From positions 248,001 through 312,000 of IMG/VR virus record IMGVR_UViG_3300042473_001265: DNA of 64,000 nt; one strand, given 5' to 3'. A program made the translations under genes and the position numbers. Of the stretch, positions 1 to 64,000 are shown piece by piece (position 1 is the first letter of the stretch; each line of letters starts with the position of its first letter). A model generated the notes under the pieces. It made no database searches. It was given only the letters and a program-made list of their open reading frames with translations, and was not told the origin of the DNA.

Positions 1-1
1 G

Positions 2-601
2 GAAAATTTAGAATTACTTCAAGAATTGAATCCCGATGTCAATCTTAGGATAAACACTAATCTTAGCAAGGTAGATACTGGAGTGTTTGATGCTGTTTGT
101 AGATTTAAAAATGTCCATTGGACCGTAAGTGTAGAAACTACTGAAGATGAATTTGAATACATACGATTTGGTGGCCGATGGCAGGATTTTTTAGATAATC
201 TAAACACAATTAGAAAACTAGATCATAAGATAAGTTTTAATATGTTATGGTTTTTGCTAAATCATGACAGTGTTTTTGATTGTGTAGATTATTTAAAAGG
301 ATTGGGATTTCATAACAATAGCTTTGTGATTGGAGCACTGCTAGGCCCTGATTACCTAAACATTAGACATTTACCGGAAAATGTGTTAAACTCATTGAAG
401 TTAAAATTAGAATCACGAATCAATGAGAATCCTGGATATCTACTTGAAGACAGTTATCAGAACATGCTACACTATATAACGCAACCAATTGAAAAGAATT
501 TAACAAATTCGTTTGATCAATTAGCAATAATGGATCAGCGGCGTGAAGTAGACAGCAGTAAAATTTTTACAGAATTATATACACTCAAAGAAGGAAAGTA
601 A
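2..601 (+). CDS. Radical SAM family protein, C-terminal part (truncated by window edge)
   Basis: Frame is open from base 2; 'WTVSVETTEDEFEYIRFGGRWQDFLDNL' resembles the S(I/V)D..G..YEYIR..W segment also seen in the radical SAM at 26410; the CxxxCxxC motif would lie upstream of the window. Confidence 0.6.
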   Translation, partial: ENLELLQELNPDVNLRINTNLSKVDTGVFDAVCRFKNVHWTVSVETTEDEFEYIRFGGRWQDFLDNLNTIRKLDHKISFNMLWFLLNHDSVFDCVDYLKGLGFHNNSFVIGALLGPDYLNIRHLPENVLNSLKLKLESRINENPGYLLEDSYQNMLHYITQPIEKNLTNSFDQLAIMDQRREVDSSKIFTELYTLKEGK

Positions 602-603
602 TC

Positions 604-1662
604 ATGGCAAAACCATTTGACATCTCAAAGTTCCGCAAGGACATCACAAAAAGCATCCAAGGACTCAGCATTGGATTCAATGATCCCACAGACTGGATTA
701 GCACAGGCAACTATGCACTCAACTATCTAATCTCAGGAGACTTCAACAAAGGCATTCCACTGGGTAAAGTTACTGTATTTGCTGGTGAATCCGGCGCAGG
801 CAAGAGTTATATTTGCAGTGGCAACATTGTAAAGAACGCACAGGATCAAGGCATCTTTGTTATTCTTGTTGACACAGAAAACGCACTTGACGAATCTTGG
901 TTACACGCACTTGGTGTCAACACGGGTCCAGACAAGTTGCTCAAACTCAACATGAGCATGATTGATGATGTTGCCAAAGCAATCTCCACATTCATGACAG
1001 ACTACAAAGCACTACCAGAAGAAGAACGCATGAAAGTTCTGTGGGTCATTGACTCATTGGGCATGTTGCTGACTCCTACTGATGTCAATCAGTTCGAAGC
1101 CGGTGACATGAAAGGTGACATGGGTCGTAAGCCCAAAGCACTGACAAGTCTTGTTCGTAACTCTGTCAACATGTTTGGCAGTTACAATGTGGGCTTGGTG
1201 GCCACAAACCATACCTATGCCAGTCAAGACATGTTTGATCCTGATGACAAGATCTCCGGTGGACAAGGCTTTATCTACGCAAGTTCAATCGTGGTTGCCA
1301 TGAAAAAAATGAAACTCAAAGAAGATGAAGATGGCAACAAGATCACTGATGTCATGGGCATCCGTGCCGGTTGCAAAGTGATGAAAACACGCTATGCCAA
1401 ACCGTTTGAAGGCATGCAGGTCAAGATCCCTTACTCCACTGGTATGAGTCCGCATTCGGGACTGGTTGACCTGGCAGAGAAGAAAGAGATTCTCAAGAAA
1501 GAAGGCAACAGTTTGGTACTTGTTACCAGCGACGGCGAAATTATCAAACAGTTCCGCAAAAAGTGGGAAGCCAATGAAGGCGGATGTTTAGATAAACTGA
1601 TGGCGGACTTTGCCAATCAGAAAGAAGAAAAACCGGTACTCGAAACAACAACGGAGGAATAA
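604..1662 (+). CDS. uvsX: RecA/UvsX-like recombinase
   Basis: Walker A 'AGESGAGKS', Walker B 'WVIDSLG', 'ISTGNYALNYLISG', 'ISGGQGFIYASSIVV'; followed by a UvsY-like gene. Confidence 0.95.
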   Translation: MAKPFDISKFRKDITKSIQGLSIGFNDPTDWISTGNYALNYLISGDFNKGIPLGKVTVFAGESGAGKSYICSGNIVKNAQDQGIFVILVDTENALDESWLHALGVNTGPDKLLKLNMSMIDDVAKAISTFMTDYKALPEEERMKVLWVIDSLGMLLTPTDVNQFEAGDMKGDMGRKPKALTSLVRNSVNMFGSYNVGLVATNHTYASQDMFDPDDKISGGQGFIYASSIVVAMKKMKLKEDEDGNKITDVMGIRAGCKVMKTRYAKPFEGMQVKIPYSTGMSPHSGLVDLAEKKEILKKEGNSLVLVTSDGEIIKQFRKKWEANEGGCLDKLMADFANQKEEKPVLETTTEE

Positions 1663-1664
1663 CC

Positions 1665-1922
1665 ATGTCAGTAGACCTATCAAGTGAAATCTGGAATGAA
1701 CTAAAACGATACATCAACACAGTTGATCGTACAGAAGCAGCAGAAGTGTTGGTTTCTGTACTGGTTGACAATGACGTTGCCCCGGACGAAATTCGTGCCA
1801 CATTCAAAGGCGACACGGATGTCAAAGCAGCATTGGCCGCGTATATCAAGGATCTCGACGACGAGCCCGAAGAAGAAGACTTTGATCAAGACGATGATAT
1901 TGAGTCCGAGTACGAAGATTAA
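1665..1922 (+). CDS. Small acidic hypothetical protein
   Basis: GGAGG Shine-Dalgarno, tight packing, D/E-rich C-terminal tail. Confidence 0.8.
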   Translation: MSVDLSSEIWNELKRYINTVDRTEAAEVLVSVLVDNDVAPDEIRATFKGDTDVKAALAAYIKDLDDEPEEEDFDQDDDIESEYED

Positions 1923-1924
1923 TC

Positions 1925-2377
1925 ATGTGGCTCAGCCGTGTCACTAGTGATCTGGGAGCAATCCCAGATTTCATTGCTCACTTTGAGCAAGAACTCACTG
2001 CTGCACGCCGTGATTGCGCCATTGGCGGCATGGTTGAACGAAATATCTCAGCACTGCCGGGCATTACAGAACATAGATTTAATCAGCTTCAAGAAATTGA
2101 AGCAGTATTAAATCATCTCAACATACAGCTACGCAAGATTCGTCGAAAACATTTTCAAAAATATCTCGAAGCATATGCTAGAGCATTGACCAGCAGAGAT
2201 GCTGAAAAATATGTGGATGGCGAAGACGAAGTGATTGACTTTGAAACTATCATCAACGAAGTGGCCTACTTGAGAAATCGTTACTTGGGCATTATGAAAG
2301 CCATGGAAAGTAAAAACTTCATGCTGGGACATGTGGTAAGATTACGAGCTGCTGGGATGGAAGACATACAACTATGA
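1925..2377 (+). CDS. uvsY: UvsY-like recombination mediator
   Basis: 150 aa helical protein, 'RALTSRDAEKYVDGEDEV' and C-terminal 'VRLRAAGMED'; next to uvsX. Confidence 0.75.
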   Translation: MWLSRVTSDLGAIPDFIAHFEQELTAARRDCAIGGMVERNISALPGITEHRFNQLQEIEAVLNHLNIQLRKIRRKHFQKYLEAYARALTSRDAEKYVDGEDEVIDFETIINEVAYLRNRYLGIMKAMESKNFMLGHVVRLRAAGMEDIQL

Positions 2378-3132
2378 CATTTAGAAACGACCAAGAACGG
2401 CACGAACACAGTTTACAAACTCTCAACACATTGGCCGAGTATGATGACTTCATGGAAAGCATTGGTACACTGGTTGATCTTGGTTGTGGCAGCGGTATGG
2501 ATCTAGAATGGTGGGCAACTAGAACCACCAGAGAGGATGCGCCGCAACCGTTGAACATTCGTTGCACCGGAGTTGACATTGCCAACGCACCATCGATGTT
2601 TAAAAAATATCCAAATATCACGCATCAACTGATTGACTTTGAACAAGTCAACCGGCTACCAAAAAAGACAAAGTTTGATGTGCTGTGGTGTCACGATGCT
2701 TTTCAGTATTGCGTAAATCCACTAGAAACTCTAGGTAAATGGAACAGCATTGCCGAAGATGGCGCCATGTTGGTAATGGCAATTCCGCAGACCACCAACA
2801 TGGACATTCGCCAACTGTCGTTTGTGCAGCCCGCTGGATGCTATTATCATCACACAGTGGTCAGTTTGATTCACATGCTGGCAGTGAATGGGTGGGATTG
2901 CAATTCGGGCTTTTTTCTAAAGCGGCCAGACGATGATTTTATACATGTGATTGCCTACAAGAGTGCCCATGCTCCTATGCCATACAGCACTACCACATGG
3001 TATGAATTGGCAGAAAAGGATCTACTGCCAGAAACAGCAATGACCAGTATACAGCGCCACGGTATGATACGGCAACAAGACCTTGTGCTACAGTGGATTG
3101 ATAAAAGTTTATCCCGGATGGGGCAACAATAA
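2374..3132 (+). CDS. Class I SAM-dependent methyltransferase
   Basis: Motif I 'VDLGCGSG', acidic beta2 end 'TGVDI', 'FDVLWCHDAFQY'; ATGA overlap with uvsY. Confidence 0.85.
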   Translation: MTFRNDQERHEHSLQTLNTLAEYDDFMESIGTLVDLGCGSGMDLEWWATRTTREDAPQPLNIRCTGVDIANAPSMFKKYPNITHQLIDFEQVNRLPKKTKFDVLWCHDAFQYCVNPLETLGKWNSIAEDGAMLVMAIPQTTNMDIRQLSFVQPAGCYYHHTVVSLIHMLAVNGWDCNSGFFLKRPDDDFIHVIAYKSAHAPMPYSTTTWYELAEKDLLPETAMTSIQRHGMIRQQDLVLQWIDKSLSRMGQQ

Positions 3133-3951
3133 ACGGCCAAGCGGTAAACCAGAGGCAATTTCTTCTGTATACCATTCGGTATGTGCCAGCTGTTCCAGCC
3201 ATGCTGTACGATCTGGTCTGGCAGGATCGTTGATACGGGACAGATCTAAATTGCCCACTGGTGCAGCCAAACTGGTTGAATTGACAAACGCCGGAACACC
3301 AGCCAACACTGCTTGTGAGCCAGGTCCGCTGTTGTGATTGATCACAGCCCACGCAGTGGCCAAACACCGATCATAGTCAAAGTTATCATAGGTTCCCTGA
3401 ACCGGCGTGGGCATTTGTATAACACAACCTGGCACTGCACCTATACGCTGTCTTGGGTGTGGCCGTATAACAATGGGTCGATCTGTATATTCTCTAATCT
3501 TGCCAGCAGTTTCTGTCAGCCAGGCCACAGTGGGCGGTTGTCCAGCCCATTGTTCACTTTCTGAACGCTGTGCTGCAATGACAATATTGTATCCAGTGTT
3601 GGTCCAGGGCTTGGCTGTCAGTCGTAGGTTGGCTGCACGACCTGGTATCAACTCAGTGCCATAATAAGCAGTGCTGCCGGTTCCGTTCAATCCCAATTTC
3701 CATGTGCTGCCGCGCCGCAGCATGCCCACCTCGGCCACTATCACAGGCCTTCCGCTGTTTCTAAATGTTTGCCATATTTCACGATTGTGCTTCATGCGGC
3801 CGTGCCACAACTGACTCCAGATAACAGCAACATCTGCCGAACTGTCCATGTTGTTATGCTTGATACCCAGTTGGTCAAGACCTGTTCTAATGGCGTCAAA
3901 CACAGGCCCGCTGTTGAGTGCGCCATATTGGTCAAAAATACTTACTCTCAT
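3109..3951 (-). CDS. Putative GT-B glycosyltransferase (KpsS/capsule-biosynthesis-like), paralog of 7192-8100
   Basis: 'IVIRPHP', 'WAVINHNSGPGSQAVLAGVPAFV', 'PDRTAWLEQLA..W..EE..SG' shared with 7192-8100. Confidence 0.6.
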   Translation of the reverse strand: MRVSIFDQYGALNSGPVFDAIRTGLDQLGIKHNNMDSSADVAVIWSQLWHGRMKHNREIWQTFRNSGRPVIVAEVGMLRRGSTWKLGLNGTGSTAYYGTELIPGRAANLRLTAKPWTNTGYNIVIAAQRSESEQWAGQPPTVAWLTETAGKIREYTDRPIVIRPHPRQRIGAVPGCVIQMPTPVQGTYDNFDYDRCLATAWAVINHNSGPGSQAVLAGVPAFVNSTSLAAPVGNLDLSRINDPARPDRTAWLEQLAHTEWYTEEIASGLPLGRLLLPHPG

Positions 3952-3963
3952 AATATACCCGGT

Positions 3964-3969
3964 TAAATA
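3964..3969 (+). promoter_or_regulatory. TAAATA late-promoter-like motif
   Basis: TAAATA in the short divergent intergenic gap, followed by AAGGA SD and ATG 3993. Confidence 0.55.
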
Positions 3970-3992
3970 TACACTTAGTTATAAGGAAAACA

Positions 3993-4799
3993 ATGAGTCG
4001 TAAATTCTCTGTGGTCACCACATTCAACGCATCTGGCTACAAAAAATACGGCAAAAGAATGATCGAAACATTCCTGAACACATGGCCTGCAGAAGTTGAC
4101 TTGATAGTGTATGCTGAAGATTGCACTGTCGTTGAATCTGCACCCAACTTGCGTGTGTTAGATCTGCATCGGGACAGTCCAGAACTAGTGGCATTCAAAA
4201 CAAAATGGCGCGGTGTTCCCAAGGCCAATGGTGATGTGTCTGCTGACCCCACAAGAAACAACCGCAAAGACGCTGCCAAAGGATTCAAATGGAATGCTGT
4301 ACGCTTTGCTCACAAAGTATATGCTATATTTGCTGCTGCCCATGCTGCAACTGATTGGCTGATATGGATGGATGCTGACACTGTGTGTCATAGTCCTATC
4401 TCGATGGCGCAATTACACAATTTGTGTCCCGCCGCAGCTGACATTTGTTTCTTGGGTCGCAAAGGCAAATACACCGAATGCGGGTTGTATGCTATGAATC
4501 TGCGTTCTCCGGCCACATCAAAATTTCTCAAAGAGTTTCAGCGTGTGTACGACGATGCAGACAACGGAATATTCACCATGAAAGAATGGCACGACAGTTT
4601 TGTGTTTGATGTTGTGCGTAAATCAATGACGTTGGAACAACACGATTGGAGTAGCCATTTGATTTCGGGCGAAGGCCATCCGTTGATCAACAGTGAATGG
4701 GGTGCCTATCTAGATCACTTGAAAGGTGATCGCAAGTCATTGGGTCGTAGTAAATTAAGCGATTTAAAAATTAAAAGAACAGAGGCGTATTGGCAATGA
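3993..4799 (+). CDS. GT-A fold glycosyltransferase/nucleotide-diphospho-sugar transferase-like protein
   Basis: 'RFAHKVYAI' followed by 'LIWMDADT' DxD motif; inside the glycan locus. Confidence 0.7.
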   Translation: MSRKFSVVTTFNASGYKKYGKRMIETFLNTWPAEVDLIVYAEDCTVVESAPNLRVLDLHRDSPELVAFKTKWRGVPKANGDVSADPTRNNRKDAAKGFKWNAVRFAHKVYAIFAAAHAATDWLIWMDADTVCHSPISMAQLHNLCPAAADICFLGRKGKYTECGLYAMNLRSPATSKFLKEFQRVYDDADNGIFTMKEWHDSFVFDVVRKSMTLEQHDWSSHLISGEGHPLINSEWGAYLDHLKGDRKSLGRSKLSDLKIKRTEAYWQ

Positions 4800-5476
4800 A
4801 AAGCTACATCATTTGTTTAAGTAATATTCCTGCAAGTTTGAATAGTGGCCTTCGTTTACAAAAAGAACTGTCTAATTTTAAAATAGAAGCCGAATTGTTT
4901 GAAGGCTCTTACGGAGATCAAGCACTGATACAATATCAAAAAAATAATCGACAGTGCCATCCTTGGGGGTTTAAAGGACCCGATGTACCGTTTTTGGATC
5001 AGTGCAAGCAAGACCGCACAACTCCGGGCATAGTCGGATGTTTTGATAGTCATTACAGACTATGGAAACTTTGTGCAAACTCTGATCAACCCATTGTAAT
5101 ATGGGAAGACGATGCTCATGTAATTCGCCCGTACTACCCGGTTGAATGGACTGATGTTTTGATTCTGGCTAGTAGTCATACTAAGAAAATGGAAAAATAC
5201 AAGCATTATTTAGAATCTCCTACAGGTGATCCCACAGCTGAATACTATCAACGCAGCAGCCTTCCCGGCGCCGCCGGCTATGCAATAAAACCACATGCTG
5301 CACAGAAACTTGTAGATTTTTATCATCAATCATTCCTGCCGGCAGACAACGCAATAAATCAATACATAGTAAAAATTCAAATACATAATTACATGATGGG
5401 ACAGGCACAGGATAGAGAAAGAACACACGGTAGATCCAGCCTCATTAAAACTAAAATTTGGGATAAGGAAAATTAA
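4796..5476 (+). CDS. Glycosyltransferase family 25-like (LPS biosynthesis)
   Basis: 'YIICL', 'GIVGCFDSHYRLWK', 'IVIWEDDA', 'GAAGYAIKPHAAQKL', 'PADN'; start moved to ATGA overlap at 4796. Confidence 0.8.
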   Translation: MKSYIICLSNIPASLNSGLRLQKELSNFKIEAELFEGSYGDQALIQYQKNNRQCHPWGFKGPDVPFLDQCKQDRTTPGIVGCFDSHYRLWKLCANSDQPIVIWEDDAHVIRPYYPVEWTDVLILASSHTKKMEKYKHYLESPTGDPTAEYYQRSSLPGAAGYAIKPHAAQKLVDFYHQSFLPADNAINQYIVKIQIHNYMMGQAQDRERTHGRSSLIKTKIWDKEN

Positions 5477-5479
5477 TCA

Positions 5480-6025
5480 ATGTCATACAGTTTAAAAACA
5501 GGTAAATCAGAAACGCTTGCGTGGTTTCAAGAACACCATGAAAAAATTACAAAAATTGTTGACATTGGACCCGGGTCTGGTACCTACGTCAATCTCATTA
5601 AAGAACAACACAACTGCTGCAACTCTGCTTATTGGATTGGTATAGAAGTATGGGAGCCATACATAAAAAAATACAATCTAGAACAGCGATACGATCAAAT
5701 TATTAATCAAGATGTGCGTGAAGTAAATTGGGAAGCTCTGGGACCTGTTAGTGTTGTAATTGCCGGAGATGTACTGGAACATATCACAAAAGAACAGGCA
5801 ATGACATTGGTAGATAAAATTTTGTCAGTTTCGGATGTGTTGATTGCGAGCATTCCAATTGTACACATGCCGCAAGACGAACATGCATACGACAACCCTT
5901 ACGAGGCGCATGTAAAGGATGACTGGAGCCATGCAGAAGTGATGGACACCTGGTCCCATTATATAAAACATCATTACCTTAAAAGTAGAAAAAGTAAATT
6001 AGGTGTATACTGGATGAAAAAATGA
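5480..6025 (+). CDS. Class I SAM-dependent methyltransferase
   Basis: 'IVDIGPGSGTY', 'IGIEVW', 'GDVLEHI'. Confidence 0.85.
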   Translation: MSYSLKTGKSETLAWFQEHHEKITKIVDIGPGSGTYVNLIKEQHNCCNSAYWIGIEVWEPYIKKYNLEQRYDQIINQDVREVNWEALGPVSVVIAGDVLEHITKEQAMTLVDKILSVSDVLIASIPIVHMPQDEHAYDNPYEAHVKDDWSHAEVMDTWSHYIKHHYLKSRKSKLGVYWMKK

Positions 6026-6564
6026 AAACTATAACACAACTACGAGATGATTTTTTATCTTTAAAAATAACTCCAACTGATTGGTTAGGCGACAGTCCTA
6101 GCCGATTTGACACATACACAAAATACGCGGCCAAAGTTGACAGCATTGTAGAGTTTGGAGTGTACACTGGATTGAGTACTGCTGCATTCTTGGCTGGCAA
6201 TCCAAAAAAATTGCGTAGCTATGACATCACTGATGAAAATCTCACAGTGTTGGACAGACTTAACCAACATGCAACACAACATCAAATTGATTTTGAATTC
6301 ATCATAGGTGATAGTCTAGCCGTAGACATAGAACCAACTGACCTGTTGTTTATTGATACTGTGCATAAAAAAAAGCACACTGCTGCTGAACTGGCCCGAC
6401 ACAGTAACAAAGTTAAACGATATATTATTTTTCATGATACCACTGATTGGCCTGGTGTGTTTCAGGCGGCCTGTGATTTTTTGTCGGAAAATCACCAATG
6501 GCACATAGTTGAACATTGCAATCGTGGATCTGGATTACTGGTGCTTGAGAAATATTGTGATTAA
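6022..6564 (+). CDS. Class I SAM-dependent methyltransferase (Methyltransf_24-like)
   Basis: 'IVEFGVYTGLST', 'GDSL', 'DLLFIDTVH', 'IIFHDT'. Confidence 0.8.
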   Translation: MKTITQLRDDFLSLKITPTDWLGDSPSRFDTYTKYAAKVDSIVEFGVYTGLSTAAFLAGNPKKLRSYDITDENLTVLDRLNQHATQHQIDFEFIIGDSLAVDIEPTDLLFIDTVHKKKHTAAELARHSNKVKRYIIFHDTTDWPGVFQAACDFLSENHQWHIVEHCNRGSGLLVLEKYCD

Positions 6565-7195
6565 TGTTGTATGCGTACTGCGACACGGCGGCAAAGTAAA
6601 TTATGATGCAGAATGGGTTGCCAAACTGCAGAGAGCAGTGGCAAGAAACTTAACAGTGCCCCACCGCTTTGTGTGTCTGAGTGACTGTGAAGTTGCAGTT
6701 GACCGAATCCCGTTGGATGCAACTGGTACAGGATTTTGGGCAAAACTACAGTTGTTCAAGCCTGGGGTGTTTTCTGAACCTGTGCTGTATCTGGATCTTG
6801 ACACTGTAATTTGTTCAAACATAGATGAAATTGTTTCAGCTTGCCAATCCAAAACTTTTGTAATGTGGTATGAAGCAGACAAACACATTCACTCAAGTGC
6901 CATGATGTGGTGGCAAGGTGACCACAGTCACTTATGGGAAATATATCAATCTCGTCCATTGGACCACTGGAAATCTTTGTATGGCCAGGTGCCGCTGTAC
7001 GGTGATCAAGCACTGATAAGCCAGCATGTTGACCATGAATTATTCACTGATTTCTTACCTACTGAGTGGATGCAGATTGCACATAAACGACAGTTAGACA
7101 ATCTTGAATTGGTTAAAATATTACATTTTAGAAAAAATAATCAAAAACCCAGCACTATGCTGCATCATCCATTGGTGGCGCAACACTGGATTTAG
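6557..7195 (+). CDS. GT-A (GT8-like) glycosyltransferase, paralog of 11285-12016
   Basis: 'FWAKLQLF', 'LYLDLDTVI', 'SSAMMWW', 'GDQALIS'; GTG start at 6557 overlaps the upstream stop. Confidence 0.75.
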   Translation: MINVVCVLRHGGKVNYDAEWVAKLQRAVARNLTVPHRFVCLSDCEVAVDRIPLDATGTGFWAKLQLFKPGVFSEPVLYLDLDTVICSNIDEIVSACQSKTFVMWYEADKHIHSSAMMWWQGDHSHLWEIYQSRPLDHWKSLYGQVPLYGDQALISQHVDHELFTDFLPTEWMQIAHKRQLDNLELVKILHFRKNNQKPSTMLHHPLVAQHWI

Positions 7196-8100
7196 ATATA
7201 TTTTTTAATGTGTTGCCAGGCTGCGCCTGACACGACTTCTGTGTGATTCCAATGGCACATGGCAATGCGTTCTATCCATGCTTGTCTATCTGGCATAGCG
7301 GGATTTTCTATCAATCTTAGATCTGTGTTGGCCACAGCAGCAGCTTGACTACGATCTGGATCAGTGACAAAAATTGGATATCCTTCTATTACAGATCCTA
7401 CAGTGGGACTGGAATTGTGATTTACCACAGCCCAACAGTTTCGGAGATCGTCTATTAGTGTAGAATCAGGCCGAGACAATGATACATTACGAAAATGATC
7501 AACGCTACCGATGTGTTGTCTTGCGGCTTTGTCTCCTGGATGCGGTCGCAGTACAATAGGGCGATCTGTTGCTTGTTGCAGTTTGGCAATGGTTTTTGTA
7601 GCCCAATCAACTATGTCGTATGTGCCCATGCTCCAACCGCCGTTGCGCTGCAAGCACACCAATATATGTTTGCCATTTTGTCGCCAATCCTTCAACCCAA
7701 TGCCAGTGTTGCGACTTATAGACTGCCAGCGAGCAGGATCTGGATTATCCCAGAAATATGTCCCTGTGTTCGGGAAAACTCCGTCGAAACTGTATCTAGA
7801 ATACTCATTTTTGCCACGATAGTTAAACAAGTTGCTATCTACTACAAGTAATCTATTGTTATTTTTTTTCTGATATTCGTGTACTGCTGATCTAAATAGA
7901 TTGTGGGTACCTTGTTTTCCGGTGGCATGCGGCCATCCTTGTATAAATGCTACTTCGCAGTTGCTCAGAACTGGGGATGAACTAACTACGCCAGTGTCTC
8001 CGTATGCGTTTACTCCACTGACAAATCTTGTTAACAATTCAAATTTATGCTGACTTTTTTTACTCGGCGGAATAGTTGATAGATATGCTATTAATTTCAT
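7192..8100 (-). CDS. Putative GT-B glycosyltransferase (KpsS/capsule-biosynthesis-like)
   Basis: 'IVLRPHP', 'WAVVNHNSSPTVGSVIEGYPIFV', 'PDRQAWIERIA'; paralog of 3109-3951. Confidence 0.6.
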   Translation of the reverse strand: MKLIAYLSTIPPSKKSQHKFELLTRFVSGVNAYGDTGVVSSSPVLSNCEVAFIQGWPHATGKQGTHNLFRSAVHEYQKKNNNRLLVVDSNLFNYRGKNEYSRYSFDGVFPNTGTYFWDNPDPARWQSISRNTGIGLKDWRQNGKHILVCLQRNGGWSMGTYDIVDWATKTIAKLQQATDRPIVLRPHPGDKAARQHIGSVDHFRNVSLSRPDSTLIDDLRNCWAVVNHNSSPTVGSVIEGYPIFVTDPDRSQAAAVANTDLRLIENPAMPDRQAWIERIAMCHWNHTEVVSGAAWQHIKKYI

Positions 8101-9008
8101 TTAATCTTTTCCCAAAATTCCGTAGTAGCAAGCCGACATTCTTCTAGAGCATGGTCACTTATTATAACATCATCAACTACATCTTTCCAGTCACCATCGC
8201 GCTTTAACATATACGGAACATGTTTCATATTTAAAAATTTACTACTCCATGCGTCGACTACAATAACTTTCTTACCCAACAGCGCACCCCAATAAGCGCC
8301 ATGATAACTATTGGTTAAAATTATGTTAGCACTGCCCAGGAGTTCAATAGACTGATCTATGTTGCTTCCAGAATTCACAAACCGCGGTATACTGTCATTG
8401 CCGAAGTTTTTAATCAACTGTTTTTTATGTTCAAAAAATATAACATCATTTTTAATTGCATATTTTTCATCAAATGCCGGGTGCATACAACTGGCACACG
8501 GCACCCATGGCTGATTTTGATTCCAGTCGCGGATACCAACTTCGTCAAACTTCATGAGCCAATCTGGATATTCAACTGCCGCATCGCCACGTTTATCCAA
8601 CGGACCGTTATGCCCTGCACCCCATATGTATCGTTTGGCCTGTGCAGGCGCAAGTTGCATCATATATTTTTTAATAAACTCTCTATGGGCAAACATAAAT
8701 TCCTTATGTGATTTTTTATTTGCCGGATCTCTCAGATCCCATTTATGTTTTTGTATTTGAATTAATTGATATAAATCAGCTGACGGCAATACCGATTCAA
8801 TGGCATCATTAAAAAACTCGTTAGCAATCAAGCCACCCCCACCTACAACCATCGGCAGTGTAGGATCGTATGCAGTATTTTTTATATTAGTAATATCAAC
8901 TACTTGATACTCTTCTGGTTCGAGGAAATACTGCAACGGATTACTGGCAAGGTCGCCTACATTGTTGCGGTCGGCACGATGTACTACTGTAAATTTAAGT
9001 TTGGTCAT
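8097..9008 (-). CDS. Polysaccharide pyruvyl transferase-like protein
   Basis: 'NNVGD', 'VVGGGGLI', 'WGAG', 'VGIRD', 'ILTNSYHGAYWGALLGK'; start taken at Met50 of the ORF track (9008). Confidence 0.65.
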   Translation of the reverse strand: MTKLKFTVVHRADRNNVGDLASNPLQYFLEPEEYQVVDITNIKNTAYDPTLPMVVGGGGLIANEFFNDAIESVLPSADLYQLIQIQKHKWDLRDPANKKSHKEFMFAHREFIKKYMMQLAPAQAKRYIWGAGHNGPLDKRGDAAVEYPDWLMKFDEVGIRDWNQNQPWVPCASCMHPAFDEKYAIKNDVIFFEHKKQLIKNFGNDSIPRFVNSGSNIDQSIELLGSANIILTNSYHGAYWGALLGKKVIVVDAWSSKFLNMKHVPYMLKRDGDWKDVVDDVIISDHALEECRLATTEFWEKIK

Positions 9009-9693
9009 TTGATAAGTGTTGTTGGCAATATTCTGTATGAATTCTTTCTTGGTGCCATTCATTGGCAAAGCTGCCTTTATCGGCAAACTCGTGAAAACAC
9101 GGCGTGCCCAAGGTATAATGTACCAGTTTTGCATTGGGGTTTGCGTCGTATTCAACGTCTAACCAATTCCATTCTTTGGGCAATTCGCCAATGCGATCAT
9201 CGTCTATCCACGAGAAGCGGTGGAGCTCGCTACCAGTGGCACGCTGGACGAACTTGGGAGTAAGAGCCCGGTTAGGAAAGCTATTACAATTCCACAGTAT
9301 AACACTACTCCAATTTTTACGAGGATAGTCTTCATTCTTTGCTCCTAGATATTTTACAGGCATACGAGTTTTGTAGTCATGCTTGACCACTTGCACATCC
9401 AGGCCAGGATTGCGTAGAGCCCAGAGTTCCGCAATGTCGCTGCGCACAATCATATCACCATCTATAAAGATAGCATGGCCAGTGTACTCCATCAAGTGCG
9501 GCACAAGAAAGCGACTGTAGATAAACTGATTGCTACCATCAGTGTGCGTTTCTGTGTAGTCGGTAAACAAGTTAAGGGCCAGTGGAATAATTGCTACAGG
9601 CTTGCTTGCATGCCTAATGATTGAGTTAACACAGGTGTGGTAAGCTATTGCTTCTCTGGGATCGTATCCGACAAAAATTGGTATTGGTTTCAT
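8995..9693 (-). CDS. GT-A (GT8-like) glycosyltransferase
   Basis: 'IFVGYDPRE', 'FIYSRFLVP', 'AIFIDGDM', 'YPRKNWSSVILWN', 'LVHYTLGTP'. Confidence 0.85.
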   Translation of the reverse strand: MKPIPIFVGYDPREAIAYHTCVNSIIRHASKPVAIIPLALNLFTDYTETHTDGSNQFIYSRFLVPHLMEYTGHAIFIDGDMIVRSDIAELWALRNPGLDVQVVKHDYKTRMPVKYLGAKNEDYPRKNWSSVILWNCNSFPNRALTPKFVQRATGSELHRFSWIDDDRIGELPKEWNWLDVEYDANPNAKLVHYTLGTPCFHEFADKGSFANEWHQERIHTEYCQQHLSNDQT

Positions 9694-10481
9694 TGTATGT
9701 TTTCAAAGTATTTTTTGTATTTAACTGGTAGATAGTCGTCTGGTAACAATTTTTTAGTTTTACCGACCAATACCCAAATTTTTGCATCAGGGCCTTTGCT
9801 AGAAAATGATTGTAGAGATCCTAAATTTAAAAAATCTTGATTTTGATAAATGCATTCGTTTTCTAAAATTTCAGTTAAGCACACCTGATCAAGTCCTGTA
9901 AAATTAGCTTTTTCTATTTTGTTTTCTATTTTTTCAACTTTTAAAAAATCTATATTTTTTATTTTTTCTTCGTATAGATCAATGACTTTTGGAAGAAAAT
10001 TTTTATATGATGATGTTAAAAATAAAAAATAAGCAGCAGTTCTTTCCCAAGCGGTGTTTTTTTGTTTTTTATAAGTTATTCCTATATTAACTGATTCAGG
10101 AAAGCTAATTAAAGAATTAAAGATAATATCAGCATCGACGATTTTAATGCAAGTTACAGAAGTGTGTTGAAATATATAATTAGAAAGATAAAATCTAGCC
10201 ATGTAATAATAACTTTTTAATAGATAAAAATTTAAATTTGACGTTTCAAAGTACTCAGTAGACCACGATAGCGGAATCTGTAATTTATCTATTATTGCTT
10301 TTAAAGTCAACACTGAATCCAGTGATGGATTAATTAAGTGTACATGCACTGGTTGATTGGTGTCGTTACACGATAAAATATTATATATTCCGTATTTTTT
10401 AAAATAATTATCGTCGCAAGAAAAAACAACTAAATTGTCACTCTTTGGAATTGAATCAAAAAGAACATTTTTAAAAAACAA
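9690..10481 (-). CDS. Very AT-rich hypothetical protein, possible glycosyltransferase
   Basis: 'IVDADII' DxD and 'GLDQVCL'; start uncertain (TTG at 10481 or 10496). Confidence 0.55.
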   Translation of the reverse strand: MFFKNVLFDSIPKSDNLVVFSCDDNYFKKYGIYNILSCNDTNQPVHVHLINPSLDSVLTLKAIIDKLQIPLSWSTEYFETSNLNFYLLKSYYYMARFYLSNYIFQHTSVTCIKIVDADIIFNSLISFPESVNIGITYKKQKNTAWERTAAYFLFLTSSYKNFLPKVIDLYEEKIKNIDFLKVEKIENKIEKANFTGLDQVCLTEILENECIYQNQDFLNLGSLQSFSSKGPDAKIWVLVGKTKKLLPDDYLPVKYKKYFENIQ

Positions 10482-10482
10482 A

Positions 10483-11247
10483 TTATTTTCTCTCAATATC
10501 TTCTTCGACACAGTCACTGCCGTACTGGATCTCAATCAGTTTCAGCGGTTTATCAGTTTCGTTACACAGCTGATGCCATTCACGACATTCAATAAAAGTG
10601 TGTTCATGCACATCAAGCTGGCACTTGACGTCACGGTCTGTGCTGGAGTCTTCCAGTGTGTACACTGTGGCTGTGCCTTCGGCCACAAACCAAAACTCCT
10701 GTCGTAGATCATGGCGTTGCATGCTTAAACAGGTCTGAGGCATCACAGTGAGCTCTTTGAGCTTGGTGTTGGCACCCACTTCGTGCAGCACACGATAGTA
10801 TCCCCAGGCTCGTTCGGTCCGGGGTGCTTTCCATTCTTGCAATATCCAACTGCTAGAATTCTTTTTATCTTCACCGCCTATGCCAAACACAAATGATAAA
10901 TTAGCATCTATCACATCCATTTCTGGAATGTTATCTCGGGTTCTGTCCCCGCCATTGGCAAATATCAGTTCGGCATCGGGGTAATGTGCTCTTGCTTGTT
11001 GAATAAAATGTTTTGCTGATCCGTCATTGTCGTCAAAGGTATAAACTTCGTCAACCATTGATAAATTATTAACAATGCAGAGTCGTTCGTTCCAGGGCAT
11101 AAAGGCTGCACCTTTTTTACGAACCAGCCACTCATCGCTATTGAGGCCAACAATCAACATGTCGCCTAGAGTTTTTGCAGCTTTAAAGTAGGCAATATGT
11201 CCCGAATGCACAGGATCAAATCCACCGGTTACTAATACTATTTTCAT
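10483..11247 (-). CDS. Cytidylyltransferase-like (HIGH) domain fused to a cupin (mannose-6-phosphate isomerase-like) domain
   Basis: 'VTGGFDPVHSGH', 'LIVGLNSDEWL', 'FANGGDR'; C-terminal 'ERAWGYY..L', 'SMQRH..R.EFW', 'EIQYG..C.EEDIER'; start at Met33 of the ORF track. Confidence 0.85.
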   Translation of the reverse strand: MKIVLVTGGFDPVHSGHIAYFKAAKTLGDMLIVGLNSDEWLVRKKGAAFMPWNERLCIVNNLSMVDEVYTFDDNDGSAKHFIQQARAHYPDAELIFANGGDRTRDNIPEMDVIDANLSFVFGIGGEDKKNSSSWILQEWKAPRTERAWGYYRVLHEVGANTKLKELTVMPQTCLSMQRHDLRQEFWFVAEGTATVYTLEDSSTDRDVKCQLDVHEHTFIECREWHQLCNETDKPLKLIEIQYGSDCVEEDIERK

Positions 11248-11252
11248 AAAGA

Positions 11253-11280
11253 TATTTATCGTTATATACGCACATAAATA
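11253..11280. promoter_or_regulatory. Divergent pair of TAAATA late-promoter-like motifs
   Basis: Minus-strand TAAATA 11258-11253 lies 5 nt before ATG 11247; plus-strand TAAATA 11275-11280 lies 4 nt before ATG 11285; no SD on either side. Confidence 0.6.
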
Positions 11281-11284
11281 TAGA

Positions 11285-12016
11285 ATGACCTCACTGATCG
11301 CCAACACACAGCCACTGGACTGTGCTTGTGTTATACACAGCAACGGATACGACTGGACCTATGTGGATCGACTGTACAGCATGTTATGCAGACATTTGAC
11401 CCGCCCAGTCCGACTACATGTTTATACCGAAGCAACAAGACCAGTTCCGGATCACATGGTCAAGCACTGTTTAGAAGATTGGGGATTTGCTGGGCCCAAA
11501 AAAAGTTGGTGGTATAAACTACAGTTGTTCAACACCCAGCATCATTCAGGCCCCATGTTGTATTTTGATTTAGATGTGGTCATTGCCAACAACATAGACT
11601 GGATCTGGCAATTGAATTTGCGACATTTTTGGTCAATACGGGACTTCAAATATCTGTGGAAGCACAACTGGACCGGATCAAATACCAGTGTGATGTGGTG
11701 GGACACTGCACAATACCAGCATGTGTGGAACACAGTGGTAGATCAGGACATAGACTTCTTTGTTCGTAAATACCGCGGAGATCAGGATTTTGTGTCAGAT
11801 GTAATACCCACGGCACATCGTCGATTTTTTCATTCTGAATGGGTAAAAAGCTGGAAATGGGAATGTGTCGACGGTGGATTTGACTTTGCTCGTAAAAAGC
11901 ACCGCACACCTGGTACAGGAACAACCTTAACCACTGATACCAGTATATTGGTATTTCATGGCCAACCTAAACCGCATGAAATAACAGATGCCACAGTGAT
12001 ATCACACTGGCAGTGA
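11285..12016 (+). CDS. GT-A (GT8-like) glycosyltransferase
   Basis: 'WWYKLQLF', 'LYFDLDVVI', 'NTSVMWW', 'GDQDFVS', 'VFHGQPKP'. Confidence 0.8.
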   Translation: MTSLIANTQPLDCACVIHSNGYDWTYVDRLYSMLCRHLTRPVRLHVYTEATRPVPDHMVKHCLEDWGFAGPKKSWWYKLQLFNTQHHSGPMLYFDLDVVIANNIDWIWQLNLRHFWSIRDFKYLWKHNWTGSNTSVMWWDTAQYQHVWNTVVDQDIDFFVRKYRGDQDFVSDVIPTAHRRFFHSEWVKSWKWECVDGGFDFARKKHRTPGTGTTLTTDTSILVFHGQPKPHEITDATVISHWQ

Positions 12017-12022
12017 TAAATA
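12017..12022 (+). promoter_or_regulatory. TAAATA late-promoter-like motif
   Basis: TAAATA, then AGGAG SD, then ATG 12043. Confidence 0.6.
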
Positions 12023-12042
12023 AACATAACAGGAGACCTTAG

Positions 12043-12738
12043 ATGGCCAATAGAACAATACAATTTTGCGGATACGCATACGGTGCAGTGCCGTTACAAT
12101 TAAACGCACACATCAATGGACAAACAGTTTTTAGCGGGGCAGTCGATACATTAACTGAAGATATTCCTGCGTTGCCAATTGATATGACCAATGCACCGGT
12201 ATTGTTTTCAGTGACCGAGTCAGCACTGTTTCCAACCAGTTTCAGCGGTTCGTATCCAATGACAATTTCTGTTGCAACTGGATCCGGCATAATACTTGGC
12301 TTTGTAAAAAGCAACTACATGTCAACAGCAACAAATATGGTAGAATTCAGTGGTTCCATTAGCGACACAACATTGAATGTAAGTAGCGTGACGTCTGGAG
12401 AAATTGTACCCGGCCAGATCATACATAACACTATTATAACCAAAGGAACAACAATTGTATCGGGCAGCGGGTCAACTTGGCAAGTCTCTGAGAGTCAGTT
12501 AGCAGGTGAAGCAACTATAAATGGTGAAATTCTTTTCCCAGGCACCGTGGACACATTTAAAATGTGTTACACTGGAGTTCCTACAAATTCAGACGGCACA
12601 CAAGATTCCCGCAGTAGTGTACAAATTAACGGCGTACCTCAGAGTCGAGAAATACCGCCATCCGGTCAGTGGACATGGTCAGTCGAGGCCGGCAGCACAA
12701 TTGAATACAATTTCAACATTAGTGCGGGCAGTGAGTAA
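12043..12738 (+). CDS. Probable virion structural protein (Ser/Thr/Gly-rich, beta-rich)
   Basis: Late motif, strong SD and its own terminator; composition typical of tail/baseplate accessory proteins. Confidence 0.55.
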   Translation: MANRTIQFCGYAYGAVPLQLNAHINGQTVFSGAVDTLTEDIPALPIDMTNAPVLFSVTESALFPTSFSGSYPMTISVATGSGIILGFVKSNYMSTATNMVEFSGSISDTTLNVSSVTSGEIVPGQIIHNTIITKGTTIVSGSGSTWQVSESQLAGEATINGEILFPGTVDTFKMCYTGVPTNSDGTQDSRSSVQINGVPQSREIPPSGQWTWSVEAGSTIEYNFNISAGSE

Positions 12739-12758
12739 CCCTTGCACTGTACAACATC

Positions 12759-12786
12759 AAAAACCCTGCTTTTAGCAGGGTTTTTT
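12759..12786 (+). terminator. Rho-independent terminator
   Basis: AAAAA-CCCTGCT-TTT-AGCAGGG-TTTTTT. Confidence 0.9.
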
Positions 12787-12790
12787 GTGG

Positions 12791-12819
12791 TTGACCATTA
12801 ATTGCCCAAATGCTATAAT
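12791..12819 (+). promoter_or_regulatory. Sigma70-like early promoter (repeat copy 1)
   Basis: TTGACC-17 bp-TATAAT with TG extended -10. Confidence 0.85.
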
Positions 12820-12849
12820 ACACACATAGCAAAGCAAAAAGGAATCACA

Positions 12850-12987
12850 ATGCAGTACACATTGATTGCAGGTAATGGTAAAGTATACATTTTTTTTCTA
12901 AAATCTGTAGCTGACTTGTACCAGCAATGCTATGGTGGTGTTGTAATTACGCCACAAGTGCTTGCAGAACAAACAGTTGACCATTAA
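12850..12987 (+). CDS. Small early hypothetical protein (45 aa)
   Basis: AAGGA SD before ATG 12850; sits between two promoter repeats. Confidence 0.7.
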   Translation: MQYTLIAGNGKVYIFFLKSVADLYQQCYGGVVITPQVLAEQTVDH

Positions 12988-13005
12988 TTGCTATTCTGCT
13001 ATAAT
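12977..13005 (+). promoter_or_regulatory. Sigma70-like early promoter (repeat copy 2)
   Basis: TTGACC-17 bp-TATAAT; spacer begins ATTAATTG as in copy 1. Confidence 0.85.
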
Positions 13006-13040
13006 TAATACTTAAACAACGCACACCAAAGGAGCCAACC

Positions 13041-14063
13041 ATGAGTGCAATTCGTATCGTTCGCGGAGAGTATCGTAAGCGTCCCGTAGCTGACCAAGTG
13101 TTTAGTCTTGTGTCGGGCTTTCAGACCGGCGCCAAAGGCAACTTTGTGACTGTTAAAAATGACGGCAATTTTCCCAATTGCCCAGATACGATCCGTATCC
13201 GTGTTGACAACATTTCTGATATTGAGTATACTAACGGCATGACAGACACAACCACCAACGCTGCCAAGGCAGTGGCTGCACCAGCAGAAACAGAAGAACA
13301 GGCCATGGATCGTATCCGTGAGCGTTTTGACATCCTGCACGAAATGACCAAAGCCACAGTGACAGGCGACATCCGCGCCATGATTGTATCGGGTCCTCCG
13401 GGTGTGGGCAAGAGCTTTGGTGTGGAGCAAGAGATTGAAAAAGCCACCATGTTTGACAAACTGGCAGGCAAGCGACTGCGAGCAGAAGTTGTGAAAGGTG
13501 CTGCTACACCCATTGGCCTGTACCAGACTCTGTACAAGTATTCAGACGCCAATTGCGTGGTTGTGTTTGACGACTGCGACAGTATCCTGTTGGATGACGT
13601 GAGCTTGAACCTGCTGAAGGGTGCATTAGACTCAGGCAAGAAGCGCAAGATTAGCTGGTTGTCAGAAAGCAGCAGCCTGCGCCGCGAAGGCATCCCAGAC
13701 AGTTTTGAATTCAAAGGCAGTGCCATCTTTATCACCAACTTGAAGTTTGACAAGATGAAATCGCAGAAACTGCGGGATCACTTGGATGCACTGCAAAGTC
13801 GTTGCCACTACCTGGATCTGACTTTGGACACCATGCGTGACAAGATTCTGCGTATCAAACAAATTGCCAAAGATGGCGTGTTGTTTGCAGACTACGATTT
13901 TGAACCCGAAGTTCAAGACGAGATCATTGCGTTCATGGACGCCAATCAGAATCGTCTGCGTGAAATGAGTCTGCGCATGGCAATCAAAATTGCAGACCTG
14001 CGCAAGATGAGCATGCTGAACTGGAAGCGTCTGGCAGAAACAACTTGCATGAAGGCGGCATAA
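13041..14063 (+). CDS. AAA+ family ATPase with small N-terminal domain
   Basis: Walker A 'GPPGVGKS', Walker B 'VVVFDDCD', sensor 'IFITN', Arg finger 'ALQSRC'. Confidence 0.85.
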   Translation: MSAIRIVRGEYRKRPVADQVFSLVSGFQTGAKGNFVTVKNDGNFPNCPDTIRIRVDNISDIEYTNGMTDTTTNAAKAVAAPAETEEQAMDRIRERFDILHEMTKATVTGDIRAMIVSGPPGVGKSFGVEQEIEKATMFDKLAGKRLRAEVVKGAATPIGLYQTLYKYSDANCVVVFDDCDSILLDDVSLNLLKGALDSGKKRKISWLSESSSLRREGIPDSFEFKGSAIFITNLKFDKMKSQKLRDHLDALQSRCHYLDLTLDTMRDKILRIKQIAKDGVLFADYDFEPEVQDEIIAFMDANQNRLREMSLRMAIKIADLRKMSMLNWKRLAETTCMKAA

Positions 14064-14064
14064 A

Positions 14065-14289
14065 ATGAACGAACGAATCAAAGCATTATACGATCAAAGT
14101 CTCATCCGTGAGCACGGCACGGATCACGAAGGTAATCCCATGCTAAAAATAACAATAGATCAACAAAAATTCGCTGACTTAATTGTCAAGGAATGTGCTG
14201 AATTTGTTAGCAACGATAGACGAAATGATGATTATGGTGTGTTTGTTGCTAACAGGATTAAAGAACATTTTGGAGTTGAGCATGTTTGA
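14065..14289 (+). CDS. Hypothetical protein
   Basis: GAAGG SD, tight packing; 'KFADLIVKECA...IKEHFGVE' is typical of small phage proteins. Confidence 0.7.
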   Translation: MNERIKALYDQSLIREHGTDHEGNPMLKITIDQQKFADLIVKECAEFVSNDRRNDDYGVFVANRIKEHFGVEHV

Positions 14290-14398
14290 AATCTGGGATG
14301 GTGACTTGTACTTGTACTCAGTGGACACTGAATACGAAGCAGATGAACAGCGTGAAGCAGGCTTCACAGTTAAATGTTTAGAATACTACGGAGCATAA
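14282..14398 (+). CDS. Small hypothetical protein (38 aa)
   Basis: GGAG SD before ATG 14282; overlaps the upstream stop. Confidence 0.6.
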   Translation: MFEIWDGDLYLYSVDTEYEADEQREAGFTVKCLEYYGA

Positions 14399-14399
14399 C

Positions 14400-14615
14400 A
14401 TGGAAAAGATTTTGGTTGTTGTTGGTGCAGTTTTTGGTGGCATTGTAGGCATCCTGCTGTTGAGTTTCTTGCTGAGTTGGCCTGTGTACATGTTGTGGAA
14501 CGGTTGCTTGGTAGGTGCTGTAACAGGTGTCAACGAAGTGTCCTGGTTGCAGGCCTGGGGCCTGACTGTGCTGTGCGGATTCTTGTTTAGGACCACAGTC
14601 AACAGAAAAAAATAA
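14400..14615 (+). CDS. Small membrane protein
   Basis: Two hydrophobic segments; GGAG SD. Confidence 0.75.
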   Translation: MEKILVVVGAVFGGIVGILLLSFLLSWPVYMLWNGCLVGAVTGVNEVSWLQAWGLTVLCGFLFRTTVNRKK

Positions 14616-14664
14616 CTCATCAGGGTTATTCCCGGGGTTGGTTGGCTCCGCCCCGGACTTTTGG

Positions 14665-14696
14665 CAGGTACCCTTAAAAAAGGTACCTGTTTTTTT
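14665..14696 (+). terminator. Rho-independent terminator
   Basis: CAGGTACC-(9 nt)-GGTACCTG followed by a T run. Confidence 0.8.
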
Positions 14697-14723
14697 GACT
14701 TCTTACTGCAATAAGTATATACT
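14695..14723 (+). promoter_or_regulatory. Sigma70-like promoter, leaderless arrangement
   Basis: TTGACT-17 bp-TATACT, 6 nt, ATG 14730. Confidence 0.7.
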
Positions 14724-14729
14724 ACTGAC

Positions 14730-15530
14730 ATGAAATTGATTTTTTCAAACAATTGCGTTATAGATCTGTCTATAGATGATAGCCCATTGGCCACGACCTA
14801 TCAAAAAATATACAAACATTTGAGTAAGATATCAATACCGTTTAGGCCCTGGGACAATCCTTACTATACAAAAAATTTAACCTATACAGATTTGGTCGAG
14901 CAGTTGATAAAGTATGCACATGGAGTATCGGTTCCTATTGATCGCTCAAAATGTTTGGCTCAGGATCAGATGTATTTTAACAGTATACATAAAATCTATG
15001 AAAAAAATTACAATGGTAATTCTGATTGGTTAGATTTTCACGAACATATTCACATGTGTGAAATGTATTTCAAAAAAACCAATGGTGTATTTTGTATAGA
15101 CTATCGCGAAAAATCTGGGTTACTAGAAAAACCAATTGATCAAAAATGGTTAATCAATACTCAAACAACAATTCAAGCCGGTGATATATATGTGCAGTGG
15201 TCAGAGTTGGGCAAGACACCGTACGCATATTGGATAAACAACGAGCCCAATGACATAAAAAGAATGTGTGAATTGGCCAAGCCCTGGCTGAAACTTAGAC
15301 CAAAGATATATGTGGCACTTGAGGACATGGACCGATTAAAAAACAAACAATGCGATGAATTCTCTTCTTGGTGGAAACATTATCAACATGAGTGGACACA
15401 GCATTGGAATATACCCAGCTGGAACATCGAGAACATATTCGGCGTCAGTGTGTTTGGAAAAACAACTCAACTTGATTTGTTAAAAGAACAATTAAAAAAT
15501 AATGCTGTGCCTGTCAGGGTTACTTTATAA
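14730..15530 (+). CDS. Hypothetical protein (AT-rich cassette)
   Basis: 266 aa ORF coupled by TAATG to the next gene; His-rich 'FHEHIH' may bind metal. Confidence 0.7.
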   Translation: MKLIFSNNCVIDLSIDDSPLATTYQKIYKHLSKISIPFRPWDNPYYTKNLTYTDLVEQLIKYAHGVSVPIDRSKCLAQDQMYFNSIHKIYEKNYNGNSDWLDFHEHIHMCEMYFKKTNGVFCIDYREKSGLLEKPIDQKWLINTQTTIQAGDIYVQWSELGKTPYAYWINNEPNDIKRMCELAKPWLKLRPKIYVALEDMDRLKNKQCDEFSSWWKHYQHEWTQHWNIPSWNIENIFGVSVFGKTTQLDLLKEQLKNNAVPVRVTL

Positions 15531-16699
15531 TGGCTTGGCCAGTGATCATTCTAGACGGACCACTTAGAAATCAAACTTTGAGTGGCATACAATTTGGTAA
15601 ACACGGGGAATCCACCCGGCAAGAAGTTTTTATTTGTAACAATTGGGCAGATGGTGTATTGTGGGCCAAGCAGCACGGGCACAAGTCTGCGCTGTTCGTC
15701 AAAAGCGGAACCATGTTCATAGATTGGCAGCAGTGGAAAAAATTAGTTGATACATATCCACATTATGGACTGATTGCACATGTGATTTGGCATCCAGGAC
15801 AGCCGGTATGTTTAGATGATCAATGTTGGTTTATGGATCTGGGTAAATTTGATGCAGAGGATTTTTCAATTAGCACAGTGTCTCATTCAGTGCCTGTGCG
15901 CAGCGATCAAAATTTGCATGACAATTATACACCTTTATGGATTAAACCTGGCGTGGCTGTGGCAGAATACACTGTTACAGCATTTGGACAAGGGCTCATA
16001 GCAAAACAATTACAAAGTAACCGAGCTGTTGTGAACTGGAACAATGCTGCTAGAGATTTAAAATTCTTTTTGTATGACGGCACCATTGATCTGACCCAGT
16101 TCCAGGATTATAAAAACATAGCCGAAAATCAGTTATGGATTTTTAACAACGAACCTATCACCGAAATCAAACAAAAACAATTGGTATCACCTGGATCCGG
16201 CCTATACTGGATCTTAAATATTATCAATGCTGCCACGCAACATATCCAAATAGTTGACATAAGCCGTGTACAAATTGATTTTTGTCAGAAACTTTGGACC
16301 ACTTGGGACGGAACAGACTATGGAAATTTTGTTTGGAACTTTATAACACAAAATAACTTAAAGCACTACGAAGTAGATAATCCAAATCTCACTCCATTGG
16401 AAAGATTGCAGTTAAAAAAGCAATCAATGTTTGTTGAATATGTCAACAGCAGATTTACAAAACAAGTGAAAGAGAATTTTAGCAGTCACTGGCAACATGC
16501 GCAAAAAACAAAAGTTGTTGAGTTTTGCAATGATAATCTAATTGACTGGGTGCTAGAAAACAATATAAGTGACTATGACAATATATGGTGTTCAAATATA
16601 TTAAACTACAAATGGACACTGTTACATACCACAGTTGAGAAATACAATAATTTTCAATTAAAAATCAATGAAATACGAAATAAGCCAGTTGATGTTTAA
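15530..16699 (+). CDS. Hypothetical protein, possible C-terminal SAM-binding fold
   Basis: 'LVSPGSGLYW...IVDIS' resembles MTase motif I and the beta2 acidic residue. Confidence 0.55.
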   Translation: MAWPVIILDGPLRNQTLSGIQFGKHGESTRQEVFICNNWADGVLWAKQHGHKSALFVKSGTMFIDWQQWKKLVDTYPHYGLIAHVIWHPGQPVCLDDQCWFMDLGKFDAEDFSISTVSHSVPVRSDQNLHDNYTPLWIKPGVAVAEYTVTAFGQGLIAKQLQSNRAVVNWNNAARDLKFFLYDGTIDLTQFQDYKNIAENQLWIFNNEPITEIKQKQLVSPGSGLYWILNIINAATQHIQIVDISRVQIDFCQKLWTTWDGTDYGNFVWNFITQNNLKHYEVDNPNLTPLERLQLKKQSMFVEYVNSRFTKQVKENFSSHWQHAQKTKVVEFCNDNLIDWVLENNISDYDNIWCSNILNYKWTLLHTTVEKYNNFQLKINEIRNKPVDV

Positions 16700-17354
16700 A
16701 AAATATGCCAACTGCAATTTGCAGTTGCCGGAGTACAATCCCTCTGCTGATTTTGAGTGGATAATGAACGCTTCTGGGTTGCCATGGTTGCAGTTAGACA
16801 TTGCAGTGCCGTATCAGGATATTCTGCACGAAATCAAAAATATTGAATTGTTGTTGGTAGACCATCGGGACAATTATGGAGAACATCGCGGCTGGAAAAG
16901 TTTTTGCATACACGGAAAGAGTTACGATGCTACTCGTGAAGAAAGTTATTACAATGACAATCGACCGTATGTATGGACAAGTGAAGCACAACAATGTATG
17001 CCATTGACTGTGGATTATTTTGCCACTAAGTGGCCCGGAGGTCAATTTAAAAGAATTCGAGTTATGTTGCTTGAACCCGGCGGATATATAAGCATTCATC
17101 AAGATTACGCAATATCCAAATTGACAGCAATCAACATTGCAATTACACAGCCCACCGAGTGCCAGTTTGTAATGGCCAAACACGGAACAGTGCCTTTTTT
17201 TCCCGGGCAAGCGTTATGGTTAGATATTTCAAATCAGCATGCAGTGATAAACAACAGTGACCAGCCGCGCTGGCACATAATTGTACACCAATCCTTTGAT
17301 AACAGTTTTCAAGACATGGTTGTGAATTCCTATAAAAAATTGTATAATAACTAA
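16668..17354 (+). CDS. Aspartyl/asparaginyl beta-hydroxylase-like 2OG-Fe(II) oxygenase
   Basis: 'RIRVMLLEPGGYISIHQD' (HxD), 'HAVIN', 'PRWHII'. Confidence 0.85.
   Translation: MKYEISQLMFKKYANCNLQLPEYNPSADFEWIMNASGLPWLQLDIAVPYQDILHEIKNIELLLVDHRDNYGEHRGWKSFCIHGKSYDATREESYYNDNRPYVWTSEAQQCMPLTVDYFATKWPGGQFKRIRVMLLEPGGYISIHQDYAISKLTAINIAITQPTECQFVMAKHGTVPFFPGQALWLDISNQHAVINNSDQPRWHIIVHQSFDNSFQDMVVNSYKKLYNN
17320..17348 (+). promoter_or_regulatory. Sigma70-like promoter, leaderless arrangement
   Basis: TTGTGA-17 bp-TATAAT, 7 nt, ATG 17356. Confidence 0.6.
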
Positions 17355-17355
17355 C

Positions 17356-18816
17356 ATGAAAACAGCCACAATCATAATTCGAGACGAAGTCAATATCAAG
17401 ATTGAAGGCCTAGACGCCGACGTTCGTCGTGCGTTGGTCACGGCTTTTAAATATGATGTGCCTGGTGCCAGATATTTGCCCGCAGTGCGCCTGGGCAGAT
17501 GGGATGGCAAGGTCAGTTACTTTCAATTGGGCGGTAGTACCTATGTAAATTTATTGCCGGACATTGTGCCCATACTGGAAAAGTTCAACTATGACATTGA
17601 ACTGGACGATCAGCGCACATACTCAACCACATTTGATTTTGATCATATCAAAGAAGATTCGTTTGCTCACAAAACATGGCCTAAAACACATCCGATAGCA
17701 GGACAACCAGTTGTTCTGCGCGACTACCAGGTTGAGATCATCAATGCTTTCTTGGGCAATCCGCAATGCATCCAAGAAGTGGCCACAGGAGCAGGCAAAA
17801 CACTGATGACAGCAGCGCTGAGTTTGAGCATTGAGCCGTATGGTCGTAGCATTGTTATTGTGCCCAACAAAAGTTTGGTCACACAAACTGAAGCAGACTA
17901 TGTGAATTTAGGCCTGGATGTGGGTGTGTACTTTGGCGACCGTAAAGAACATGGTCGCACACACACGATATGCACTTGGCAAAGTTTAAATGTGTTGATG
18001 AAGAATACCAAAGCTGGTGTAGCAGACATTACCATACAGGACTTCATTGAAGATGTGGTGTGTGTCATGGTTGACGAAGTACACATGGCCAAGGCCGACG
18101 CTCTCAAAACTCTGCTGACCGGAGTCATGTCTAGAGTGCCAATTCGATGGGGCTTGACTGGAACTGTGCCCAAAGAACCATTTGAGTTTCAAGCGCTGAA
18201 GTGTAGTCTAGGTCCAGTTATTAATCAACTCAGTGCCAGCGAACTACAGGATCGTGGTGTGTTGGCGCAGTGTCATGTGAACATTGTGCAGCTGGTCGAT
18301 CATGCAGAATTTTCAAACTATCAAAGTGAGTTGAAGTTTTTATTAGAAGATCCTGATAGACTTGCAGCCATTTCTGGATTGGTAACACAAGTAAATGACA
18401 CTGGGAATACTCTGGTGTTGGTGGATCGTGTGGCAGCTGGCCATGCGCTGGTTGAACTACTGGGAGACCGAGCAGTATTTGTGTCGGGTGCCACCAAAGG
18501 AACTAAAAGGCAGGAAGAATATGACGAAATTGCAACAAGCACTGGCAAGATTATTGTGGCGACTTACGGTGTGGCCGCTGTGGGTATTAATATCCCTAGG
18601 ATTTTTAATTTGGTTCTTGTGGAGCCCGGAAAGAGCTTTGTTCGCGTTATACAAAGTATTGGGCGAGGTATTAGAAAAGCAGAAGACAAGGATCACGTCC
18701 AGATCTGGGATGTGACCAGCACTTGTAAATTTGCCAAGCGTCACTTGACCAAACGAAAAGTATTCTACAGAGATGCCAACTATCCCTTCTCACAGGAAAA
18801 GTTAGAGTGGAAATAA
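17356..18816 (+). CDS. uvsW: UvsW-like superfamily 2 DNA helicase
   Basis: 'LRDYQ', 'ATGAGKT', 'VDEVH', 'GLTGT', 'VGINIPRI', 'QSIGRGIR'. Confidence 0.92.
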   Translation: MKTATIIIRDEVNIKIEGLDADVRRALVTAFKYDVPGARYLPAVRLGRWDGKVSYFQLGGSTYVNLLPDIVPILEKFNYDIELDDQRTYSTTFDFDHIKEDSFAHKTWPKTHPIAGQPVVLRDYQVEIINAFLGNPQCIQEVATGAGKTLMTAALSLSIEPYGRSIVIVPNKSLVTQTEADYVNLGLDVGVYFGDRKEHGRTHTICTWQSLNVLMKNTKAGVADITIQDFIEDVVCVMVDEVHMAKADALKTLLTGVMSRVPIRWGLTGTVPKEPFEFQALKCSLGPVINQLSASELQDRGVLAQCHVNIVQLVDHAEFSNYQSELKFLLEDPDRLAAISGLVTQVNDTGNTLVLVDRVAAGHALVELLGDRAVFVSGATKGTKRQEEYDEIATSTGKIIVATYGVAAVGINIPRIFNLVLVEPGKSFVRVIQSIGRGIRKAEDKDHVQIWDVTSTCKFAKRHLTKRKVFYRDANYPFSQEKLEWK

Positions 18817-18819
18817 AGG

Positions 18820-18847
18820 TTGCGATTTCTAACAAACCTGCTATAAT
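18820..18847 (+). promoter_or_regulatory. Sigma70-like promoter, leaderless arrangement
   Basis: TTGCGA-16 bp-TATAAT (TG extended -10), 6 nt, ATG 18854. Confidence 0.6.
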
Positions 18848-18853
18848 AACAAC

Positions 18854-19357
18854 ATGCGAATTCTACAATTAGACACAAACACATTCTTTGATCTTGATCA
18901 TCTTCCGGAAGAAGTTGATGACATGAGATTTGCTATATTTGACAACAGTGATCCTAGAGATCCCGACTATCATTATATTCCATTGATTTTTCTCGAAAGT
19001 TTCAACGCTCCTGCACTGGTATTAAAAATTGGCGAGCACAAGATACGCATGCCCATGGACTGGCAAGTGTTGATCGGCGAACCGGACGTGGGTGATCTCG
19101 AAGTGTTGCCTTTGACCAGCATCAATGATCGTGGGTTTAAAGTGTTTGAATTCAACCCGCTTAGTAGTTTCCGCCCAAGTTTTCCCACCATTGAGATTGT
19201 GGATGTGTATCATGAAGTGGCATGGTATGCCCCCAAACTAAAAAACGGACAGATGTTGTGTGTTCCTATTTCAGATGGTCCCAAGCCCGAGTGTGTTTAC
19301 TTTGTCAAAGACATCAGCCGCAATTGTGAAATTGTTGACTATTCGCGAGCTTGGTAA
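18854..19357 (+). CDS. Conserved-looking hypothetical protein in the replication block
   Basis: 167 aa ORF with core-like composition, coupled by TAATG to the next gene. Confidence 0.75.
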   Translation: MRILQLDTNTFFDLDHLPEEVDDMRFAIFDNSDPRDPDYHYIPLIFLESFNAPALVLKIGEHKIRMPMDWQVLIGEPDVGDLEVLPLTSINDRGFKVFEFNPLSSFRPSFPTIEIVDVYHEVAWYAPKLKNGQMLCVPISDGPKPECVYFVKDISRNCEIVDYSRAW

Positions 19358-19806
19358 TGAGCGATAAACTAAACATTGGCAACGAGATGCGGCAGTTCGA
19401 TCAAAAGAATCGTGGATTCTATGACGAGTTGACCGATGACGAGCGCAAGAAGTTCTCAACATTTTTAATGCTGCGTTGGGGCAGTGCTGTAGAAGGTTCA
19501 CGAGAACTGCAAGAGTTCTATCTCATTGCCACCAATGAACGACTCAACAAAAACTTTTTTGCAATGGGAAAACATCCCAAACTACAATGGCTCTGTGCAA
19601 CAACAGTTAGTCCAGACATGGGCACACCAAGACACAACTGGATCGCTCCCAAAAAGAAAGAGCCAGGCGCCAGCAGCATTCGTCGACAGTTGGCAGAAAT
19701 ATATCCAGAAATGAAAGATGACGACATTGCTGTGCTGGCATCAATTACCAGCAAAAAACAAATTGACGAGCACCTTAAGTTGATGGGTCAAGAAACTAAA
19801 AAATGA
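19357..19806 (+). CDS. Putative clamp-loader small subunit (T4 gp62-like)
   Basis: Size and pattern 'F..LRW.S...N..LN..FF...KH..LQW......R..WI..KK' recall gp62; replication context. Confidence 0.45.
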   Translation: MSDKLNIGNEMRQFDQKNRGFYDELTDDERKKFSTFLMLRWGSAVEGSRELQEFYLIATNERLNKNFFAMGKHPKLQWLCATTVSPDMGTPRHNWIAPKKKEPGASSIRRQLAEIYPEMKDDDIAVLASITSKKQIDEHLKLMGQETKK

Positions 19807-20477
19807 AATACACCTGTCAGTTTTGTCGTAAAGACTTTGTCAAAGAAACAAGTCTCACTGTGCATAGCTGTGAGCCACGCAGACGCAGACAAGAACGAGC
19901 CGAGCGCGGTGTGGAATTGGGGTTCCAAGCATATATCAAATTCTTTGAAATGACACAAGGCAGTGCCAAATTAAAAACCTATGATGATTTTTGTGAAAGC
20001 CCGTACTACAAAGCATTTGTGAAGTTCGGTCGTTATTGTGTTGATATCCGTGCTGTCAATCCTGCAAGATTTATGGAATGGGTACTGAAACAAAATAAAA
20101 AAATTGATCACTGGTGTCGTGATGTAGTTTACACCGAGTACTTGACTTTTTATCTGCGTGTGGAAAGTGTGACAGATGCCCTGGCCCGAGCAATGGAGTT
20201 TGGCATTGATTGGTCAGAAAAGACCGGCAATCCACCGCATGATTGTTTGCGTTATGGCGGTACCAACGCAATGATCTATGCAGTCACAGCAGGCAGGATC
20301 AGTCCGTGGATAATCTTCAACAGTGAATCTGGACAGAAGTTTTTGAGTGAACTCAATGCTGAACAGATTGCCATAGTGTATCCGTACATAGACGTGGATC
20401 ATTGGCAGAAACGATTTCAAGACTACCCGTCGGATCAAGAGTATGCCAAAGAAATACTAACACAAGCAGGATGGTAA
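19803..20477 (+). CDS. Hypothetical protein with N-terminal C2H2/C2HC-type zinc finger
   Basis: 'YTCQFCRKDFVKETSLTVHSCE'. Confidence 0.7.
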   Translation: MKYTCQFCRKDFVKETSLTVHSCEPRRRRQERAERGVELGFQAYIKFFEMTQGSAKLKTYDDFCESPYYKAFVKFGRYCVDIRAVNPARFMEWVLKQNKKIDHWCRDVVYTEYLTFYLRVESVTDALARAMEFGIDWSEKTGNPPHDCLRYGGTNAMIYAVTAGRISPWIIFNSESGQKFLSELNAEQIAIVYPYIDVDHWQKRFQDYPSDQEYAKEILTQAGW

Positions 20478-20478
20478 C

Positions 20479-20822
20479 ATGATTCATGGAATAATACCCG
20501 GTCCGGGACTAGTGACCACAGGCGGCAGCTCTATGCAGCCGTATATAAGCCCGGGATCTCAGAGTGCTGGAATATTACGGTACAATACAAATTTAAAAAA
20601 TATAGAAGTGTATGACGGTGTCAGCTGGCTGGCCTTGTCCAGCAGCCATACGCAGATAAGTCTTGACGGTCCAACACAGGAAGCTGTCCAGTGGGCACGT
20701 CGTCGAATGGAACAAGAAAAGCGCCTGGAAGAATTGGCCAGACAACATCCTGCTGTGGCTTAGCCACAGTGGCACGGGCACAGGAACAACTGGACATAAT
20801 AACTGCTTTGGTACAACGATGA
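20479..20822 (+). pseudogene. Small hypothetical gene with an apparent frameshift at ~20761
   Basis: Frame 1 stops at TAG 20761-63; frame 3 continues ATVARAQEQLDIITALVQR and ends in TGA overlapping the next ATG (ATGA). Confidence 0.55.
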
Positions 20823-21397
20823 GCGCAGACATTGACATTGACTTTGCTGATCGTAATCAGCTGTTGGAATTGATTCGGCATACACCGGCACGGCAACTGC
20901 ATCAAGGACAGGTACGTCGACACAATTCTGGTGTTTATGTAACAGACATTCCGCTGGACCCTGTGAATCGTTGTGCAGCCATTGATTACGAAACCGCAGA
21001 ACAGCTGGGCTATTTTAAAATTGACCTATTGAACATGAGTGTTTATCAGCTTATCACCAGTCCTGAACACTATGCCACTGCTGTGGCCACGGAGCCTACA
21101 TGGAGCAGACTGTGGCAAGACTCTGCGTGGGCAAAACAACTAGCGCACGTCGGCAACTACACAGACTTGTTAACGGAAATGCAGCCAGATTCGATTCCAC
21201 GAATGGCAGCATTTATCAGTATCATCCGTCCGGGCAAAGCACACTTGCAACGACAGCCCTGGAGCACTGTGTTTGAAACAGTGTGGGACGGTGACGAAAG
21301 CAGAGGCTACACATTTAAAAAAAGCCACGCTGTTAGTTACGCAGCCTTGGTAGCACTACACATGAATCTGCTTACTCCATCCGCCGCACAAGAGTAA
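20819..21397 (+). CDS. Miniature DNA polymerase III alpha (DnaE)-like catalytic domain
   Basis: 'ADIDIDF', 'HNSGV', 'YFKIDLL', 'IIRPG', 'GYTFKKSHAVSYA' in only 192 aa. Confidence 0.75.
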   Translation: MSADIDIDFADRNQLLELIRHTPARQLHQGQVRRHNSGVYVTDIPLDPVNRCAAIDYETAEQLGYFKIDLLNMSVYQLITSPEHYATAVATEPTWSRLWQDSAWAKQLAHVGNYTDLLTEMQPDSIPRMAAFISIIRPGKAHLQRQPWSTVFETVWDGDESRGYTFKKSHAVSYAALVALHMNLLTPSAAQE

Positions 21398-21749
21398 TAC
21401 TTTTTCTTTTGCCCTTCTTCAGTGCAATGTCTGCAAGACTACACACAGGTCCGTGCAAGATTTCTAGGTCTTTGTTGGCAAATGTGCGCAGGCAAGGCTT
21501 GAACATTTCCCAGTCTTTTTTCAGAAAAATGTTGATGGGAATGCTGCGATTGCTTTCCCACCACCATATATTGGCCAACTCCAAAAACTTCTGTTTCATT
21601 GCAGAATCGTGTATGCTGCCAAAGTCGTATATGGTAGTGATTGCGGCATCTTGATTCTGAACGATCCCCACATATTCCGTAGATGAATACACGCACAGCG
21701 TGATAAACGGATACTGTTCAGTTAGTTTTGTAAAGATATCGTTGCCCAT
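21372..21749 (-). CDS. Hypothetical protein (late)
   Basis: 125 aa; TATAAATA 5 nt upstream of the ATG. Confidence 0.75.
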   Translation of the reverse strand: MGNDIFTKLTEQYPFITLCVYSSTEYVGIVQNQDAAITTIYDFGSIHDSAMKQKFLELANIWWWESNRSIPINIFLKKDWEMFKPCLRTFANKDLEILHGPVCSLADIALKKGKRKSITLVRRME

Positions 21750-21754
21750 CTGGA

Positions 21755-21820
21755 TATTTATACACTAGCATTTTGGTCGATTCCAAAGAGTCTTCGTTTG
21801 CTATTTGTTGGCGCTAAATA
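21755..21820. promoter_or_regulatory. Divergent TAAATA late-promoter-like motifs
   Basis: Minus TATAAATA 21762-21755; plus TAAATA 21815-21820, 6 nt before ATG 21827. Confidence 0.65.
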
Positions 21821-21826
21821 CATCAT

Positions 21827-22939
21827 ATGTATTCAACCACTGTATACCTTTACCAGCAAGTAATTAGAGTTCTAACTCCTGACACCAGTGGTGCTTATTT
21901 CAATCTGAGGTACGATCCTGTGTATGCTAAAAAACTAACAATTAACAAAGGTGTTGACAATGTGGTGTTGTTTGAATTCATCAATCAAGATGAAAAACCT
22001 GTAAACATCACCGGCAGCGCACTGACATTCAGAATTGTCAGTCAAAACGGCGCAGAAGTACTGGCACAAAAAGACATGGTCATTATCAATGCTGCTTATG
22101 GTCGTGCCAAAGTAACACTGACTCCAGCTGATCTGGATGTTGTACAGGCACAGCCAGCAGGCTACAGTATTGTGCGAGCCAGTGGCAATCTAACAGAAGC
22201 AGTGTTTACTGATGCTCAAGCTGGCGCTAGAGCACCAGTTGACATTGTAGACAGCGTATATCCAGAGTTTGTGCCCAGTGTTGAATTAACAATTCCCACT
22301 GTTAATCTGTCAGCGCAGACCAGTTATGGTGGCAGCAGTGGATCACAATATCCAGATTGGGCCCTGCAGGCCGGTCAATTCATCGGATCAACCACACCGT
22401 ATCAGAGCACTGAATATTTCAGCAGTCAGATTGAACCCATGGGCCCAGTGACCAGCATACAGATGGACCTGATTGGCTACACCGGCACTATCAAAGCACA
22501 GGCAGCAGAAACATATCAAAGCATCTGGTACAATGTGACACCGTCTACACAGTACTTGAATGCAACCGAAACTATTCATATGACAGTGATTGGATGGCAT
22601 CCCTTGTTGCGCCTGTGTTTCAACAACAGTGTGACCACCACTGGCATCAACGGAACAAACTTTGGAGTGGCAGCCACAGCCAATGCTGTGGTAACTGACG
22701 GAGTTGTCACCAGTGTATCTATTACCAACCCTGGATTCGGCTACCAAGCTCCACCGCTGATTACATTTGTGGGCAATGGTGCAGGCGCCACTGCAACATC
22801 CACCATCGGAGAAAATGGCATTGTGACTGATATCAATTTGGTGTCAGGCGGCTCAGGATATCGTCCAAATCCCTACACCATGCTGTCAATTGCTGTGATA
22901 GTGTCCACTGGGTATGTGGAAAATATAAAATACCGTTAA
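21827..22939 (+). CDS. Virion structural protein (baseplate/tail-like)
   Basis: N-terminal BppU-like 'LTINKGVDN...F...DEKPVNIT'; C-terminal 'GVVTSVSITNPGFGY...NLVSGGSGY' repeats; late motif. Confidence 0.6.
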   Translation: MYSTTVYLYQQVIRVLTPDTSGAYFNLRYDPVYAKKLTINKGVDNVVLFEFINQDEKPVNITGSALTFRIVSQNGAEVLAQKDMVIINAAYGRAKVTLTPADLDVVQAQPAGYSIVRASGNLTEAVFTDAQAGARAPVDIVDSVYPEFVPSVELTIPTVNLSAQTSYGGSSGSQYPDWALQAGQFIGSTTPYQSTEYFSSQIEPMGPVTSIQMDLIGYTGTIKAQAAETYQSIWYNVTPSTQYLNATETIHMTVIGWHPLLRLCFNNSVTTTGINGTNFGVAATANAVVTDGVVTSVSITNPGFGYQAPPLITFVGNGAGATATSTIGENGIVTDINLVSGGSGYRPNPYTMLSIAVIVSTGYVENIKYR

Positions 22940-22950
22940 ACCAAAACAAG

Positions 22951-22979
22951 TTGATTGTTGCAGTAAAACATGTTATAAT
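22951..22979 (+). promoter_or_regulatory. Sigma70-like promoter, leaderless arrangement
   Basis: TTGATT-17 bp-TATAAT, 6 nt, ATG 22986. Confidence 0.65.
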
Positions 22980-22985
22980 ACTAAC

Positions 22986-23978
22986 ATGATTGATGTGTTG
23001 GCATTTTTACCTGCAAAAAGAAAACAGTCTAGTTCTGGATGGCTCAGTTTCAATGCACCCTGTTGCGTACACAACGGCAACACACCAGATCGCAGAAGCA
23101 GAGGCGGCATTAAACTTTCCGAACAAGGCTGGAGTTATCACTGCTTCAACTGTGGATACACTGCAAGTTTCATACTGGGACGCAATATCAGTTTCAAAGC
23201 ACGTCGACTGCTTGAATGGTTAGGCGTTCCAGAAAACGACATCAATCAAATCAATCTTGAAAGCATGCGCCATCGCAGCATGGAAGGCATGCTGGAGGAT
23301 CGTCAGCGTGTGTGGAACCAGTTGGCACCAATAGAATTCAAAGAAGCAGATCTTCCTGATTTTGTAGATTTTGTAACACCCGATACTCCTAAAGAATGGG
23401 CATACCTACAAAGCAGACATGTGCCAGAAGATTATCCTGTAATGGTAGTACAGCCGGGTTTCAGGGAAGGTGTTGTAGTGCCATTCACATACAACAACCG
23501 AGTTGTAGGCAGTACAATACGATTTTTAGACAATCGTAATCCACGCTACATCAATGACATGCCCCGGGGCTATGTGTTTGGCATGGATCTACAGCAAACA
23601 GGATGGCAACATGTGATTGTGACCGAAGGCATCTTTGATGCGTTATGCATTGGTGGGCTGGCAGTGATGCACAATGAGATAAGTGACGAGCAGGTAAGAT
23701 TGATACGCAGTTTAGGTCGCGATGTCACAGTGGTGCCGGATCAAGATTCAGCAGGACTTGCACTGATAGACCGTGCAGTAGAGTTGGGGTGGGCAGTGAG
23801 TATTCCTGATTGGCCAGACCAAGTAAAAGACGTCAATGACGCTGTGAAACTGTGGGGAAAGCTGCCAACCTTGCTAACTATACTGCAATCAAGAGAGACA
23901 AGTAAGATAAAAATTGAGTTGCGGAAACGACAACTTGAAAAGAAAATCAACAGACCAAGAGAACTACTAGATGCTTAA
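22986..23978 (+). CDS. DNA primase (gp61-like)
   Basis: Zn domain 'CCVH...YHCFNCG', TOPRIM 'IVTEGIFDAL', 'VVPDQD', 'KDVND'. Confidence 0.9.
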   Translation: MIDVLAFLPAKRKQSSSGWLSFNAPCCVHNGNTPDRRSRGGIKLSEQGWSYHCFNCGYTASFILGRNISFKARRLLEWLGVPENDINQINLESMRHRSMEGMLEDRQRVWNQLAPIEFKEADLPDFVDFVTPDTPKEWAYLQSRHVPEDYPVMVVQPGFREGVVVPFTYNNRVVGSTIRFLDNRNPRYINDMPRGYVFGMDLQQTGWQHVIVTEGIFDALCIGGLAVMHNEISDEQVRLIRSLGRDVTVVPDQDSAGLALIDRAVELGWAVSIPDWPDQVKDVNDAVKLWGKLPTLLTILQSRETSKIKIELRKRQLEKKINRPRELLDA

Positions 23979-25380
23979 AGAATACGGATTAGATGTACAG
24001 AGATTGTTTCTGGAAATGATGCTGGAAGATGCTGCCAGCTATGTGCGGGTACAGAACATTTATAATCCGGCCAACTTTGATCGCAGTCTAAGACCAGCAG
24101 CAGAGTTCATCAAAGAGCATTCTGAAAAACACAAGACCTTGCCGGATCGCACACAAATCTCGGCCACAACCGGAGTTAAACTGGCCGCAGTGCCAGACCT
24201 GAACGAAGGACACTACGAGTGGTTCATGACTGAGTTTGAAGCGTTTACTAGACGTCAAGAACTTGAGCGGGCCATTTTAAAAAGTGCTGACCTATTGGAA
24301 AAAGGCGAGTATGATCCTGTAGAAAAACTGATCAAAGATGCAGTACAGATCAGTCTAACAAAAGACATGGGCACTGATTACTTTGCTGATCCTGCTGCTC
24401 GAATTAATCGATACTTCAATTCAGGTGGACAAGTAAGCACAGGTTGGCCACAAGTGGACAAGTTGTTGTATGGTGGATTCAGTCGTGGCGAACTGAACAT
24501 TTTTGCCGGTGGCTCAGGATCAGGCAAAAGTTTGGTAATGATGAACATTGCATTGAACTGGTTACAGCAAGGACTTTCGGGTGTGTATATCAGTCTTGAA
24601 TTGAGTGAAGAACTTACCAGTTTGAGAACTGACGCCATGTTGACCAACATGAGTACCAAGGACATTCGCAAGGATATTGATACAGCAACATTAAAAGTCA
24701 AAATGACTGGTAAGAAGTTTGGTCAGTATCGCGTCAAGGCCTTGCCGGCACAGAGCAACATCAACGACATTAGAAGTTACATCAAAGAAGTACAGATACA
24801 AACTGGTATCCGTGTGGATTTTATCATGTGCGACTATCTGGACCTGCTGATGCCGGTCAGTGCCAAAGTCAGTCCCAACGACTTGTTTGTCAAAGACAAG
24901 TATGTGAGTGAAGAACTGCGCAACCTGGCCAAAGAATTGAATGTGTTGTTTGTAACAGCATCGCAGTTGAATCGATCGGCTGTGGAAGAAATTGAATTTG
25001 ATCACAGTCACATATCCGGTGGTATCTCAAAGATCAACACAGCAGACAATGTGTTTGGTATCTTTACCAGTCGTGCCATGAAAGAACGCGGCAAGTATCA
25101 GATACAGTGTATGAAAAGTCGCAGCAGTACCGGTGTTGGACAAAAGGTCGATCTAGAGTACAACATTGACACCATGCGCATCACAGACAACGGCGGTGAT
25201 GATGACAACAGCAGCGGATCCGTTAAAAAGCCCAGCATTTACGACAGCATCAAGCCGCAAAGTCGCATCAACAATCCAACAGAAAAGATTGACAGCGACA
25301 CAGGCGAAATAAGCAAAATCACAGCAGATGTACAAAGTGCTAAACTAAAACAATTACTTGGACAAATCAAGCAGGCATGA
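23971..25380 (+). CDS. Replicative DnaB-like helicase (gp41-like)
   Basis: 'STGWPQVDKLLYGG', 'GGSGSGKS', 'ISLEL', 'DYLDL', 'TASQLNR', 'MKSR'. Confidence 0.93.
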   Translation: MLKEYGLDVQRLFLEMMLEDAASYVRVQNIYNPANFDRSLRPAAEFIKEHSEKHKTLPDRTQISATTGVKLAAVPDLNEGHYEWFMTEFEAFTRRQELERAILKSADLLEKGEYDPVEKLIKDAVQISLTKDMGTDYFADPAARINRYFNSGGQVSTGWPQVDKLLYGGFSRGELNIFAGGSGSGKSLVMMNIALNWLQQGLSGVYISLELSEELTSLRTDAMLTNMSTKDIRKDIDTATLKVKMTGKKFGQYRVKALPAQSNINDIRSYIKEVQIQTGIRVDFIMCDYLDLLMPVSAKVSPNDLFVKDKYVSEELRNLAKELNVLFVTASQLNRSAVEEIEFDHSHISGGISKINTADNVFGIFTSRAMKERGKYQIQCMKSRSSTGVGQKVDLEYNIDTMRITDNGGDDDNSSGSVKKPSIYDSIKPQSRINNPTEKIDSDTGEISKITADVQSAKLKQLLGQIKQA

Positions 25381-25871
25381 CCATTGACCATAATTTCTGG
25401 AGAGATCAGCAATTAAACGGATTTAAAAATCTCACTGGCACATGCACAATATTAGAGCAAGAATCGGTGATGTTAAATTTTGTAAAAACATGCACTGATG
25501 TGGTATGGCGGTGGGCAGCACCAGACACTAAATTTAAAAAAATATGTCAAGAGCATATTACGATCAACAACGACAAGTACAACGGTGTGATAATATTTGG
25601 TCCAGTACTGGAACAACAAACCACACAGTCATTGGTAAATACCATACAACAATTAACAAGTGAATGCGAATATGCTTATGTAGCAATCAATCGTTATGAA
25701 GTTGTACAGCATGATTTAAATATTACATTGTTCAATGAGATTAACGATAGTTTAGACACTATTATGCATCACTGCAATAATAAATTTAAAAGATTGCACA
25801 CTTTTGATCAAGTCGACGGGAATCATATGGTCGCTGCACATCCAATGGACTGTTACGGATTATGCAAATAG
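25377..25871 (+). CDS. Hypothetical protein (AT-rich cassette)
   Basis: 164 aa, ATGA-coupled to the helicase. Confidence 0.65.
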   Translation: MTIDHNFWRDQQLNGFKNLTGTCTILEQESVMLNFVKTCTDVVWRWAAPDTKFKKICQEHITINNDKYNGVIIFGPVLEQQTTQSLVNTIQQLTSECEYAYVAINRYEVVQHDLNITLFNEINDSLDTIMHHCNNKFKRLHTFDQVDGNHMVAAHPMDCYGLCK

Positions 25872-26413
25872 TACCTGGTTATAGCACAGACTTTGGACCA
25901 ATTCGTCTGATTCAGCAATTCAGATTATATCATTTGTCTCGCCCGGCTGTTAAAAAATGGCGTGCGACTCGTTACGGAATTCCGTATAAACTTGATTTTA
26001 CTGATCGATGGATTCTGGACAATTTAAAAAATAATAAACTGGTAGCAGTTGATTGCGCCGGCTGGTATTTTCAAGAGTTTGATATCAACACAACTTGTTT
26101 AGAAAGTGATATGTTATCTAAACAATACTTTCCCGGGTGCTATGTTGAGCCTGATATTCTTACGCATCGCCCAACCTACATTCCAACAGATGAAACGATA
26201 GTTTTTAAATTTCCTTGGTTTTTAAAATATGCAACTTTAACTCAATTTGTAAATTTTTTAAACGTGTGGGTCAAATCTGTTACTGTAATAAATTTTTATC
26301 CTATTTTTATTCAACATAATCATTTGAAATTTACTTTAGACTCATTGGTGAAAGAACAAGTTAGTTTTGACATAAAGATTGTTAATCCAACTCTGTGGGT
26401 GGTCTCGCCATGA
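25862..26413 (+). CDS. Hypothetical protein (AT-rich cassette)
   Basis: 183 aa, overlapping neighbours. Confidence 0.65.
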   Translation: MQIVPGYSTDFGPIRLIQQFRLYHLSRPAVKKWRATRYGIPYKLDFTDRWILDNLKNNKLVAVDCAGWYFQEFDINTTCLESDMLSKQYFPGCYVEPDILTHRPTYIPTDETIVFKFPWFLKYATLTQFVNFLNVWVKSVTVINFYPIFIQHNHLKFTLDSLVKEQVSFDIKIVNPTLWVVSP

Positions 26414-27438
26414 CTCGGTGTGTGTTAATACAACACGGATTGACGGTTAGTCATGACGGTAGTAGATTTGGAACATGTTGTTACAATCAAACAGACCCCG
26501 CAACATATACATCTGACAGTGTTGACCCAGTTGGTTGCCGTGCTTGTATAGATCAGGAAAATAATAATATATTTTCCTATCGGCAAGGAGCCAATCAGAT
26601 ATACGGGCTAGAACACAATCATTCGTTGCCTATAGTAGTGGATGTATATCCTAATAGAAATTGTGATCTAGCTTGTAAAATCTGTGGATCTCATTCTAGC
26701 TCTACCTGGGCAAAACTTGAAAATGTTAAAATCAATTCAAATTTTAACATGAATTTTTCAGATTTTAAAACTAAATTTAATAAAATTGACCTATCACAGG
26801 TGCAAGAAATTAATTTTTCAGGTGGCGAGCCGTTTTTAAACAATAATGTTAAACAGTACATAGAACAATTGTCGGACCGATGTGATTTTTCTAAAATAAC
26901 TTTACGACTTAGTACAAACGGATCACACAAACTAAATTCAAAACTAATAGATTTTTTCCTACAGTTTGCTTTAGTAAGGGTTCGATTTAGTTTAGATGAT
27001 ATCGGTACAGGACATGAATATCAACGTTGGCCATCGCGGTGGAACCAATGGGAAACCAACTGGAAGATTTTTTTAGAAGATATGCCACATACGGTCATGC
27101 CTGCTATAAATCGTACAATTGGATTACTTAATATTAATCGTTTGCACCTACTAGATAAATGGCACCAGCAACATCTGACTAGTAAATTTGGTGACCCTAT
27201 TGAATTAATAGATCACTACGTATCTGGATCATACAGTCTTGACAACTTGCCAATGGCACTGAAAGAACACATTGGTCAACATCGGGAAGTTTACAGTCGG
27301 GCATGGGCTGCTGTTAAAAATAGGTCAACTATTACGGATCTCACCAATTTAAGACAAACAATTGTAAAACACGATCAGTTGCATAACACCTCGTTAAAAG
27401 AATTCAATCCAGATCTTTATAACATTATATTTTCATGA
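26410..27438 (+). CDS. Radical SAM protein with N-terminal Cys-rich (twitch/SPASM-like) segment
   Basis: 'NCDLACKICGSHSSSTW' CxxxCxxC, 'NFSGGEPF', 'STNG', 'FSLDD.G..HEYQRWPS.W'; N-terminal C..CC...C..C. Confidence 0.9.
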   Translation: MTRCVLIQHGLTVSHDGSRFGTCCYNQTDPATYTSDSVDPVGCRACIDQENNNIFSYRQGANQIYGLEHNHSLPIVVDVYPNRNCDLACKICGSHSSSTWAKLENVKINSNFNMNFSDFKTKFNKIDLSQVQEINFSGGEPFLNNNVKQYIEQLSDRCDFSKITLRLSTNGSHKLNSKLIDFFLQFALVRVRFSLDDIGTGHEYQRWPSRWNQWETNWKIFLEDMPHTVMPAINRTIGLLNINRLHLLDKWHQQHLTSKFGDPIELIDHYVSGSYSLDNLPMALKEHIGQHREVYSRAWAAVKNRSTITDLTNLRQTIVKHDQLHNTSLKEFNPDLYNIIFS

Positions 27439-28154
27439 AAACAGTTATAGTATTTCGAGAAGGCCACAGCGGACACTATTTAAAGTCTATAATTTTAAAT
27501 AGTAGTTTGCATGGTGTTGGATTCAGAATGTCTGAAAATCATAAAGCAAGTGGTATCACGCTGACCCATAACAACAATTATCAAGATCATACATTGGAAT
27601 TTGATTTGGCATTAAGGATCTTGCCTACTAAAAAAATCTATTCAGCAATATATAATAACTTTATGAAAAAGCTAATAGACGAACAGTATTGTTTTACGGT
27701 ATTAGACAATTGGCATGCTGATACAGTGTTTTGGTACGACCGTTGTTACCACAATATAATAGAATACCATGATTTGATCACAAAAGATATACAATCTAAC
27801 TGTTATACAAATATTATTGATTTTGACCAATTGTTAGATAAAAACTATTTAAGTGATATTTTATACAAATATTTTCAAATTGAATTTGATGACAGCCGGG
27901 AAACTATTAGAAAAACATACGAAGGATTGCAGTTACCCGTAGAATTGGATCAAGACAGATCCAGTATGGAAGATATTGTAGATGTAATCGAAGACACACT
28001 ATTACTAAAAAATCCGTGGTTTTTTACCTATTGCATACACAAATATGAATTAGCAAATAATTTTACATCTCAAAATAGACTATGGTCAATTAACAACATT
28101 GACCAACCGCCGACCAAACAATTATTACTGTCGTTAGCCGCGCAATATAGTTAA
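27435..28154 (+). CDS. Hypothetical protein (AT-rich cassette)
   Basis: 239 aa; N-terminal 'VFREGHSGHYL' is weakly sulfotransferase/P-loop-like. Confidence 0.65.
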   Translation: MKTVIVFREGHSGHYLKSIILNSSLHGVGFRMSENHKASGITLTHNNNYQDHTLEFDLALRILPTKKIYSAIYNNFMKKLIDEQYCFTVLDNWHADTVFWYDRCYHNIIEYHDLITKDIQSNCYTNIIDFDQLLDKNYLSDILYKYFQIEFDDSRETIRKTYEGLQLPVELDQDRSSMEDIVDVIEDTLLLKNPWFFTYCIHKYELANNFTSQNRLWSINNIDQPPTKQLLLSLAAQYS

Positions 28155-28184
28155 TATTTAGATTTGATCTAATTGCCCATCCGA

Positions 28185-28190
28185 TAAATA
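28185..28190 (+). promoter_or_regulatory. TAAATA late-promoter-like motif
   Basis: Upstream of the 28213-31866 operon. Confidence 0.55.
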
Positions 28191-28212
28191 ACACAAAGGT
28201 GTCAGGCCCAAA

Positions 28213-28461
28213 ATGCAAAAGAAAACTAGAAGTTTGTTAGAAGAACTCGATTCAATGTACGTTGAGCGTGACAACCGCCATGTGATTGAAAACCGTGCCA
28301 GTAACATCATAGCCAGTGCCATACGCCTGCTAGAGCAGATTGACTCCATTTACGAGCCCGAAACTGCTAAGAATTTACAACGCAAATTGCTCAATGCCAT
28401 CAACCTGCGTGACCCAGGCAAATTTACCAGAACCGTGAGAAAAACTGATGCAAATTCATGA
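28213..28461 (+). CDS. Hypothetical protein
   Basis: 82 aa helical ORF after the late motif. Confidence 0.75.
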
Positions 28462-30001
28462 ACTGAGTCGTAGACGCCGCACAGACGAAGGTGTCTTTGA
28501 CGTCGTTAAAGGTATCGGTAAGGCCGCAGGTTCTGCTCTCGGGGCTGCCACCGGCGTCACCAATCCCAATGCACAAGCAGCCTCTGCAGGAATTCTTGAC
28601 CCTGCAAAAAAATTAGACGCAGTAAGAAAAAACAAGGACATGCAGAGAGTTGCTGCACAACTGGCCGCAGGATGGACTGCAGAAGCAACAAAACTAACTA
28701 AGGCACCAGCAGCTGGTGCAGCACCACTGCCCGAAGCAGTGGGCACATACAATAAAAAAACTGGCGCAGCAAATTTAGATGGTAAAACAATGACTTCATT
28801 GTCAGACTTGCCGCCTGCAATACAGCAACAGATACAAGCAAAACAACAAGCTGCTGTACCAGGCAGCGATGCTACACCAACATCTGCAGAACAAGATGCA
28901 GCCGATGCAAGAGTTGCAGCTTCTGGTGCAAGTCCCGAAGAAGTTGCAAAGCAACGAGCAGCTAGAGAACAAACAATAGCAGCCAGAACTTCGCGTACTG
29001 CACCAACGGTCAAAACAGCTGATCCATCCGTTGATCCAAGATTAAATCCAACTGCTAATCCAAGATTAAATCCAACTGCTAATCCGGCGATAAATCCAAC
29101 TGCTAATCCGGCGATAAATCCAACTGCTAATCCGGCGATAAATCCAACTGCTAATCCGGCTGCCGCAACAACAACACCAACTAAACCTGGCGCACCACCG
29201 GGATTCAATGCTGCCAATGTAATGAAGATGCCAGGCATGCAGCCGGCTGGTAAGAAACCTGCACCTGCCTCTGCTGCAACGACACCCAAGCCCGGTGCCC
29301 CTCCTGGATTCAATGCTGCCAATGTGATGAAGATGCCGGGCATGCCCGGACAACCTGCAACACCCGGGTCAATAACACCCGGAGCAGCAGGAGGTGGTGC
29401 TGGACAGCCCGACGCAGTAACACCGCCTGCTGACCCGGCAGAAAAAGAATATTGGAACAAGTTTTTAGCATATGTAAATAAAAAAACCGCCATTAGAGAT
29501 GCCAGCACTTATCAAATGATCGGGCTAGATCAAATTCAAAAGCAATCTGGATATAAAAATGAACTTGAAGCAGCCAAAGCCAAAATTTTACAAGCATACA
29601 AAGCCGGGCAAGATGTAACACCAGCAGCCACTGAATATATATTGACAGCAATGGCTGGCGCCCAACTGATATCTTCAAAAAATAGGGCCGGCGTGGAACT
29701 AGAACAGCCAGAAGTAGATCCAAACGATCCAGACGCTGCCGCAGGAGCCACAGGAGACAACGGTGCTGCCGCAGGCGGTGCAGCGCCTGGTACTGCGCCC
29801 GGTACTGCGCCCACTGCTGGTGGCAGAATTCTTGATACCGCAGGTGTACAAGGGCTATTCAAGTTGAACGGGGTTGATCCCGCACTGCTACCCAAACTTG
29901 GAACTGAATTAAGACGAGCCAGCGGAACCAACGCTGTGACCACAACTGGCAACGGCACAGTTGATAACATGCTGAAAGCATTGGGATTCAAAGTAACATG
30001 A
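28448..30001 (+). CDS. Ala/Pro/Gly-rich low-complexity protein, probable internal virion protein
   Basis: NPTANP repeats and a duplicated [18 protein letters not shown]; N-terminus MQIHE. Confidence 0.7.
29045..29161 (+). repeat. In-frame tandem repeat, 5 x 24 bp ([16 protein letters not shown])
   Basis: Units start at 29045, 29069, 29093, 29117, 29141. Confidence 0.95.
29183..29344 (+). repeat. Duplicated 19-codon motif [19 protein letters not shown]
   Basis: Copies at 29183-29239 and 29288-29344 with synonymous differences. Confidence 0.9.
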
Positions 30002-31866
30002 TATTAAAAGAAGGCGGCAATGTATTTAAAGATCAGAATGGTCGCATTCTGACTCAACGCATCAATCAAACAGACGTGAATCCCACCTTGGCCTGGTTGG
30101 AAATGCTGCTGCCGGGCCTGGATCTACAAAACAACAAACTGGGCTCAACTGGGCTAAAACCCACATCCGGTGACTTGGATATAGCAGTGGATGCCAATGT
30201 TGTCAGCAAAGACCAATTGGCTGCAAAACTGACTCAGTGGGCTCAGAGCCATGGTCTCAAACCCGAAGACTATGTGAAACGGTCCGGCATCAGTGTGCAT
30301 TTTAAAACGCCCATCAATGGAAGACCCACAATGGGCTATGTGCAAACTGACTTTATGTTTTTGACCAATGTGCCATTCTCCAAGTTTGCGCTGACAGCCG
30401 CTGCTGACAGCAAGTACGGCGGATCTGATCGCAATGTGCTGATCAACAGCATAGCCAAAAGCATGGGTTACAAACTGAATCAAACTTCGGGCATTGCCGA
30501 CCGCGCAACCAACAAAATTATCACAGATGATCCTGACAAGATTGCCAAGCTGTTGCTGAACAATCGTGCAACCAAAGAAGATTTGTACAGTGTAGAAACT
30601 ATTGTGGCTGCATTGGAACAGGATCCCAAGCGTGATGCCAAGTTGGCAGATGCTAGAGATCACTTTGCTAAAAAAGGTGTGCCTTTTATGGAAAGCGATG
30701 AACCAGTGTACAAAGAATACACCGAAGTGGATTTTCTTGCACGCCTGCGTGATCGTATTGTGAATCAAGGCATGCAGGTCATTGTGGAAGGTGCAAAGGA
30801 TGCCAGAATTGAACACTTAGAAGATCTAGTGTTTGAAAAAGGAACCCGGGGCATTCGTGAAGCAGTGGACATCATGCGACATGCTGCTGAAAATACTAGA
30901 GCAACTACCACTGTCAAGTGGGATGGAAAGCCCGCCATTATATTTGGACGCAAGCCTGACGGCACATTTGTGCTCACAGACAAAAGCGGATTCAGTGCCA
31001 AAGGCTACGACGGCTTGGCCACATCACCGGAGCATATTCAACAAATAATGGCCCTGCGCAAAGGTGACAGAACTGAACTGGTAGCTATCTATCAAAAGTT
31101 ATTTCCTCTGTTACGGGCTGCCACTCCGGAAAACATGCGCGGCTATGTGCAAGGCGATCTGTTGTACACCAACACTCCGCCCGAAGTTGCTGGCGCATTT
31201 GTGTTCCAACCAAACTTTGTTGAATACAAGATACCTGCTGGTAGTCAGCTGGGGCAGCGTATTGCTGCCAGCGAAGTGGGTGTTGCAATTCACACCAGAT
31301 ACAAAGATCCTGACAGTTCGCCTACTGCAATTAAAAACATCGCACTGGATCCTGTTCCAGGATTGTTGTTGATTGAACCCAGTGTCAAAGACATTCAAAA
31401 TATCGAACTCAATACTCAGTTGGTCAAGCAACTGAGTCAAATCATTTCTGTTCACGGCAAAGACATTGATGGATTGTTCAATCCTGCGGACCTTCGTTCA
31501 GCTGGTATCACTGACTTACCACAGTTATGCAAACGCTATATCAATTCTAGAATTACCAGCAACTACGACAACCTGCTGAATGGCTTTGGTGACTGGTTGC
31601 AGGCCAATGTGACACCACGCAAATTCAACAACATTGTGGAATATTTACAAAGCCCGCGATCCAACACCGACGGCATTACCGCAGCATTCGCAGCGTTCAT
31701 GTTGTTGCACGATATCAAAACTGACATGTTGACACAGTTGGATCGTCAGCAGCCAGGCCAGGAAGGCTGGGTACTAGCAACACCAGCAGGCCGCGCCAAA
31801 CTGGTGAATAGATTTGGATTCAGTGCAGGAAACCGTGCTCTAAACAACCCAGAACAAGCAGCCTAA
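29998..31866 (+). CDS. Two-domain nucleotidyltransferase: Pol-beta-superfamily NTase plus ATP-dependent ligase-like (KxDG) domain
   Basis: 'LGSTG....SGDLDIAVD' and 'VQTDF'; then 'TVKWDG', 'VQGDLLY', 'EGWVL', 'AKLVNR'. Confidence 0.6.
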
Positions 31867-31889
31867 CCGGTAATTTTTCTCCAAATACA

Positions 31890-31895
31890 TAAATA
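31890..31895 (+). promoter_or_regulatory. TAAATA late-promoter-like motif
   Basis: Followed by AGGAG SD and ATG 31938. Confidence 0.6.
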
Positions 31896-31937
31896 AAAGT
31901 AGGTCAACCAAGACCACATACTTTAGGAGATTTTAAA

Positions 31938-32315
31938 ATGGCAAATATCACAACAGCAACGAACGGCACATACCAACCAGTATCCAACATGGACTCTGGA
32001 ACAGTAGCATCTTCACCAGGTGCTGGTTATCCAACACCGTTAAACAGCGCAACCAGTGCTGTCACAGTTAACTTGGCTGGTCCAAAGTTAGACTTCTTCA
32101 CAATCACTTTGGCAAGTTTGGCCACTAGTGGCGCAGTTTTGAATGCATGTATGCTTGCCATTCAAACCAAGGCCACTATTGCCATGTACGAAGTCACTGA
32201 CGCTGGTACAGATACACTGGCTATTGCTGTGTATCCCACAGGCGCTTGGACCACTGCTACACTAGACACTGCCACTGGCGGTAGTACAGCAGCCACTGCA
32301 ACATTCACAAACTAA
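31938..32315 (+). CDS. Small Ala/Thr-rich probable abundant virion protein (head decoration-like)
   Basis: Monocistronic unit: late motif, AGGAG SD, terminator. Confidence 0.55.
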   Translation: MANITTATNGTYQPVSNMDSGTVASSPGAGYPTPLNSATSAVTVNLAGPKLDFFTITLASLATSGAVLNACMLAIQTKATIAMYEVTDAGTDTLAIAVYPTGAWTTATLDTATGGSTAATATFTN

Positions 32316-32333
32316 GCAATTAGTTTTTGATAC

Positions 32334-32367
32334 AAAAACCCTGGATTAAAACCCAGGGTTTTCTTTT
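32334..32367 (+). terminator. Rho-independent terminator
   Basis: AAAAA-CCCTGG-ATTAAAAC-CCAGGG-TTTTCTTTT. Confidence 0.85.
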
Positions 32368-32372
32368 GGCGT

Positions 32373-32378
32373 TAAATA
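32373..32378 (+). promoter_or_regulatory. TAAATA late-promoter-like motif, leaderless arrangement
   Basis: 7 nt before ATG 32386, no SD. Confidence 0.55.
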
Positions 32379-32385
32379 CTTCATT

Positions 32386-32640
32386 ATGATGGTGAGCAAG
32401 ATTACCGAAGTGACGATATTTGAAAGTCCAGATGGCGGCCGGACAGTGTATGCACGTCACCCAGGCGCACAGAATCGGTCACTGCATTATCAAGATCCCA
32501 AACTAAAACAAGAACTAGATGAATTAGAACACAAGCGCCGCTGGGCAGAAATATTTGAATCCCGGCACAACAATGTAGCACTCAATGAACTGTGCAGTAA
32601 AGTTGAAGTGCTGTATGAATTGAGTAAAAAGAACAAATGA
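32386..32640 (+). CDS. Hypothetical protein
   Basis: 'TIFESPDGGRTVYAR'; late motif. Confidence 0.75.
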   Translation: MMVSKITEVTIFESPDGGRTVYARHPGAQNRSLHYQDPKLKQELDELEHKRRWAEIFESRHNNVALNELCSKVEVLYELSKKNK

Positions 32641-33077
32641 AATATGCAGTACAAACTTTCTTTGACATAACAGCCACTGGAATTACAGGACATTTTAAAC
32701 CGTCAAGGATTCCGTTTCGCGACAATGCAGGAAATATGATAACCGATGCAGAATCCTGGAATCGTGCTAGAAATCAACAACGCAACTGGGAAACCGTAAC
32801 ACAGATTCTTGGACTAAGAACTCAGCTGTTCCGCCTGCAAGATCCCATAGTAGACACATCACGCAGTGCATGGATGTTTGAATTCGAAACAGAATCTGAC
32901 AACATATACGGCAATGATGTTGATCCCACCAGCATATTGAGAGCCGATGCGGATGGTGTGCCCATGCTGACCGGACTGGATAACAAGCACGAATTGGCAT
33001 CGACCATTGTCACTCAGGGCCCGGCTCAGAATATTTGGTTTGTTCCGGTCTCCATAAATAGATCAACGGAGACTTAA
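32637..33077 (+). CDS. Hypothetical protein
   Basis: 146 aa, ATGA-coupled. Confidence 0.75.
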   Translation: MKYAVQTFFDITATGITGHFKPSRIPFRDNAGNMITDAESWNRARNQQRNWETVTQILGLRTQLFRLQDPIVDTSRSAWMFEFETESDNIYGNDVDPTSILRADADGVPMLTGLDNKHELASTIVTQGPAQNIWFVPVSINRSTET

Positions 33078-33341
33078 ATGGTTGATACTACCAATATTGA
33101 AAAGAAAAGTTTAGAAGCACATGTGGAACTGTGTGCTGAACGCTACAGTGCGTTGGAATCAAGATTGGATAATGTAGATTCTAAAATTTCTCAGCTTGAA
33201 AAAATCATTTGTGAAGTGCGCGACATGGTACAGTCCATGGCCGAAAAACGCAATGATCAATTGATCAACTGGGGCATAGGTACCATTGGTACACTAGTTG
33301 CTGTGGTTGGGTACCTTATTACACAATACGTTCTTAAATGA
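33078..33341 (+). CDS. Coiled-coil protein with C-terminal transmembrane helix (XhlA/holin-like architecture)
   Basis: Heptad region followed by 'WGIGTIGTLVAVVGYLI'; TAAATA at 33055-60 and GGAG SD. Confidence 0.65.
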   Translation: MVDTTNIEKKSLEAHVELCAERYSALESRLDNVDSKISQLEKIICEVRDMVQSMAEKRNDQLINWGIGTIGTLVAVVGYLITQYVLK

Positions 33342-33835
33342 CCCTAGACACACAATTTGAACGCCTGTTTAAAACTGAGTTTGCGGCGCTACAGTCCAAC
33401 AGTCTTTGGAAAAATGATGCTGGAGAATACCAAGTATTTGGGCGTTATCGCATTGTGAAAGAATCAGCAGGCTACAGAGTATACTGTTCTCTAACTGAAG
33501 TTGGGCTTTTTCACAGCACAAGAGCAGCACTGAGCTGGTGTATTGCCGACAAGTTTGCGCGGTATAACACAGCCAGGGATATACTACAGCTGGACAATAA
33601 TTTACATTTTTTAACAGTGGATATCAACACCAGAGCTGCCCTGGGTGATCGTGCAAAAACTGCTGATCAGCATGAAATTATACTGACCAAGCTGGAAAGT
33701 AAAATTATACAGAAAAAAGAGATAGAAAATAGGTTAGACATTTGTGTCAACTGGGCTAAATATTATCAACAACAAGGATTCGACAATGAAACTGCAAGAC
33801 CTGGCCGTGCTGCCACAAACAAAACAAATCGCTAA
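33338..33835 (+). CDS. Hypothetical protein
   Basis: 165 aa, ATGA-coupled. Confidence 0.7.
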   Translation: MTLDTQFERLFKTEFAALQSNSLWKNDAGEYQVFGRYRIVKESAGYRVYCSLTEVGLFHSTRAALSWCIADKFARYNTARDILQLDNNLHFLTVDINTRAALGDRAKTADQHEIILTKLESKIIQKKEIENRLDICVNWAKYYQQQGFDNETARPGRAATNKTNR

Positions 33836-34655
33836 AGTATTCGAAAGTTACTTTGGTAATACCATTACCTTTGAATCAATTTCCAAGCGCCATGCACATG
33901 CCATGTTGGGCCGAGTACGCAGCTTGATAAGCGAGCACCGTGCCACCACTTCCTATCATGGCAGTGAAAAAAGCCCAGCCTACTTAAAGTTGGTAATGAT
34001 GGAACAAGTGCTGACCAAGAAACTTCGTGAAGAATTTCCAAGCACTGATGGCACTGCTGCGGTTGATCCAGCCAAGACCAAACAGGCCCTGGCCAAAATT
34101 CAAGATCCCAAACTCAAAGCTGCCATGACCAAAAGCGCAGCCGGACAGACACTTTCACCAGACGAACAAAAACTTGTGCAAGGTGCAGCACTGCAAGCAG
34201 TGGCCGCAGAAAGCCGTCGTAGAACTGGTCGCCGTTTGAGTGAAAGCGAAGTGCAACAAGCTCAGGTTATCCTGGCCAGTCAAGACATGGTTGACCAAGT
34301 ACAGAAGATGATTGAACAGGTCACTTCGTTACAATTTAAAGATTTGCCTGCGTTGGTAGATCAGATTCGCAATGAAATTGGCTACGAGCAAGCAACAAAA
34401 TTCAATGCCGACGCAACTGCTGCACTGGGCGGCATGGTTCAAAACTTGCAGGGCTCCAAAACACAATTGGAAGCTGCAATGGGCACAGTCACTGGTCAAG
34501 CTCCAGTAATACCCGGCGGCGATGTAGCTGCTGAATTACCAGTTGATCCAATGGCTGATCCAATGGCTGCTGCGCCAGCAGATGATTTAGACATCGATGT
34601 TGATGCAGACATTGAAGAACCAGTTTCGGCTGGTCTAGGTCGCGATCGCAGATAA
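33786..34655 (+). CDS. Helical protein with acidic tail, putative prohead core/scaffold-like protein
   Basis: TAAATA 33757-62, AAGGA SD, start MKLQDL; internal L-x-E sites; D/E/A/P-rich C-terminus. Confidence 0.55.
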   Translation: MKLQDLAVLPQTKQIAKVFESYFGNTITFESISKRHAHAMLGRVRSLISEHRATTSYHGSEKSPAYLKLVMMEQVLTKKLREEFPSTDGTAAVDPAKTKQALAKIQDPKLKAAMTKSAAGQTLSPDEQKLVQGAALQAVAAESRRRTGRRLSESEVQQAQVILASQDMVDQVQKMIEQVTSLQFKDLPALVDQIRNEIGYEQATKFNADATAALGGMVQNLQGSKTQLEAAMGTVTGQAPVIPGGDVAAELPVDPMADPMAAAPADDLDIDVDADIEEPVSAGLGRDRR

Positions 34656-34996
34656 TGCGTTTACGAGAGTTCGCTGAAGATCAAGCTGATGGTCAAAAAC
34701 TTGCGGCATTGGCCACCTTTCTCAGCGACCGAGCCAATGACGAAGCAGCAGCAAAACAAATTAGCAAAAAAACATTCATCGAACTTGCCCGCTCTGTGGG
34801 TGTCAATGTAAACGACACCAATCTCAATGACATGGTTGCTGCTGAACCACTCAGCAACATCCTCAACCCAATTGATACTGGTTCAGACATAATCAGTTTC
34901 AAAGGCGACACAGAAGCTGCCACCGGCATGAGTGTTGATCAAGCTCAAGAAGTGGTCAACAGCAATGCCAAGTCGGCAATGAAACGCCGTCAGTAA
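34655..34996 (+). CDS. Hypothetical protein, probable head-associated
   Basis: TAATG-coupled; N-terminus MRLREF. Confidence 0.7.
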   Translation: MRLREFAEDQADGQKLAALATFLSDRANDEAAAKQISKKTFIELARSVGVNVNDTNLNDMVAAEPLSNILNPIDTGSDIISFKGDTEAATGMSVDQAQEVVNSNAKSAMKRRQ

Positions 34997-35121
34997 CACA
35001 CTCAAAATCGCAGTATACTCAAAAGACTAGTAAATACACTGAGAGTGTAGTATACTATACGCATAGCTATTATTACGATAGCTGTAAATTCAACAATTTA
35101 ATACAACAGGAAATTTTTTAA

Positions 35122-35325
35122 ATGGCATCAGGTAAAGTAAAATGGTTTAATGAAACCAAAGGTTTTGGGTTTATTACTCCAGACGCAGGCGGAGAAGAAC
35201 TGTTCGCACACTACACAGCAATTCAAACAGATGGATTCAAGGTCCTCAAAGAAAATCAGCGTGTATCTTACGATGTAGTTCAAGGACAAAAAGGCCTGCA
35301 AGCATCTAACATTGTGCCACAGTAA
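35122..35325 (+). CDS. cspA: Cold-shock protein (CspA family)
   Basis: 'GKVKWFN', RNP1 'KGFGFI', RNP2 'LFAHY', 'KGLQASN'. Confidence 0.97.
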
Positions 35326-35335
35326 ATCGCAACAG

Positions 35336-35357
35336 GCCGGGTTACTCCGGCTTTTTT
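35336..35357 (+). terminator. Rho-independent terminator
   Basis: GCCGG-GTTACT-CCGGC-TTTTTT. Confidence 0.85.
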
Positions 35358-35381
35358 ATCAAATTATAAAACAATCAACAT

Positions 35382-35765
35382 ATGGCCTATTCAGAAAAAG
35401 TAGTTGATCATTATGAGAACCCAAGAAATGTAGGCAGCTTTGCCAAAGAAGATGGTGATGTCGGCACAGGCATGGTCGGGGCTCCGGCCTGCGGCGATGT
35501 GATGAAGCTGCAAATCAAAGTCACCGACGGAGTAATCACAGATGCAAGATTTAAAACATACGGTTGCGGCAGCGCGATTGCGTCAAGTTCGCTTGTTACT
35601 GAATGGGTCAAAGGACTCACCCTTGAGCAGGCGGAAACGATCAAAAATAGCGAAATTGCTACTGAGCTTGCCCTTCCCCCTGTTAAAATTCATTGTTCAA
35701 TACTTGCAGAAGATGCCATCAAAGCGGCGGTAGCTGACTATAGAATCAAGCATCCAGCGCAATGA
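35382..35765 (+). CDS. iscU: Fe-S cluster scaffold protein IscU
   Basis: 'DHYENPRNVG', 'GAPACGDVM', 'KTYGCGSAIASSS', 'LPPVKIHCS'. Confidence 0.97.
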   Translation: MAYSEKVVDHYENPRNVGSFAKEDGDVGTGMVGAPACGDVMKLQIKVTDGVITDARFKTYGCGSAIASSSLVTEWVKGLTLEQAETIKNSEIATELALPPVKIHCSILAEDAIKAAVADYRIKHPAQ

Positions 35766-36085
35766 TCGAAGTCACTGACACTGCTGCTAAAAAAATTAAA
35801 AAAAGTTTAGCCGCTCGCGGTCGCGGTGAAGGCATCCAAATTGGTGTACGAACCACTGGTTGTTCGGGACTTGCTTATGTGTTAGAATATGTAGACAATC
35901 CCAATTTGCATTGTGTACGACATTACGATTCAAATGGTGTACGGGTGTTCATTGATCCCAAACACCTGCCGTACTTGGATGGCATGATAGTAGATTTCAA
36001 AAGGAACGGCCTCAACGAAGGTTTTGAGTTTATCAACAAAAACGAGCGCGACCGCTGCGGTTGCGGAGAATCATTCAGAGTTTAG
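35762..36085 (+). CDS. iscA: Fe-S cluster carrier protein IscA
   Basis: 'GVRTTGCSGLAY', 'CGCGESF'. Confidence 0.95.
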   Translation: MIEVTDTAAKKIKKSLAARGRGEGIQIGVRTTGCSGLAYVLEYVDNPNLHCVRHYDSNGVRVFIDPKHLPYLDGMIVDFKRNGLNEGFEFINKNERDRCGCGESFRV

Positions 36086-37714
36086 ATGAGAGTAAAATTT
36101 TGTTCGCATAGTCTGACACAACTAATCAAGCATGAAAAAGTCAGTGTAAATCCTGCATGGCTCTACATGCAAAAATGGTACGAACTGCATGGAAAAAATC
36201 CCAATGTAAAATGGTTGCTTCCTGGGATTGTATTATTAGATCCAATGGATGTTGTAATTGATAAAATTGTGCAAGAACAACCTGATATTTTGGGTCTTGG
36301 ATTCTATGTTTGGAACTTTGACTTGCAATATCACATTGCCAGAGAAGTTAAAAAACAATTACCAGATATAATTATAGTCTGCGGCGGTCCGCAACTATCG
36401 GTACACAAAGAAACAGAGACTGACAACCAAGTTGATTTTTTCATCAACCATCCGTATATAGACTATGTAGTGTACGGCGACGGCGAACGACCATTTCAGC
36501 AAATTATTGATTATCATTCCGGGCTCCTGTTCAATAAAGACGAGTTTGTTAACATTATTGAAAATGCCAATGGGGTAAGAAAAATATATCCGCACGAAAC
36601 GTTGACAGATGAACTTTACCTAAGTCAAAGTCCTTATGTGAGTCAAGAAGCTCATATGGCCGAAGTGCGTGATCATCTGGCAGCTTACGGAATTCCAATC
36701 GAAGACCAATACTGGGCTATTGAATTTGCCCGAGGATGTATGTATAGTTGTACATTTTGTGATTGGTCACAAAATTTAACTAAAAAAGTCAAACGTCGTA
36801 CACACAACTGGAAACACGATATTGATTTGTTCCATCGACTAAATGTGGCCATACGAGAAACAGATGCCAACTTTGGACAATGGCCAGATGACATAAAAGC
36901 GTTTGATTATGCAATTTCTTTATATGATCCTGCTCGTAGTTTTTCTTTTATAGTGAACAACACTCCCAAACTCAAGAAAGATGTAACCGAGTATATTATT
37001 ACTCAAAATAGTCTTGTGTATGATGTTCCGCCTGTGATCAATCTTCAAGATGCCGATGAAGATGTATTAAAGGCAATCGATCGTCCAGCAGTTCCGTGGG
37101 AAGCTATTGTTAAAATGACAAACAATCTAAGAAATAACTTACCGCCTGAAAAATTTCGCAAGACAGAACTGCAATGCATACTAGGGTTACCGGGGCAAAC
37201 AGTTGACAGTCTAATTAATTCTTATGTTAAGTTTTTTGAATTGGGCTTGTTAAGAGCTTCATGGGCCAATTGGTCATTTTTACCAAACAGTCCAGCAGCT
37301 GATCCTGCTTATCAAAGATTCTGGGGGCTTGATATCAAGGAAGTGTACTTTGCATTTGAGTCTCATGTGGTGCCAGATCTTGGGGAACTATACAGCGAGT
37401 TAGCGTCTGGCAACAGTTTGTCAGACAAATTTTATAAGCTACCAATGGTGGTTGGTCATAAAACAATGAAAATGTTAGATTTATGGACTGCTCAAATACT
37501 AGCAAAAAAATGGAACGAGTTGACTAGTCGTGTAGATCTAGTAGAAAAATACAATAGTTCTCAGGTAAGAAACATACTGGGTAAATTAAAAACACACGCA
37601 ATAAAAGAAGCAACAACACAATATGACATACATCAACACCATATCAACCAGCATGGTATTGTTGTATGGGGTCATTACCAAACTGAATCAAAACTCATAC
37701 ACAAAAATCTTTAA
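36086..37714 (+). CDS. B12-binding-domain radical SAM protein
   Basis: 'PDILGLGFYVWN', 'IVCGGPQ', 'VVYGDGE', 'EFARGCMYSCTFCDW', 'ILGLPGQT'. Confidence 0.88.
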   Translation: MRVKFCSHSLTQLIKHEKVSVNPAWLYMQKWYELHGKNPNVKWLLPGIVLLDPMDVVIDKIVQEQPDILGLGFYVWNFDLQYHIAREVKKQLPDIIIVCGGPQLSVHKETETDNQVDFFINHPYIDYVVYGDGERPFQQIIDYHSGLLFNKDEFVNIIENANGVRKIYPHETLTDELYLSQSPYVSQEAHMAEVRDHLAAYGIPIEDQYWAIEFARGCMYSCTFCDWSQNLTKKVKRRTHNWKHDIDLFHRLNVAIRETDANFGQWPDDIKAFDYAISLYDPARSFSFIVNNTPKLKKDVTEYIITQNSLVYDVPPVINLQDADEDVLKAIDRPAVPWEAIVKMTNNLRNNLPPEKFRKTELQCILGLPGQTVDSLINSYVKFFELGLLRASWANWSFLPNSPAADPAYQRFWGLDIKEVYFAFESHVVPDLGELYSELASGNSLSDKFYKLPMVVGHKTMKMLDLWTAQILAKKWNELTSRVDLVEKYNSSQVRNILGKLKTHAIKEATTQYDIHQHHINQHGIVVWGHYQTESKLIHKNL

Positions 37715-37717
37715 CCA

Positions 37718-38434
37718 ATGTACAATCCAAAATTCAACTATCACTCACTTGCCCGAGAGCAAGTGGACGGAAAACGTCTATATGCCACTCCTGATGGCAA
37801 CAGGGTTCCTAGTGTAACCACTATTCTTGACAAGACCAAACCTGCAGAAAGTCGCATTGCACTGGCCAACTGGCGTAAAGCAGTGGGCGAAACAAAAGCA
37901 CAGCAAATCACAACAGAAGCGGCCAACCGCGGCACAAGAATGCACACCTATCTTGAAAACTATGTCAAGACAGGCGAAATCAAAGACAAAGGCACCAATC
38001 CGTTTGGATGGGCAAGTCACGCCATGGCCGAAGTTGTGATCGAAAACGGGCTTAAAAATGTAGATGAGTTTTGGGGTGTGGAAGTGCCCTTGTACTTTCC
38101 CGGCATTTACGCAGGTACAACAGACTGCTGTGGCATGCACAACAACCAACAAAGTATTTTGGACTTTAAGCAAACAAACAAGCCCAAAAAAATTGAGTGG
38201 ATTGAAGACTATTTCTTGCAACTGTGTGCCTATGCCGAAGCGCACAACGAAGTGTACGGCACAGACATACGCAAAGGTGTCATTTTAATGTGCGTTAAAC
38301 CCACCACAGATGACATGGGCAATGTGACCAGCGCACCGCAATACCAAGAATTTGTCATTGAAGGTGCGGAATTTGACCACTGGAAATCCCAATGGTGGAA
38401 AAGAGTCGAACAGTATTATCTGCTAAATAGTTGA
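37718..38434 (+). CDS. PD-(D/E)xK exonuclease
   Basis: 'PSVTTIL', 'RGTRMH', 'EVPLY', 'AGTTDC', 'LDFKQ', 'LQLCAYA'. Confidence 0.85.
   Translation: MYNPKFNYHSLAREQVDGKRLYATPDGNRVPSVTTILDKTKPAESRIALANWRKAVGETKAQQITTEAANRGTRMHTYLENYVKTGEIKDKGTNPFGWASHAMAEVVIENGLKNVDEFWGVEVPLYFPGIYAGTTDCCGMHNNQQSILDFKQTNKPKKIEWIEDYFLQLCAYAEAHNEVYGTDIRKGVILMCVKPTTDDMGNVTSAPQYQEFVIEGAEFDHWKSQWWKRVEQYYLLNS
38424..38429 (+). promoter_or_regulatory. TAAATA late-promoter-like motif
   Basis: Followed by GAGG SD and TTG start at 38453. Confidence 0.55.
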
Positions 38435-38452
38435 CAACAGAGGACAACTAAA

Positions 38453-40036
38453 TTGGCTATTGTACAAATTTCGCGAATTACCCAGCGTAAAGGGTTACAA
38501 GAAGATCTACCGCAATTGGCAGGCGCTGAATTGGGATGGAGTATCGACGAACGCAGATTGTTCATTGGTAACGGAACATTGGAAGAAGGTGCTCCAGTAA
38601 TTGGTAATACAGAAATTCTCACTGAATTTTCTGACTTATTGTATCTGGTGCAAGATTATGTATATTCGGGCCAAGAAGCCACCGGATACACAGTACAAAC
38701 AGGTGCAACACCCGGAACTCCGGTTCAACTGTCCTTGCAAAACTGGATGGATCAATTTGCCACAGTCAAAGACTTTGGTGCAGTTGGCAACGGTGTTGCT
38801 GACGACACTGCGGCCATTAACCGCGCACTTTATCAATTGTACTGTAGAGAAGTGAATCCTGCAATTCGTAGAAGTTTATTCTTTCCAGCTGGCATTTACA
38901 AAGTTTCAGGCACTATTGTTATTCCACCCTATGCCACACTGATTGGCGAAGGCCCCAAGAACAGTATTATTCAACTGACAGCAACTGCCACAGCAGTTTA
39001 CACAATGCAGACTGGCGACAGCCTACAACAGACCGGTGTCAACATTGGCACCAATGGCGCTCAACCTCCAATAAGTGTCACATGTGAAAATATGGCCTTT
39101 GCCAGTCTCAAAGCAACAGATGTTGCATGTATAGAACAGGCAACTGAATTTGTGTTTAATCAGGTTGAATTCCTTGGACCATTGACCACTGTTGATTTGA
39201 CATCGGCTGTGGCCGATATTTCGTGTGTTAAATTTATCAGTACTGCTGCCAATGACACGCATCAGATCAAGTTTGACAACTGTACATTCTCCGGCTGTAC
39301 CTATGGCATGCGAACAGATCAGCAGGTGCGTGGTATTGACTTTACTGGATCACATTTCTCCACACTGTTCGAAGGCATACTGGTTGAGCCAAACCCCCTG
39401 GGTTCTGCCTATGACCCGCGTGGTATTGGCATACAAAGTTGCGACTTTGATACTATCTATGCTCGCGGCATTGTGTTTGAAGTGGAACGCAATGCCACTG
39501 CACAAAATACATTCGGTGATGTCGGCAACCACTTTGGTGGTGTCACACAGCCCTACACTGCCATTATTGATTTTGTATCGCCCAACAACATCAGCGTTGG
39601 CGATATTTTTGATCGACCAGACCAATATGCCACACTGTATCCCAGAGTTGATTTGAATGGCACTGCCAGCATTGCGTTTACCAATGGTCAACAGTTGGCC
39701 ATGGGTCCGTATGTGCGAGAATCTGGCCTCACAGCAACATTGAACAACAATGTAACTTCGCCCACTGCTGCTTTTTCTTACAGTGAACTTGACACCTGGT
39801 CACTCAACATTGATTACAGCATTTCTAGAAGCACTGCATATAGAACTGGCAGAATTACTGTTGTTTTATTTGACGGCGCCGGTGCGCTAACATACACTGA
39901 TGATTTTTCTGAAAATACTTCTACTGGCATCACGCTGACAGTGTCACAGACCGGTAATGAAATTTTTGTAAACTACGTCAGCACAAATACCGGCACCGGT
40001 GGATCGATAACCTACAGCATAAACCATATACATTGA
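38453..40036 (+). CDS. Tailspike/tail-fibre protein (Mtd_N-like N-terminus, pectate-lyase-like beta-helix)
   Basis: 'GAELGWSIDERRLFIGNG', 'TVKDFGAVGNGVADDTAAI', 'FFPAGIYKV'. Confidence 0.8.
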   Translation: MAIVQISRITQRKGLQEDLPQLAGAELGWSIDERRLFIGNGTLEEGAPVIGNTEILTEFSDLLYLVQDYVYSGQEATGYTVQTGATPGTPVQLSLQNWMDQFATVKDFGAVGNGVADDTAAINRALYQLYCREVNPAIRRSLFFPAGIYKVSGTIVIPPYATLIGEGPKNSIIQLTATATAVYTMQTGDSLQQTGVNIGTNGAQPPISVTCENMAFASLKATDVACIEQATEFVFNQVEFLGPLTTVDLTSAVADISCVKFISTAANDTHQIKFDNCTFSGCTYGMRTDQQVRGIDFTGSHFSTLFEGILVEPNPLGSAYDPRGIGIQSCDFDTIYARGIVFEVERNATAQNTFGDVGNHFGGVTQPYTAIIDFVSPNNISVGDIFDRPDQYATLYPRVDLNGTASIAFTNGQQLAMGPYVRESGLTATLNNNVTSPTAAFSYSELDTWSLNIDYSISRSTAYRTGRITVVLFDGAGALTYTDDFSENTSTGITLTVSQTGNEIFVNYVSTNTGTGGSITYSINHIH

Positions 40037-40461
40037 AGTGGCCTGCAACATTTGAAGCAAGACTCGACAGCTGGAATCAACTTCGAACACAAGTTGCTGA
40101 CCAGCCTGTTGAATCGGCACTGGAAACCATTAACTCTTGGTGGTTTCAATCTCCTTGGACTGCTTACCATTTGCACTGGGACGACCAAATCACTTGGCCG
40201 GATCCTTGGCAGTTGTTGAGCGACAACATGTATTGTGAGGTTGCAAGAGGGCTGGGAATCCTGTATACTATAACATGCTTGAATCGTGGCGATATGGACT
40301 CTGCAGAGCTGGTTTTGACCAATGATGGCCGTAATTTAGTCCTCGTGGACAAATCTAAATATATACTGAATTGGGACCGGACAGTTGTATTAAATACCAG
40401 CTCGGAGATAGAAGTCAAGAAGAGCCTGCACCAGTCACAGATAACACAGCAGTACAAGTAA
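40033..40461 (+). CDS. Hypothetical protein, weak transglutaminase-like Cys-protease resemblance
   Basis: 'WPDPWQLLSDNMYCEVARGLG'; GTG start overlapping the upstream stop. Confidence 0.6.
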   Translation: MKWPATFEARLDSWNQLRTQVADQPVESALETINSWWFQSPWTAYHLHWDDQITWPDPWQLLSDNMYCEVARGLGILYTITCLNRGDMDSAELVLTNDGRNLVLVDKSKYILNWDRTVVLNTSSEIEVKKSLHQSQITQQYK

Positions 40462-40478
40462 AATAACAAGAGAAGTAA

Positions 40479-42797
40479 ATGTCAACAATCAATGTAGTAA
40501 AACGAAGCGGTCGGCGCGAGATCATGGCCATCGAAAAATGGCAAACCCAAGTAGCAAAAGTGTGCCAAGGCATAGCAGATGTCAGCCAAAGTATGGTGGA
40601 GATCAAAGCACAATTGCATTTCTACGATGGTATCACCACCAAAGAAATTGACGGTATCACACTTAGAGCTATTGTGGATTTGATCGATGTTGAATCAAAT
40701 CCTGATGTGGGCCATACCAACTATCAATATGTGGCCGGCAAACAAAGACTTAGCATGTTGAGAAAAGATGTGTACGGCAGCTATGATGTGCCATCACTGT
40801 ACACGATTGTAAAAAAGAATGTGGCCACTGGCCTGTACACTCCTGAGCTGCTGGAATGGTACACTGAAGATGATTGGAACCGAATGGATTCTTTCATTGA
40901 CCACAGCAAAGATGAACTGTATGGTTATGCAGCCATTGAACAGCTGATTGAAAAATATCTAGTTAAAAATCGTTCAACAGGACAAATTTATGAAACTCCA
41001 CAAATTAGATACATGGTCGCGGCCGCTACTGTATTTCACTCAGAAGAACCGAACACAGCGAGAATGCGCTTCATCAAAGAATACTACAACGCTGCCAGTG
41101 ATGGGCTATTTACTCTTGCTACTCCTGTTCTTGCTGGGCTTGGTACTCCTACGAAACAATTTTCATCTTGCGTTCTTATTAGATCAGATGATGATTTGGA
41201 TAGTATTTTCGCGTCTGGTGAAATGATGGCCAAGTATGCCAGCAAGCGAGCTGGCATTGGATTAGAGATTGGTAGATTGCGTCCACTAGGTTCGCCCATT
41301 CGTGGTGGTGAGATCATGCACACAGGTATGATACCATTCTTGAAGAAATGGTTTGGAGATTTGCGTAGTTGTAGTCAAGGAGGTATTCGTAATGCTAGTG
41401 CTACTGTGTTTTACCCTATTTGGCATCATCAATTTGATGATCTTATTGTACTCAAGAACAATCAAGGGACTGAAGAGACCCGAGTTCGACACATGGATTA
41501 TGGAGTCGTATTGTCAGCATTCTTCTGGAGACGATTTAAAAACAAAGAAGACATAACATTCTTTGATCCTAACGAAGTGCCCGACTTGTATCAAGCGTTC
41601 TATAGTAATACAGAACTATTCGAAGAACTTTATGTAAAGTATGAAAAGCAATCTGGCCTGCGTAAGAAAACTATGAGTGCTGAAGAAGTATTTAAATCAG
41701 GCATCTTGAAGGAGCGCACAGACACTGGACGCATCTATCTAGTGTTCATTGACAATGTGATGAAGCAAGGACCGTTTGATCCTGAATACCACACCATTTA
41801 CCAAAGTAACCTTTGTTGTGAAATACTTTTACCTACTCGTTCTTTTAAGCGTCTCGATGATGCTGATGGGCGCATCGCTTTATGCACTCTTGGTTCAATT
41901 AATTGGGGTGCCTTCCGTAATCCTGAAGATATGCGCAGGGCTTGTCGCATTCTACATAGAAGCCTCAATAATATACTGGACTATCAAGATTTCCTATCAA
42001 TTCAGTCGAAGTTGAGCAACGATGAAATCAGACCACTGGGAATTGGTATCACCAATCTTGCCTACTGGCATGCCAAGCGTAGTTTGAAATATGGTGAGAA
42101 GGATGCTCTGGCAGAAGTCAAAACTTGGATGGAACATCAGACATATTATCTAACTGAGATGAGTGTTGAACTGGCTGAGGAGCGAGGCCGATGTGAAGGC
42201 AGTGATCACACACGCTATGGCCAAGGACAGTTTCCCTGGGAACTTCGTGCAGTAGGAGTCAATGAACTGACTGATTTTACCCCGGAACTTGAATGGGAAA
42301 CACTTCGTGCTAGAATGAAAGTGAGTGGCGTTCGTAATGCTACTAATGGAGCAATTGCTCCTGTTGAATCCAGTTCGGTGGCCATCAACTCAACCAACGG
42401 CATTGAAATGCCCATGAGCCTGATCACTGTGAAAGAAAGCAAGGCCGGCAGTTTGATTCAAGTGGCGCCCGAATACAACCGGTTGAAAAACAAATATCAA
42501 CTGATGTGGGCACAAAAAGATTGTGATGGCTACTTGAAAACAGCCGCAGTACTAGCTGCCTATGTGGACCAAAGCATCAGTACCAACACATTCTACAATC
42601 CTGCACACTTTGCAGATCGTAAGGTACCAACAACTCTAATTGCTCGGAACTTGATGCAGTCGCACTACTGGGGTCTAAAAACTTTCTACTACAGCCTGAT
42701 CAACAAAGCAGGTAGCAAAGGTCAAGACGAAGTTGTTGCACCATTGGAAGCGATTGAGTTTGATGATCAAGAAGATTGCGAGGCATGCAAGCTCTAG
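40479..42797 (+). CDS. nrdA: Ribonucleotide reductase class Ia alpha subunit with ATP-cone
   Basis: 'VVKRSG', 'FSSCVL', 'NLCCEI', 'IAPVESS', 'KTFYY', C-terminal 'CEAC'. Confidence 0.97.
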   Translation: MSTINVVKRSGRREIMAIEKWQTQVAKVCQGIADVSQSMVEIKAQLHFYDGITTKEIDGITLRAIVDLIDVESNPDVGHTNYQYVAGKQRLSMLRKDVYGSYDVPSLYTIVKKNVATGLYTPELLEWYTEDDWNRMDSFIDHSKDELYGYAAIEQLIEKYLVKNRSTGQIYETPQIRYMVAAATVFHSEEPNTARMRFIKEYYNAASDGLFTLATPVLAGLGTPTKQFSSCVLIRSDDDLDSIFASGEMMAKYASKRAGIGLEIGRLRPLGSPIRGGEIMHTGMIPFLKKWFGDLRSCSQGGIRNASATVFYPIWHHQFDDLIVLKNNQGTEETRVRHMDYGVVLSAFFWRRFKNKEDITFFDPNEVPDLYQAFYSNTELFEELYVKYEKQSGLRKKTMSAEEVFKSGILKERTDTGRIYLVFIDNVMKQGPFDPEYHTIYQSNLCCEILLPTRSFKRLDDADGRIALCTLGSINWGAFRNPEDMRRACRILHRSLNNILDYQDFLSIQSKLSNDEIRPLGIGITNLAYWHAKRSLKYGEKDALAEVKTWMEHQTYYLTEMSVELAEERGRCEGSDHTRYGQGQFPWELRAVGVNELTDFTPELEWETLRARMKVSGVRNATNGAIAPVESSSVAINSTNGIEMPMSLITVKESKAGSLIQVAPEYNRLKNKYQLMWAQKDCDGYLKTAAVLAAYVDQSISTNTFYNPAHFADRKVPTTLIARNLMQSHYWGLKTFYYSLINKAGSKGQDEVVAPLEAIEFDDQEDCEACKL

Positions 42798-42808
42798 CAT
42801 GAAATGGT

Positions 42809-43306
42809 ATGAAAATAAATGAACTGTTAGAAAGTGCAGATGACATAGAGTTCAAGGCAAAAACTCTTGCTGTTGATGCACACAAGAACCAAAAATACGG
42901 TGTACACCCTTATGTCACTCATTTGGCGGATGTTGTTGCCCGTGTTAAAACAATTACACAAGACCCGGAAATAATTGCTGCTGCTTGGTTGCATGATATA
43001 GTGGAAGATACAGATGTTACCTTAGAACAAATCAAACAACAATTTGGTGATAATGTTGCCAATATAGTTTGGGCAGTGACAGGACGCGGAGAGAACCGAA
43101 AAGAAAAAATGGCAAATGCCATTGCCAAGATTGCTCAAACTCCGGGAAGTGAATTGGTAAAGAGTGCAGACCGATTGAGCAATGTTTCTGCCAGTTTAGC
43201 AAACAATCCAAAAAAACTTAAAATGTACCGAGATGAACACAAGGATTTGAGTCCAGTCTTGGGCAATAATGCATTGGCTTTAGAGCTAGTGGATTTATTT
43301 AAATAA
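42809..43306 (+). CDS. HD-domain hydrolase, Mesh1/SpoT-type small alarmone hydrolase-like
   Basis: 'AHKNQKY...PYVTHL..V', 'AAWLHDIVEDT', 'FGDNVA.IV..VT', 'VKSADRLSN'. Confidence 0.85.
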   Translation: MKINELLESADDIEFKAKTLAVDAHKNQKYGVHPYVTHLADVVARVKTITQDPEIIAAAWLHDIVEDTDVTLEQIKQQFGDNVANIVWAVTGRGENRKEKMANAIAKIAQTPGSELVKSADRLSNVSASLANNPKKLKMYRDEHKDLSPVLGNNALALELVDLFK

Positions 43307-43321
43307 AGAAAATAAATCGTA

Positions 43322-43420
43322 ATGTTAGAAACCATTTGTGATGTGATGTTGGATGCGTACGAGCGCAATTGGTCAGCCGGTGATGATTGGTTTTACTCCA
43401 TTGATGCAAAAAAAGAATAA
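43322..43420 (+). pseudogene. 32-codon ORF, possibly a deletion remnant
   Basis: MLETICDVMLDAYERNWSAGDDWFYSIDAKKE; as recalled, the N-terminus resembles phage class II aldolase-family proteins (unverified). Confidence 0.35.
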
Positions 43421-43435
43421 CAGGAAAATATTAAA

Positions 43436-44536
43436 ATGAGCCAAGCGCAATACAACTTAAAAACAAAAACAGATTATCTCAATCGTAAGATGTTTCTGGA
43501 TCCTGCGGGTCCTGTGACCATTCAACGCTTTGAAGAAGTCAAATACAACAAGATTGTAAAATTTGAACAAGAGGCTCGCGGATTCTTCTGGGTGCCCGAG
43601 GAAGTCAGCCTGACCAAGGATGCCAACGACTTCAAGGAAGCCAGCAGCACAGTCAAACATATTTTTACATCAAACCTGCTGCGTCAAACAGCACTGGACA
43701 GTTTACAAGGTCGTGGACCCACACAGGTGTTTACTCCTGTGGTATCAATTCCTGAATTAGAAGCCTTAATGTACAACTGGGGATTCTTTGAAACCAACAT
43801 TCACAGTAGAAGTTACAGTCACATCATCCGTAACATCTACAATGTGCCCAAGGATGTGTTCAGCACAATCCATGACACAAAAGAAATTGTTGAAATGGCC
43901 AGTACAATTGGCCTGTATTATGATCGCCTGCACATGATCAACTGCCGCAAAGAACTACAAGAAGATTTTGACGAATATGAACACATCAAAGCCATCTGGT
44001 TAGCACTGAATGCCAGCTACGGACTAGAAGCGTTCAGATTCATGGTCAGCTTTGCCACCAGCTTGGCCATGGTTGAGAACAGAATCTTCATTGGCAATGG
44101 CAATATCATCAGCTTGATACTGCAAGACGAAATTCTACACAAGGACTGGACAGCCTGGATCATCAATCAGGTGGTCAAAGAAGATCCACGCTTTGCCCGA
44201 GCCAAGCAAGAATGCGAAGCCGAAGTGTATCAAATGTATCTAGATGTGATTCGTGAAGAAAAAGCCTGGGCCGACTATTTGTTCAATCAAGGTCCAGTGA
44301 TTGGACTCAATGCCAACATTCTCAAAGACTTTGTGGACTACACAGCCGTGGGCGCACTGAAAGAAATTGGTATCAAGTATCAAGAACCTGCACCTCGTTC
44401 AACCCCCATTCCGTGGTTCAACAAGCATACAAACACAGCCAACAAGCAGACAGCTTTGCAAGAAAATGAAAGCACAAATTATGTCATTGGCGTGATGTCG
44501 TCTGACCTGGACTACGAACAACTACCGGAGCTATAA
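43436..44536 (+). CDS. nrdB: Ribonucleotide reductase class Ia beta subunit
   Basis: 'FFWVPEEV', 'LDSLQGR', 'ETNIHSRSY', 'LEAFRF', 'DEILH'. Confidence 0.97.
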   Translation: MSQAQYNLKTKTDYLNRKMFLDPAGPVTIQRFEEVKYNKIVKFEQEARGFFWVPEEVSLTKDANDFKEASSTVKHIFTSNLLRQTALDSLQGRGPTQVFTPVVSIPELEALMYNWGFFETNIHSRSYSHIIRNIYNVPKDVFSTIHDTKEIVEMASTIGLYYDRLHMINCRKELQEDFDEYEHIKAIWLALNASYGLEAFRFMVSFATSLAMVENRIFIGNGNIISLILQDEILHKDWTAWIINQVVKEDPRFARAKQECEAEVYQMYLDVIREEKAWADYLFNQGPVIGLNANILKDFVDYTAVGALKEIGIKYQEPAPRSTPIPWFNKHTNTANKQTALQENESTNYVIGVMSSDLDYEQLPEL

Positions 44537-44538
44537 AA

Positions 44539-44991
44539 ATGAATGACGATATTCGACAATCTATTGCAGCAACCGCACCCGGAGTAGATGATGCCTGGTT
44601 TGATGCTGGCGGTTTCCAGACCTACAAACACCCAACACCTATCAGTTATGAAACTGCCACAGACAACGGCACAGTAGATACACTAGAAGGACCTGTGGAC
44701 TACACCGTGGGTCACAAGATCATCACTGGTCCCAAAGGTGAGAAGTATCCTGTGAGCCCCATCAAGTTTGCTGCATACTACGACGACAATGGTGATGGCA
44801 CAGCAACACCCAAGAAAATCATGAAGGTGGCAAAGATTGCCGACCATGACGGTGTTGTCCGAGCCAGCTGGGGAGATTTAAATTATACCAAGGGCAATGA
44901 CTACATTGTGAAACATGGTCCTGGTGACTACGGTGTTGTGAAAGCAGACATCTTTGCCAAAACATACAACAAATCAAAAGAAGGAAAATAA
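44539..44991 (+). CDS. PGDYG-motif protein
   Basis: 'GDYIVKHGPGDYGVVKADIFAKTY'; two similar half-domains. Confidence 0.7.
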   Translation: MNDDIRQSIAATAPGVDDAWFDAGGFQTYKHPTPISYETATDNGTVDTLEGPVDYTVGHKIITGPKGEKYPVSPIKFAAYYDDNGDGTATPKKIMKVAKIADHDGVVRASWGDLNYTKGNDYIVKHGPGDYGVVKADIFAKTYNKSKEGK

Positions 44992-45219
44992 ATGAAAGCA
45001 ATTATATGGTCAAAAGACTCGTGCCCTTACTGTGTTCAAGCCAAGGCGATGTTAGAAAGCCGCGGCATAGATTACGAAGAACGCAATATTACACAAGGCA
45101 CCTGGACCCGAGAACAACTATTAGAAGCTGTACCAACAGCTCGAACACTGCCACAAATCTTCTTGGACCAAGAACTGGTGGGCGGATTTACAGAACTTAG
45201 AAAGAAACTAACAGAATGA
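44992..45219 (+). CDS. grx: Glutaredoxin
   Basis: 'CPYC', 'TLPQIF', 'VGGF'; after nrdB. Confidence 0.95.
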   Translation: MKAIIWSKDSCPYCVQAKAMLESRGIDYEERNITQGTWTREQLLEAVPTARTLPQIFLDQELVGGFTELRKKLTE

Positions 45220-45521
45220 ATATTGAAAAAACAATGGGACAGGTTTGCACATTTAAACTCAATTCAGGAGAAGAACTGATTGCAAGAGTAGAACTGATTG
45301 AATACAATTTTATCACAGTGAGCGAGCCAGTCAGTGTGGCACCGGGCCCACAAGGACTTGGTCTTGTACCCAGCGTGTTTACCGCAGAACGAAAGGGTTC
45401 TGTCACACTAAATATTAACAATGTTGCAATCTATGCACTCACTGACGAAGAAGTCAAAATGAAGTACATTGAAGCAACCACTGGCATCCGGGTGCCGGAG
45501 AAAAAACTTATACTAGGATAA
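45216..45521 (+). CDS. Small beta-rich hypothetical protein (Sm-like fold possible)
   Basis: 'FKLNSGEELIARV', 'YIEATTGI'. Confidence 0.7.
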   Translation: MNIEKTMGQVCTFKLNSGEELIARVELIEYNFITVSEPVSVAPGPQGLGLVPSVFTAERKGSVTLNINNVAIYALTDEEVKMKYIEATTGIRVPEKKLILG

Positions 45522-45522
45522 C

Positions 45523-45804
45523 ATGCCAGCAGTACAGCGAGTAGGCGATTCAAATTCAGCAGGCGGTCAAGCCACCGGTGGCGTGGCTTCTGTACGAGTG
45601 AATGGCAGTCCTATTGTTGTCGCGGGCAACGGTGTCACTGGGCATGCTCCGTGGGGAAAACCGCATCCTCCACATGCTTCTGCCACAGTCAAAGGTGGCA
45701 GCGCCACAGTGCGAGCCGGCGGCAAGCCAGTGATCCGAACTGGAGATACCGACACCTGCGGTCATCCACGATCAGGTGGTAGCTCCAATGTAAGGGCTGC
45801 ATAA
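45523..45804 (+). CDS. PAAR-repeat tail-spike tip protein
   Basis: 'PAVQRVGD', 'VRVNGSPI', 'GKPVIRTGDTDTCGH', His-rich Zn site. Confidence 0.9.
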   Translation: MPAVQRVGDSNSAGGQATGGVASVRVNGSPIVVAGNGVTGHAPWGKPHPPHASATVKGGSATVRAGGKPVIRTGDTDTCGHPRSGGSSNVRAA

Positions 45805-47753
45805 TGGCAGCAATACTAACACCATTGCAATTGCAAGCAGGTGCTGCTCTGCTGCAAAATACAGGAATTGACATTCCTTCTACACTGACAACAGCAATCA
45901 CCAATTATACCTCGTTGCCGTTGTTGGCAAATTTGATTGCAACCATTGGTAATTCTGGTTCTTTGCCCGGCAGTACACAAACAGCGCTACAGACATTTGC
46001 AGGCAACATTGGCAATAGTTGTCCTGCATTGGCGGATTCCATAGTGACCGGAACTGTGTCGTCGGTGTCGTCTACCATTGTTGATCCAGGCATGACCGGC
46101 ATCATTACATTGACTGCTGATGAGTATTTGGGCAACAACAATGTCAGCAAGTTTACACAGATATTCAACACCGCAGCAGCGTATGCAGACACTACAAATA
46201 TCTTTATCAACAGTGCTGTAAACGCCAACACTTATCTGGCAGACACATTCACCAACATGAATAGTCTGACCACCGGTGGATTGACAGATGTAAATTTGGC
46301 AACTCAGGCCATGGGCGATGATTTGTTCAATGCCGGCTATTGGATAAATTTAGGTAACTTGGCCAACCTGGGATCACCCTTGGCCTTGATACAACAAATC
46401 TCATTACGATCGGGCACAATAACTCCGCTGATTGGCGCATTGTCTGATGCCGGCATAAATGAAAATATCATATTGAACCTAAGCAACAATGATTTAATTG
46501 TCACTGACGATGTGCAAAAAATCATGTACTTGGCACTGACAGCCATAACAGGCTCTACGCTAGAACAGATACTGCAAACACTTGGCATATGGACACCCAA
46601 CATCAATTCATTGGCAGATTTATTAAACCCAGCCATAATGCTGCCCAACAGTTATGCGTCATTGACAACAGCCACTGCTGATGGTCTTCGTGGCATCTAT
46701 ATAACACCCGAACCTGTGCCACCCTACAGCACTTTAGATCAAGAAGCCGCAGCACGAGTAGTTGAACGCCCATTGGCATGTGCAGTGCGACAAAGTTCCA
46801 CGATTCCCACCACCAACAACACCAGCTCAGGTGTATTTTACACAGTGAATTCTAATTTGGAAACTACACTGCCACCGTTTGGTATAAGTCTTGAGCGCTT
46901 GTCCATCATAACTGAGCCTGGCCTGGCTTTGGCTAACAAAGCGCTTGCCAATGCTCTATTGCAAATTACCAACATCAGCAGAATGACATTGCCACAGTTG
47001 TCAGATGCATTCTTGGCAGTGGAAACAAACACTGACTTGCCAGATATCACTGCACAGACTCAGGCTGTTCCGCAAACAGATTTAGATTACTATGCCAACA
47101 CCTATGCCACGGGTTCTGGCGACAACGGCACAATACTGATAACAGATATTCTTGGCACAGCAGTGGGCACCAACATCATTGACAGTTTAAACAATTCTGT
47201 CACAGTTATCAATTCACTGTATGCTGCTGGTCAGCTGACCAATCTAATTACCATTTACAACAACATGTTGGGGAATGTGGCATCGGACGCCACAATACTG
47301 ACCTTGATTGGGCAAGCACAAACTGAAATTGGAAATATTATCACGGCCAACCCTACACAGACCACAGAACTCAACACATACTTCTCAGCAATCAGTTCAC
47401 AGATAACGTCAGAAGTCTCTTTCCAAACAGCAGCCGCAATAGATGTTGCAAATGTTGTGGCCAGTCAAACCTCCACTCAAAGTTTTATATTCTCTTTGCC
47501 CAGCTACGGCGTTGATACCAAAGTAGGTGGCACTGCGCAATATCTCGAAGATGTTGCCAATGTGGCCACAGCAGGCGGACAAGCAATAGTGGCCACCTTG
47601 AGAGAAGGACGCAGCAAGTTAGGACTAAACAGTTCAGGCGTAGGAACCGCATCCAATGTTGTGCCTGCTGATCCAGATCAAATACCACCACAGGCAAATT
47701 TGATACCGTCCATAGTGAGCGAAAGCGCTGCCCGGGCCAATGTAGTTTACTAA
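45804..47753 (+). CDS. Large Ala/Thr/Asn-rich probable baseplate/tail structural protein
   Basis: TAATG-coupled to PAAR; composition. Confidence 0.55.
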   Translation: MAAILTPLQLQAGAALLQNTGIDIPSTLTTAITNYTSLPLLANLIATIGNSGSLPGSTQTALQTFAGNIGNSCPALADSIVTGTVSSVSSTIVDPGMTGIITLTADEYLGNNNVSKFTQIFNTAAAYADTTNIFINSAVNANTYLADTFTNMNSLTTGGLTDVNLATQAMGDDLFNAGYWINLGNLANLGSPLALIQQISLRSGTITPLIGALSDAGINENIILNLSNNDLIVTDDVQKIMYLALTAITGSTLEQILQTLGIWTPNINSLADLLNPAIMLPNSYASLTTATADGLRGIYITPEPVPPYSTLDQEAAARVVERPLACAVRQSSTIPTTNNTSSGVFYTVNSNLETTLPPFGISLERLSIITEPGLALANKALANALLQITNISRMTLPQLSDAFLAVETNTDLPDITAQTQAVPQTDLDYYANTYATGSGDNGTILITDILGTAVGTNIIDSLNNSVTVINSLYAAGQLTNLITIYNNMLGNVASDATILTLIGQAQTEIGNIITANPTQTTELNTYFSAISSQITSEVSFQTAAAIDVANVVASQTSTQSFIFSLPSYGVDTKVGGTAQYLEDVANVATAGGQAIVATLREGRSKLGLNSSGVGTASNVVPADPDQIPPQANLIPSIVSESAARANVVY

Positions 47754-47779
47754 TCTGTTGCTAAAAAACAACAAAAATT

Positions 47780-47802
47780 ACCCCAAAATCAGGGGTTTTT
47801 TT
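47780..47802 (+). terminator. Rho-independent terminator (short stem)
   Basis: ACCCC-AAAATCA-GGGGT followed by a T run. Confidence 0.65.
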
Positions 47803-47816
47803 GTGGCATAAAACGG

Positions 47817-47845
47817 TTGACCCAAAATCGCCATTCTGCTATAAT
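47817..47845 (+). promoter_or_regulatory. Sigma70-like early promoter (repeat copy 3), leaderless
   Basis: TTGACC-17 bp-TATAAT, 6 nt, ATG 47852. Confidence 0.85.
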
Positions 47846-47851
47846 ACAGTT

Positions 47852-48085
47852 ATGAAATTAGATGTTAACGAAATTTTGCAGTGGGCCGGCGCTGTATTCA
47901 TAGTGGCCGGGCATAGCCTGAACGCCATGGGCCCGGAGGCTTACCCCTACAATATACTTACATTCTTTGTGGGAACAATACTGTTTCTAGCATGGACTAT
48001 TCGTGTTGCAAATAAACCACAAATGTTTGTGAATCTTGTAAGTGTAGCCATTGGCTTTTCTGGGCTGGTAAAAGCATTTGGTTGA
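47852..48085 (+). CDS. Small membrane protein (about 3 TM helices)
   Basis: Hydrophobic 77 aa ORF; real start at 47852 downstream of the promoter. Confidence 0.75.
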   Translation: MKLDVNEILQWAGAVFIVAGHSLNAMGPEAYPYNILTFFVGTILFLAWTIRVANKPQMFVNLVSVAIGFSGLVKAFG

Positions 48086-48110
48086 CTCAAAATTGCCATT
48101 CTGCTATAAT
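48082..48110 (+). promoter_or_regulatory. Sigma70-like early promoter (repeat copy 4)
   Basis: TTGACT-17 bp-TATAAT; -35 box overlaps the upstream TGA. Confidence 0.85.
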
Positions 48111-48140
48111 TAATGCATAAACAGCAAACAGGAGCCAGAG

Positions 48141-48365
48141 ATGATCAAGCAATTTGTCCAAGTTAGTGCCCACAGAGACAGCAACAATTTTGCTCATTGC
48201 AGTAATCTAAGCCTGATGGCTGATCGCGATATGAGCGCCACACAGGCCCTGCACTACCTGCAGGTCATGGCCGATGACTATGCCCAGCGCGGATATGCCA
48301 TCGAATGGATCCGCGAAGACTTTGATGCAGTGTACGAAGAAATGTACGGAGAATTGTTTGCCTAA
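48141..48365 (+). CDS. Small early hypothetical protein
   Basis: AGGAG SD. Confidence 0.75.
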   Translation: MIKQFVQVSAHRDSNNFAHCSNLSLMADRDMSATQALHYLQVMADDYAQRGYAIEWIREDFDAVYEEMYGELFA

Positions 48366-48371
48366 TTTTGG

Positions 48372-48400
48372 TTGACCCAAAATTGCCATTCTGCTATAAT
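48372..48400 (+). promoter_or_regulatory. Sigma70-like early promoter (repeat copy 5)
   Basis: TTGACC-17 bp-TATAAT. Confidence 0.85.
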
Positions 48401-48430
48401 ATACATACACAGACACAAAAGGAGTTGATT

Positions 48431-48652
48431 ATGGGCTACAAGGTACTGGCAGACAAATTCGAGACAGACCTGATGCGTGTCAAATACGGTCCACGGGCGG
48501 GACTTGAAGGTCCGTTCAACTTCTCGGGTCGTGTGCTCTACTATGATGTCAAACAAGGTCAGTACTATGATCCAACCACAGACTTCTATGTGGAACGCGA
48601 CGAGATGGACATGATCAACAACAGTTTGATGGCGGTACTGGCGGCAGCATGA
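48431..48652 (+). CDS. Small early hypothetical protein
   Basis: AAGGAG SD before ATG 48431; 'LEGPF..SGRVLYYD.K.G.YYDP.TD.Y'. Confidence 0.8.
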   Translation: MGYKVLADKFETDLMRVKYGPRAGLEGPFNFSGRVLYYDVKQGQYYDPTTDFYVERDEMDMINNSLMAVLAAA

Positions 48653-48834
48653 TATCAATCCATCCTGATCTTAATCTGTTTGAAGTCATGCTGGTGCAGG
48701 AGCACTATCGAAAGCGTGGCATCAAGTGTTACACCTTGACCAAAGGCAACGATTGCATCTGGGCTTACCATGGCGCGATCAACGAGTATTTTATTTTTCG
48801 CAACGGCCAAATTGCCGACATTCAAATTGACTAA
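48649..48834 (+). CDS. Small hypothetical protein
   Basis: ATGA-coupled. Confidence 0.7.
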   Translation: MISIHPDLNLFEVMLVQEHYRKRGIKCYTLTKGNDCIWAYHGAINEYFIFRNGQIADIQID

Positions 48835-48844
48835 GGAGTATGTT

Positions 48845-49120
48845 ATGAATATCCAAGAAATCAACACTGCCATCATTCAAGGCCCATTTACCAACGATCA
48901 GCTGACCAGCATTGTAGACGCAGTGCGATTTGCTCGTAGTCAACTCACTCGCCGCAACACTGGATCCTTTGTGATTGGTACTCGCGTCAAGTTTCACAAT
49001 CGTAAAACTGGTGTGACCTATACCGGAACAGTCAACAAGGTCAAGCTGAAGAATATTCTGGTCGACACCGATGTTGGTGTTCGATACAATGTTCCGGCTG
49101 CCATGTTGGAAACAGTATAA
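48845..49120 (+). CDS. Small hypothetical protein with SH3-like C-terminus
   Basis: AAGGAG SD; 'GTRVKF...GTVNKVKLKNILV'. Confidence 0.75.
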   Translation: MNIQEINTAIIQGPFTNDQLTSIVDAVRFARSQLTRRNTGSFVIGTRVKFHNRKTGVTYTGTVNKVKLKNILVDTDVGVRYNVPAAMLETV

Positions 49121-49136
49121 TTGACTGTGCTTGCAA

Positions 49137-49301
49137 ATGAAACAATCAACTTTTCGTCTGTGGTTAACACAGATGTGGATGGAAAATCGCGAAGAACATC
49201 AGGCCCATCGAGAGCCTGTTGTCAGCCAACAAGAGTATTTTAACCGATACAAATATTGGCTTAAACGAGAGTATAAACATCAGCAACGCAACAGTAAATA
49301 A
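49137..49301 (+). CDS. Small hypothetical protein (54 aa) missing from the ORF track
   Basis: MKQSTFRLWLTQMWMENREEHQAHREPVVSQQEYFNRYKYWLKREYKHQQRNSK; fills the gap exactly and stops 1 nt before the ligase ATG. Confidence 0.65.
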   Translation: MKQSTFRLWLTQMWMENREEHQAHREPVVSQQEYFNRYKYWLKREYKHQQRNSK

Positions 49302-49302
49302 C

Positions 49303-50679
49303 ATGAACAAAATAGATTTTAGCACAAAAGAATTTGAAGGGATCAAGTTGGCAGCAGACTGGATTCGAGATCTTGAAAGCAGCGACAGTAGATTACACAA
49401 AGAATCTGTGATCGAAAAAGCCTATGTGGCCTCACAACTTGGCAGCGCCAGTGCTCAATGCTTTTTGTTCAACTGCTATCAGGCCTACAACCCTTTCTAT
49501 GTGTTCGGCGTCAAACAAATACCCGAGACTACTGGACTTGAGAACCAACCCAACAACTGGCCTGTGTTCTGGGCCTTGTGTGAAGCACTGCGCACTCGTA
49601 GCTTGACCGGACACGAAGCTCGTGATCGTATTGCGGCCGTGAGCCAAGAGTTTGACAGTGCCGAATGGAACATGTTGTGTCGTCGAGTGCTGATCAAAGA
49701 CCTGCGATGCGGCATCAGTGAAAAGACCATCAACAAAGTTGTGGGCCGAACAGAATGGAAGATCCCTACCTTTACTTGTCAGCTGGCACAGGACTCCACC
49801 GACCACCCCAAGAAGATGAAGGGCATCAAACGCCTGGAAGTCAAATTGGACGGTGTGCGTGTGATTGCAGTGGTGTCGGGCAATAGCTGTGTGTTGTACA
49901 GCCGCAATGGCAAGGAGTTTGAAAACTTTCCGCAGATTGCTGAGGCTATCTTGGACAACCGTCGGGCATTCCAACACGGTCGAGGCACAGGTGGACACTT
50001 TGTGTTGGATGGTGAAATTGTAGGTGAGAATTTCCAAGCCTTGATGAAACAGGCACAACGCAAAAGCAATGCCAAAACAACTGGTATGGTTTATCACATT
50101 TTTGATATCATTCCATTGGATGCACTCAAAGAAGGCCATTGCAACTTGCAACAGCACAAACGTATAGCATGGCTAGAAAGTGCAAAAACGGTGTTGGACG
50201 AAACCGATTGTTTGCGTATCATGCCGGGTATGGATGTGAACCTGGACACTGCGGAAGGACATGATGTTATGCGCAGGTTTGCTGAAGCGTCAGTTGAGCA
50301 AGGATATGAAGGCATCATGATTAAAAATCTCGATGCTCCGTACGAATGCAAACGCAGTGATCACTGGATGAAATGGAAACCCACCATCACAGTGGATTTG
50401 ACCATTGTGGGTTTTGAAGAAGGAACTGGTCGCAATGCAGGCCGGTTGGGTGCTATAATTTACGAAGGAGTTGATAATGAACGAAATATTCGGGTTAATG
50501 TTGGTACTGGCTATAGTGATAATGATCGTGATGAGTTTTGGGCTGCCCGGGATCAGTTACTTGGTGTCATTGGCGAAATCCAAGCTGATGCAGTTACTCA
50601 AAATCAAGACGGATCATACAGTTTGAGATTCCCTAGGCATGTTCGGTTCCGTGGATTTGAAGCCGGGGAGAAACTGTAA
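49303..50679 (+). CDS. lig: ATP-dependent DNA ligase
   Basis: 'EVKLDGVR', 'YSRNGK', 'LDGEI', 'YEGIMIK', 'WMKWKP', 'SLRFPR'; start at Met29 of the ORF track. Confidence 0.95.
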   Translation: MNKIDFSTKEFEGIKLAADWIRDLESSDSRLHKESVIEKAYVASQLGSASAQCFLFNCYQAYNPFYVFGVKQIPETTGLENQPNNWPVFWALCEALRTRSLTGHEARDRIAAVSQEFDSAEWNMLCRRVLIKDLRCGISEKTINKVVGRTEWKIPTFTCQLAQDSTDHPKKMKGIKRLEVKLDGVRVIAVVSGNSCVLYSRNGKEFENFPQIAEAILDNRRAFQHGRGTGGHFVLDGEIVGENFQALMKQAQRKSNAKTTGMVYHIFDIIPLDALKEGHCNLQQHKRIAWLESAKTVLDETDCLRIMPGMDVNLDTAEGHDVMRRFAEASVEQGYEGIMIKNLDAPYECKRSDHWMKWKPTITVDLTIVGFEEGTGRNAGRLGAIIYEGVDNERNIRVNVGTGYSDNDRDEFWAARDQLLGVIGEIQADAVTQNQDGSYSLRFPRHVRFRGFEAGEKL

Positions 50680-50780
50680 TGCATTGGCTACTGGTATTGA
50701 TCTTGGCATTTGTTAACCTGCCGCTGGCCCTGGGGTTGGCAGCAATTTTTATATTTTTTGGCAAACAAACAAAAAATTAA
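50679..50780 (+). CDS. Small hydrophobic peptide (33 aa)
   Basis: TAATG-coupled to the ligase; MHWLLVLILAFVNLPLALGLAAIFIFFGKQTKN. Confidence 0.55.
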   Translation: MHWLLVLILAFVNLPLALGLAAIFIFFGKQTKN

Positions 50781-50798
50781 TCTAACAAGGAATTGAAA

Positions 50799-50972
50799 AT
50801 GGAAAAATTTATGGAATGGTTTGGTCGGCACCGTAAGACGATTGGATACACTGTCGGTGGTGTTAACTTAGGAGCTGGCATTGCCGCAATTGCCGGTGGC
50901 AGTGTTTGGCCTGGGATATTATGGTTAGTCTTGGGCGCTGCAATAATTTTAGATGCTAGGATGTTCAAATGA
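50799..50972 (+). CDS. Small membrane protein (57 aa)
   Basis: AAGGA SD; ATGA overlap with the next gene; two hydrophobic segments. Confidence 0.7.
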   Translation: MEKFMEWFGRHRKTIGYTVGGVNLGAGIAAIAGGSVWPGILWLVLGAAIILDARMFK

Positions 50973-51520
50973 TTTCAATGAAAGAATGGATGGAATTGGT
51001 CGACTATAAGATCACCGAAGGCAGTGCATACGGCTGGTCATGCTACGGTCCCGATGCTTATACACTAGATTCGTGGAACGGTGTTCAAGGCGAAGGCGGA
51101 TACAGTTTCAGCATTGTGTTCAGTACTGAATCTGCACAAACAGCGCATCAAGTGTCGGCATACGACTACACCAACAATCGTGCTTACCGAATGATCAATC
51201 CAGACTATGCAGAGCAGTATCATAACGAAGCCAAGTCTAGAAATGTGCCGGCTAATCAAGCCTGGGACAATGTTGACTATGTGGATTTGGAAGTGGCAGA
51301 CGACTTTATTCAAAAGTGCCTGGCCATTCGCGCCGGTGAGGATTATGACACACGAGTACAGATTACAGTTGACTTTTCAGATGAAGATCTGTTGAAGTAC
51401 ATGAAACTGGCACACGAGCGTGATATCACATTCAACGAATTGGTGGTGCAGGCCTTGACCGAGGCCATTCAACTCCGCGACGCGAACCCAGAAAGATTTG
51501 GTCAGTTGTACAACGATTAA
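50969..51520 (+). CDS. Hypothetical protein with C-terminal ribbon-helix-helix-like segment
   Basis: 'ITVDFSDEDLLKYMKLAHERDITFNELV'. Confidence 0.75.
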   Translation: MISMKEWMELVDYKITEGSAYGWSCYGPDAYTLDSWNGVQGEGGYSFSIVFSTESAQTAHQVSAYDYTNNRAYRMINPDYAEQYHNEAKSRNVPANQAWDNVDYVDLEVADDFIQKCLAIRAGEDYDTRVQITVDFSDEDLLKYMKLAHERDITFNELVVQALTEAIQLRDANPERFGQLYND

Positions 51521-51536
51521 GCACTTGGAATAACAT

Positions 51537-51731
51537 ATGAACAAGAAACTTGAAATTGATTTTGAAACAGCAGACCGCATCACAGTGCTCACACTGAAAG
51601 AACAGCGCAAGTATCTCAAAAAAGAACTGGCCGACTTCAAAAAAGGCGAATACCTGCATCCTGAAGATGTAAGCGGAAACACAATCATGATCCATCACTT
51701 GGATGCTGTGATCAAACATTTTGGTGGCTAA
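51537..51731 (+). CDS. Hypothetical protein
   Basis: 64 aa, tightly packed. Confidence 0.7.
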   Translation: MNKKLEIDFETADRITVLTLKEQRKYLKKELADFKKGEYLHPEDVSGNTIMIHHLDAVIKHFGG

Positions 51732-52172
51732 ATGAAAATTGGACTCAGTTACAGCCGATGTGTTCGAGACATTGCGGAAGGTCGTGTGGACATTGACGAT
51801 GTGCTGGTTATCATTGCTCGTACAGATTTTGATCCCAATGACGACGAGCAATGGGCAAACATGTGGTCGGCCTACGGCGGCGGCTCGCCTAGATTTGATT
51901 CTATTACGGGCTTTAGTCGTAGTGCTCCAGAGTGGGCTGGTCAAACTGACGAAGATCTTTTCCGTAGTGTGAGCGTAGGCTTATGGAAGTTGGGCAAGCT
52001 GCACCAGCCACGCAAATTTGGCGCAAATCCGAGTCGGCGTGGTGAATTTTGGTTGGAAGCAGTGCTGCCTGATTCTGAACTGGAATCACGCCCCGCAGTA
52101 AAAGACGCATGGGATCGGTTTCAGATGCTGGCCGGATTAACCAACACAAAGTTGGATCGAGATTATCAATGA
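51732..52172 (+). CDS. Hypothetical protein
   Basis: 146 aa. Confidence 0.75.
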   Translation: MKIGLSYSRCVRDIAEGRVDIDDVLVIIARTDFDPNDDEQWANMWSAYGGGSPRFDSITGFSRSAPEWAGQTDEDLFRSVSVGLWKLGKLHQPRKFGANPSRRGEFWLEAVLPDSELESRPAVKDAWDRFQMLAGLTNTKLDRDYQ

Positions 52173-52633
52173 AAAAGGTGTATTATGAAAAAATTGGACG
52201 GCGGTATCGGCCTGTGGCTGAGTATGATAGCAATCTTTTGGATAGTTTCCATCGAGGTAGTCACCTTGTCTGCGTATACCCCGGGGGACAATCCCGTAGG
52301 TTTAATGTGGAACCTAACCATGCGGCCATGATTGCCGCTGGACGGCTGGCTGAAGATGCCATCTGTCAGGCCCTACACAAGGCCAGTGAAATGCGGCCAC
52401 AAAAAACTCCCATCACTCCGGGTCAACTCAAGGCCTGGCAAAAATTAGCCAAGGAGTTTGGTGATGAATTGTGTACATTACAGCATGCCAGTGCCAGAGA
52501 TTTGGCCGAAGCAGGTGTCAAGGCCATGCAGGCCGAAGCTGACAAACTGATGAGTCATCCCGCAGTGGTTGACGCATGGGAGAAATTTATGTTAACATGT
52601 GAACTTACTAAGGAGAGAAAAAATGGCAACTAA
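52169..52633 (+). CDS. Hypothetical protein
   Basis: ATGA start at 52169 (MKKVYY). Confidence 0.75.
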   Translation: MKKVYYEKIGRRYRPVAEYDSNLLDSFHRGSHLVCVYPGGQSRRFNVEPNHAAMIAAGRLAEDAICQALHKASEMRPQKTPITPGQLKAWQKLAKEFGDELCTLQHASARDLAEAGVKAMQAEADKLMSHPAVVDAWEKFMLTCELTKERKNGN

Positions 52634-52835
52634 AGCAACAGTATCAAAAATCAGCGACAAGCTGACCAAGATAAATGAATCATACACTGTGTATCGTTAC
52701 GACAACGGCTTCATGATAGAAGCAGGCGGTCGCAACAAAAAAGGCGACTATGTTACTGCCAAGATCCTGTGCAACACACTAGATGAGGTACTGATTCTTG
52801 TGAAAGAAGCCGGCGAAATGGACCTAGACGTTTAA
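52623..52835 (+). CDS. Hypothetical protein
   Basis: AAGGAG SD before ATG 52623. Confidence 0.75.
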   Translation: MATKATVSKISDKLTKINESYTVYRYDNGFMIEAGGRNKKGDYVTAKILCNTLDEVLILVKEAGEMDLDV

Positions 52836-52845
52836 GGACAACAAC

Positions 52846-53523
52846 ATGGCCACCTGGAAACTATCACCACAGTACAAAAAATCAGCAGTAGAGACAATGT
52901 TTTTCTACAATGGCAGCAAAACTATTGTTGTTGAACAAGGCTGGCGCTGGGGCACGTTCACAGTAGAATCAGATGAGCGTCCGCTTACAGATTCAGAACT
53001 TGCAAATGAAGACGGCTATGAACTTGGTTGCATTGACAACGACGAGTCATGGGAACTTTATGAAATGACCGACGGTTGCTGGCTAGATATTGACGCAGGC
53101 CGCGACGCCACTGAAGAGGATGTGGCAGCGTTTGAACAAGCCTGGGAAGATGATGGCTACGATGGCGTGGAAGCTCTGGGCTGGAGCAATGACGATACTG
53201 AGTATTGGTACCATGGTCCGTTGGAATTAACCAACGAAGACACTGGTGAAGTATTCCTAGGTAACGCTGCGGGTACTCAAGCTCAAACTGAACAACAGTT
53301 GCTGGCAGAGTTGGACCAGCTGATTGCCGCCATGCCAGATCCAGATGAACCTGCTGTTACCGACTGGTTTACAGCAGATGTCAAGCCTGTACATAAAGGC
53401 AATTATCAAGCAATTACTGAGGCAGCACCTATGTGGCCGTTTCCTACCATGGTAGAGTGGAATGGCAAGCAGTGGGGCGAGCCTGTCAAAGAATGGCGCG
53501 GACTGGCAAATAAACCTGAGTAA
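52846..53523 (+). CDS. Acidic hypothetical protein
   Basis: AAGGA SD; D/E/W-rich. Confidence 0.75.
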   Translation: MATWKLSPQYKKSAVETMFFYNGSKTIVVEQGWRWGTFTVESDERPLTDSELANEDGYELGCIDNDESWELYEMTDGCWLDIDAGRDATEEDVAAFEQAWEDDGYDGVEALGWSNDDTEYWYHGPLELTNEDTGEVFLGNAAGTQAQTEQQLLAELDQLIAAMPDPDEPAVTDWFTADVKPVHKGNYQAITEAAPMWPFPTMVEWNGKQWGEPVKEWRGLANKPE

Positions 53524-53526
53524 AAC

Positions 53527-53555
53527 TTGACAACACTGGTTGCTACTGTTATAAT
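53527..53555 (+). promoter_or_regulatory. Sigma70-like promoter
   Basis: TTGACA-17 bp-TATAAT. Confidence 0.8.
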
Positions 53556-53590
53556 CGCTATGCATAACATACAAATGTCAAGGGTTTATT

Positions 53591-54049
53591 GTGATAAAAA
53601 ATGTAAGGACAGACTATTATTTGAATTTCATTAAAGACGACCCTGTTCGTCCTCATCTGCCGACCTTTTGGCGTGTAGAACCCAATCGCGAAGTCTATGT
53701 GTTGGAAGATGATGAAACCAACGAAGTTACTGCAATGATATGTGTGGCATTCTGCAACGAAATACCCATTGACGAAGGTGAATTAGAAAAATATTCCACG
53801 CCAACAGACGAACACAGCGCCCGAGGCACCAATGCAATATTCTATACTGTGTGGAGTTACCGGCCTGGTTCAGGTAGAACAATTGTGTTGGGTGTGGCTG
53901 AATTGATCAGAAACACAATGCCCGATGTCAAAAGATTTGTCACACTGAGTCCAATGACCGACATGGCACGCCGATTTCATCTCAGCAACGGCGCTGGTGT
54001 ACTACAGGTCAATTCAACATCGGTAAATTACGAATACAAATTTGACTAA
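53591..54049 (+). CDS. Hypothetical protein, possible GNAT-like fold
   Basis: 'AIFYTVWSYRPGSGRTIV', 'VTLSP...A.RFHL.NGA'. Confidence 0.6.
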   Translation: MIKNVRTDYYLNFIKDDPVRPHLPTFWRVEPNREVYVLEDDETNEVTAMICVAFCNEIPIDEGELEKYSTPTDEHSARGTNAIFYTVWSYRPGSGRTIVLGVAELIRNTMPDVKRFVTLSPMTDMARRFHLSNGAGVLQVNSTSVNYEYKFD

Positions 54050-54447
54050 TGAGCGACGATCAATCCCACGATGATCTGATTCGACATCTCAAAGGCATAC
54101 GAGAAATAGTCATTAACAGATGTCATGGTGGGTTTGGGCTGAGTCATGATGCTGACCTGTTGTATCTTAAACTGGCCATGATTGACTATACCCAACAGGA
54201 TCGAACAAGTCGCGATGAAACCACAAGACTGGGACCGCAACTGATGGTCGACGGAGATGAGTGGTTGTCAACTGACTTGAAAAGAGACGATCCTGTGCTG
54301 GTATCTGTGGTAAAAAGATTGGGGAAAAAAGCCAATGGTCCGTATGCCGACTTAAAAATTGTAAAAATCCCTGCCAGTGTTGAATGGGAAATTATGAATC
54401 GCGGTGGTAAAGAGTGGGTGGCTGAAGCTCATCAGCGCTGGTACTAA
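54049..54447 (+). CDS. Hypothetical phage protein
   Basis: 'VINRCHGGFGLS', 'RDDPVLV', 'EWVAE'. Confidence 0.75.
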   Translation: MSDDQSHDDLIRHLKGIREIVINRCHGGFGLSHDADLLYLKLAMIDYTQQDRTSRDETTRLGPQLMVDGDEWLSTDLKRDDPVLVSVVKRLGKKANGPYADLKIVKIPASVEWEIMNRGGKEWVAEAHQRWY

Positions 54448-54451
54448 ACCC

Positions 54452-54459
54452 TATAAATA
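54452..54459 (+). promoter_or_regulatory. TATAAATA late promoter, leaderless arrangement
   Basis: Exact T4 late consensus, 6 nt before ATG 54466. Confidence 0.7.
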
Positions 54460-54465
54460 CACATT

Positions 54466-56214
54466 ATGATATTCGGATACTTTACATTATTTGTTGCACT
54501 GGTCATCAGTGCAGTGGCAGAGTTCTATAGCATTATAGGCCTGACTTCTATTTTTTCCGCAGCTTTTTGGCCGGTGGTTATTATGGGTGTTGCACTTGGA
54601 GTAGGCAAAATCACAGCCGCAATTTGGTTGAAATTAAATTGGCACCGTGCCAGTATAACTTATAAACTGTATCTGGTTCCAGCACTGGTATTCCTCATGT
54701 TGTTGACCAGCATGGGCATTTTTGGCTTTTTGAGCAAGGCACACAGCGATCAAAGTCTGGTGTCGGGCGATGTTACCAGTAAGATTGCAATATATGATGA
54801 AAAAATCAAAACCGAAAAAGAGAATATTGAAGCAAACCGTAAGGCACTTAAACAGATGGATGAAGGAGTGGACCAAGTACTGGGCCGCTCAACATCAGAA
54901 ACGGGTGCCGACAAAGCTGTGGCTCTGCGTCGAGCCCAGCAGAAAGAACGTGCTCGCCTTCAAGCTGAAATATCGCAGTCGCAAAAGTCTATTGCGGAAC
55001 TTAACGATGCCCGTGCGCCTATTGCCGCTGAGGTCCGTAAAGTTGAAGCCGAGGTTGGACCAATAAAATACATTGCGGCATTTATCTATGGTGATAATCC
55101 CGACGCCAATTTGTTGGAAAAAGCAGTGACATGGGTGATTATTATTATTGTTGCAGTGTTTGATCCTCTGGCGCTGATGTTAATTCTTGCTGCTCAACAA
55201 AGTATAAAATGGAATCGTGAAGAAACGGATGAAGACGCCCACAAAAGGATTGAGCAAGAGTTAACAGAAACAATGCAGGATCTCGGCAGAGTGGCCGAGC
55301 CCAAGTATGAAGCCGACGACGGCGCGTTGACCGGCCATCAGGTTGAACAGATTAAAAAAACACTAGCACAGCAACACCCTTATCTGGACCAGCCGTTTGT
55401 GCATTTTAAAAATCTTACACCAATGGTGTATAAACCGGGTGAAACAACTACACTGCCAAAACATCCAAGCATCAATGACTTTGTACCGCAGACCACAGAG
55501 TACATCATTGAAGAAGATACTATCCCTTGTCACAAGTGCGGCACTGATTTAGTAAATGCACCGGGCATCGGGCTATTTTGCCCCAACAAGGCGTGTGATG
55601 TACTAGACGGCCCATTGTGGGATGATCAACTAGAACTTGATTTTACCCAGCCATTGCCCTCAGAGTACCGTTCTTACAAATTGTTTGTGCAACCGGAAAC
55701 AGTGGTTGAGCCAGAAGTGCAGCCACCAACAACAATTATCAGCAGCGACGACCCAATGGATGACGATGTCGAACTTAGTTCGATGGATTCTGTTGAAAAG
55801 GACGCGGCCAGACGATGGAAAGCAGCTCACCCCGGCCACACTTTGAAATTTCAACGACGACTAGTTGACATGGGAAAACTGGCACAACTTCCTTGGTTGG
55901 CAGCAGAATACAATTCTAGCTTGGTTCCAGATATTGATTTGGGCAATGAAACACAATCAGGATTTGGCATTGCGTTTCCTACTGCTCCCAACAAAGGCGA
56001 CAGCTATCTGCGTGTAGACCGACTGCCAAGTGTGCTGTACAAGTTCAATGGCCTTGGCTGGATAGAAGTAGACAAAGCTCTCAGTGACCGTTACGCACAC
56101 GACGAAGCATACATTGATTATCTCATCTCCAAGATAGACACTGGTGAGTATGATCCAGACCTGCTGAGTGATGCCGAGAGAGAACAGATTGAACAAAGAT
56201 TAACTGGAAACTAG
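54466..56214 (+). CDS. Multi-pass membrane protein with coiled coil and Zn-ribbon
   Basis: N-terminal TM helices, heptads, further TM 'WVIIIIVAVFDPLALMLILAA', 'CHKC...CPNKAC'. Confidence 0.75.
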   Translation: MIFGYFTLFVALVISAVAEFYSIIGLTSIFSAAFWPVVIMGVALGVGKITAAIWLKLNWHRASITYKLYLVPALVFLMLLTSMGIFGFLSKAHSDQSLVSGDVTSKIAIYDEKIKTEKENIEANRKALKQMDEGVDQVLGRSTSETGADKAVALRRAQQKERARLQAEISQSQKSIAELNDARAPIAAEVRKVEAEVGPIKYIAAFIYGDNPDANLLEKAVTWVIIIIVAVFDPLALMLILAAQQSIKWNREETDEDAHKRIEQELTETMQDLGRVAEPKYEADDGALTGHQVEQIKKTLAQQHPYLDQPFVHFKNLTPMVYKPGETTTLPKHPSINDFVPQTTEYIIEEDTIPCHKCGTDLVNAPGIGLFCPNKACDVLDGPLWDDQLELDFTQPLPSEYRSYKLFVQPETVVEPEVQPPTTIISSDDPMDDDVELSSMDSVEKDAARRWKAAHPGHTLKFQRRLVDMGKLAQLPWLAAEYNSSLVPDIDLGNETQSGFGIAFPTAPNKGDSYLRVDRLPSVLYKFNGLGWIEVDKALSDRYAHDEAYIDYLISKIDTGEYDPDLLSDAEREQIEQRLTGN

Positions 56215-56215
56215 A

Positions 56216-57424
56216 ATGACCATCAGATCAACACCCACGCATTGCAGTTTTTGTGACAAGCACAAGGATCAAGTCGTCAAACTGATTGTGGGGCACAATG
56301 TAGGCATATGCAACGAGTGTGTTGATTTTTGTCACGGGCTACTGATAAAAGAACAGGCCAAAACAAAAAACGTCACAGAAGAATCAATTTTAGATCCACG
56401 AGCAATACACAAATATCTTGATCAGTATGTGATTGGTCAACCAACTGCTAAAATTGTGTTGAGTGTGGCTGTGGCCAATCATTACAAGCGCATCAGTGAT
56501 ACAGGTCTAGAACAAGAAATACAAAAAGCCAATATCTTAATAACAGGACCAACCGGCACAGGCAAAACACTGATGGCCCGTACTGTGGCCAAATATTTAG
56601 ATGTTCCTTTTGTCATTGCAGATGCAACCACATTGACCGAAGCAGGTTATGTGGGTGATGATGTTGACAGTTTGATCACACGGTTATATCATGCCAGTGG
56701 AAATGATGTGGAACGCACACAGCGCGGTATTATATTCCTAGACGAAGTAGACAAAATAGCCCGCAAAAGCGAAAGCGCCACGGTAACACGGGACATATCC
56801 GGCGAGGGTGTGCAGCAAGCACTGCTCAAACTGATCGAAGGTACCAAGTGCAAAGTGGCCCAGCAAAATAGTCGCAAGGTCTCAACAGGTGAAACAGTTG
56901 ACATCGACACTACCAACATCCTGTTTATCTGTGGTGGAGCTTTTGTTGGGCTAGACAAAGTTATCAAAACCCGCACACACGGAACTGCCATTGGATTTGG
57001 TGCAAAGTTAACAGTGCCAAACAACGCCACAACAGAAGCAATCACTCCAGACGATCTAGTACGCTACGGAATGATACCGGAGTTTGTGGGAAGATTTCCC
57101 AGCATTATACAACTGGACGAGCTGACCAAACCACAACTTATTACCATTCTTACCGAAGTAAAAAACAACCTGGTTGGTCAGTACAGATGGTTGTTTAACC
57201 AAGATGGGGTAGCATTGGACTTTGATACCGACAGTTTAGATCTAATTGCTGAACGCACAATGGTCACAAAAACTGGTGCTCGTGGACTGCATACAGAACT
57301 AGAGCGTGTGTTGTTGCCGCATATGTACAACTTGAAAGATTATCAGTCACGCAATGTGCTAAAAATTGCCATTGACAAAACACAAGTCACAACGCCTCTT
57401 AAATTAGAACAACAAAATTCTTAA
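56216..57424 (+). CDS. clpX: ATP-dependent Clp protease ATP-binding subunit ClpX
   Basis: 'CSFC...CNEC..FC', 'GPTGTGKT', 'GYVG', 'FLDEVDK', 'IGFG', 'GARGL'. Confidence 0.95.
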   Translation: MTIRSTPTHCSFCDKHKDQVVKLIVGHNVGICNECVDFCHGLLIKEQAKTKNVTEESILDPRAIHKYLDQYVIGQPTAKIVLSVAVANHYKRISDTGLEQEIQKANILITGPTGTGKTLMARTVAKYLDVPFVIADATTLTEAGYVGDDVDSLITRLYHASGNDVERTQRGIIFLDEVDKIARKSESATVTRDISGEGVQQALLKLIEGTKCKVAQQNSRKVSTGETVDIDTTNILFICGGAFVGLDKVIKTRTHGTAIGFGAKLTVPNNATTEAITPDDLVRYGMIPEFVGRFPSIIQLDELTKPQLITILTEVKNNLVGQYRWLFNQDGVALDFDTDSLDLIAERTMVTKTGARGLHTELERVLLPHMYNLKDYQSRNVLKIAIDKTQVTTPLKLEQQNS

Positions 57425-57429
57425 ATTTA

Positions 57430-57460
57430 TTGACAGATGTTGAGATATCTGTTATAAATA
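57430..57460 (+). promoter_or_regulatory. Overlapping sigma70-like (TTGACA-17-TATAAA) and late (TATAAATA) promoters
   Basis: TTGACA 57430-35, TATAAATA 57453-60. Confidence 0.7.
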
Positions 57461-57464
57461 ATCG

Positions 57465-57525
57465 TGTAGTGCCCATGGTGGGGCTACATTTTAAAAGTCA
57501 TCTTGCTTAATAAAGGAGAAAACAA
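57465..57525 (+). promoter_or_regulatory. ROSE-like RNA thermometer in the hsp20 5'UTR
   Basis: 5' hairpin TGTAG-TGCCC-ATGGT-GGGG-CTACA; 3' hairpin CTTGCTT-AATA-AAGGAG with a UUGCU motif pairing the SD. Confidence 0.65.
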
Positions 57526-57984
57526 ATGACAAAAACTCTCACCCTTCGCTCTTTCGACATTCCTGCAATTCACAAATTTGGCATCGGATTCGACAACATG
57601 TTTGATGATCTCATGCGTGTGAGTGCTCAACAATCTACCACAAATTATCCACCTTATGATATTGTACAAATCAACGAAGATGAGTACATGATTGCTGTGG
57701 CTGTGGCCGGATTTGGCGACGACAATCTTTCAGTGATCAAGGACAAAAAAGTTTTGGTCATTGAAGGTAAGCACAGCCGTGAAACTGTGGACAATGAAGA
57801 TTCTACTGCAAAATATCTGCACAAAGGCATCAGTGAAAGACATTTCCGCAGGGAATTTCAGTTGGCTGATCATGTGGAAATTGTCAATGCAAATCTTGAA
57901 CTGGGCATCTTGAGCATACACCTAAAGCGTGATATTCCTGAAGAAGCCAAGCCAAAGACCATTGCAATCAACTACAAAAAGTAA
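57526..57984 (+). CDS. hsp20: Small heat-shock protein (Hsp20/IbpA family)
   Basis: 'IGFDNMF', 'NYPPYDI', 'AVAGF', 'YLHKGISER.F.R.F.L', 'GILSI.L'. Confidence 0.95.
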   Translation: MTKTLTLRSFDIPAIHKFGIGFDNMFDDLMRVSAQQSTTNYPPYDIVQINEDEYMIAVAVAGFGDDNLSVIKDKKVLVIEGKHSRETVDNEDSTAKYLHKGISERHFRREFQLADHVEIVNANLELGILSIHLKRDIPEEAKPKTIAINYKK

Positions 57985-58045
57985 TATAATAATCATAAGT
58001 ACAGTGGCAGCACAGTGCTGCCACTACTACAACAAAGGACACACT

Positions 58046-58360
58046 ATGACATCACCAGATATCAATACATTAATCAAATCAAAAGTAGAACTGCGTGAAC
58101 CACCAATGTTTAAGATCATCTACTTGAACGACACCAAGACATCTGTAGATTTTGTAGTTGAAAGTTTAATCACACACTTTGAATACACAGCAGACACTGC
58201 TGTCGCCATCACTGAAGATATCCATAATTCTGGATCCGCAGTGGTAGCAGTATTGCCCTACGAAATTGCTGAACAAAAAGGCATCGAAGTCACTGTGGAT
58301 GCTCGCAATCATAATTTTCCATTGCAGATCAAGCTGGAACCTGAAACAGTTGTGCATTGA
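58046..58360 (+). CDS. clpS: ClpS N-degron adaptor-like protein
   Basis: 'PPMFKIIYLND..T..DFV', 'IHNSG.AVV...YEIAE', 'FPL'; AAGGA SD before ATG 58046. Confidence 0.9.
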   Translation: MTSPDINTLIKSKVELREPPMFKIIYLNDTKTSVDFVVESLITHFEYTADTAVAITEDIHNSGSAVVAVLPYEIAEQKGIEVTVDARNHNFPLQIKLEPETVVH

Positions 58361-58367
58361 ATAAAAT

Positions 58368-59156
58368 TTAAAAATCTATGCTGATGCGTTTGGGATAATA
58401 AGTTGGTGTCCAGCCACTGTCTTCTTGTCGGCCCTTGCAATTGTTCACATAGCGTACCCCGTTGATGTTGCGATCTACTGAATTGTGATAGTGACCAAAG
58501 CACCATGTGTCTATTTTGTTTTCAGTGTCTTCGTCCAGCACTAGCGACATGTGCGAATTACCCATTTTGTTGAACTCGTAGGTGTCGGTTATGCTGACAT
58601 CGTGACTGATAAGATCCATGGCAGGCACAGTGTGCGTGACCACAACAATGCGTTTGACATCTGAATGTGTTTGTAGTTTTTTAACACTGTTGATTAGATA
58701 AGCAACATCATCAAATGCAAAAGACTCTATTTCTGCGGTGGTATCGTAATTGGTTTTCATCACATCAGTCCACCACAGCTTGCACTGTTGTTCGTCTATG
58801 TTGCGATCAAAGTCCCAGGTCCACCATCCATTGGTGCCAATGATAGCAACACCATTGATGATCACACAGTTGTTTTGTAAAAACACAACATTTGGAATGT
58901 CAGTTATTGCTTCTTCCAGTATGGAATAACTTTGTTCAATCACATCTAAATTGTATCTGTGTTCGTTGTTGCCATCTATATAAAACACTGCTTGATAGCA
59001 TTTGCCCAAGTGCTCAAGAGTTTCTCTTACCACTTCTACATCACGGGAAATGTCTCCGGCAACTATACAAATAGGACTGGTAGCTTGCCCCATCCAGTCC
59101 AGGGTCTCATGCGGATCCAAATGCAGGTCGGAAATTAAATCAAAGGTCATTTGCAT
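58368..59156 (-). CDS. Calcineurin-like metallophosphoesterase
   Basis: 'ISDLH', 'AGDIS', 'DGNNEH', 'VTHTVP', 'FGHYH'. Confidence 0.9.
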   Translation of the reverse strand: MQMTFDLISDLHLDPHETLDWMGQATSPICIVAGDISRDVEVVRETLEHLGKCYQAVFYIDGNNEHRYNLDVIEQSYSILEEAITDIPNVVFLQNNCVIINGVAIIGTNGWWTWDFDRNIDEQQCKLWWTDVMKTNYDTTAEIESFAFDDVAYLINSVKKLQTHSDVKRIVVVTHTVPAMDLISHDVSITDTYEFNKMGNSHMSLVLDEDTENKIDTWCFGHYHNSVDRNINGVRYVNNCKGRQEDSGWTPTYYPKRISIDF

Positions 59157-59162
59157 GATACA

Positions 59163-59168
59163 TATTTA
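59163..59168 (-). promoter_or_regulatory. TAAATA late-promoter-like motif, leaderless arrangement
   Basis: 6 nt before ATG 59156 on the minus strand. Confidence 0.55.
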
Positions 59169-59182
59169 AAAGGATTTACAAC

Positions 59183-59545
59183 ATGAACATTATTATTGAC
59201 CCAGATCAGCTGAAAACATATCAGGAAAAATACACTGTGTTGGAACTGGACACTATTCGCATGGTGCCAGAAAACAAACAAGTGACGGCCTACTGTGTGG
59301 TTGAATCAATTCCTATTTTGGAATTGCATTTGACAGAAAGCAAGCGAAATCTACACAATGGTCTATTGGAAAACTATCGCAAACGCGACTGGAACTACTG
59401 CCATCAGGCCCTGGACCATTTGATCGGCAGTTGGAATGGCGAATTAGATTCATTCTACGATGATGTACGCAACAGAATCAATGTGTTTATGGAAAATGAT
59501 CCCGGGCCGCAATGGGACGGCATTATAGAAAAACACACAGCATAA
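59183..59545 (+). CDS. Protein resembling the C-terminal tail (TPR-like) of class III adenylate cyclases
   Basis: 'LELDTIRM', 'YRKRDW', 'SFY..RI..F....PG.QWDGI'. Confidence 0.55.
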   Translation: MNIIIDPDQLKTYQEKYTVLELDTIRMVPENKQVTAYCVVESIPILELHLTESKRNLHNGLLENYRKRDWNYCHQALDHLIGSWNGELDSFYDDVRNRINVFMENDPGPQWDGIIEKHTA

Positions 59546-59566
59546 TTGTATTGGACACTGGTGCGA

Positions 59567-59572
59567 TAAATA
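59567..59572 (+). promoter_or_regulatory. TAAATA late-promoter-like motif
   Basis: Upstream of the 59618-64000 operon. Confidence 0.55.
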
Positions 59573-59617
59573 TCAACAAGCCAACAAAGATTGGCTGCGA
59601 TTATAAAGGCCAGTGAA

Positions 59618-60193
59618 ATGAAAAAATTAAATTACCTGGCGGCAATTTTGGGGTTTGTTGCCGTTTCTGCGTTTGCACAGTCAGACCCAATTGTGACTGA
59701 CAGTACCAGTCGTAGTACCAGCACCAGCAACAATACCAATACCAACATCAGTGACAGTCGTAGTGTGAGTGACAGCACTCAGACTCTACGGTCGCCACCA
59801 CCCACGGCCGTGGCACCAGCAGTCACAACCATCAACAATGATGTGTGCGCTGTGGTAGCATCAGGTGCTGTGCAAACACAGATTTTTGGATTCAGCATGG
59901 GCGGTACCATGCGGGACATGAACTGCGAACGCATCAAACTCAGCAAGAACTTGTTTGACATGGGCATGAAAGTAGCAGCCGTGGCCACCTTGTGCCAAGA
60001 CGAGCGTGTGTTTGCTGCCATGATTGCAGCAGGAACACCTTGCCCCATAGACGGCAAAATTGGTGTACAGGCCAAGGCTGAATGGGACAGTCGCGGTGTG
60101 CTAGCAAATGACAAAAAGGCCATTGGCTTCTACGGCGTACCGCCCAAAAAAGCACCTGCTGCTGTTGTGTCTGAGACTCCTGAGGTCAAATGA
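59618..60193 (+). CDS. Signal-peptide-bearing protein with four Cys
   Basis: 'MKKLNYLAAILGFVAVSAFA|QSD'; Ser/Thr linker; 'C..SGAVQTQIFG...NCER...LCQD..VF.AM..AGTPCP'. Confidence 0.75.
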   Translation: MKKLNYLAAILGFVAVSAFAQSDPIVTDSTSRSTSTSNNTNTNISDSRSVSDSTQTLRSPPPTAVAPAVTTINNDVCAVVASGAVQTQIFGFSMGGTMRDMNCERIKLSKNLFDMGMKVAAVATLCQDERVFAAMIAAGTPCPIDGKIGVQAKAEWDSRGVLANDKKAIGFYGVPPKKAPAAVVSETPEVK

Positions 60194-62436
60194 AACTGAT
60201 CAGTCAACTGCTTGTGGCATTGGCTGTGTCAATCTCAGGGTTGACTGTGTCAGCACAGACCACAGGAACCAGTGCTCCACTCACAGGCAGTTGGAACAAT
60301 GTAGTGACCGGCACTCATCCCGGTGCCAATGAGTGTTGCTGGGGCGGTCCACAACCTCTGTATGATCCTGCAACCAACACCATACATTTCTCCTACACTC
60401 TGACCGCAGTGCATAGAGTCATAGCCATCAATCAAGCACTGTCTGGTTCTGGTGTACAAATCAATGGGTACAACTGGGGCTATGATTTGAGAAACATGAA
60501 CGGTGTGCGTGGTGTGCAAACCGGAACTGACTCTATTGTGGCCACCACATTCATGACCAATCGGTTCAATCAGTTTCTAGCGCAAGATGACCGACACTAC
60601 AACACACAGTTTGACTGGACTAGATTTTCTGGCACAGTGGGATTGCCCACTAGTGTGAGCCTGGCAGATAGTGGTTCCCTGGGCATTCAGTTTGTGGCCA
60701 ACGACAGCGGTAACTGGGGTGGATATTACGGCCCTCAGGTGCGCGATGTTGAGATGACTGTGAACTATACCTCGGCACCGCCGGATCCTTGTGTGGCCAA
60801 TCCTCAGAGTTCGCCTTCATGCCCGGGCTACACAATTATTTCAGACAACCTGGTGCCATTTCCCAACCACTGGACCACTGCCGGCCAAGGCATCAATCAG
60901 ACCTATGCCATCAACCAGGCCCTGAGTTCAGTGGGCGCTGGTGTTGTGATCCACGGTTTCAATTATGGCTATCAATACAATCTGGGCAGCTCATACTCTC
61001 AGTGTACAGCGTTCAATCAAGACGGCAGTTGCTCATGGACCATGACATTTAATCCGCGAGTGGATGTGAACTTTAAAATTCGCAGCAACACCAATAGCCT
61101 GTTGTATGATGTTACTCACAGCGAAACTGGCAATAATACCGGCAATCGCAGTAGAGATTATCAATACAGATTTGCCAATCCCCGATCAATCACTGAACTG
61201 GGCAACATTGGATACTCAGCTACGACTGCAGGTAATTCTACAATTTTTGGTATGTATAGCCAGGCTGCTTATACCATAGACGAGTGCGTGGTCAACCCAC
61301 TTAGTTCAACCACCTGCTCGGGCTATGCACAGGCCTACTTTGACCAACAGTGCGGTGCTAATCCCCTATACAACTCACAGTGTGCTGGCTATGCACAGGC
61401 CTATTTTGATCAACAGTGCTCGAACAATGCGTTATACAGCTCACAGTGTCCAGGCTATACTCAGGCCTATTTCAACCAACAATGCACAGCCAATTCCTTG
61501 TACAGCACTGCCTGTCCAGGATATGCCACTGCCTACTACAATTATCAGTGTTCGGCCAACCCATTATACCACACAGGCTGTACAGGATATGCACAGGCCT
61601 ATTTTGACCAACAGTGCAGCTTGAACACACTTTACAATTCGCAGTGTCCTGGGTATGCTGATGCCTATTATGTACAACAATGCACTGGCAGTCCACTGTA
61701 TGATTCAGGATGTACAGGATATGCTCAAGCCTACTTTGATCAACAGTGCGGCCTGGATCCACTCTACAATTCGCAGTGTACAGGCTATCGTGAAGCTTAT
61801 GCTTTGAAATACATTGTGATTGAAAAACCCAAGGCAGAAGAAACAGTGTCAGTCGGAGTCATGGCCATAGCAAACACCGCTCCGGCAGCAGCCGAACCAG
61901 CACCTCCAGCAGCACCTGCACCAATGGCCACAGCATCGCCTGCAGAGTCTGCCACTGCCCCTGTGCAACTTGTGCCACCACCTGCACCCGTGGCCGCAGC
62001 AGCACCTGCAGAAAGCAAAAAAGAAACCAAGGCCACTGCTGATGCAACCAGCAGCACCTCCGGCACCTCCAACAGCAGCGGTTCAAAAGAACAGCCCAAA
62101 ACCAATCGGCAAGCCTTGGCCGAACGCAGAATGGAAGCAGCCCGTGAAAAAGCAACAGCCGCGGCCAAACAAAATCCTGCTGCAATGGCAGCACAAATGG
62201 ACGCAGCAGGCAGCATGGAACAACAGGTTGAACTGCAATCCGTGGTACTAGGTGCAATGGGATTTGTAGCAGGATTTGATACATACAGCCGCAGCACCAT
62301 ACCCGACGCTGTGGGATACAAGCCATTTGATATCTATCCTGGGCAGCGCAACATAGACTCACCTGCAGCAAGATTGCTGCTGGTGCGCAGTGATAGAATC
62401 CACCAAGACATGGTGGACAGTCAATACAAAAAATAA
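60190..62436 (+). CDS. Large signal-peptide-bearing protein with Cys-rich tandem repeats
   Basis: 'MKLISQLLVALAVSISGLTVSA|Q'; 8 x 22-aa repeats; Ala/Pro linker. Confidence 0.8.
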   Translation: MKLISQLLVALAVSISGLTVSAQTTGTSAPLTGSWNNVVTGTHPGANECCWGGPQPLYDPATNTIHFSYTLTAVHRVIAINQALSGSGVQINGYNWGYDLRNMNGVRGVQTGTDSIVATTFMTNRFNQFLAQDDRHYNTQFDWTRFSGTVGLPTSVSLADSGSLGIQFVANDSGNWGGYYGPQVRDVEMTVNYTSAPPDPCVANPQSSPSCPGYTIISDNLVPFPNHWTTAGQGINQTYAINQALSSVGAGVVIHGFNYGYQYNLGSSYSQCTAFNQDGSCSWTMTFNPRVDVNFKIRSNTNSLLYDVTHSETGNNTGNRSRDYQYRFANPRSITELGNIGYSATTAGNSTIFGMYSQAAYTIDECVVNPLSSTTCSGYAQAYFDQQCGANPLYNSQCAGYAQAYFDQQCSNNALYSSQCPGYTQAYFNQQCTANSLYSTACPGYATAYYNYQCSANPLYHTGCTGYAQAYFDQQCSLNTLYNSQCPGYADAYYVQQCTGSPLYDSGCTGYAQAYFDQQCGLDPLYNSQCTGYREAYALKYIVIEKPKAEETVSVGVMAIANTAPAAAEPAPPAAPAPMATASPAESATAPVQLVPPPAPVAAAAPAESKKETKATADATSSTSGTSNSSGSKEQPKTNRQALAERRMEAAREKATAAAKQNPAAMAAQMDAAGSMEQQVELQSVVLGAMGFVAGFDTYSRSTIPDAVGYKPFDIYPGQRNIDSPAARLLLVRSDRIHQDMVDSQYKK
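61285..61812 (+). repeat. In-frame tandem repeat, 8 x 66 bp (CxxNPLYxxxCxGYAQAYFxQQ)
   Basis: Unit starts at 61285, 61351 and onward every 66 bp; two invariant Cys per unit. Confidence 0.92.
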
Positions 62437-62447
62437 AGGAGACCAAA

Positions 62448-63068
62448 ATGTCAGAAGAAATTAAAGATGTCAATGCCAAAATTGACGAAGCTGAAAAAGC
62501 TGTAAAGAAGTATGCCAGCAAAGACACTGTGATCAGCATTGGCGGGTATGAATTTACTCCAGCCAAGCTCATGGTAGCAGCTACCATTGTGAGTTCAACA
62601 CTAGGCGGCTTATATGGTGCGTTTGAAGTGTACAAGGACTATCAGGGCATGAAGAAAAAGATTGCTGAATATTCAGCACCAGACTTGAGTGGCTTTGACA
62701 AAAGGCTGGCCGTGATTGAAGAAAATTCAGGCAAGACCAGCGACTACACTCGTGACATCAAAAATGATCTAAAGAACGATATTCGCCGCAACGAAACTGT
62801 GACAGAACAAGTGGAGCGCAGTGTAAAAACTGCTCAGCGTGAGACTGAAGCTGAAATGCGAGCAGCCCGCAAAGATGTGCGTGAAGACCTTGACAAGGCT
62901 CGTGCTGAAGTCAATACTATACGCAAAGAAATGGCTGATGCTCGTAGAGAGATCAATTCTGAAACTCAATCACTCAAGAGAGAAGTCAATAGAGAAGTGG
63001 AAGCATTGAAGAAAGAACTTGATCAAAAAATTCAGCGAGCCATTGATAATCCCTTGGCTGGTAAATAA
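62448..63068 (+). CDS. Membrane-anchored coiled-coil protein
   Basis: AAGGAG SD; TM 'LMVAATIVSSTLGGLYGAF'; long heptad region. Confidence 0.75.
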   Translation: MSEEIKDVNAKIDEAEKAVKKYASKDTVISIGGYEFTPAKLMVAATIVSSTLGGLYGAFEVYKDYQGMKKKIAEYSAPDLSGFDKRLAVIEENSGKTSDYTRDIKNDLKNDIRRNETVTEQVERSVKTAQRETEAEMRAARKDVREDLDKARAEVNTIRKEMADARREINSETQSLKREVNREVEALKKELDQKIQRAIDNPLAGK

Positions 63069-63083
63069 TTCAAAGGAGTTAAC

Positions 63084-63632
63084 ATGGCAGAAGAAAAGAA
63101 ACCCCTATCAAGATCAGAACGTGAAGCACAAATCAAGGACAAAGCAGGCTTAGTAATTGTTTTCATGGCCTTGTTCCTAGCAGCAAATACATACATTGCC
63201 AACAACTTCAGCAGTGTAGCACAAACCAATCTGCTGAAGGCCAGCAACACCTACGGATTTTATCAGTCCAAAAGTATCAAGCAAACTCTGGCTGAAGGAC
63301 AACTGGAAGAAGCCCGGATTGTTGGCAACAAAGAACGCATGGAAAAACTGCAGGCCAAAATTGATCGCTACGAGTCAGAACCCGACACAGGCGAAGGCAA
63401 ACGAGAGTTATTGGTCCGAGCACGAGCACAAGAAGCTGCAAGAGATGAAGCTAGACTACACAGTCCGTGGCTGAACTTTTCGGGCATGCTGTTTCAGTTG
63501 GCCATTGTGCTGTTATCTGCCAGTATTTTAGCAGTTAACATGCGTATGTATTGGGGTTCAATAGGAGTAGGAGCACTAGGTCTGGTACTCATGAGTCAAG
63601 GCCTATGGCTGTGGGCTCCGCTAAGTATGTAA
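63084..63632 (+). CDS. Membrane protein (DUF4337-like)
   Basis: N-terminal TM, 'YQSKSIKQ', coiled coil, two C-terminal TM helices. Confidence 0.7.
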   Translation: MAEEKKPLSRSEREAQIKDKAGLVIVFMALFLAANTYIANNFSSVAQTNLLKASNTYGFYQSKSIKQTLAEGQLEEARIVGNKERMEKLQAKIDRYESEPDTGEGKRELLVRARAQEAARDEARLHSPWLNFSGMLFQLAIVLLSASILAVNMRMYWGSIGVGALGLVLMSQGLWLWAPLSM

Positions 63633-64000
63633 TGACATATTTAATTTACACCTTGATAGTCACGCACATTACCATAGTGTGCGTGACTTTGTTTTTGCAC
63701 CGTAGCCAAGCACATCGTGGCGTGACTTTTCATCCTGTGATTGCTCATGCCATGAGATTTTGGTTGTGGTTGACCACAGGCATGGTCACCAAACAATGGG
63801 TTGCAATACATCGCAAGCATCATAGATTTAGTGATCAACAAGGTGATCCGCATACACCACATGTGTATGGCATCAGGCGTGTGCTATTTCGAGGAGCAAT
63901 GTTATATCATGCAGCAAGCAAAGATAAAGTCATGGTTGATTCATACGGCGTTGGTACTCCTGCTGATTGGATGGAGCGCAACATATACACTGCTCACAGT
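63632..64000 (+). CDS. Membrane fatty-acid (acyl-CoA delta-9-like) desaturase, N-terminal part (runs off the window)
   Basis: MTYLIYTLIVTHITIVCVTLFLHRSQAH...WVAIHRKHH...DPH: first two His boxes; TAATG-coupled. Confidence 0.9.
   Translation, partial: MTYLIYTLIVTHITIVCVTLFLHRSQAHRGVTFHPVIAHAMRFWLWLTTGMVTKQWVAIHRKHHRFSDQQGDPHTPHVYGIRRVLFRGAMLYHAASKDKVMVDSYGVGTPADWMERNIYTAHS

What the first reader, a model, noticed from the sequence alone, without database searches (positions are those of the whole stretch)
59618..63632. Late four-gene module of exported and membrane proteins with a disulfide-repeat stalk
Two proteins have Sec-type signal peptides (rare for virion parts). One has 8 tandem 22-aa repeats with paired Cys that would form periplasmic disulfides, plus a ninth isolated copy (CVANPQSSPSCPGY) upstream. 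They are followed by a TM-anchored coiled coil and a 3-TM protein. This looks like a trans-envelope or surface complex built in the infected cell (superinfection exclusion, adhesin, lysis accessory or receptor decoy), with no recognisable named family.
Basis: partly seen in the sequence, partly recalled or inferred. Interest (0 to 1): 0.6.

Follow-up and report, generated by a model that had tools for sequence, protein, structure and literature searches.

The report
Conserved phage periplasmic three-gene cassette
A 340-kb lake phage carries a three-gene cassette shared by thousands of aquatic phages, including cultured Pelagibacter phages: two exported proteins plus a membrane-anchored coiled coil, the middle protein bearing sugar-binding-like heads on a disulfide-repeat stalk; it has never been studied and probably builds a tethered binding device in the infected cell's envelope.

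Summary
The sequence features are real. There are four co-directional, tightly spaced genes. Two have Sec-type signal peptides. One has eight tandem 22-aa Cys-pair repeats plus an isolated ninth copy. They are followed by a TM + coiled-coil protein and a multi-TM protein.

Three descriptors fail:
- The conserved unit is three genes (A-B-C), not four. Gene D is only loosely linked and belongs to Pfam DUF4337.
- The region is not "late". It lies among ribonucleotide reductase, ligase, helicases, ClpX/ClpS/Hsp20 and a fatty-acid desaturase.
- Gene A matches PHROG 20531.

A-B-C keeps its order in at least 60 distinct viral contigs and in cultured phages (Pelagibacter phages HTVC115P, HTVC202P and Mosig; Roseobacter phage CRP-810). 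A and C are constant. B is modular: variable lectin-like beta-sandwich heads, 1-14 disulfide repeats, a disordered linker and a conserved C-terminal domain. The families are very large (B at least 2,900 clusters, C at least 8,000), and I found no functional annotation in the databases or literature searched.

Spanin membership fails: there is no lipobox and no endolysin linkage. My best guess (about 0.35) is a periplasmic, membrane-tethered binding device used for superinfection exclusion or receptor masking. Rivals are envelope maintenance, a lysis accessory and a surface adhesin. Function is inferred, not shown.

The parts
59618..60193 (+). Gene A: exported 191-aa protein. Layout: Sec signal peptide (aa 1-20), Ser/Thr/Asn-rich low-complexity stretch, PPPTA motif, then a small four-Cys helical domain (about aa 72-165).
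   Evidence: ORF and signal. PHROG 20531, E 2.4e-16. Invariant C77, C103, C126 and C142 in 37 relatives. No Pfam, NCBIfam or PADLOC hit. The AF2 core at aa 100-160 has pLDDT about 80 and no fold match (best Z 2.4).
60190..60255 (+). Gene B, signal peptide (aa 1-22, cleavage predicted after VSA).
   Evidence: 67/68 relatives have an SP-like N-terminus; 1/68 has a lipobox-like motif.
60256..61284 (+). Gene B, two beta-sandwich 'head' domains (aa about 32-200 and 215-365). Each ends in a Cys-x9-Cys-x-G-Y cap; the first cap is the isolated ninth repeat at aa 201-214 (60790-60831).
   Evidence: AF2 pLDDT mostly 84-96 in head 1 and lower in head 2, with dips to about 50-57 at aa 201-230 and 271-290. 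Foldseek matches: tandem CBM22 (4xup, E 7e-7), Fbs1 sugar-binding domain (1umh, E 7e-6, TM 0.53, rmsd 3.5 over 138 columns), CBM51. The internal duplication motif scores E 3e-6. This is the part that varies most among relatives.
61285..61812 (+). Gene B, eight tandem 22-aa disulfide repeats (aa 366-541). Each is modelled as a Cys-bracketed loop plus a 12-residue helix, together forming a stalk.
   Evidence: pLDDT 85-90. Relatives have 1-14 copies. 2,901 database proteins match this region, none with a Pfam domain.
61813..62097 (+). Gene B, Ala/Pro/Ser/Thr-rich disordered linker (aa 542-636).
   Evidence: pLDDT 30-44. Length and composition differ in every relative.
62098..62436 (+). Gene B, conserved C-terminal helical domain (aa 637-748) and stop codon. 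I propose it as the docking domain.
   Evidence: It is the only non-repeat part of B conserved across the family (own HMM E 8e-36). Its divergence tracks that of both A and C (partial correlations 0.44 and 0.43). The model is low-confidence.
62448..63068 (+). Gene C: bitopic membrane protein. Layout: TM at aa 41-59, a conserved juxtamembrane motif (FE-x-Y-K-D-Y ... A-P-D-L), a coiled coil of variable length, and a conserved C-terminal D-N-P-L-A motif.
   Evidence: At least 8,000 relatives without Pfam. There are only weak sub-threshold coiled-coil hits.
63084..63632 (+). Gene D: DUF4337 membrane protein (hydrophobic segments at aa 20-42, 130-155 and 160-178). It is a frequent neighbour, not a core member of the cassette.
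   Evidence: Pfam PF14235, E 1.7e-28, 100.2 bits. It lies within 6 kb in only about 5 of 58 loci found through B, and A, B or C lie nearby in about 37 of 80 loci found through D, at variable distance and orientation.

Best explanation
A-B-C is a self-contained accessory cassette that phages of Gram-negative aquatic bacteria exchange.

**Proposed assembly in the infected cell's periplasm**
- C is the inner-membrane anchor: one TM helix plus a coiled coil of variable length.
- B is exported by Sec. It docks through its conserved C-terminal domain.
- From there B holds out two lectin-like beta-sandwich heads, on a flexible linker and a disulfide-stapled helical-repeat stalk.
- A is a conserved, disulfide-bonded periplasmic partner. 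In half of the relatives it is itself membrane-anchored by a C-terminal hydrophobic tail.

**Proposed function**
The heads are swapped and the stalk length changes from phage to phage. I therefore propose that they bind something variable: a host envelope glycan or receptor, or a part of an incoming phage. The most likely outcome is superinfection exclusion or receptor masking.

**Shown versus inferred**
- Shown: gene order and co-conservation, export signals, the Cys pattern, the modular variability of B, and the fold class of the heads.
- Inferred: the physical complex, the topology of C, the ligand and the biological outcome.
For: - **Conserved order.** A-B-C keeps its order in at least 60 distinct viral contigs with B identity down to 26%. 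The same order occurs in unrelated cultured phages of 32 to 141 kb, while the window's own phage is 340 kb. This is the behaviour of a mobile accessory module.
- **Export.** Signals are conserved in A and B. Cys are invariant in A and paired in every B repeat.
- **Constant ends, variable middle.** A and C are constant while the B position is hypervariable; in many loci it is not even recognisable by BLAST between a conserved A and C. Metagenome contigs pile up 10-fold over the 5' half of C but not over B.
- **Heads.** They have a carbohydrate-binding / receptor-binding jelly-roll fold.
- **Docking domain.** The C-terminal domain of B co-varies with both A and C, while the A-C correlation mostly disappears once B is accounted for.
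- **Context.** The cassette lies outside structural and lysis regions.
- **Precedent for the function (from general knowledge, not tested here).** The layout of anchor, flexible linker and binding domains resembles the tethered exclusion lipoprotein Ltp of Streptococcus phage TP-J34. Fast-diversifying phage genes are typically receptor-binding, exclusion or counter-defence genes.
Against: - No homology to any known exclusion protein, and no PADLOC hit beyond weak coiled-coil matches.
- The complex prediction of the B C-terminus with C gave no verdict.
- The positive-inside rule slightly favours a cytoplasmic coiled coil for C (mean K+R of 0.9 before the TM against 2.9 after it). That would change the geometry, although lambda Rz shows the same bias.
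- The B heads have no paralogue among the phage's own genes, so a decoy of its own receptor-binding protein is not supported.
- In large phages the neighbours are envelope and proteostasis genes (desaturase, Peptidase_S11, LpxH-like phosphoesterase, Hsp20, ClpS). That fits an envelope-maintenance role equally well.
- No expression or localisation data exist.
Confidence: 0.35

Rival explanations
1. Envelope-maintenance device of the infected cell. The cassette tethers inner membrane, cell wall or outer membrane, with the B heads binding peptidoglycan or lipopolysaccharide sugars. This keeps the envelope of a small, fragile host intact while the phage remodels lipids and wall during a long infection.
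For: - Recurrent neighbours are a fatty-acid desaturase, a D-Ala-D-Ala carboxypeptidase (Peptidase_S11), an LpxH-like phosphoesterase, Hsp20 and ClpS.
- The heads have a carbohydrate-binding fold.
- The anchor-linker-binding layout resembles TolA/TonB/OmpA-type tethers (my own knowledge).
- The length of the B tail correlates weakly with the length of C (rho 0.36, p 0.003, not corrected for phylogeny).
Against: - A generic tether would not need hypervariable heads or 1-14 repeats.
- Small phages without those neighbours also carry the cassette.
- No peptidoglycan-binding family (OmpA_C, LysM, SPOR) is detected in any member.
Confidence: 0.2
2. Lysis accessory of the spanin kind. C acts like an i-spanin. 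A, which in half the relatives has a C-terminal membrane tail like a unimolecular spanin, and B supply the link to the outer layers. Together they disrupt the outer membrane, or set lysis timing, at the end of infection.
For: - C has the i-spanin layout of an N-terminal TM plus coiled coil.
- 33/69 A relatives have a signal peptide plus a C-terminal hydrophobic tail.
- In one uncultured podovirus a true Phage_lysozyme gene lies about 740 bp downstream of the C-like gene.
- No endolysin from five common Pfam families, and hence no lysis cassette, was located in the 340-kb genome.
Against: - There is no lipoprotein signal anywhere: lipobox in 0/69 A and 1/68 B.
- In HTVC202P the M15 endolysin with its small downstream genes lies 20 kb from the cassette.
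- The window's cassette sits among replication and chaperone genes.
- The 'lysozyme' next to the cassette in CRP-810 is a mis-annotated C homologue with no lysozyme domain.
- Spanins have no need for variable lectin-like heads.
Confidence: 0.15
3. Surface fibre or adhesin. B, and in some phages extra small secreted subunits, is exported beyond the outer membrane. It changes how infected cells stick to particles, to each other or to prey.
For: - B has the heads, repeat stalk, low-complexity linker and C-terminal sorting-like domain typical of cell-surface proteins.
- A variant cassette carries three further small secreted proteins between a short B and C, as in multi-subunit fibres.
Against: - No outer-membrane channel, usher, autotransporter barrel or known sorting signal is found in the cassette.
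- The C-terminal domain of B is predicted helical, not a known secretion domain.
Confidence: 0.1
4. Virion proteins: a tail-fibre-like receptor-binding protein with its assembly partners.
For: The heads share their jelly-roll fold with many tail-fibre and host-specificity proteins in the viral structure library.
Against: - Cleavable signal peptides are conserved in A and B.
- The Cys pairs would need an oxidising compartment.
- The cassette lies outside structural modules in the window and in HTVC202P and Mosig.
- The same cassette occurs in podo-, sipho- and myovirus-type genomes with unrelated tails.
Confidence: 0.05

Closest known systems
Two-component and unimolecular spanins (lambda Rz/Rz1, T1 gp11)
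   Same: - C has an N-terminal TM helix followed by a coiled coil, like an i-spanin.
- Half of the A relatives combine an N-terminal export signal with a C-terminal membrane tail, like a u-spanin.
- All are phage-encoded envelope proteins.
   Different: - There is no lipoprotein signal and no embedded or overlapping partner gene.
- There is no consistent linkage to holin or endolysin.
- A large, variable, lectin-like third component is present.
- No sequence similarity was detected.
Tethered superinfection-exclusion proteins (Ltp of Streptococcus phage TP-J34; T4 Imm/Sp; T5 Llp, phi80 Cor)
   Same: - They work alike in concept: a phage product placed in the envelope of the infected or lysogenic cell that binds a receptor or an incoming phage part.
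- Ltp has the same logic of membrane anchor, flexible Ser-rich linker and binding domains.
- This comparison comes from my own knowledge, not from a test.
   Different: - The known examples are single small proteins or lipoproteins.
- Here there are three conserved genes, a 400-1,000-aa binding component and no lipid anchor.
- No homology was found, and exclusion has not been tested.
Carbohydrate-binding jelly-roll modules (tandem CBM22 of Xyn10C, Fbs1 sugar-binding domain, CBM51)
   Same: The two N-terminal domains of B share this fold (Foldseek E 7e-7 to 3e-5; TM 0.5 over about 138 residues for Fbs1).
   Different: - Sequence identity is only 7-14%, and no Pfam CBM family is matched in any of 37 family members.
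- Sugar binding is not shown.
Pfam DUF4337 (PF14235)
   Same: Gene D is a clear member (100.2 bits against a cut-off of 27).
   Different: - The family has no known function; only two papers in the library mention it, in passing.
- D is not a core member of the cassette.
TolA / TonB-type periplasm-spanning anchors
   Same: Both have an inner-membrane anchor with an extended helical or Pro-rich spacer and a distal binding end. One relative of B is annotated 'transport protein tonB' by its depositors.
   Different: That annotation has no Pfam support. There is no TonB_C or TolA domain and no ExbB/TolQ-type partner.

Membership tests
Two-component spanin (i-spanin + o-spanin) | i-spanin: an N-terminal transmembrane domain followed by a periplasmic coiled-coil domain | tested here: inconclusive
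   C has one TM (aa 41-59) and a coiled-coil-like charged helical region. Which side of the membrane the coiled coil faces cannot be decided from charge bias.
Two-component spanin (i-spanin + o-spanin) | o-spanin: a small outer-membrane lipoprotein with a lipobox and Cys at +1 | tested here: not met
   A lipobox-like motif occurs in 0/69 A and 1/68 B relatives. The window's A and B have AFA|Q and VSA|Q signal-peptidase-I sites.
Two-component spanin (i-spanin + o-spanin) | Genes lie in the lysis cassette beside holin and endolysin | tested here: not met
   - HTVC202P: the M15 endolysin is 20 kb away.
- Window: the neighbours are ClpX/ClpS/Hsp20, RNR and ligase.
- Only one uncultured podovirus has a true lysozyme within 1 kb.
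- The own genome has no hit to five endolysin Pfams.
Unimolecular spanin (T1 gp11 type) | An N-terminal lipoprotein signal and a C-terminal transmembrane domain in one protein | tested here: not met
   A C-terminal hydrophobic tail is present in 33/69 A relatives but not in the window's A. None has a lipobox.
Pfam DUF4337 (PF14235) | Score above the curated gathering threshold over the full profile | tested here: met
   D scores E 1.7e-28 and 100.2 bits against a cut-off of 27, covering profile positions 5-160 of 161.
PHROG 20531 (unknown function) | Significant match to the family profile | tested here: met
   A scores E 2.4e-16, with aa 30-146 matching profile positions 159-277 of 314.
Carbohydrate-binding module / galactose-binding-like jelly roll | The fold | tested here: met
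   Foldseek probability is 1.00 to CBM22, Fbs1 SBD and CBM51. The atlas search finds FBA and CBM_4_9 clusters. Model pLDDT is above 90 for most of head 1.
Carbohydrate-binding module / galactose-binding-like jelly roll | Sequence-family membership and sugar binding | tested here: not met
   No Pfam CBM hit in the window's B or in 36 relatives. Binding itself cannot be tested with these tools.
Known anti-phage defence / exclusion systems (PADLOC-DB) | Match to any component model | tested here: not met
   A, B, D and E give no hit. C gives only weak (E 1e-4 or worse) matches to the coiled-coil tails of ZorA and JetC.
Superinfection exclusion (functional class) | Expression of the genes lowers infection by a second phage | not testable with these tools
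   This needs plating, adsorption and DNA-entry assays in a culturable host.

The most novel reading that the evidence does not exclude
A-B-C is a previously unrecognised class of phage-encoded periplasmic machine: a membrane-tethered, disulfide-stiffened 'lectin on a stalk'. The most abundant marine and freshwater phages, pelagiphages included, would use it to mask receptors or trap incoming rivals. Its swappable heads and variable repeat number would record phage-phage and phage-host arms races in the plankton.
Probability: 0.3. Interest if true: 0.8.

Novelty: categorically new. Interest (0 to 1): 0.62.

Why it matters
The three families are very large: at least 2,900 clusters for B and at least 8,000 for C at 90% identity. 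They sit in phages of the ocean's and lakes' dominant bacteria, including cultured Pelagibacter and Roseobacter phages. Yet all are annotated as hypothetical or mis-annotated.

Recognising them as one syntenic envelope-targeted cassette, with constant anchor parts and a swappable binding part, turns thousands of unknown genes into one testable hypothesis. Cultured phage-host pairs already exist for the test.

If the cassette controls superinfection, receptor availability or envelope integrity, it bears on co-infection, host range and viral lysis rates in plankton. The 22-aa disulfide repeat would also be a new structural repeat.

Tried and rejected
- **Family scans.** Pfam, NCBIfam, PADLOC and PDB-sequence scans of A, B and C gave nothing beyond sub-threshold coiled-coil hits. 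Scanning 37 A and 37 B relatives one by one gave no consistent Pfam family. The NIDO-like 'DD..V.L.F.FPFYG' look of some B heads was therefore not confirmed.
- **Fold search for A.** Best Z was 2.4, i.e. no match.
- **Complex prediction.** B residues 630-748 with C gave no verdict (score 0.00, controls not run). This is not evidence either way.
- **Decoy of the phage's own receptor-binding protein.** No second copy of the B heads or repeats exists in the 340-kb genome.
- **Locating the lysis cassette.** The own genome has no hit to Phage_lysozyme, Peptidase_M15_3, Peptidase_M15_4, SLT or Amidase_2, so distance to lysis genes could not be measured there.
- **Repeat-number variation within the lake population.** Contigs break in the repeats, and only 3-bp indels in the linker were seen.
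- **Expression.** No RNA run holds the stretch.
- **Literature.** Searches for DUF4337, pelagiphage signal peptides, exclusion with Cys repeats and HTVC115P found nothing on these genes.
- **Extra secreted proteins of the variant cassette.** They look pilin-like to the eye but match no Pfam family and show no similarity to the B heads.
- **Depositor annotations.** 'OmpA family protein', 'transport protein tonB' and 'lysozyme' for relatives are not supported by Pfam.

Full report
**Where the window lies**

The window is positions 248,001-312,000 of a 340,172-bp virus record judged 98% complete. The same stretch is held by at least 24 lake-water metagenome runs, so this is a freshwater jumbo phage.

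The genes around the finding are not structural:
- ribonucleotide reductase large and small subunits, DNA ligase and two helicases;
- a radical-SAM protein, ClpX, Hsp20 and ClpS;
- a metallophosphoesterase on the opposite strand, and the start of a fatty-acid desaturase at the window's end.

Nothing supports calling the module "late".

**The observation**

Four genes lie head to tail on the + strand: A 59618-60193, B 60190-62436, C 62448-63068 and D 63084-63632. A and B overlap by 4 nt, and the next two gaps are 11 and 15 nt. C and D have strong ribosome-binding sites.

- **A and B** begin with canonical Sec signals.
- **B** has 22 Cys. Eight tandem 22-aa units of the form C-x9-C-x-G-Y-x2-A-Y-x3-Q cover aa 366-541, and one isolated copy sits at aa 201-214. 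The 66-bp period is also seen at the DNA level.
- **C** has one hydrophobic segment (aa 41-59) and then a charged helical region.
- **D** has three hydrophobic segments.

**Named families**

D is a clear member of Pfam DUF4337 (E 1.7e-28, 100.2 bits against a cut-off of 27), a family without known function. A matches PHROG 20531, also of unknown function. B and C match no Pfam, NCBIfam, PADLOC or PDB sequence. C gives only weak, sub-threshold hits to coiled-coil regions such as apolipoproteins, MutS2 and the ZorA tail.

**The conserved unit is A-B-C**

A scan of viral contigs found 58 loci with a relative of B and more than 155 with a relative of D.

- In every B locus that extends far enough, an A gene lies directly upstream and a C gene downstream. 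This holds even where B is only 26-30% identical.
- After removing duplicates, 61 distinct cassettes remain.
- D lies within 6 kb in only about five of the 58 B loci.
- About 37 of the 80 D loci have A, B or C nearby, but at distances from 15 bp to 1.5 kb, upstream or downstream, and sometimes on the other strand.

D is therefore a frequent neighbour in one group of large phages, not a core part.

A fourth protein, called E here, follows C directly in 27 of 61 cassettes. It is about 160 aa, with an amphipathic N-terminus, a coiled coil and a C-terminal TM. In the window's own genome its only copy lies about 200 kb away, at genome positions 102,204-102,689 on the minus strand.

**Cultured phages**

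The A domain is found in six Pelagibacter phages, two Roseobacter phages and Ralstonia phage RSP15. Profiles built from the metagenomic families recognise the following:

| Phage | A | B position | C | E-like |
|---|---|---|---|---|
| HTVC115P | gp54 | gp53 (carries the B C-terminal domain) | gp49 | - |
| HTVC202P | gp24 | gp25 | gp26 | - |
| T4-like Mosig | 00202 | 00201 | C-like by layout (00200) and weak profile hit (00199) | 00199 |

All are annotated as hypothetical. These phages are podo-, sipho- and myovirus-type genomes of 32-141 kb, so the cassette moves between unrelated phages.

- In HTVC202P it lies between the replication genes and the terminase, while the M15 endolysin is 20 kb away.
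- In Mosig it lies beside primase and ribonucleotide reductase.

**Anatomy of B**

An alignment of 37 relatives and an AlphaFold model (mean pLDDT 72) give five parts:
1. A signal peptide.
2. One or two N-terminal domains that differ between phages. The window has two beta-sandwiches. Head 1 (aa about 32-200) has pLDDT mostly 84-96; head 2 is less confident. They are related by an internal duplication (E 3e-6). Other phages have a different domain or none.
3. The Cys repeats, 1 to 14 copies, modelled at pLDDT 85-90 as a loop bracketed by the two Cys plus a 12-residue helix.
4. A disordered low-complexity linker that differs in every relative.
5. A conserved C-terminal domain of about 90 aa, predicted helical with low confidence.

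The heads match carbohydrate-binding jelly rolls:
- tandem CBM22, E 7e-7;
- the Fbs1 sugar-binding domain, E 7e-6, TM 0.53, rmsd 3.5 Å over 138 columns;
- CBM51.

In the viral library they match many tail-fibre and host-specificity proteins. The atlas search agrees. No Pfam CBM family is matched, so this is a fold-level resemblance only.

**Anatomy of A and C**

A consists of a signal peptide, a Ser/Thr/Asn-rich stretch, a PPPTA motif and a small domain with four invariant Cys. Only a four-helix core is modelled with confidence, and it matches nothing. In 33 of 69 relatives A ends in a hydrophobic tail; the window's A does not.

C has a conserved TM and juxtamembrane motif, a coiled coil whose length varies by insertions, and a nearly invariant C-terminal D-N-P-L-A. 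An -N-P-L- ending is even kept in the very divergent Mosig and HTVC202P homologues.

**Family size and spread**

- The repeat region of B has 2,901 relatives at 90% clustering.
- None has a Pfam domain, and the few source names are coiled-coil or low-complexity artefacts.
- The language-model atlas places A and B in virus-only clusters of hypothetical proteins.

In lake metagenomes, contig depth rises about ten-fold over the 5' half of C and several-fold over D. Over B it stays at the strain's own level. Co-occurring relatives therefore share C and D at 85% nucleotide identity or more, but not B.

**Cellular relatives**

The A domain also occurs in bacterial assemblies.
- The closest hits are phage-like contigs binned into taxonomically scattered metagenome-assembled genomes, again with a C gene about 2.5 kb downstream.
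- More distant hits (40-47% identity) lie in long chromosomal contigs of Hyphomonadaceae, Caulobacterales and Micropepsaceae. There they are stand-alone proteins with a signal peptide, a long Asn/Gly/Gln-rich stretch and the domain. They lack B or C, and their neighbourhoods are unrelated.
- They are patchy: 2 of 301 sampled genomes of that class and 12 of 101 of that family.

**A variant cassette**

In seven loci B is short (about 300 aa, with one repeat and the conserved C-terminus). Three further small secreted proteins lie between B and C. None matches Pfam. This shows that the exported part is modular and can be split into several subunits.

**What it most likely is**

The following point to proteins that act together in the periplasm or at the envelope of the infected Gram-negative cell:
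- conserved export signals;
- conserved Cys pairs;
- absence of any cytoplasmic enzyme domain;
- strict gene order.

Across 59 cassettes, the divergence of the B C-terminal domain tracks that of A (partial correlation 0.44) and of C (0.43). A and C are nearly uncorrelated once B is taken into account (0.17). This is weak evidence because the sequences share ancestry. It fits B's C-terminus as the part that touches both partners. The direct test, a complex prediction of the B C-terminus with C, gave no verdict.

The pattern of constant A and C with swappable heads and variable stalk length suggests that the heads meet something that differs between hosts or between competing phages. I therefore rank a tethered binding device for superinfection exclusion or receptor masking first (about 0.35).

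**Rivals**

- **Envelope maintenance (0.2).** This fits the recurring neighbours: desaturase, Peptidase_S11, LpxH-like phosphoesterase, Hsp20 and ClpS. It does not explain the variability.
- **Lysis accessory of the spanin kind (0.15).** It is suggested by the layout of C and of half the A relatives. Against it, no lipoprotein signal exists (0/69 A, 1/68 B) and linkage to endolysins is the exception. The 'lysozyme' beside the cassette in Roseobacter phage CRP-810 is in fact a C homologue without a lysozyme domain.
- **Surface adhesin (0.1).** It lacks any outer-membrane export component.
- **Virion role (0.05).** It conflicts with the signal peptides and the genomic position.

**Limits**

- Signal peptides and TM segments were judged with simple rules, not a trained predictor.
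- The topology of C is open. Charge bias favours the coiled coil inside, but lambda Rz shows the same bias.
- No expression data exist.
- The lysis genes of this phage were not located.
- Function is inferred throughout.

Noticed in passing
window 56216-58360: The phage encodes its own ClpX (with zinc finger and AAA domain), an Hsp20 small heat-shock protein and a ClpS adaptor in a row, just upstream of the cassette. Hsp20 and ClpS recur near the cassette in other phages.
   Followed up: partly
window 63551-64000 (probable start at the ATG overlapping D's stop near 63630): A fatty-acid desaturase gene starts at D's stop codon and runs off the window. Desaturases flank the cassette in at least 11 other loci. 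A 14-bp-stem hairpin followed by a T-rich tail (63658-63688) lies inside its first codons.
   Followed up: partly
own genome G000:C1:102204-102689 (-), locus L222:1462-1947: This is the only copy of protein E (about 160 aa, coiled coil, C-terminal TM). E follows gene C directly in 27 of 61 other cassettes, but here it lies about 200 kb from the cassette.
   Followed up: partly
L144, L149, L151, L155, L163, L165, L175 (e.g. L163:8419-10819): A variant cassette has a short B (about 300 aa, one repeat) followed by three extra small secreted proteins (about 165, 125 and 135 aa) before C. The first has a Cys near each end and looks pilin-like by eye, but no Pfam family matches.
   Followed up: partly
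L226 (Roseobacter phage CRP-810, OR671924.1) 5165-5587 and 3779-4534; L227 (MW202481.1) 4236-5342: The depositors' names 'lysozyme' (gp51), 'OmpA family protein' (gp53) and 'transport protein tonB' have no Pfam support. gp51 is a homologue of gene C, gp53 is a homologue of gene A, and the 'tonB' gene sits in the B position.
   Followed up: yes
L183:7323-8411, L220:7245-8420 and other chromosomal loci L183-L220: Stand-alone bacterial proteins in Hyphomonadaceae, Caulobacterales and Micropepsaceae carry the A domain behind a signal peptide and a 200-aa Asn/Gly/Gln-rich stretch. Their distribution is patchy (12 of 101 genomes of one family), and their function is unknown.
   Followed up: partly
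whole genome G000: No match to five common endolysin families (Phage_lysozyme, Peptidase_M15_3, Peptidase_M15_4, SLT, Amidase_2) in this 98%-complete 340-kb phage genome. Its lysis genes remain unidentified.
   Followed up: partly
window 62435-62839 and 63110-63514: In lake metagenome contigs, summed depth is about 10 times higher over the 5' half of gene C, and several times higher over D, than over B. Many co-occurring phages therefore share these stretches at 85% nucleotide identity or more.
   Followed up: no
window 36086-37714 and 38453-40036: The first ORF is a B12-binding radical-SAM protein. The second is a 527-aa protein with weak tail-spike / pre-neck-appendage-like matches, sitting among nucleotide-metabolism genes.
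   Followed up: no
L140 (Pelagibacter phage HTVC115P) 1511-1960: A gene annotated as a toxin-activating lysine-acyltransferase (HlyC-like) lies about 2.3 kb downstream of the cassette's C gene in HTVC115P.
   Followed up: no
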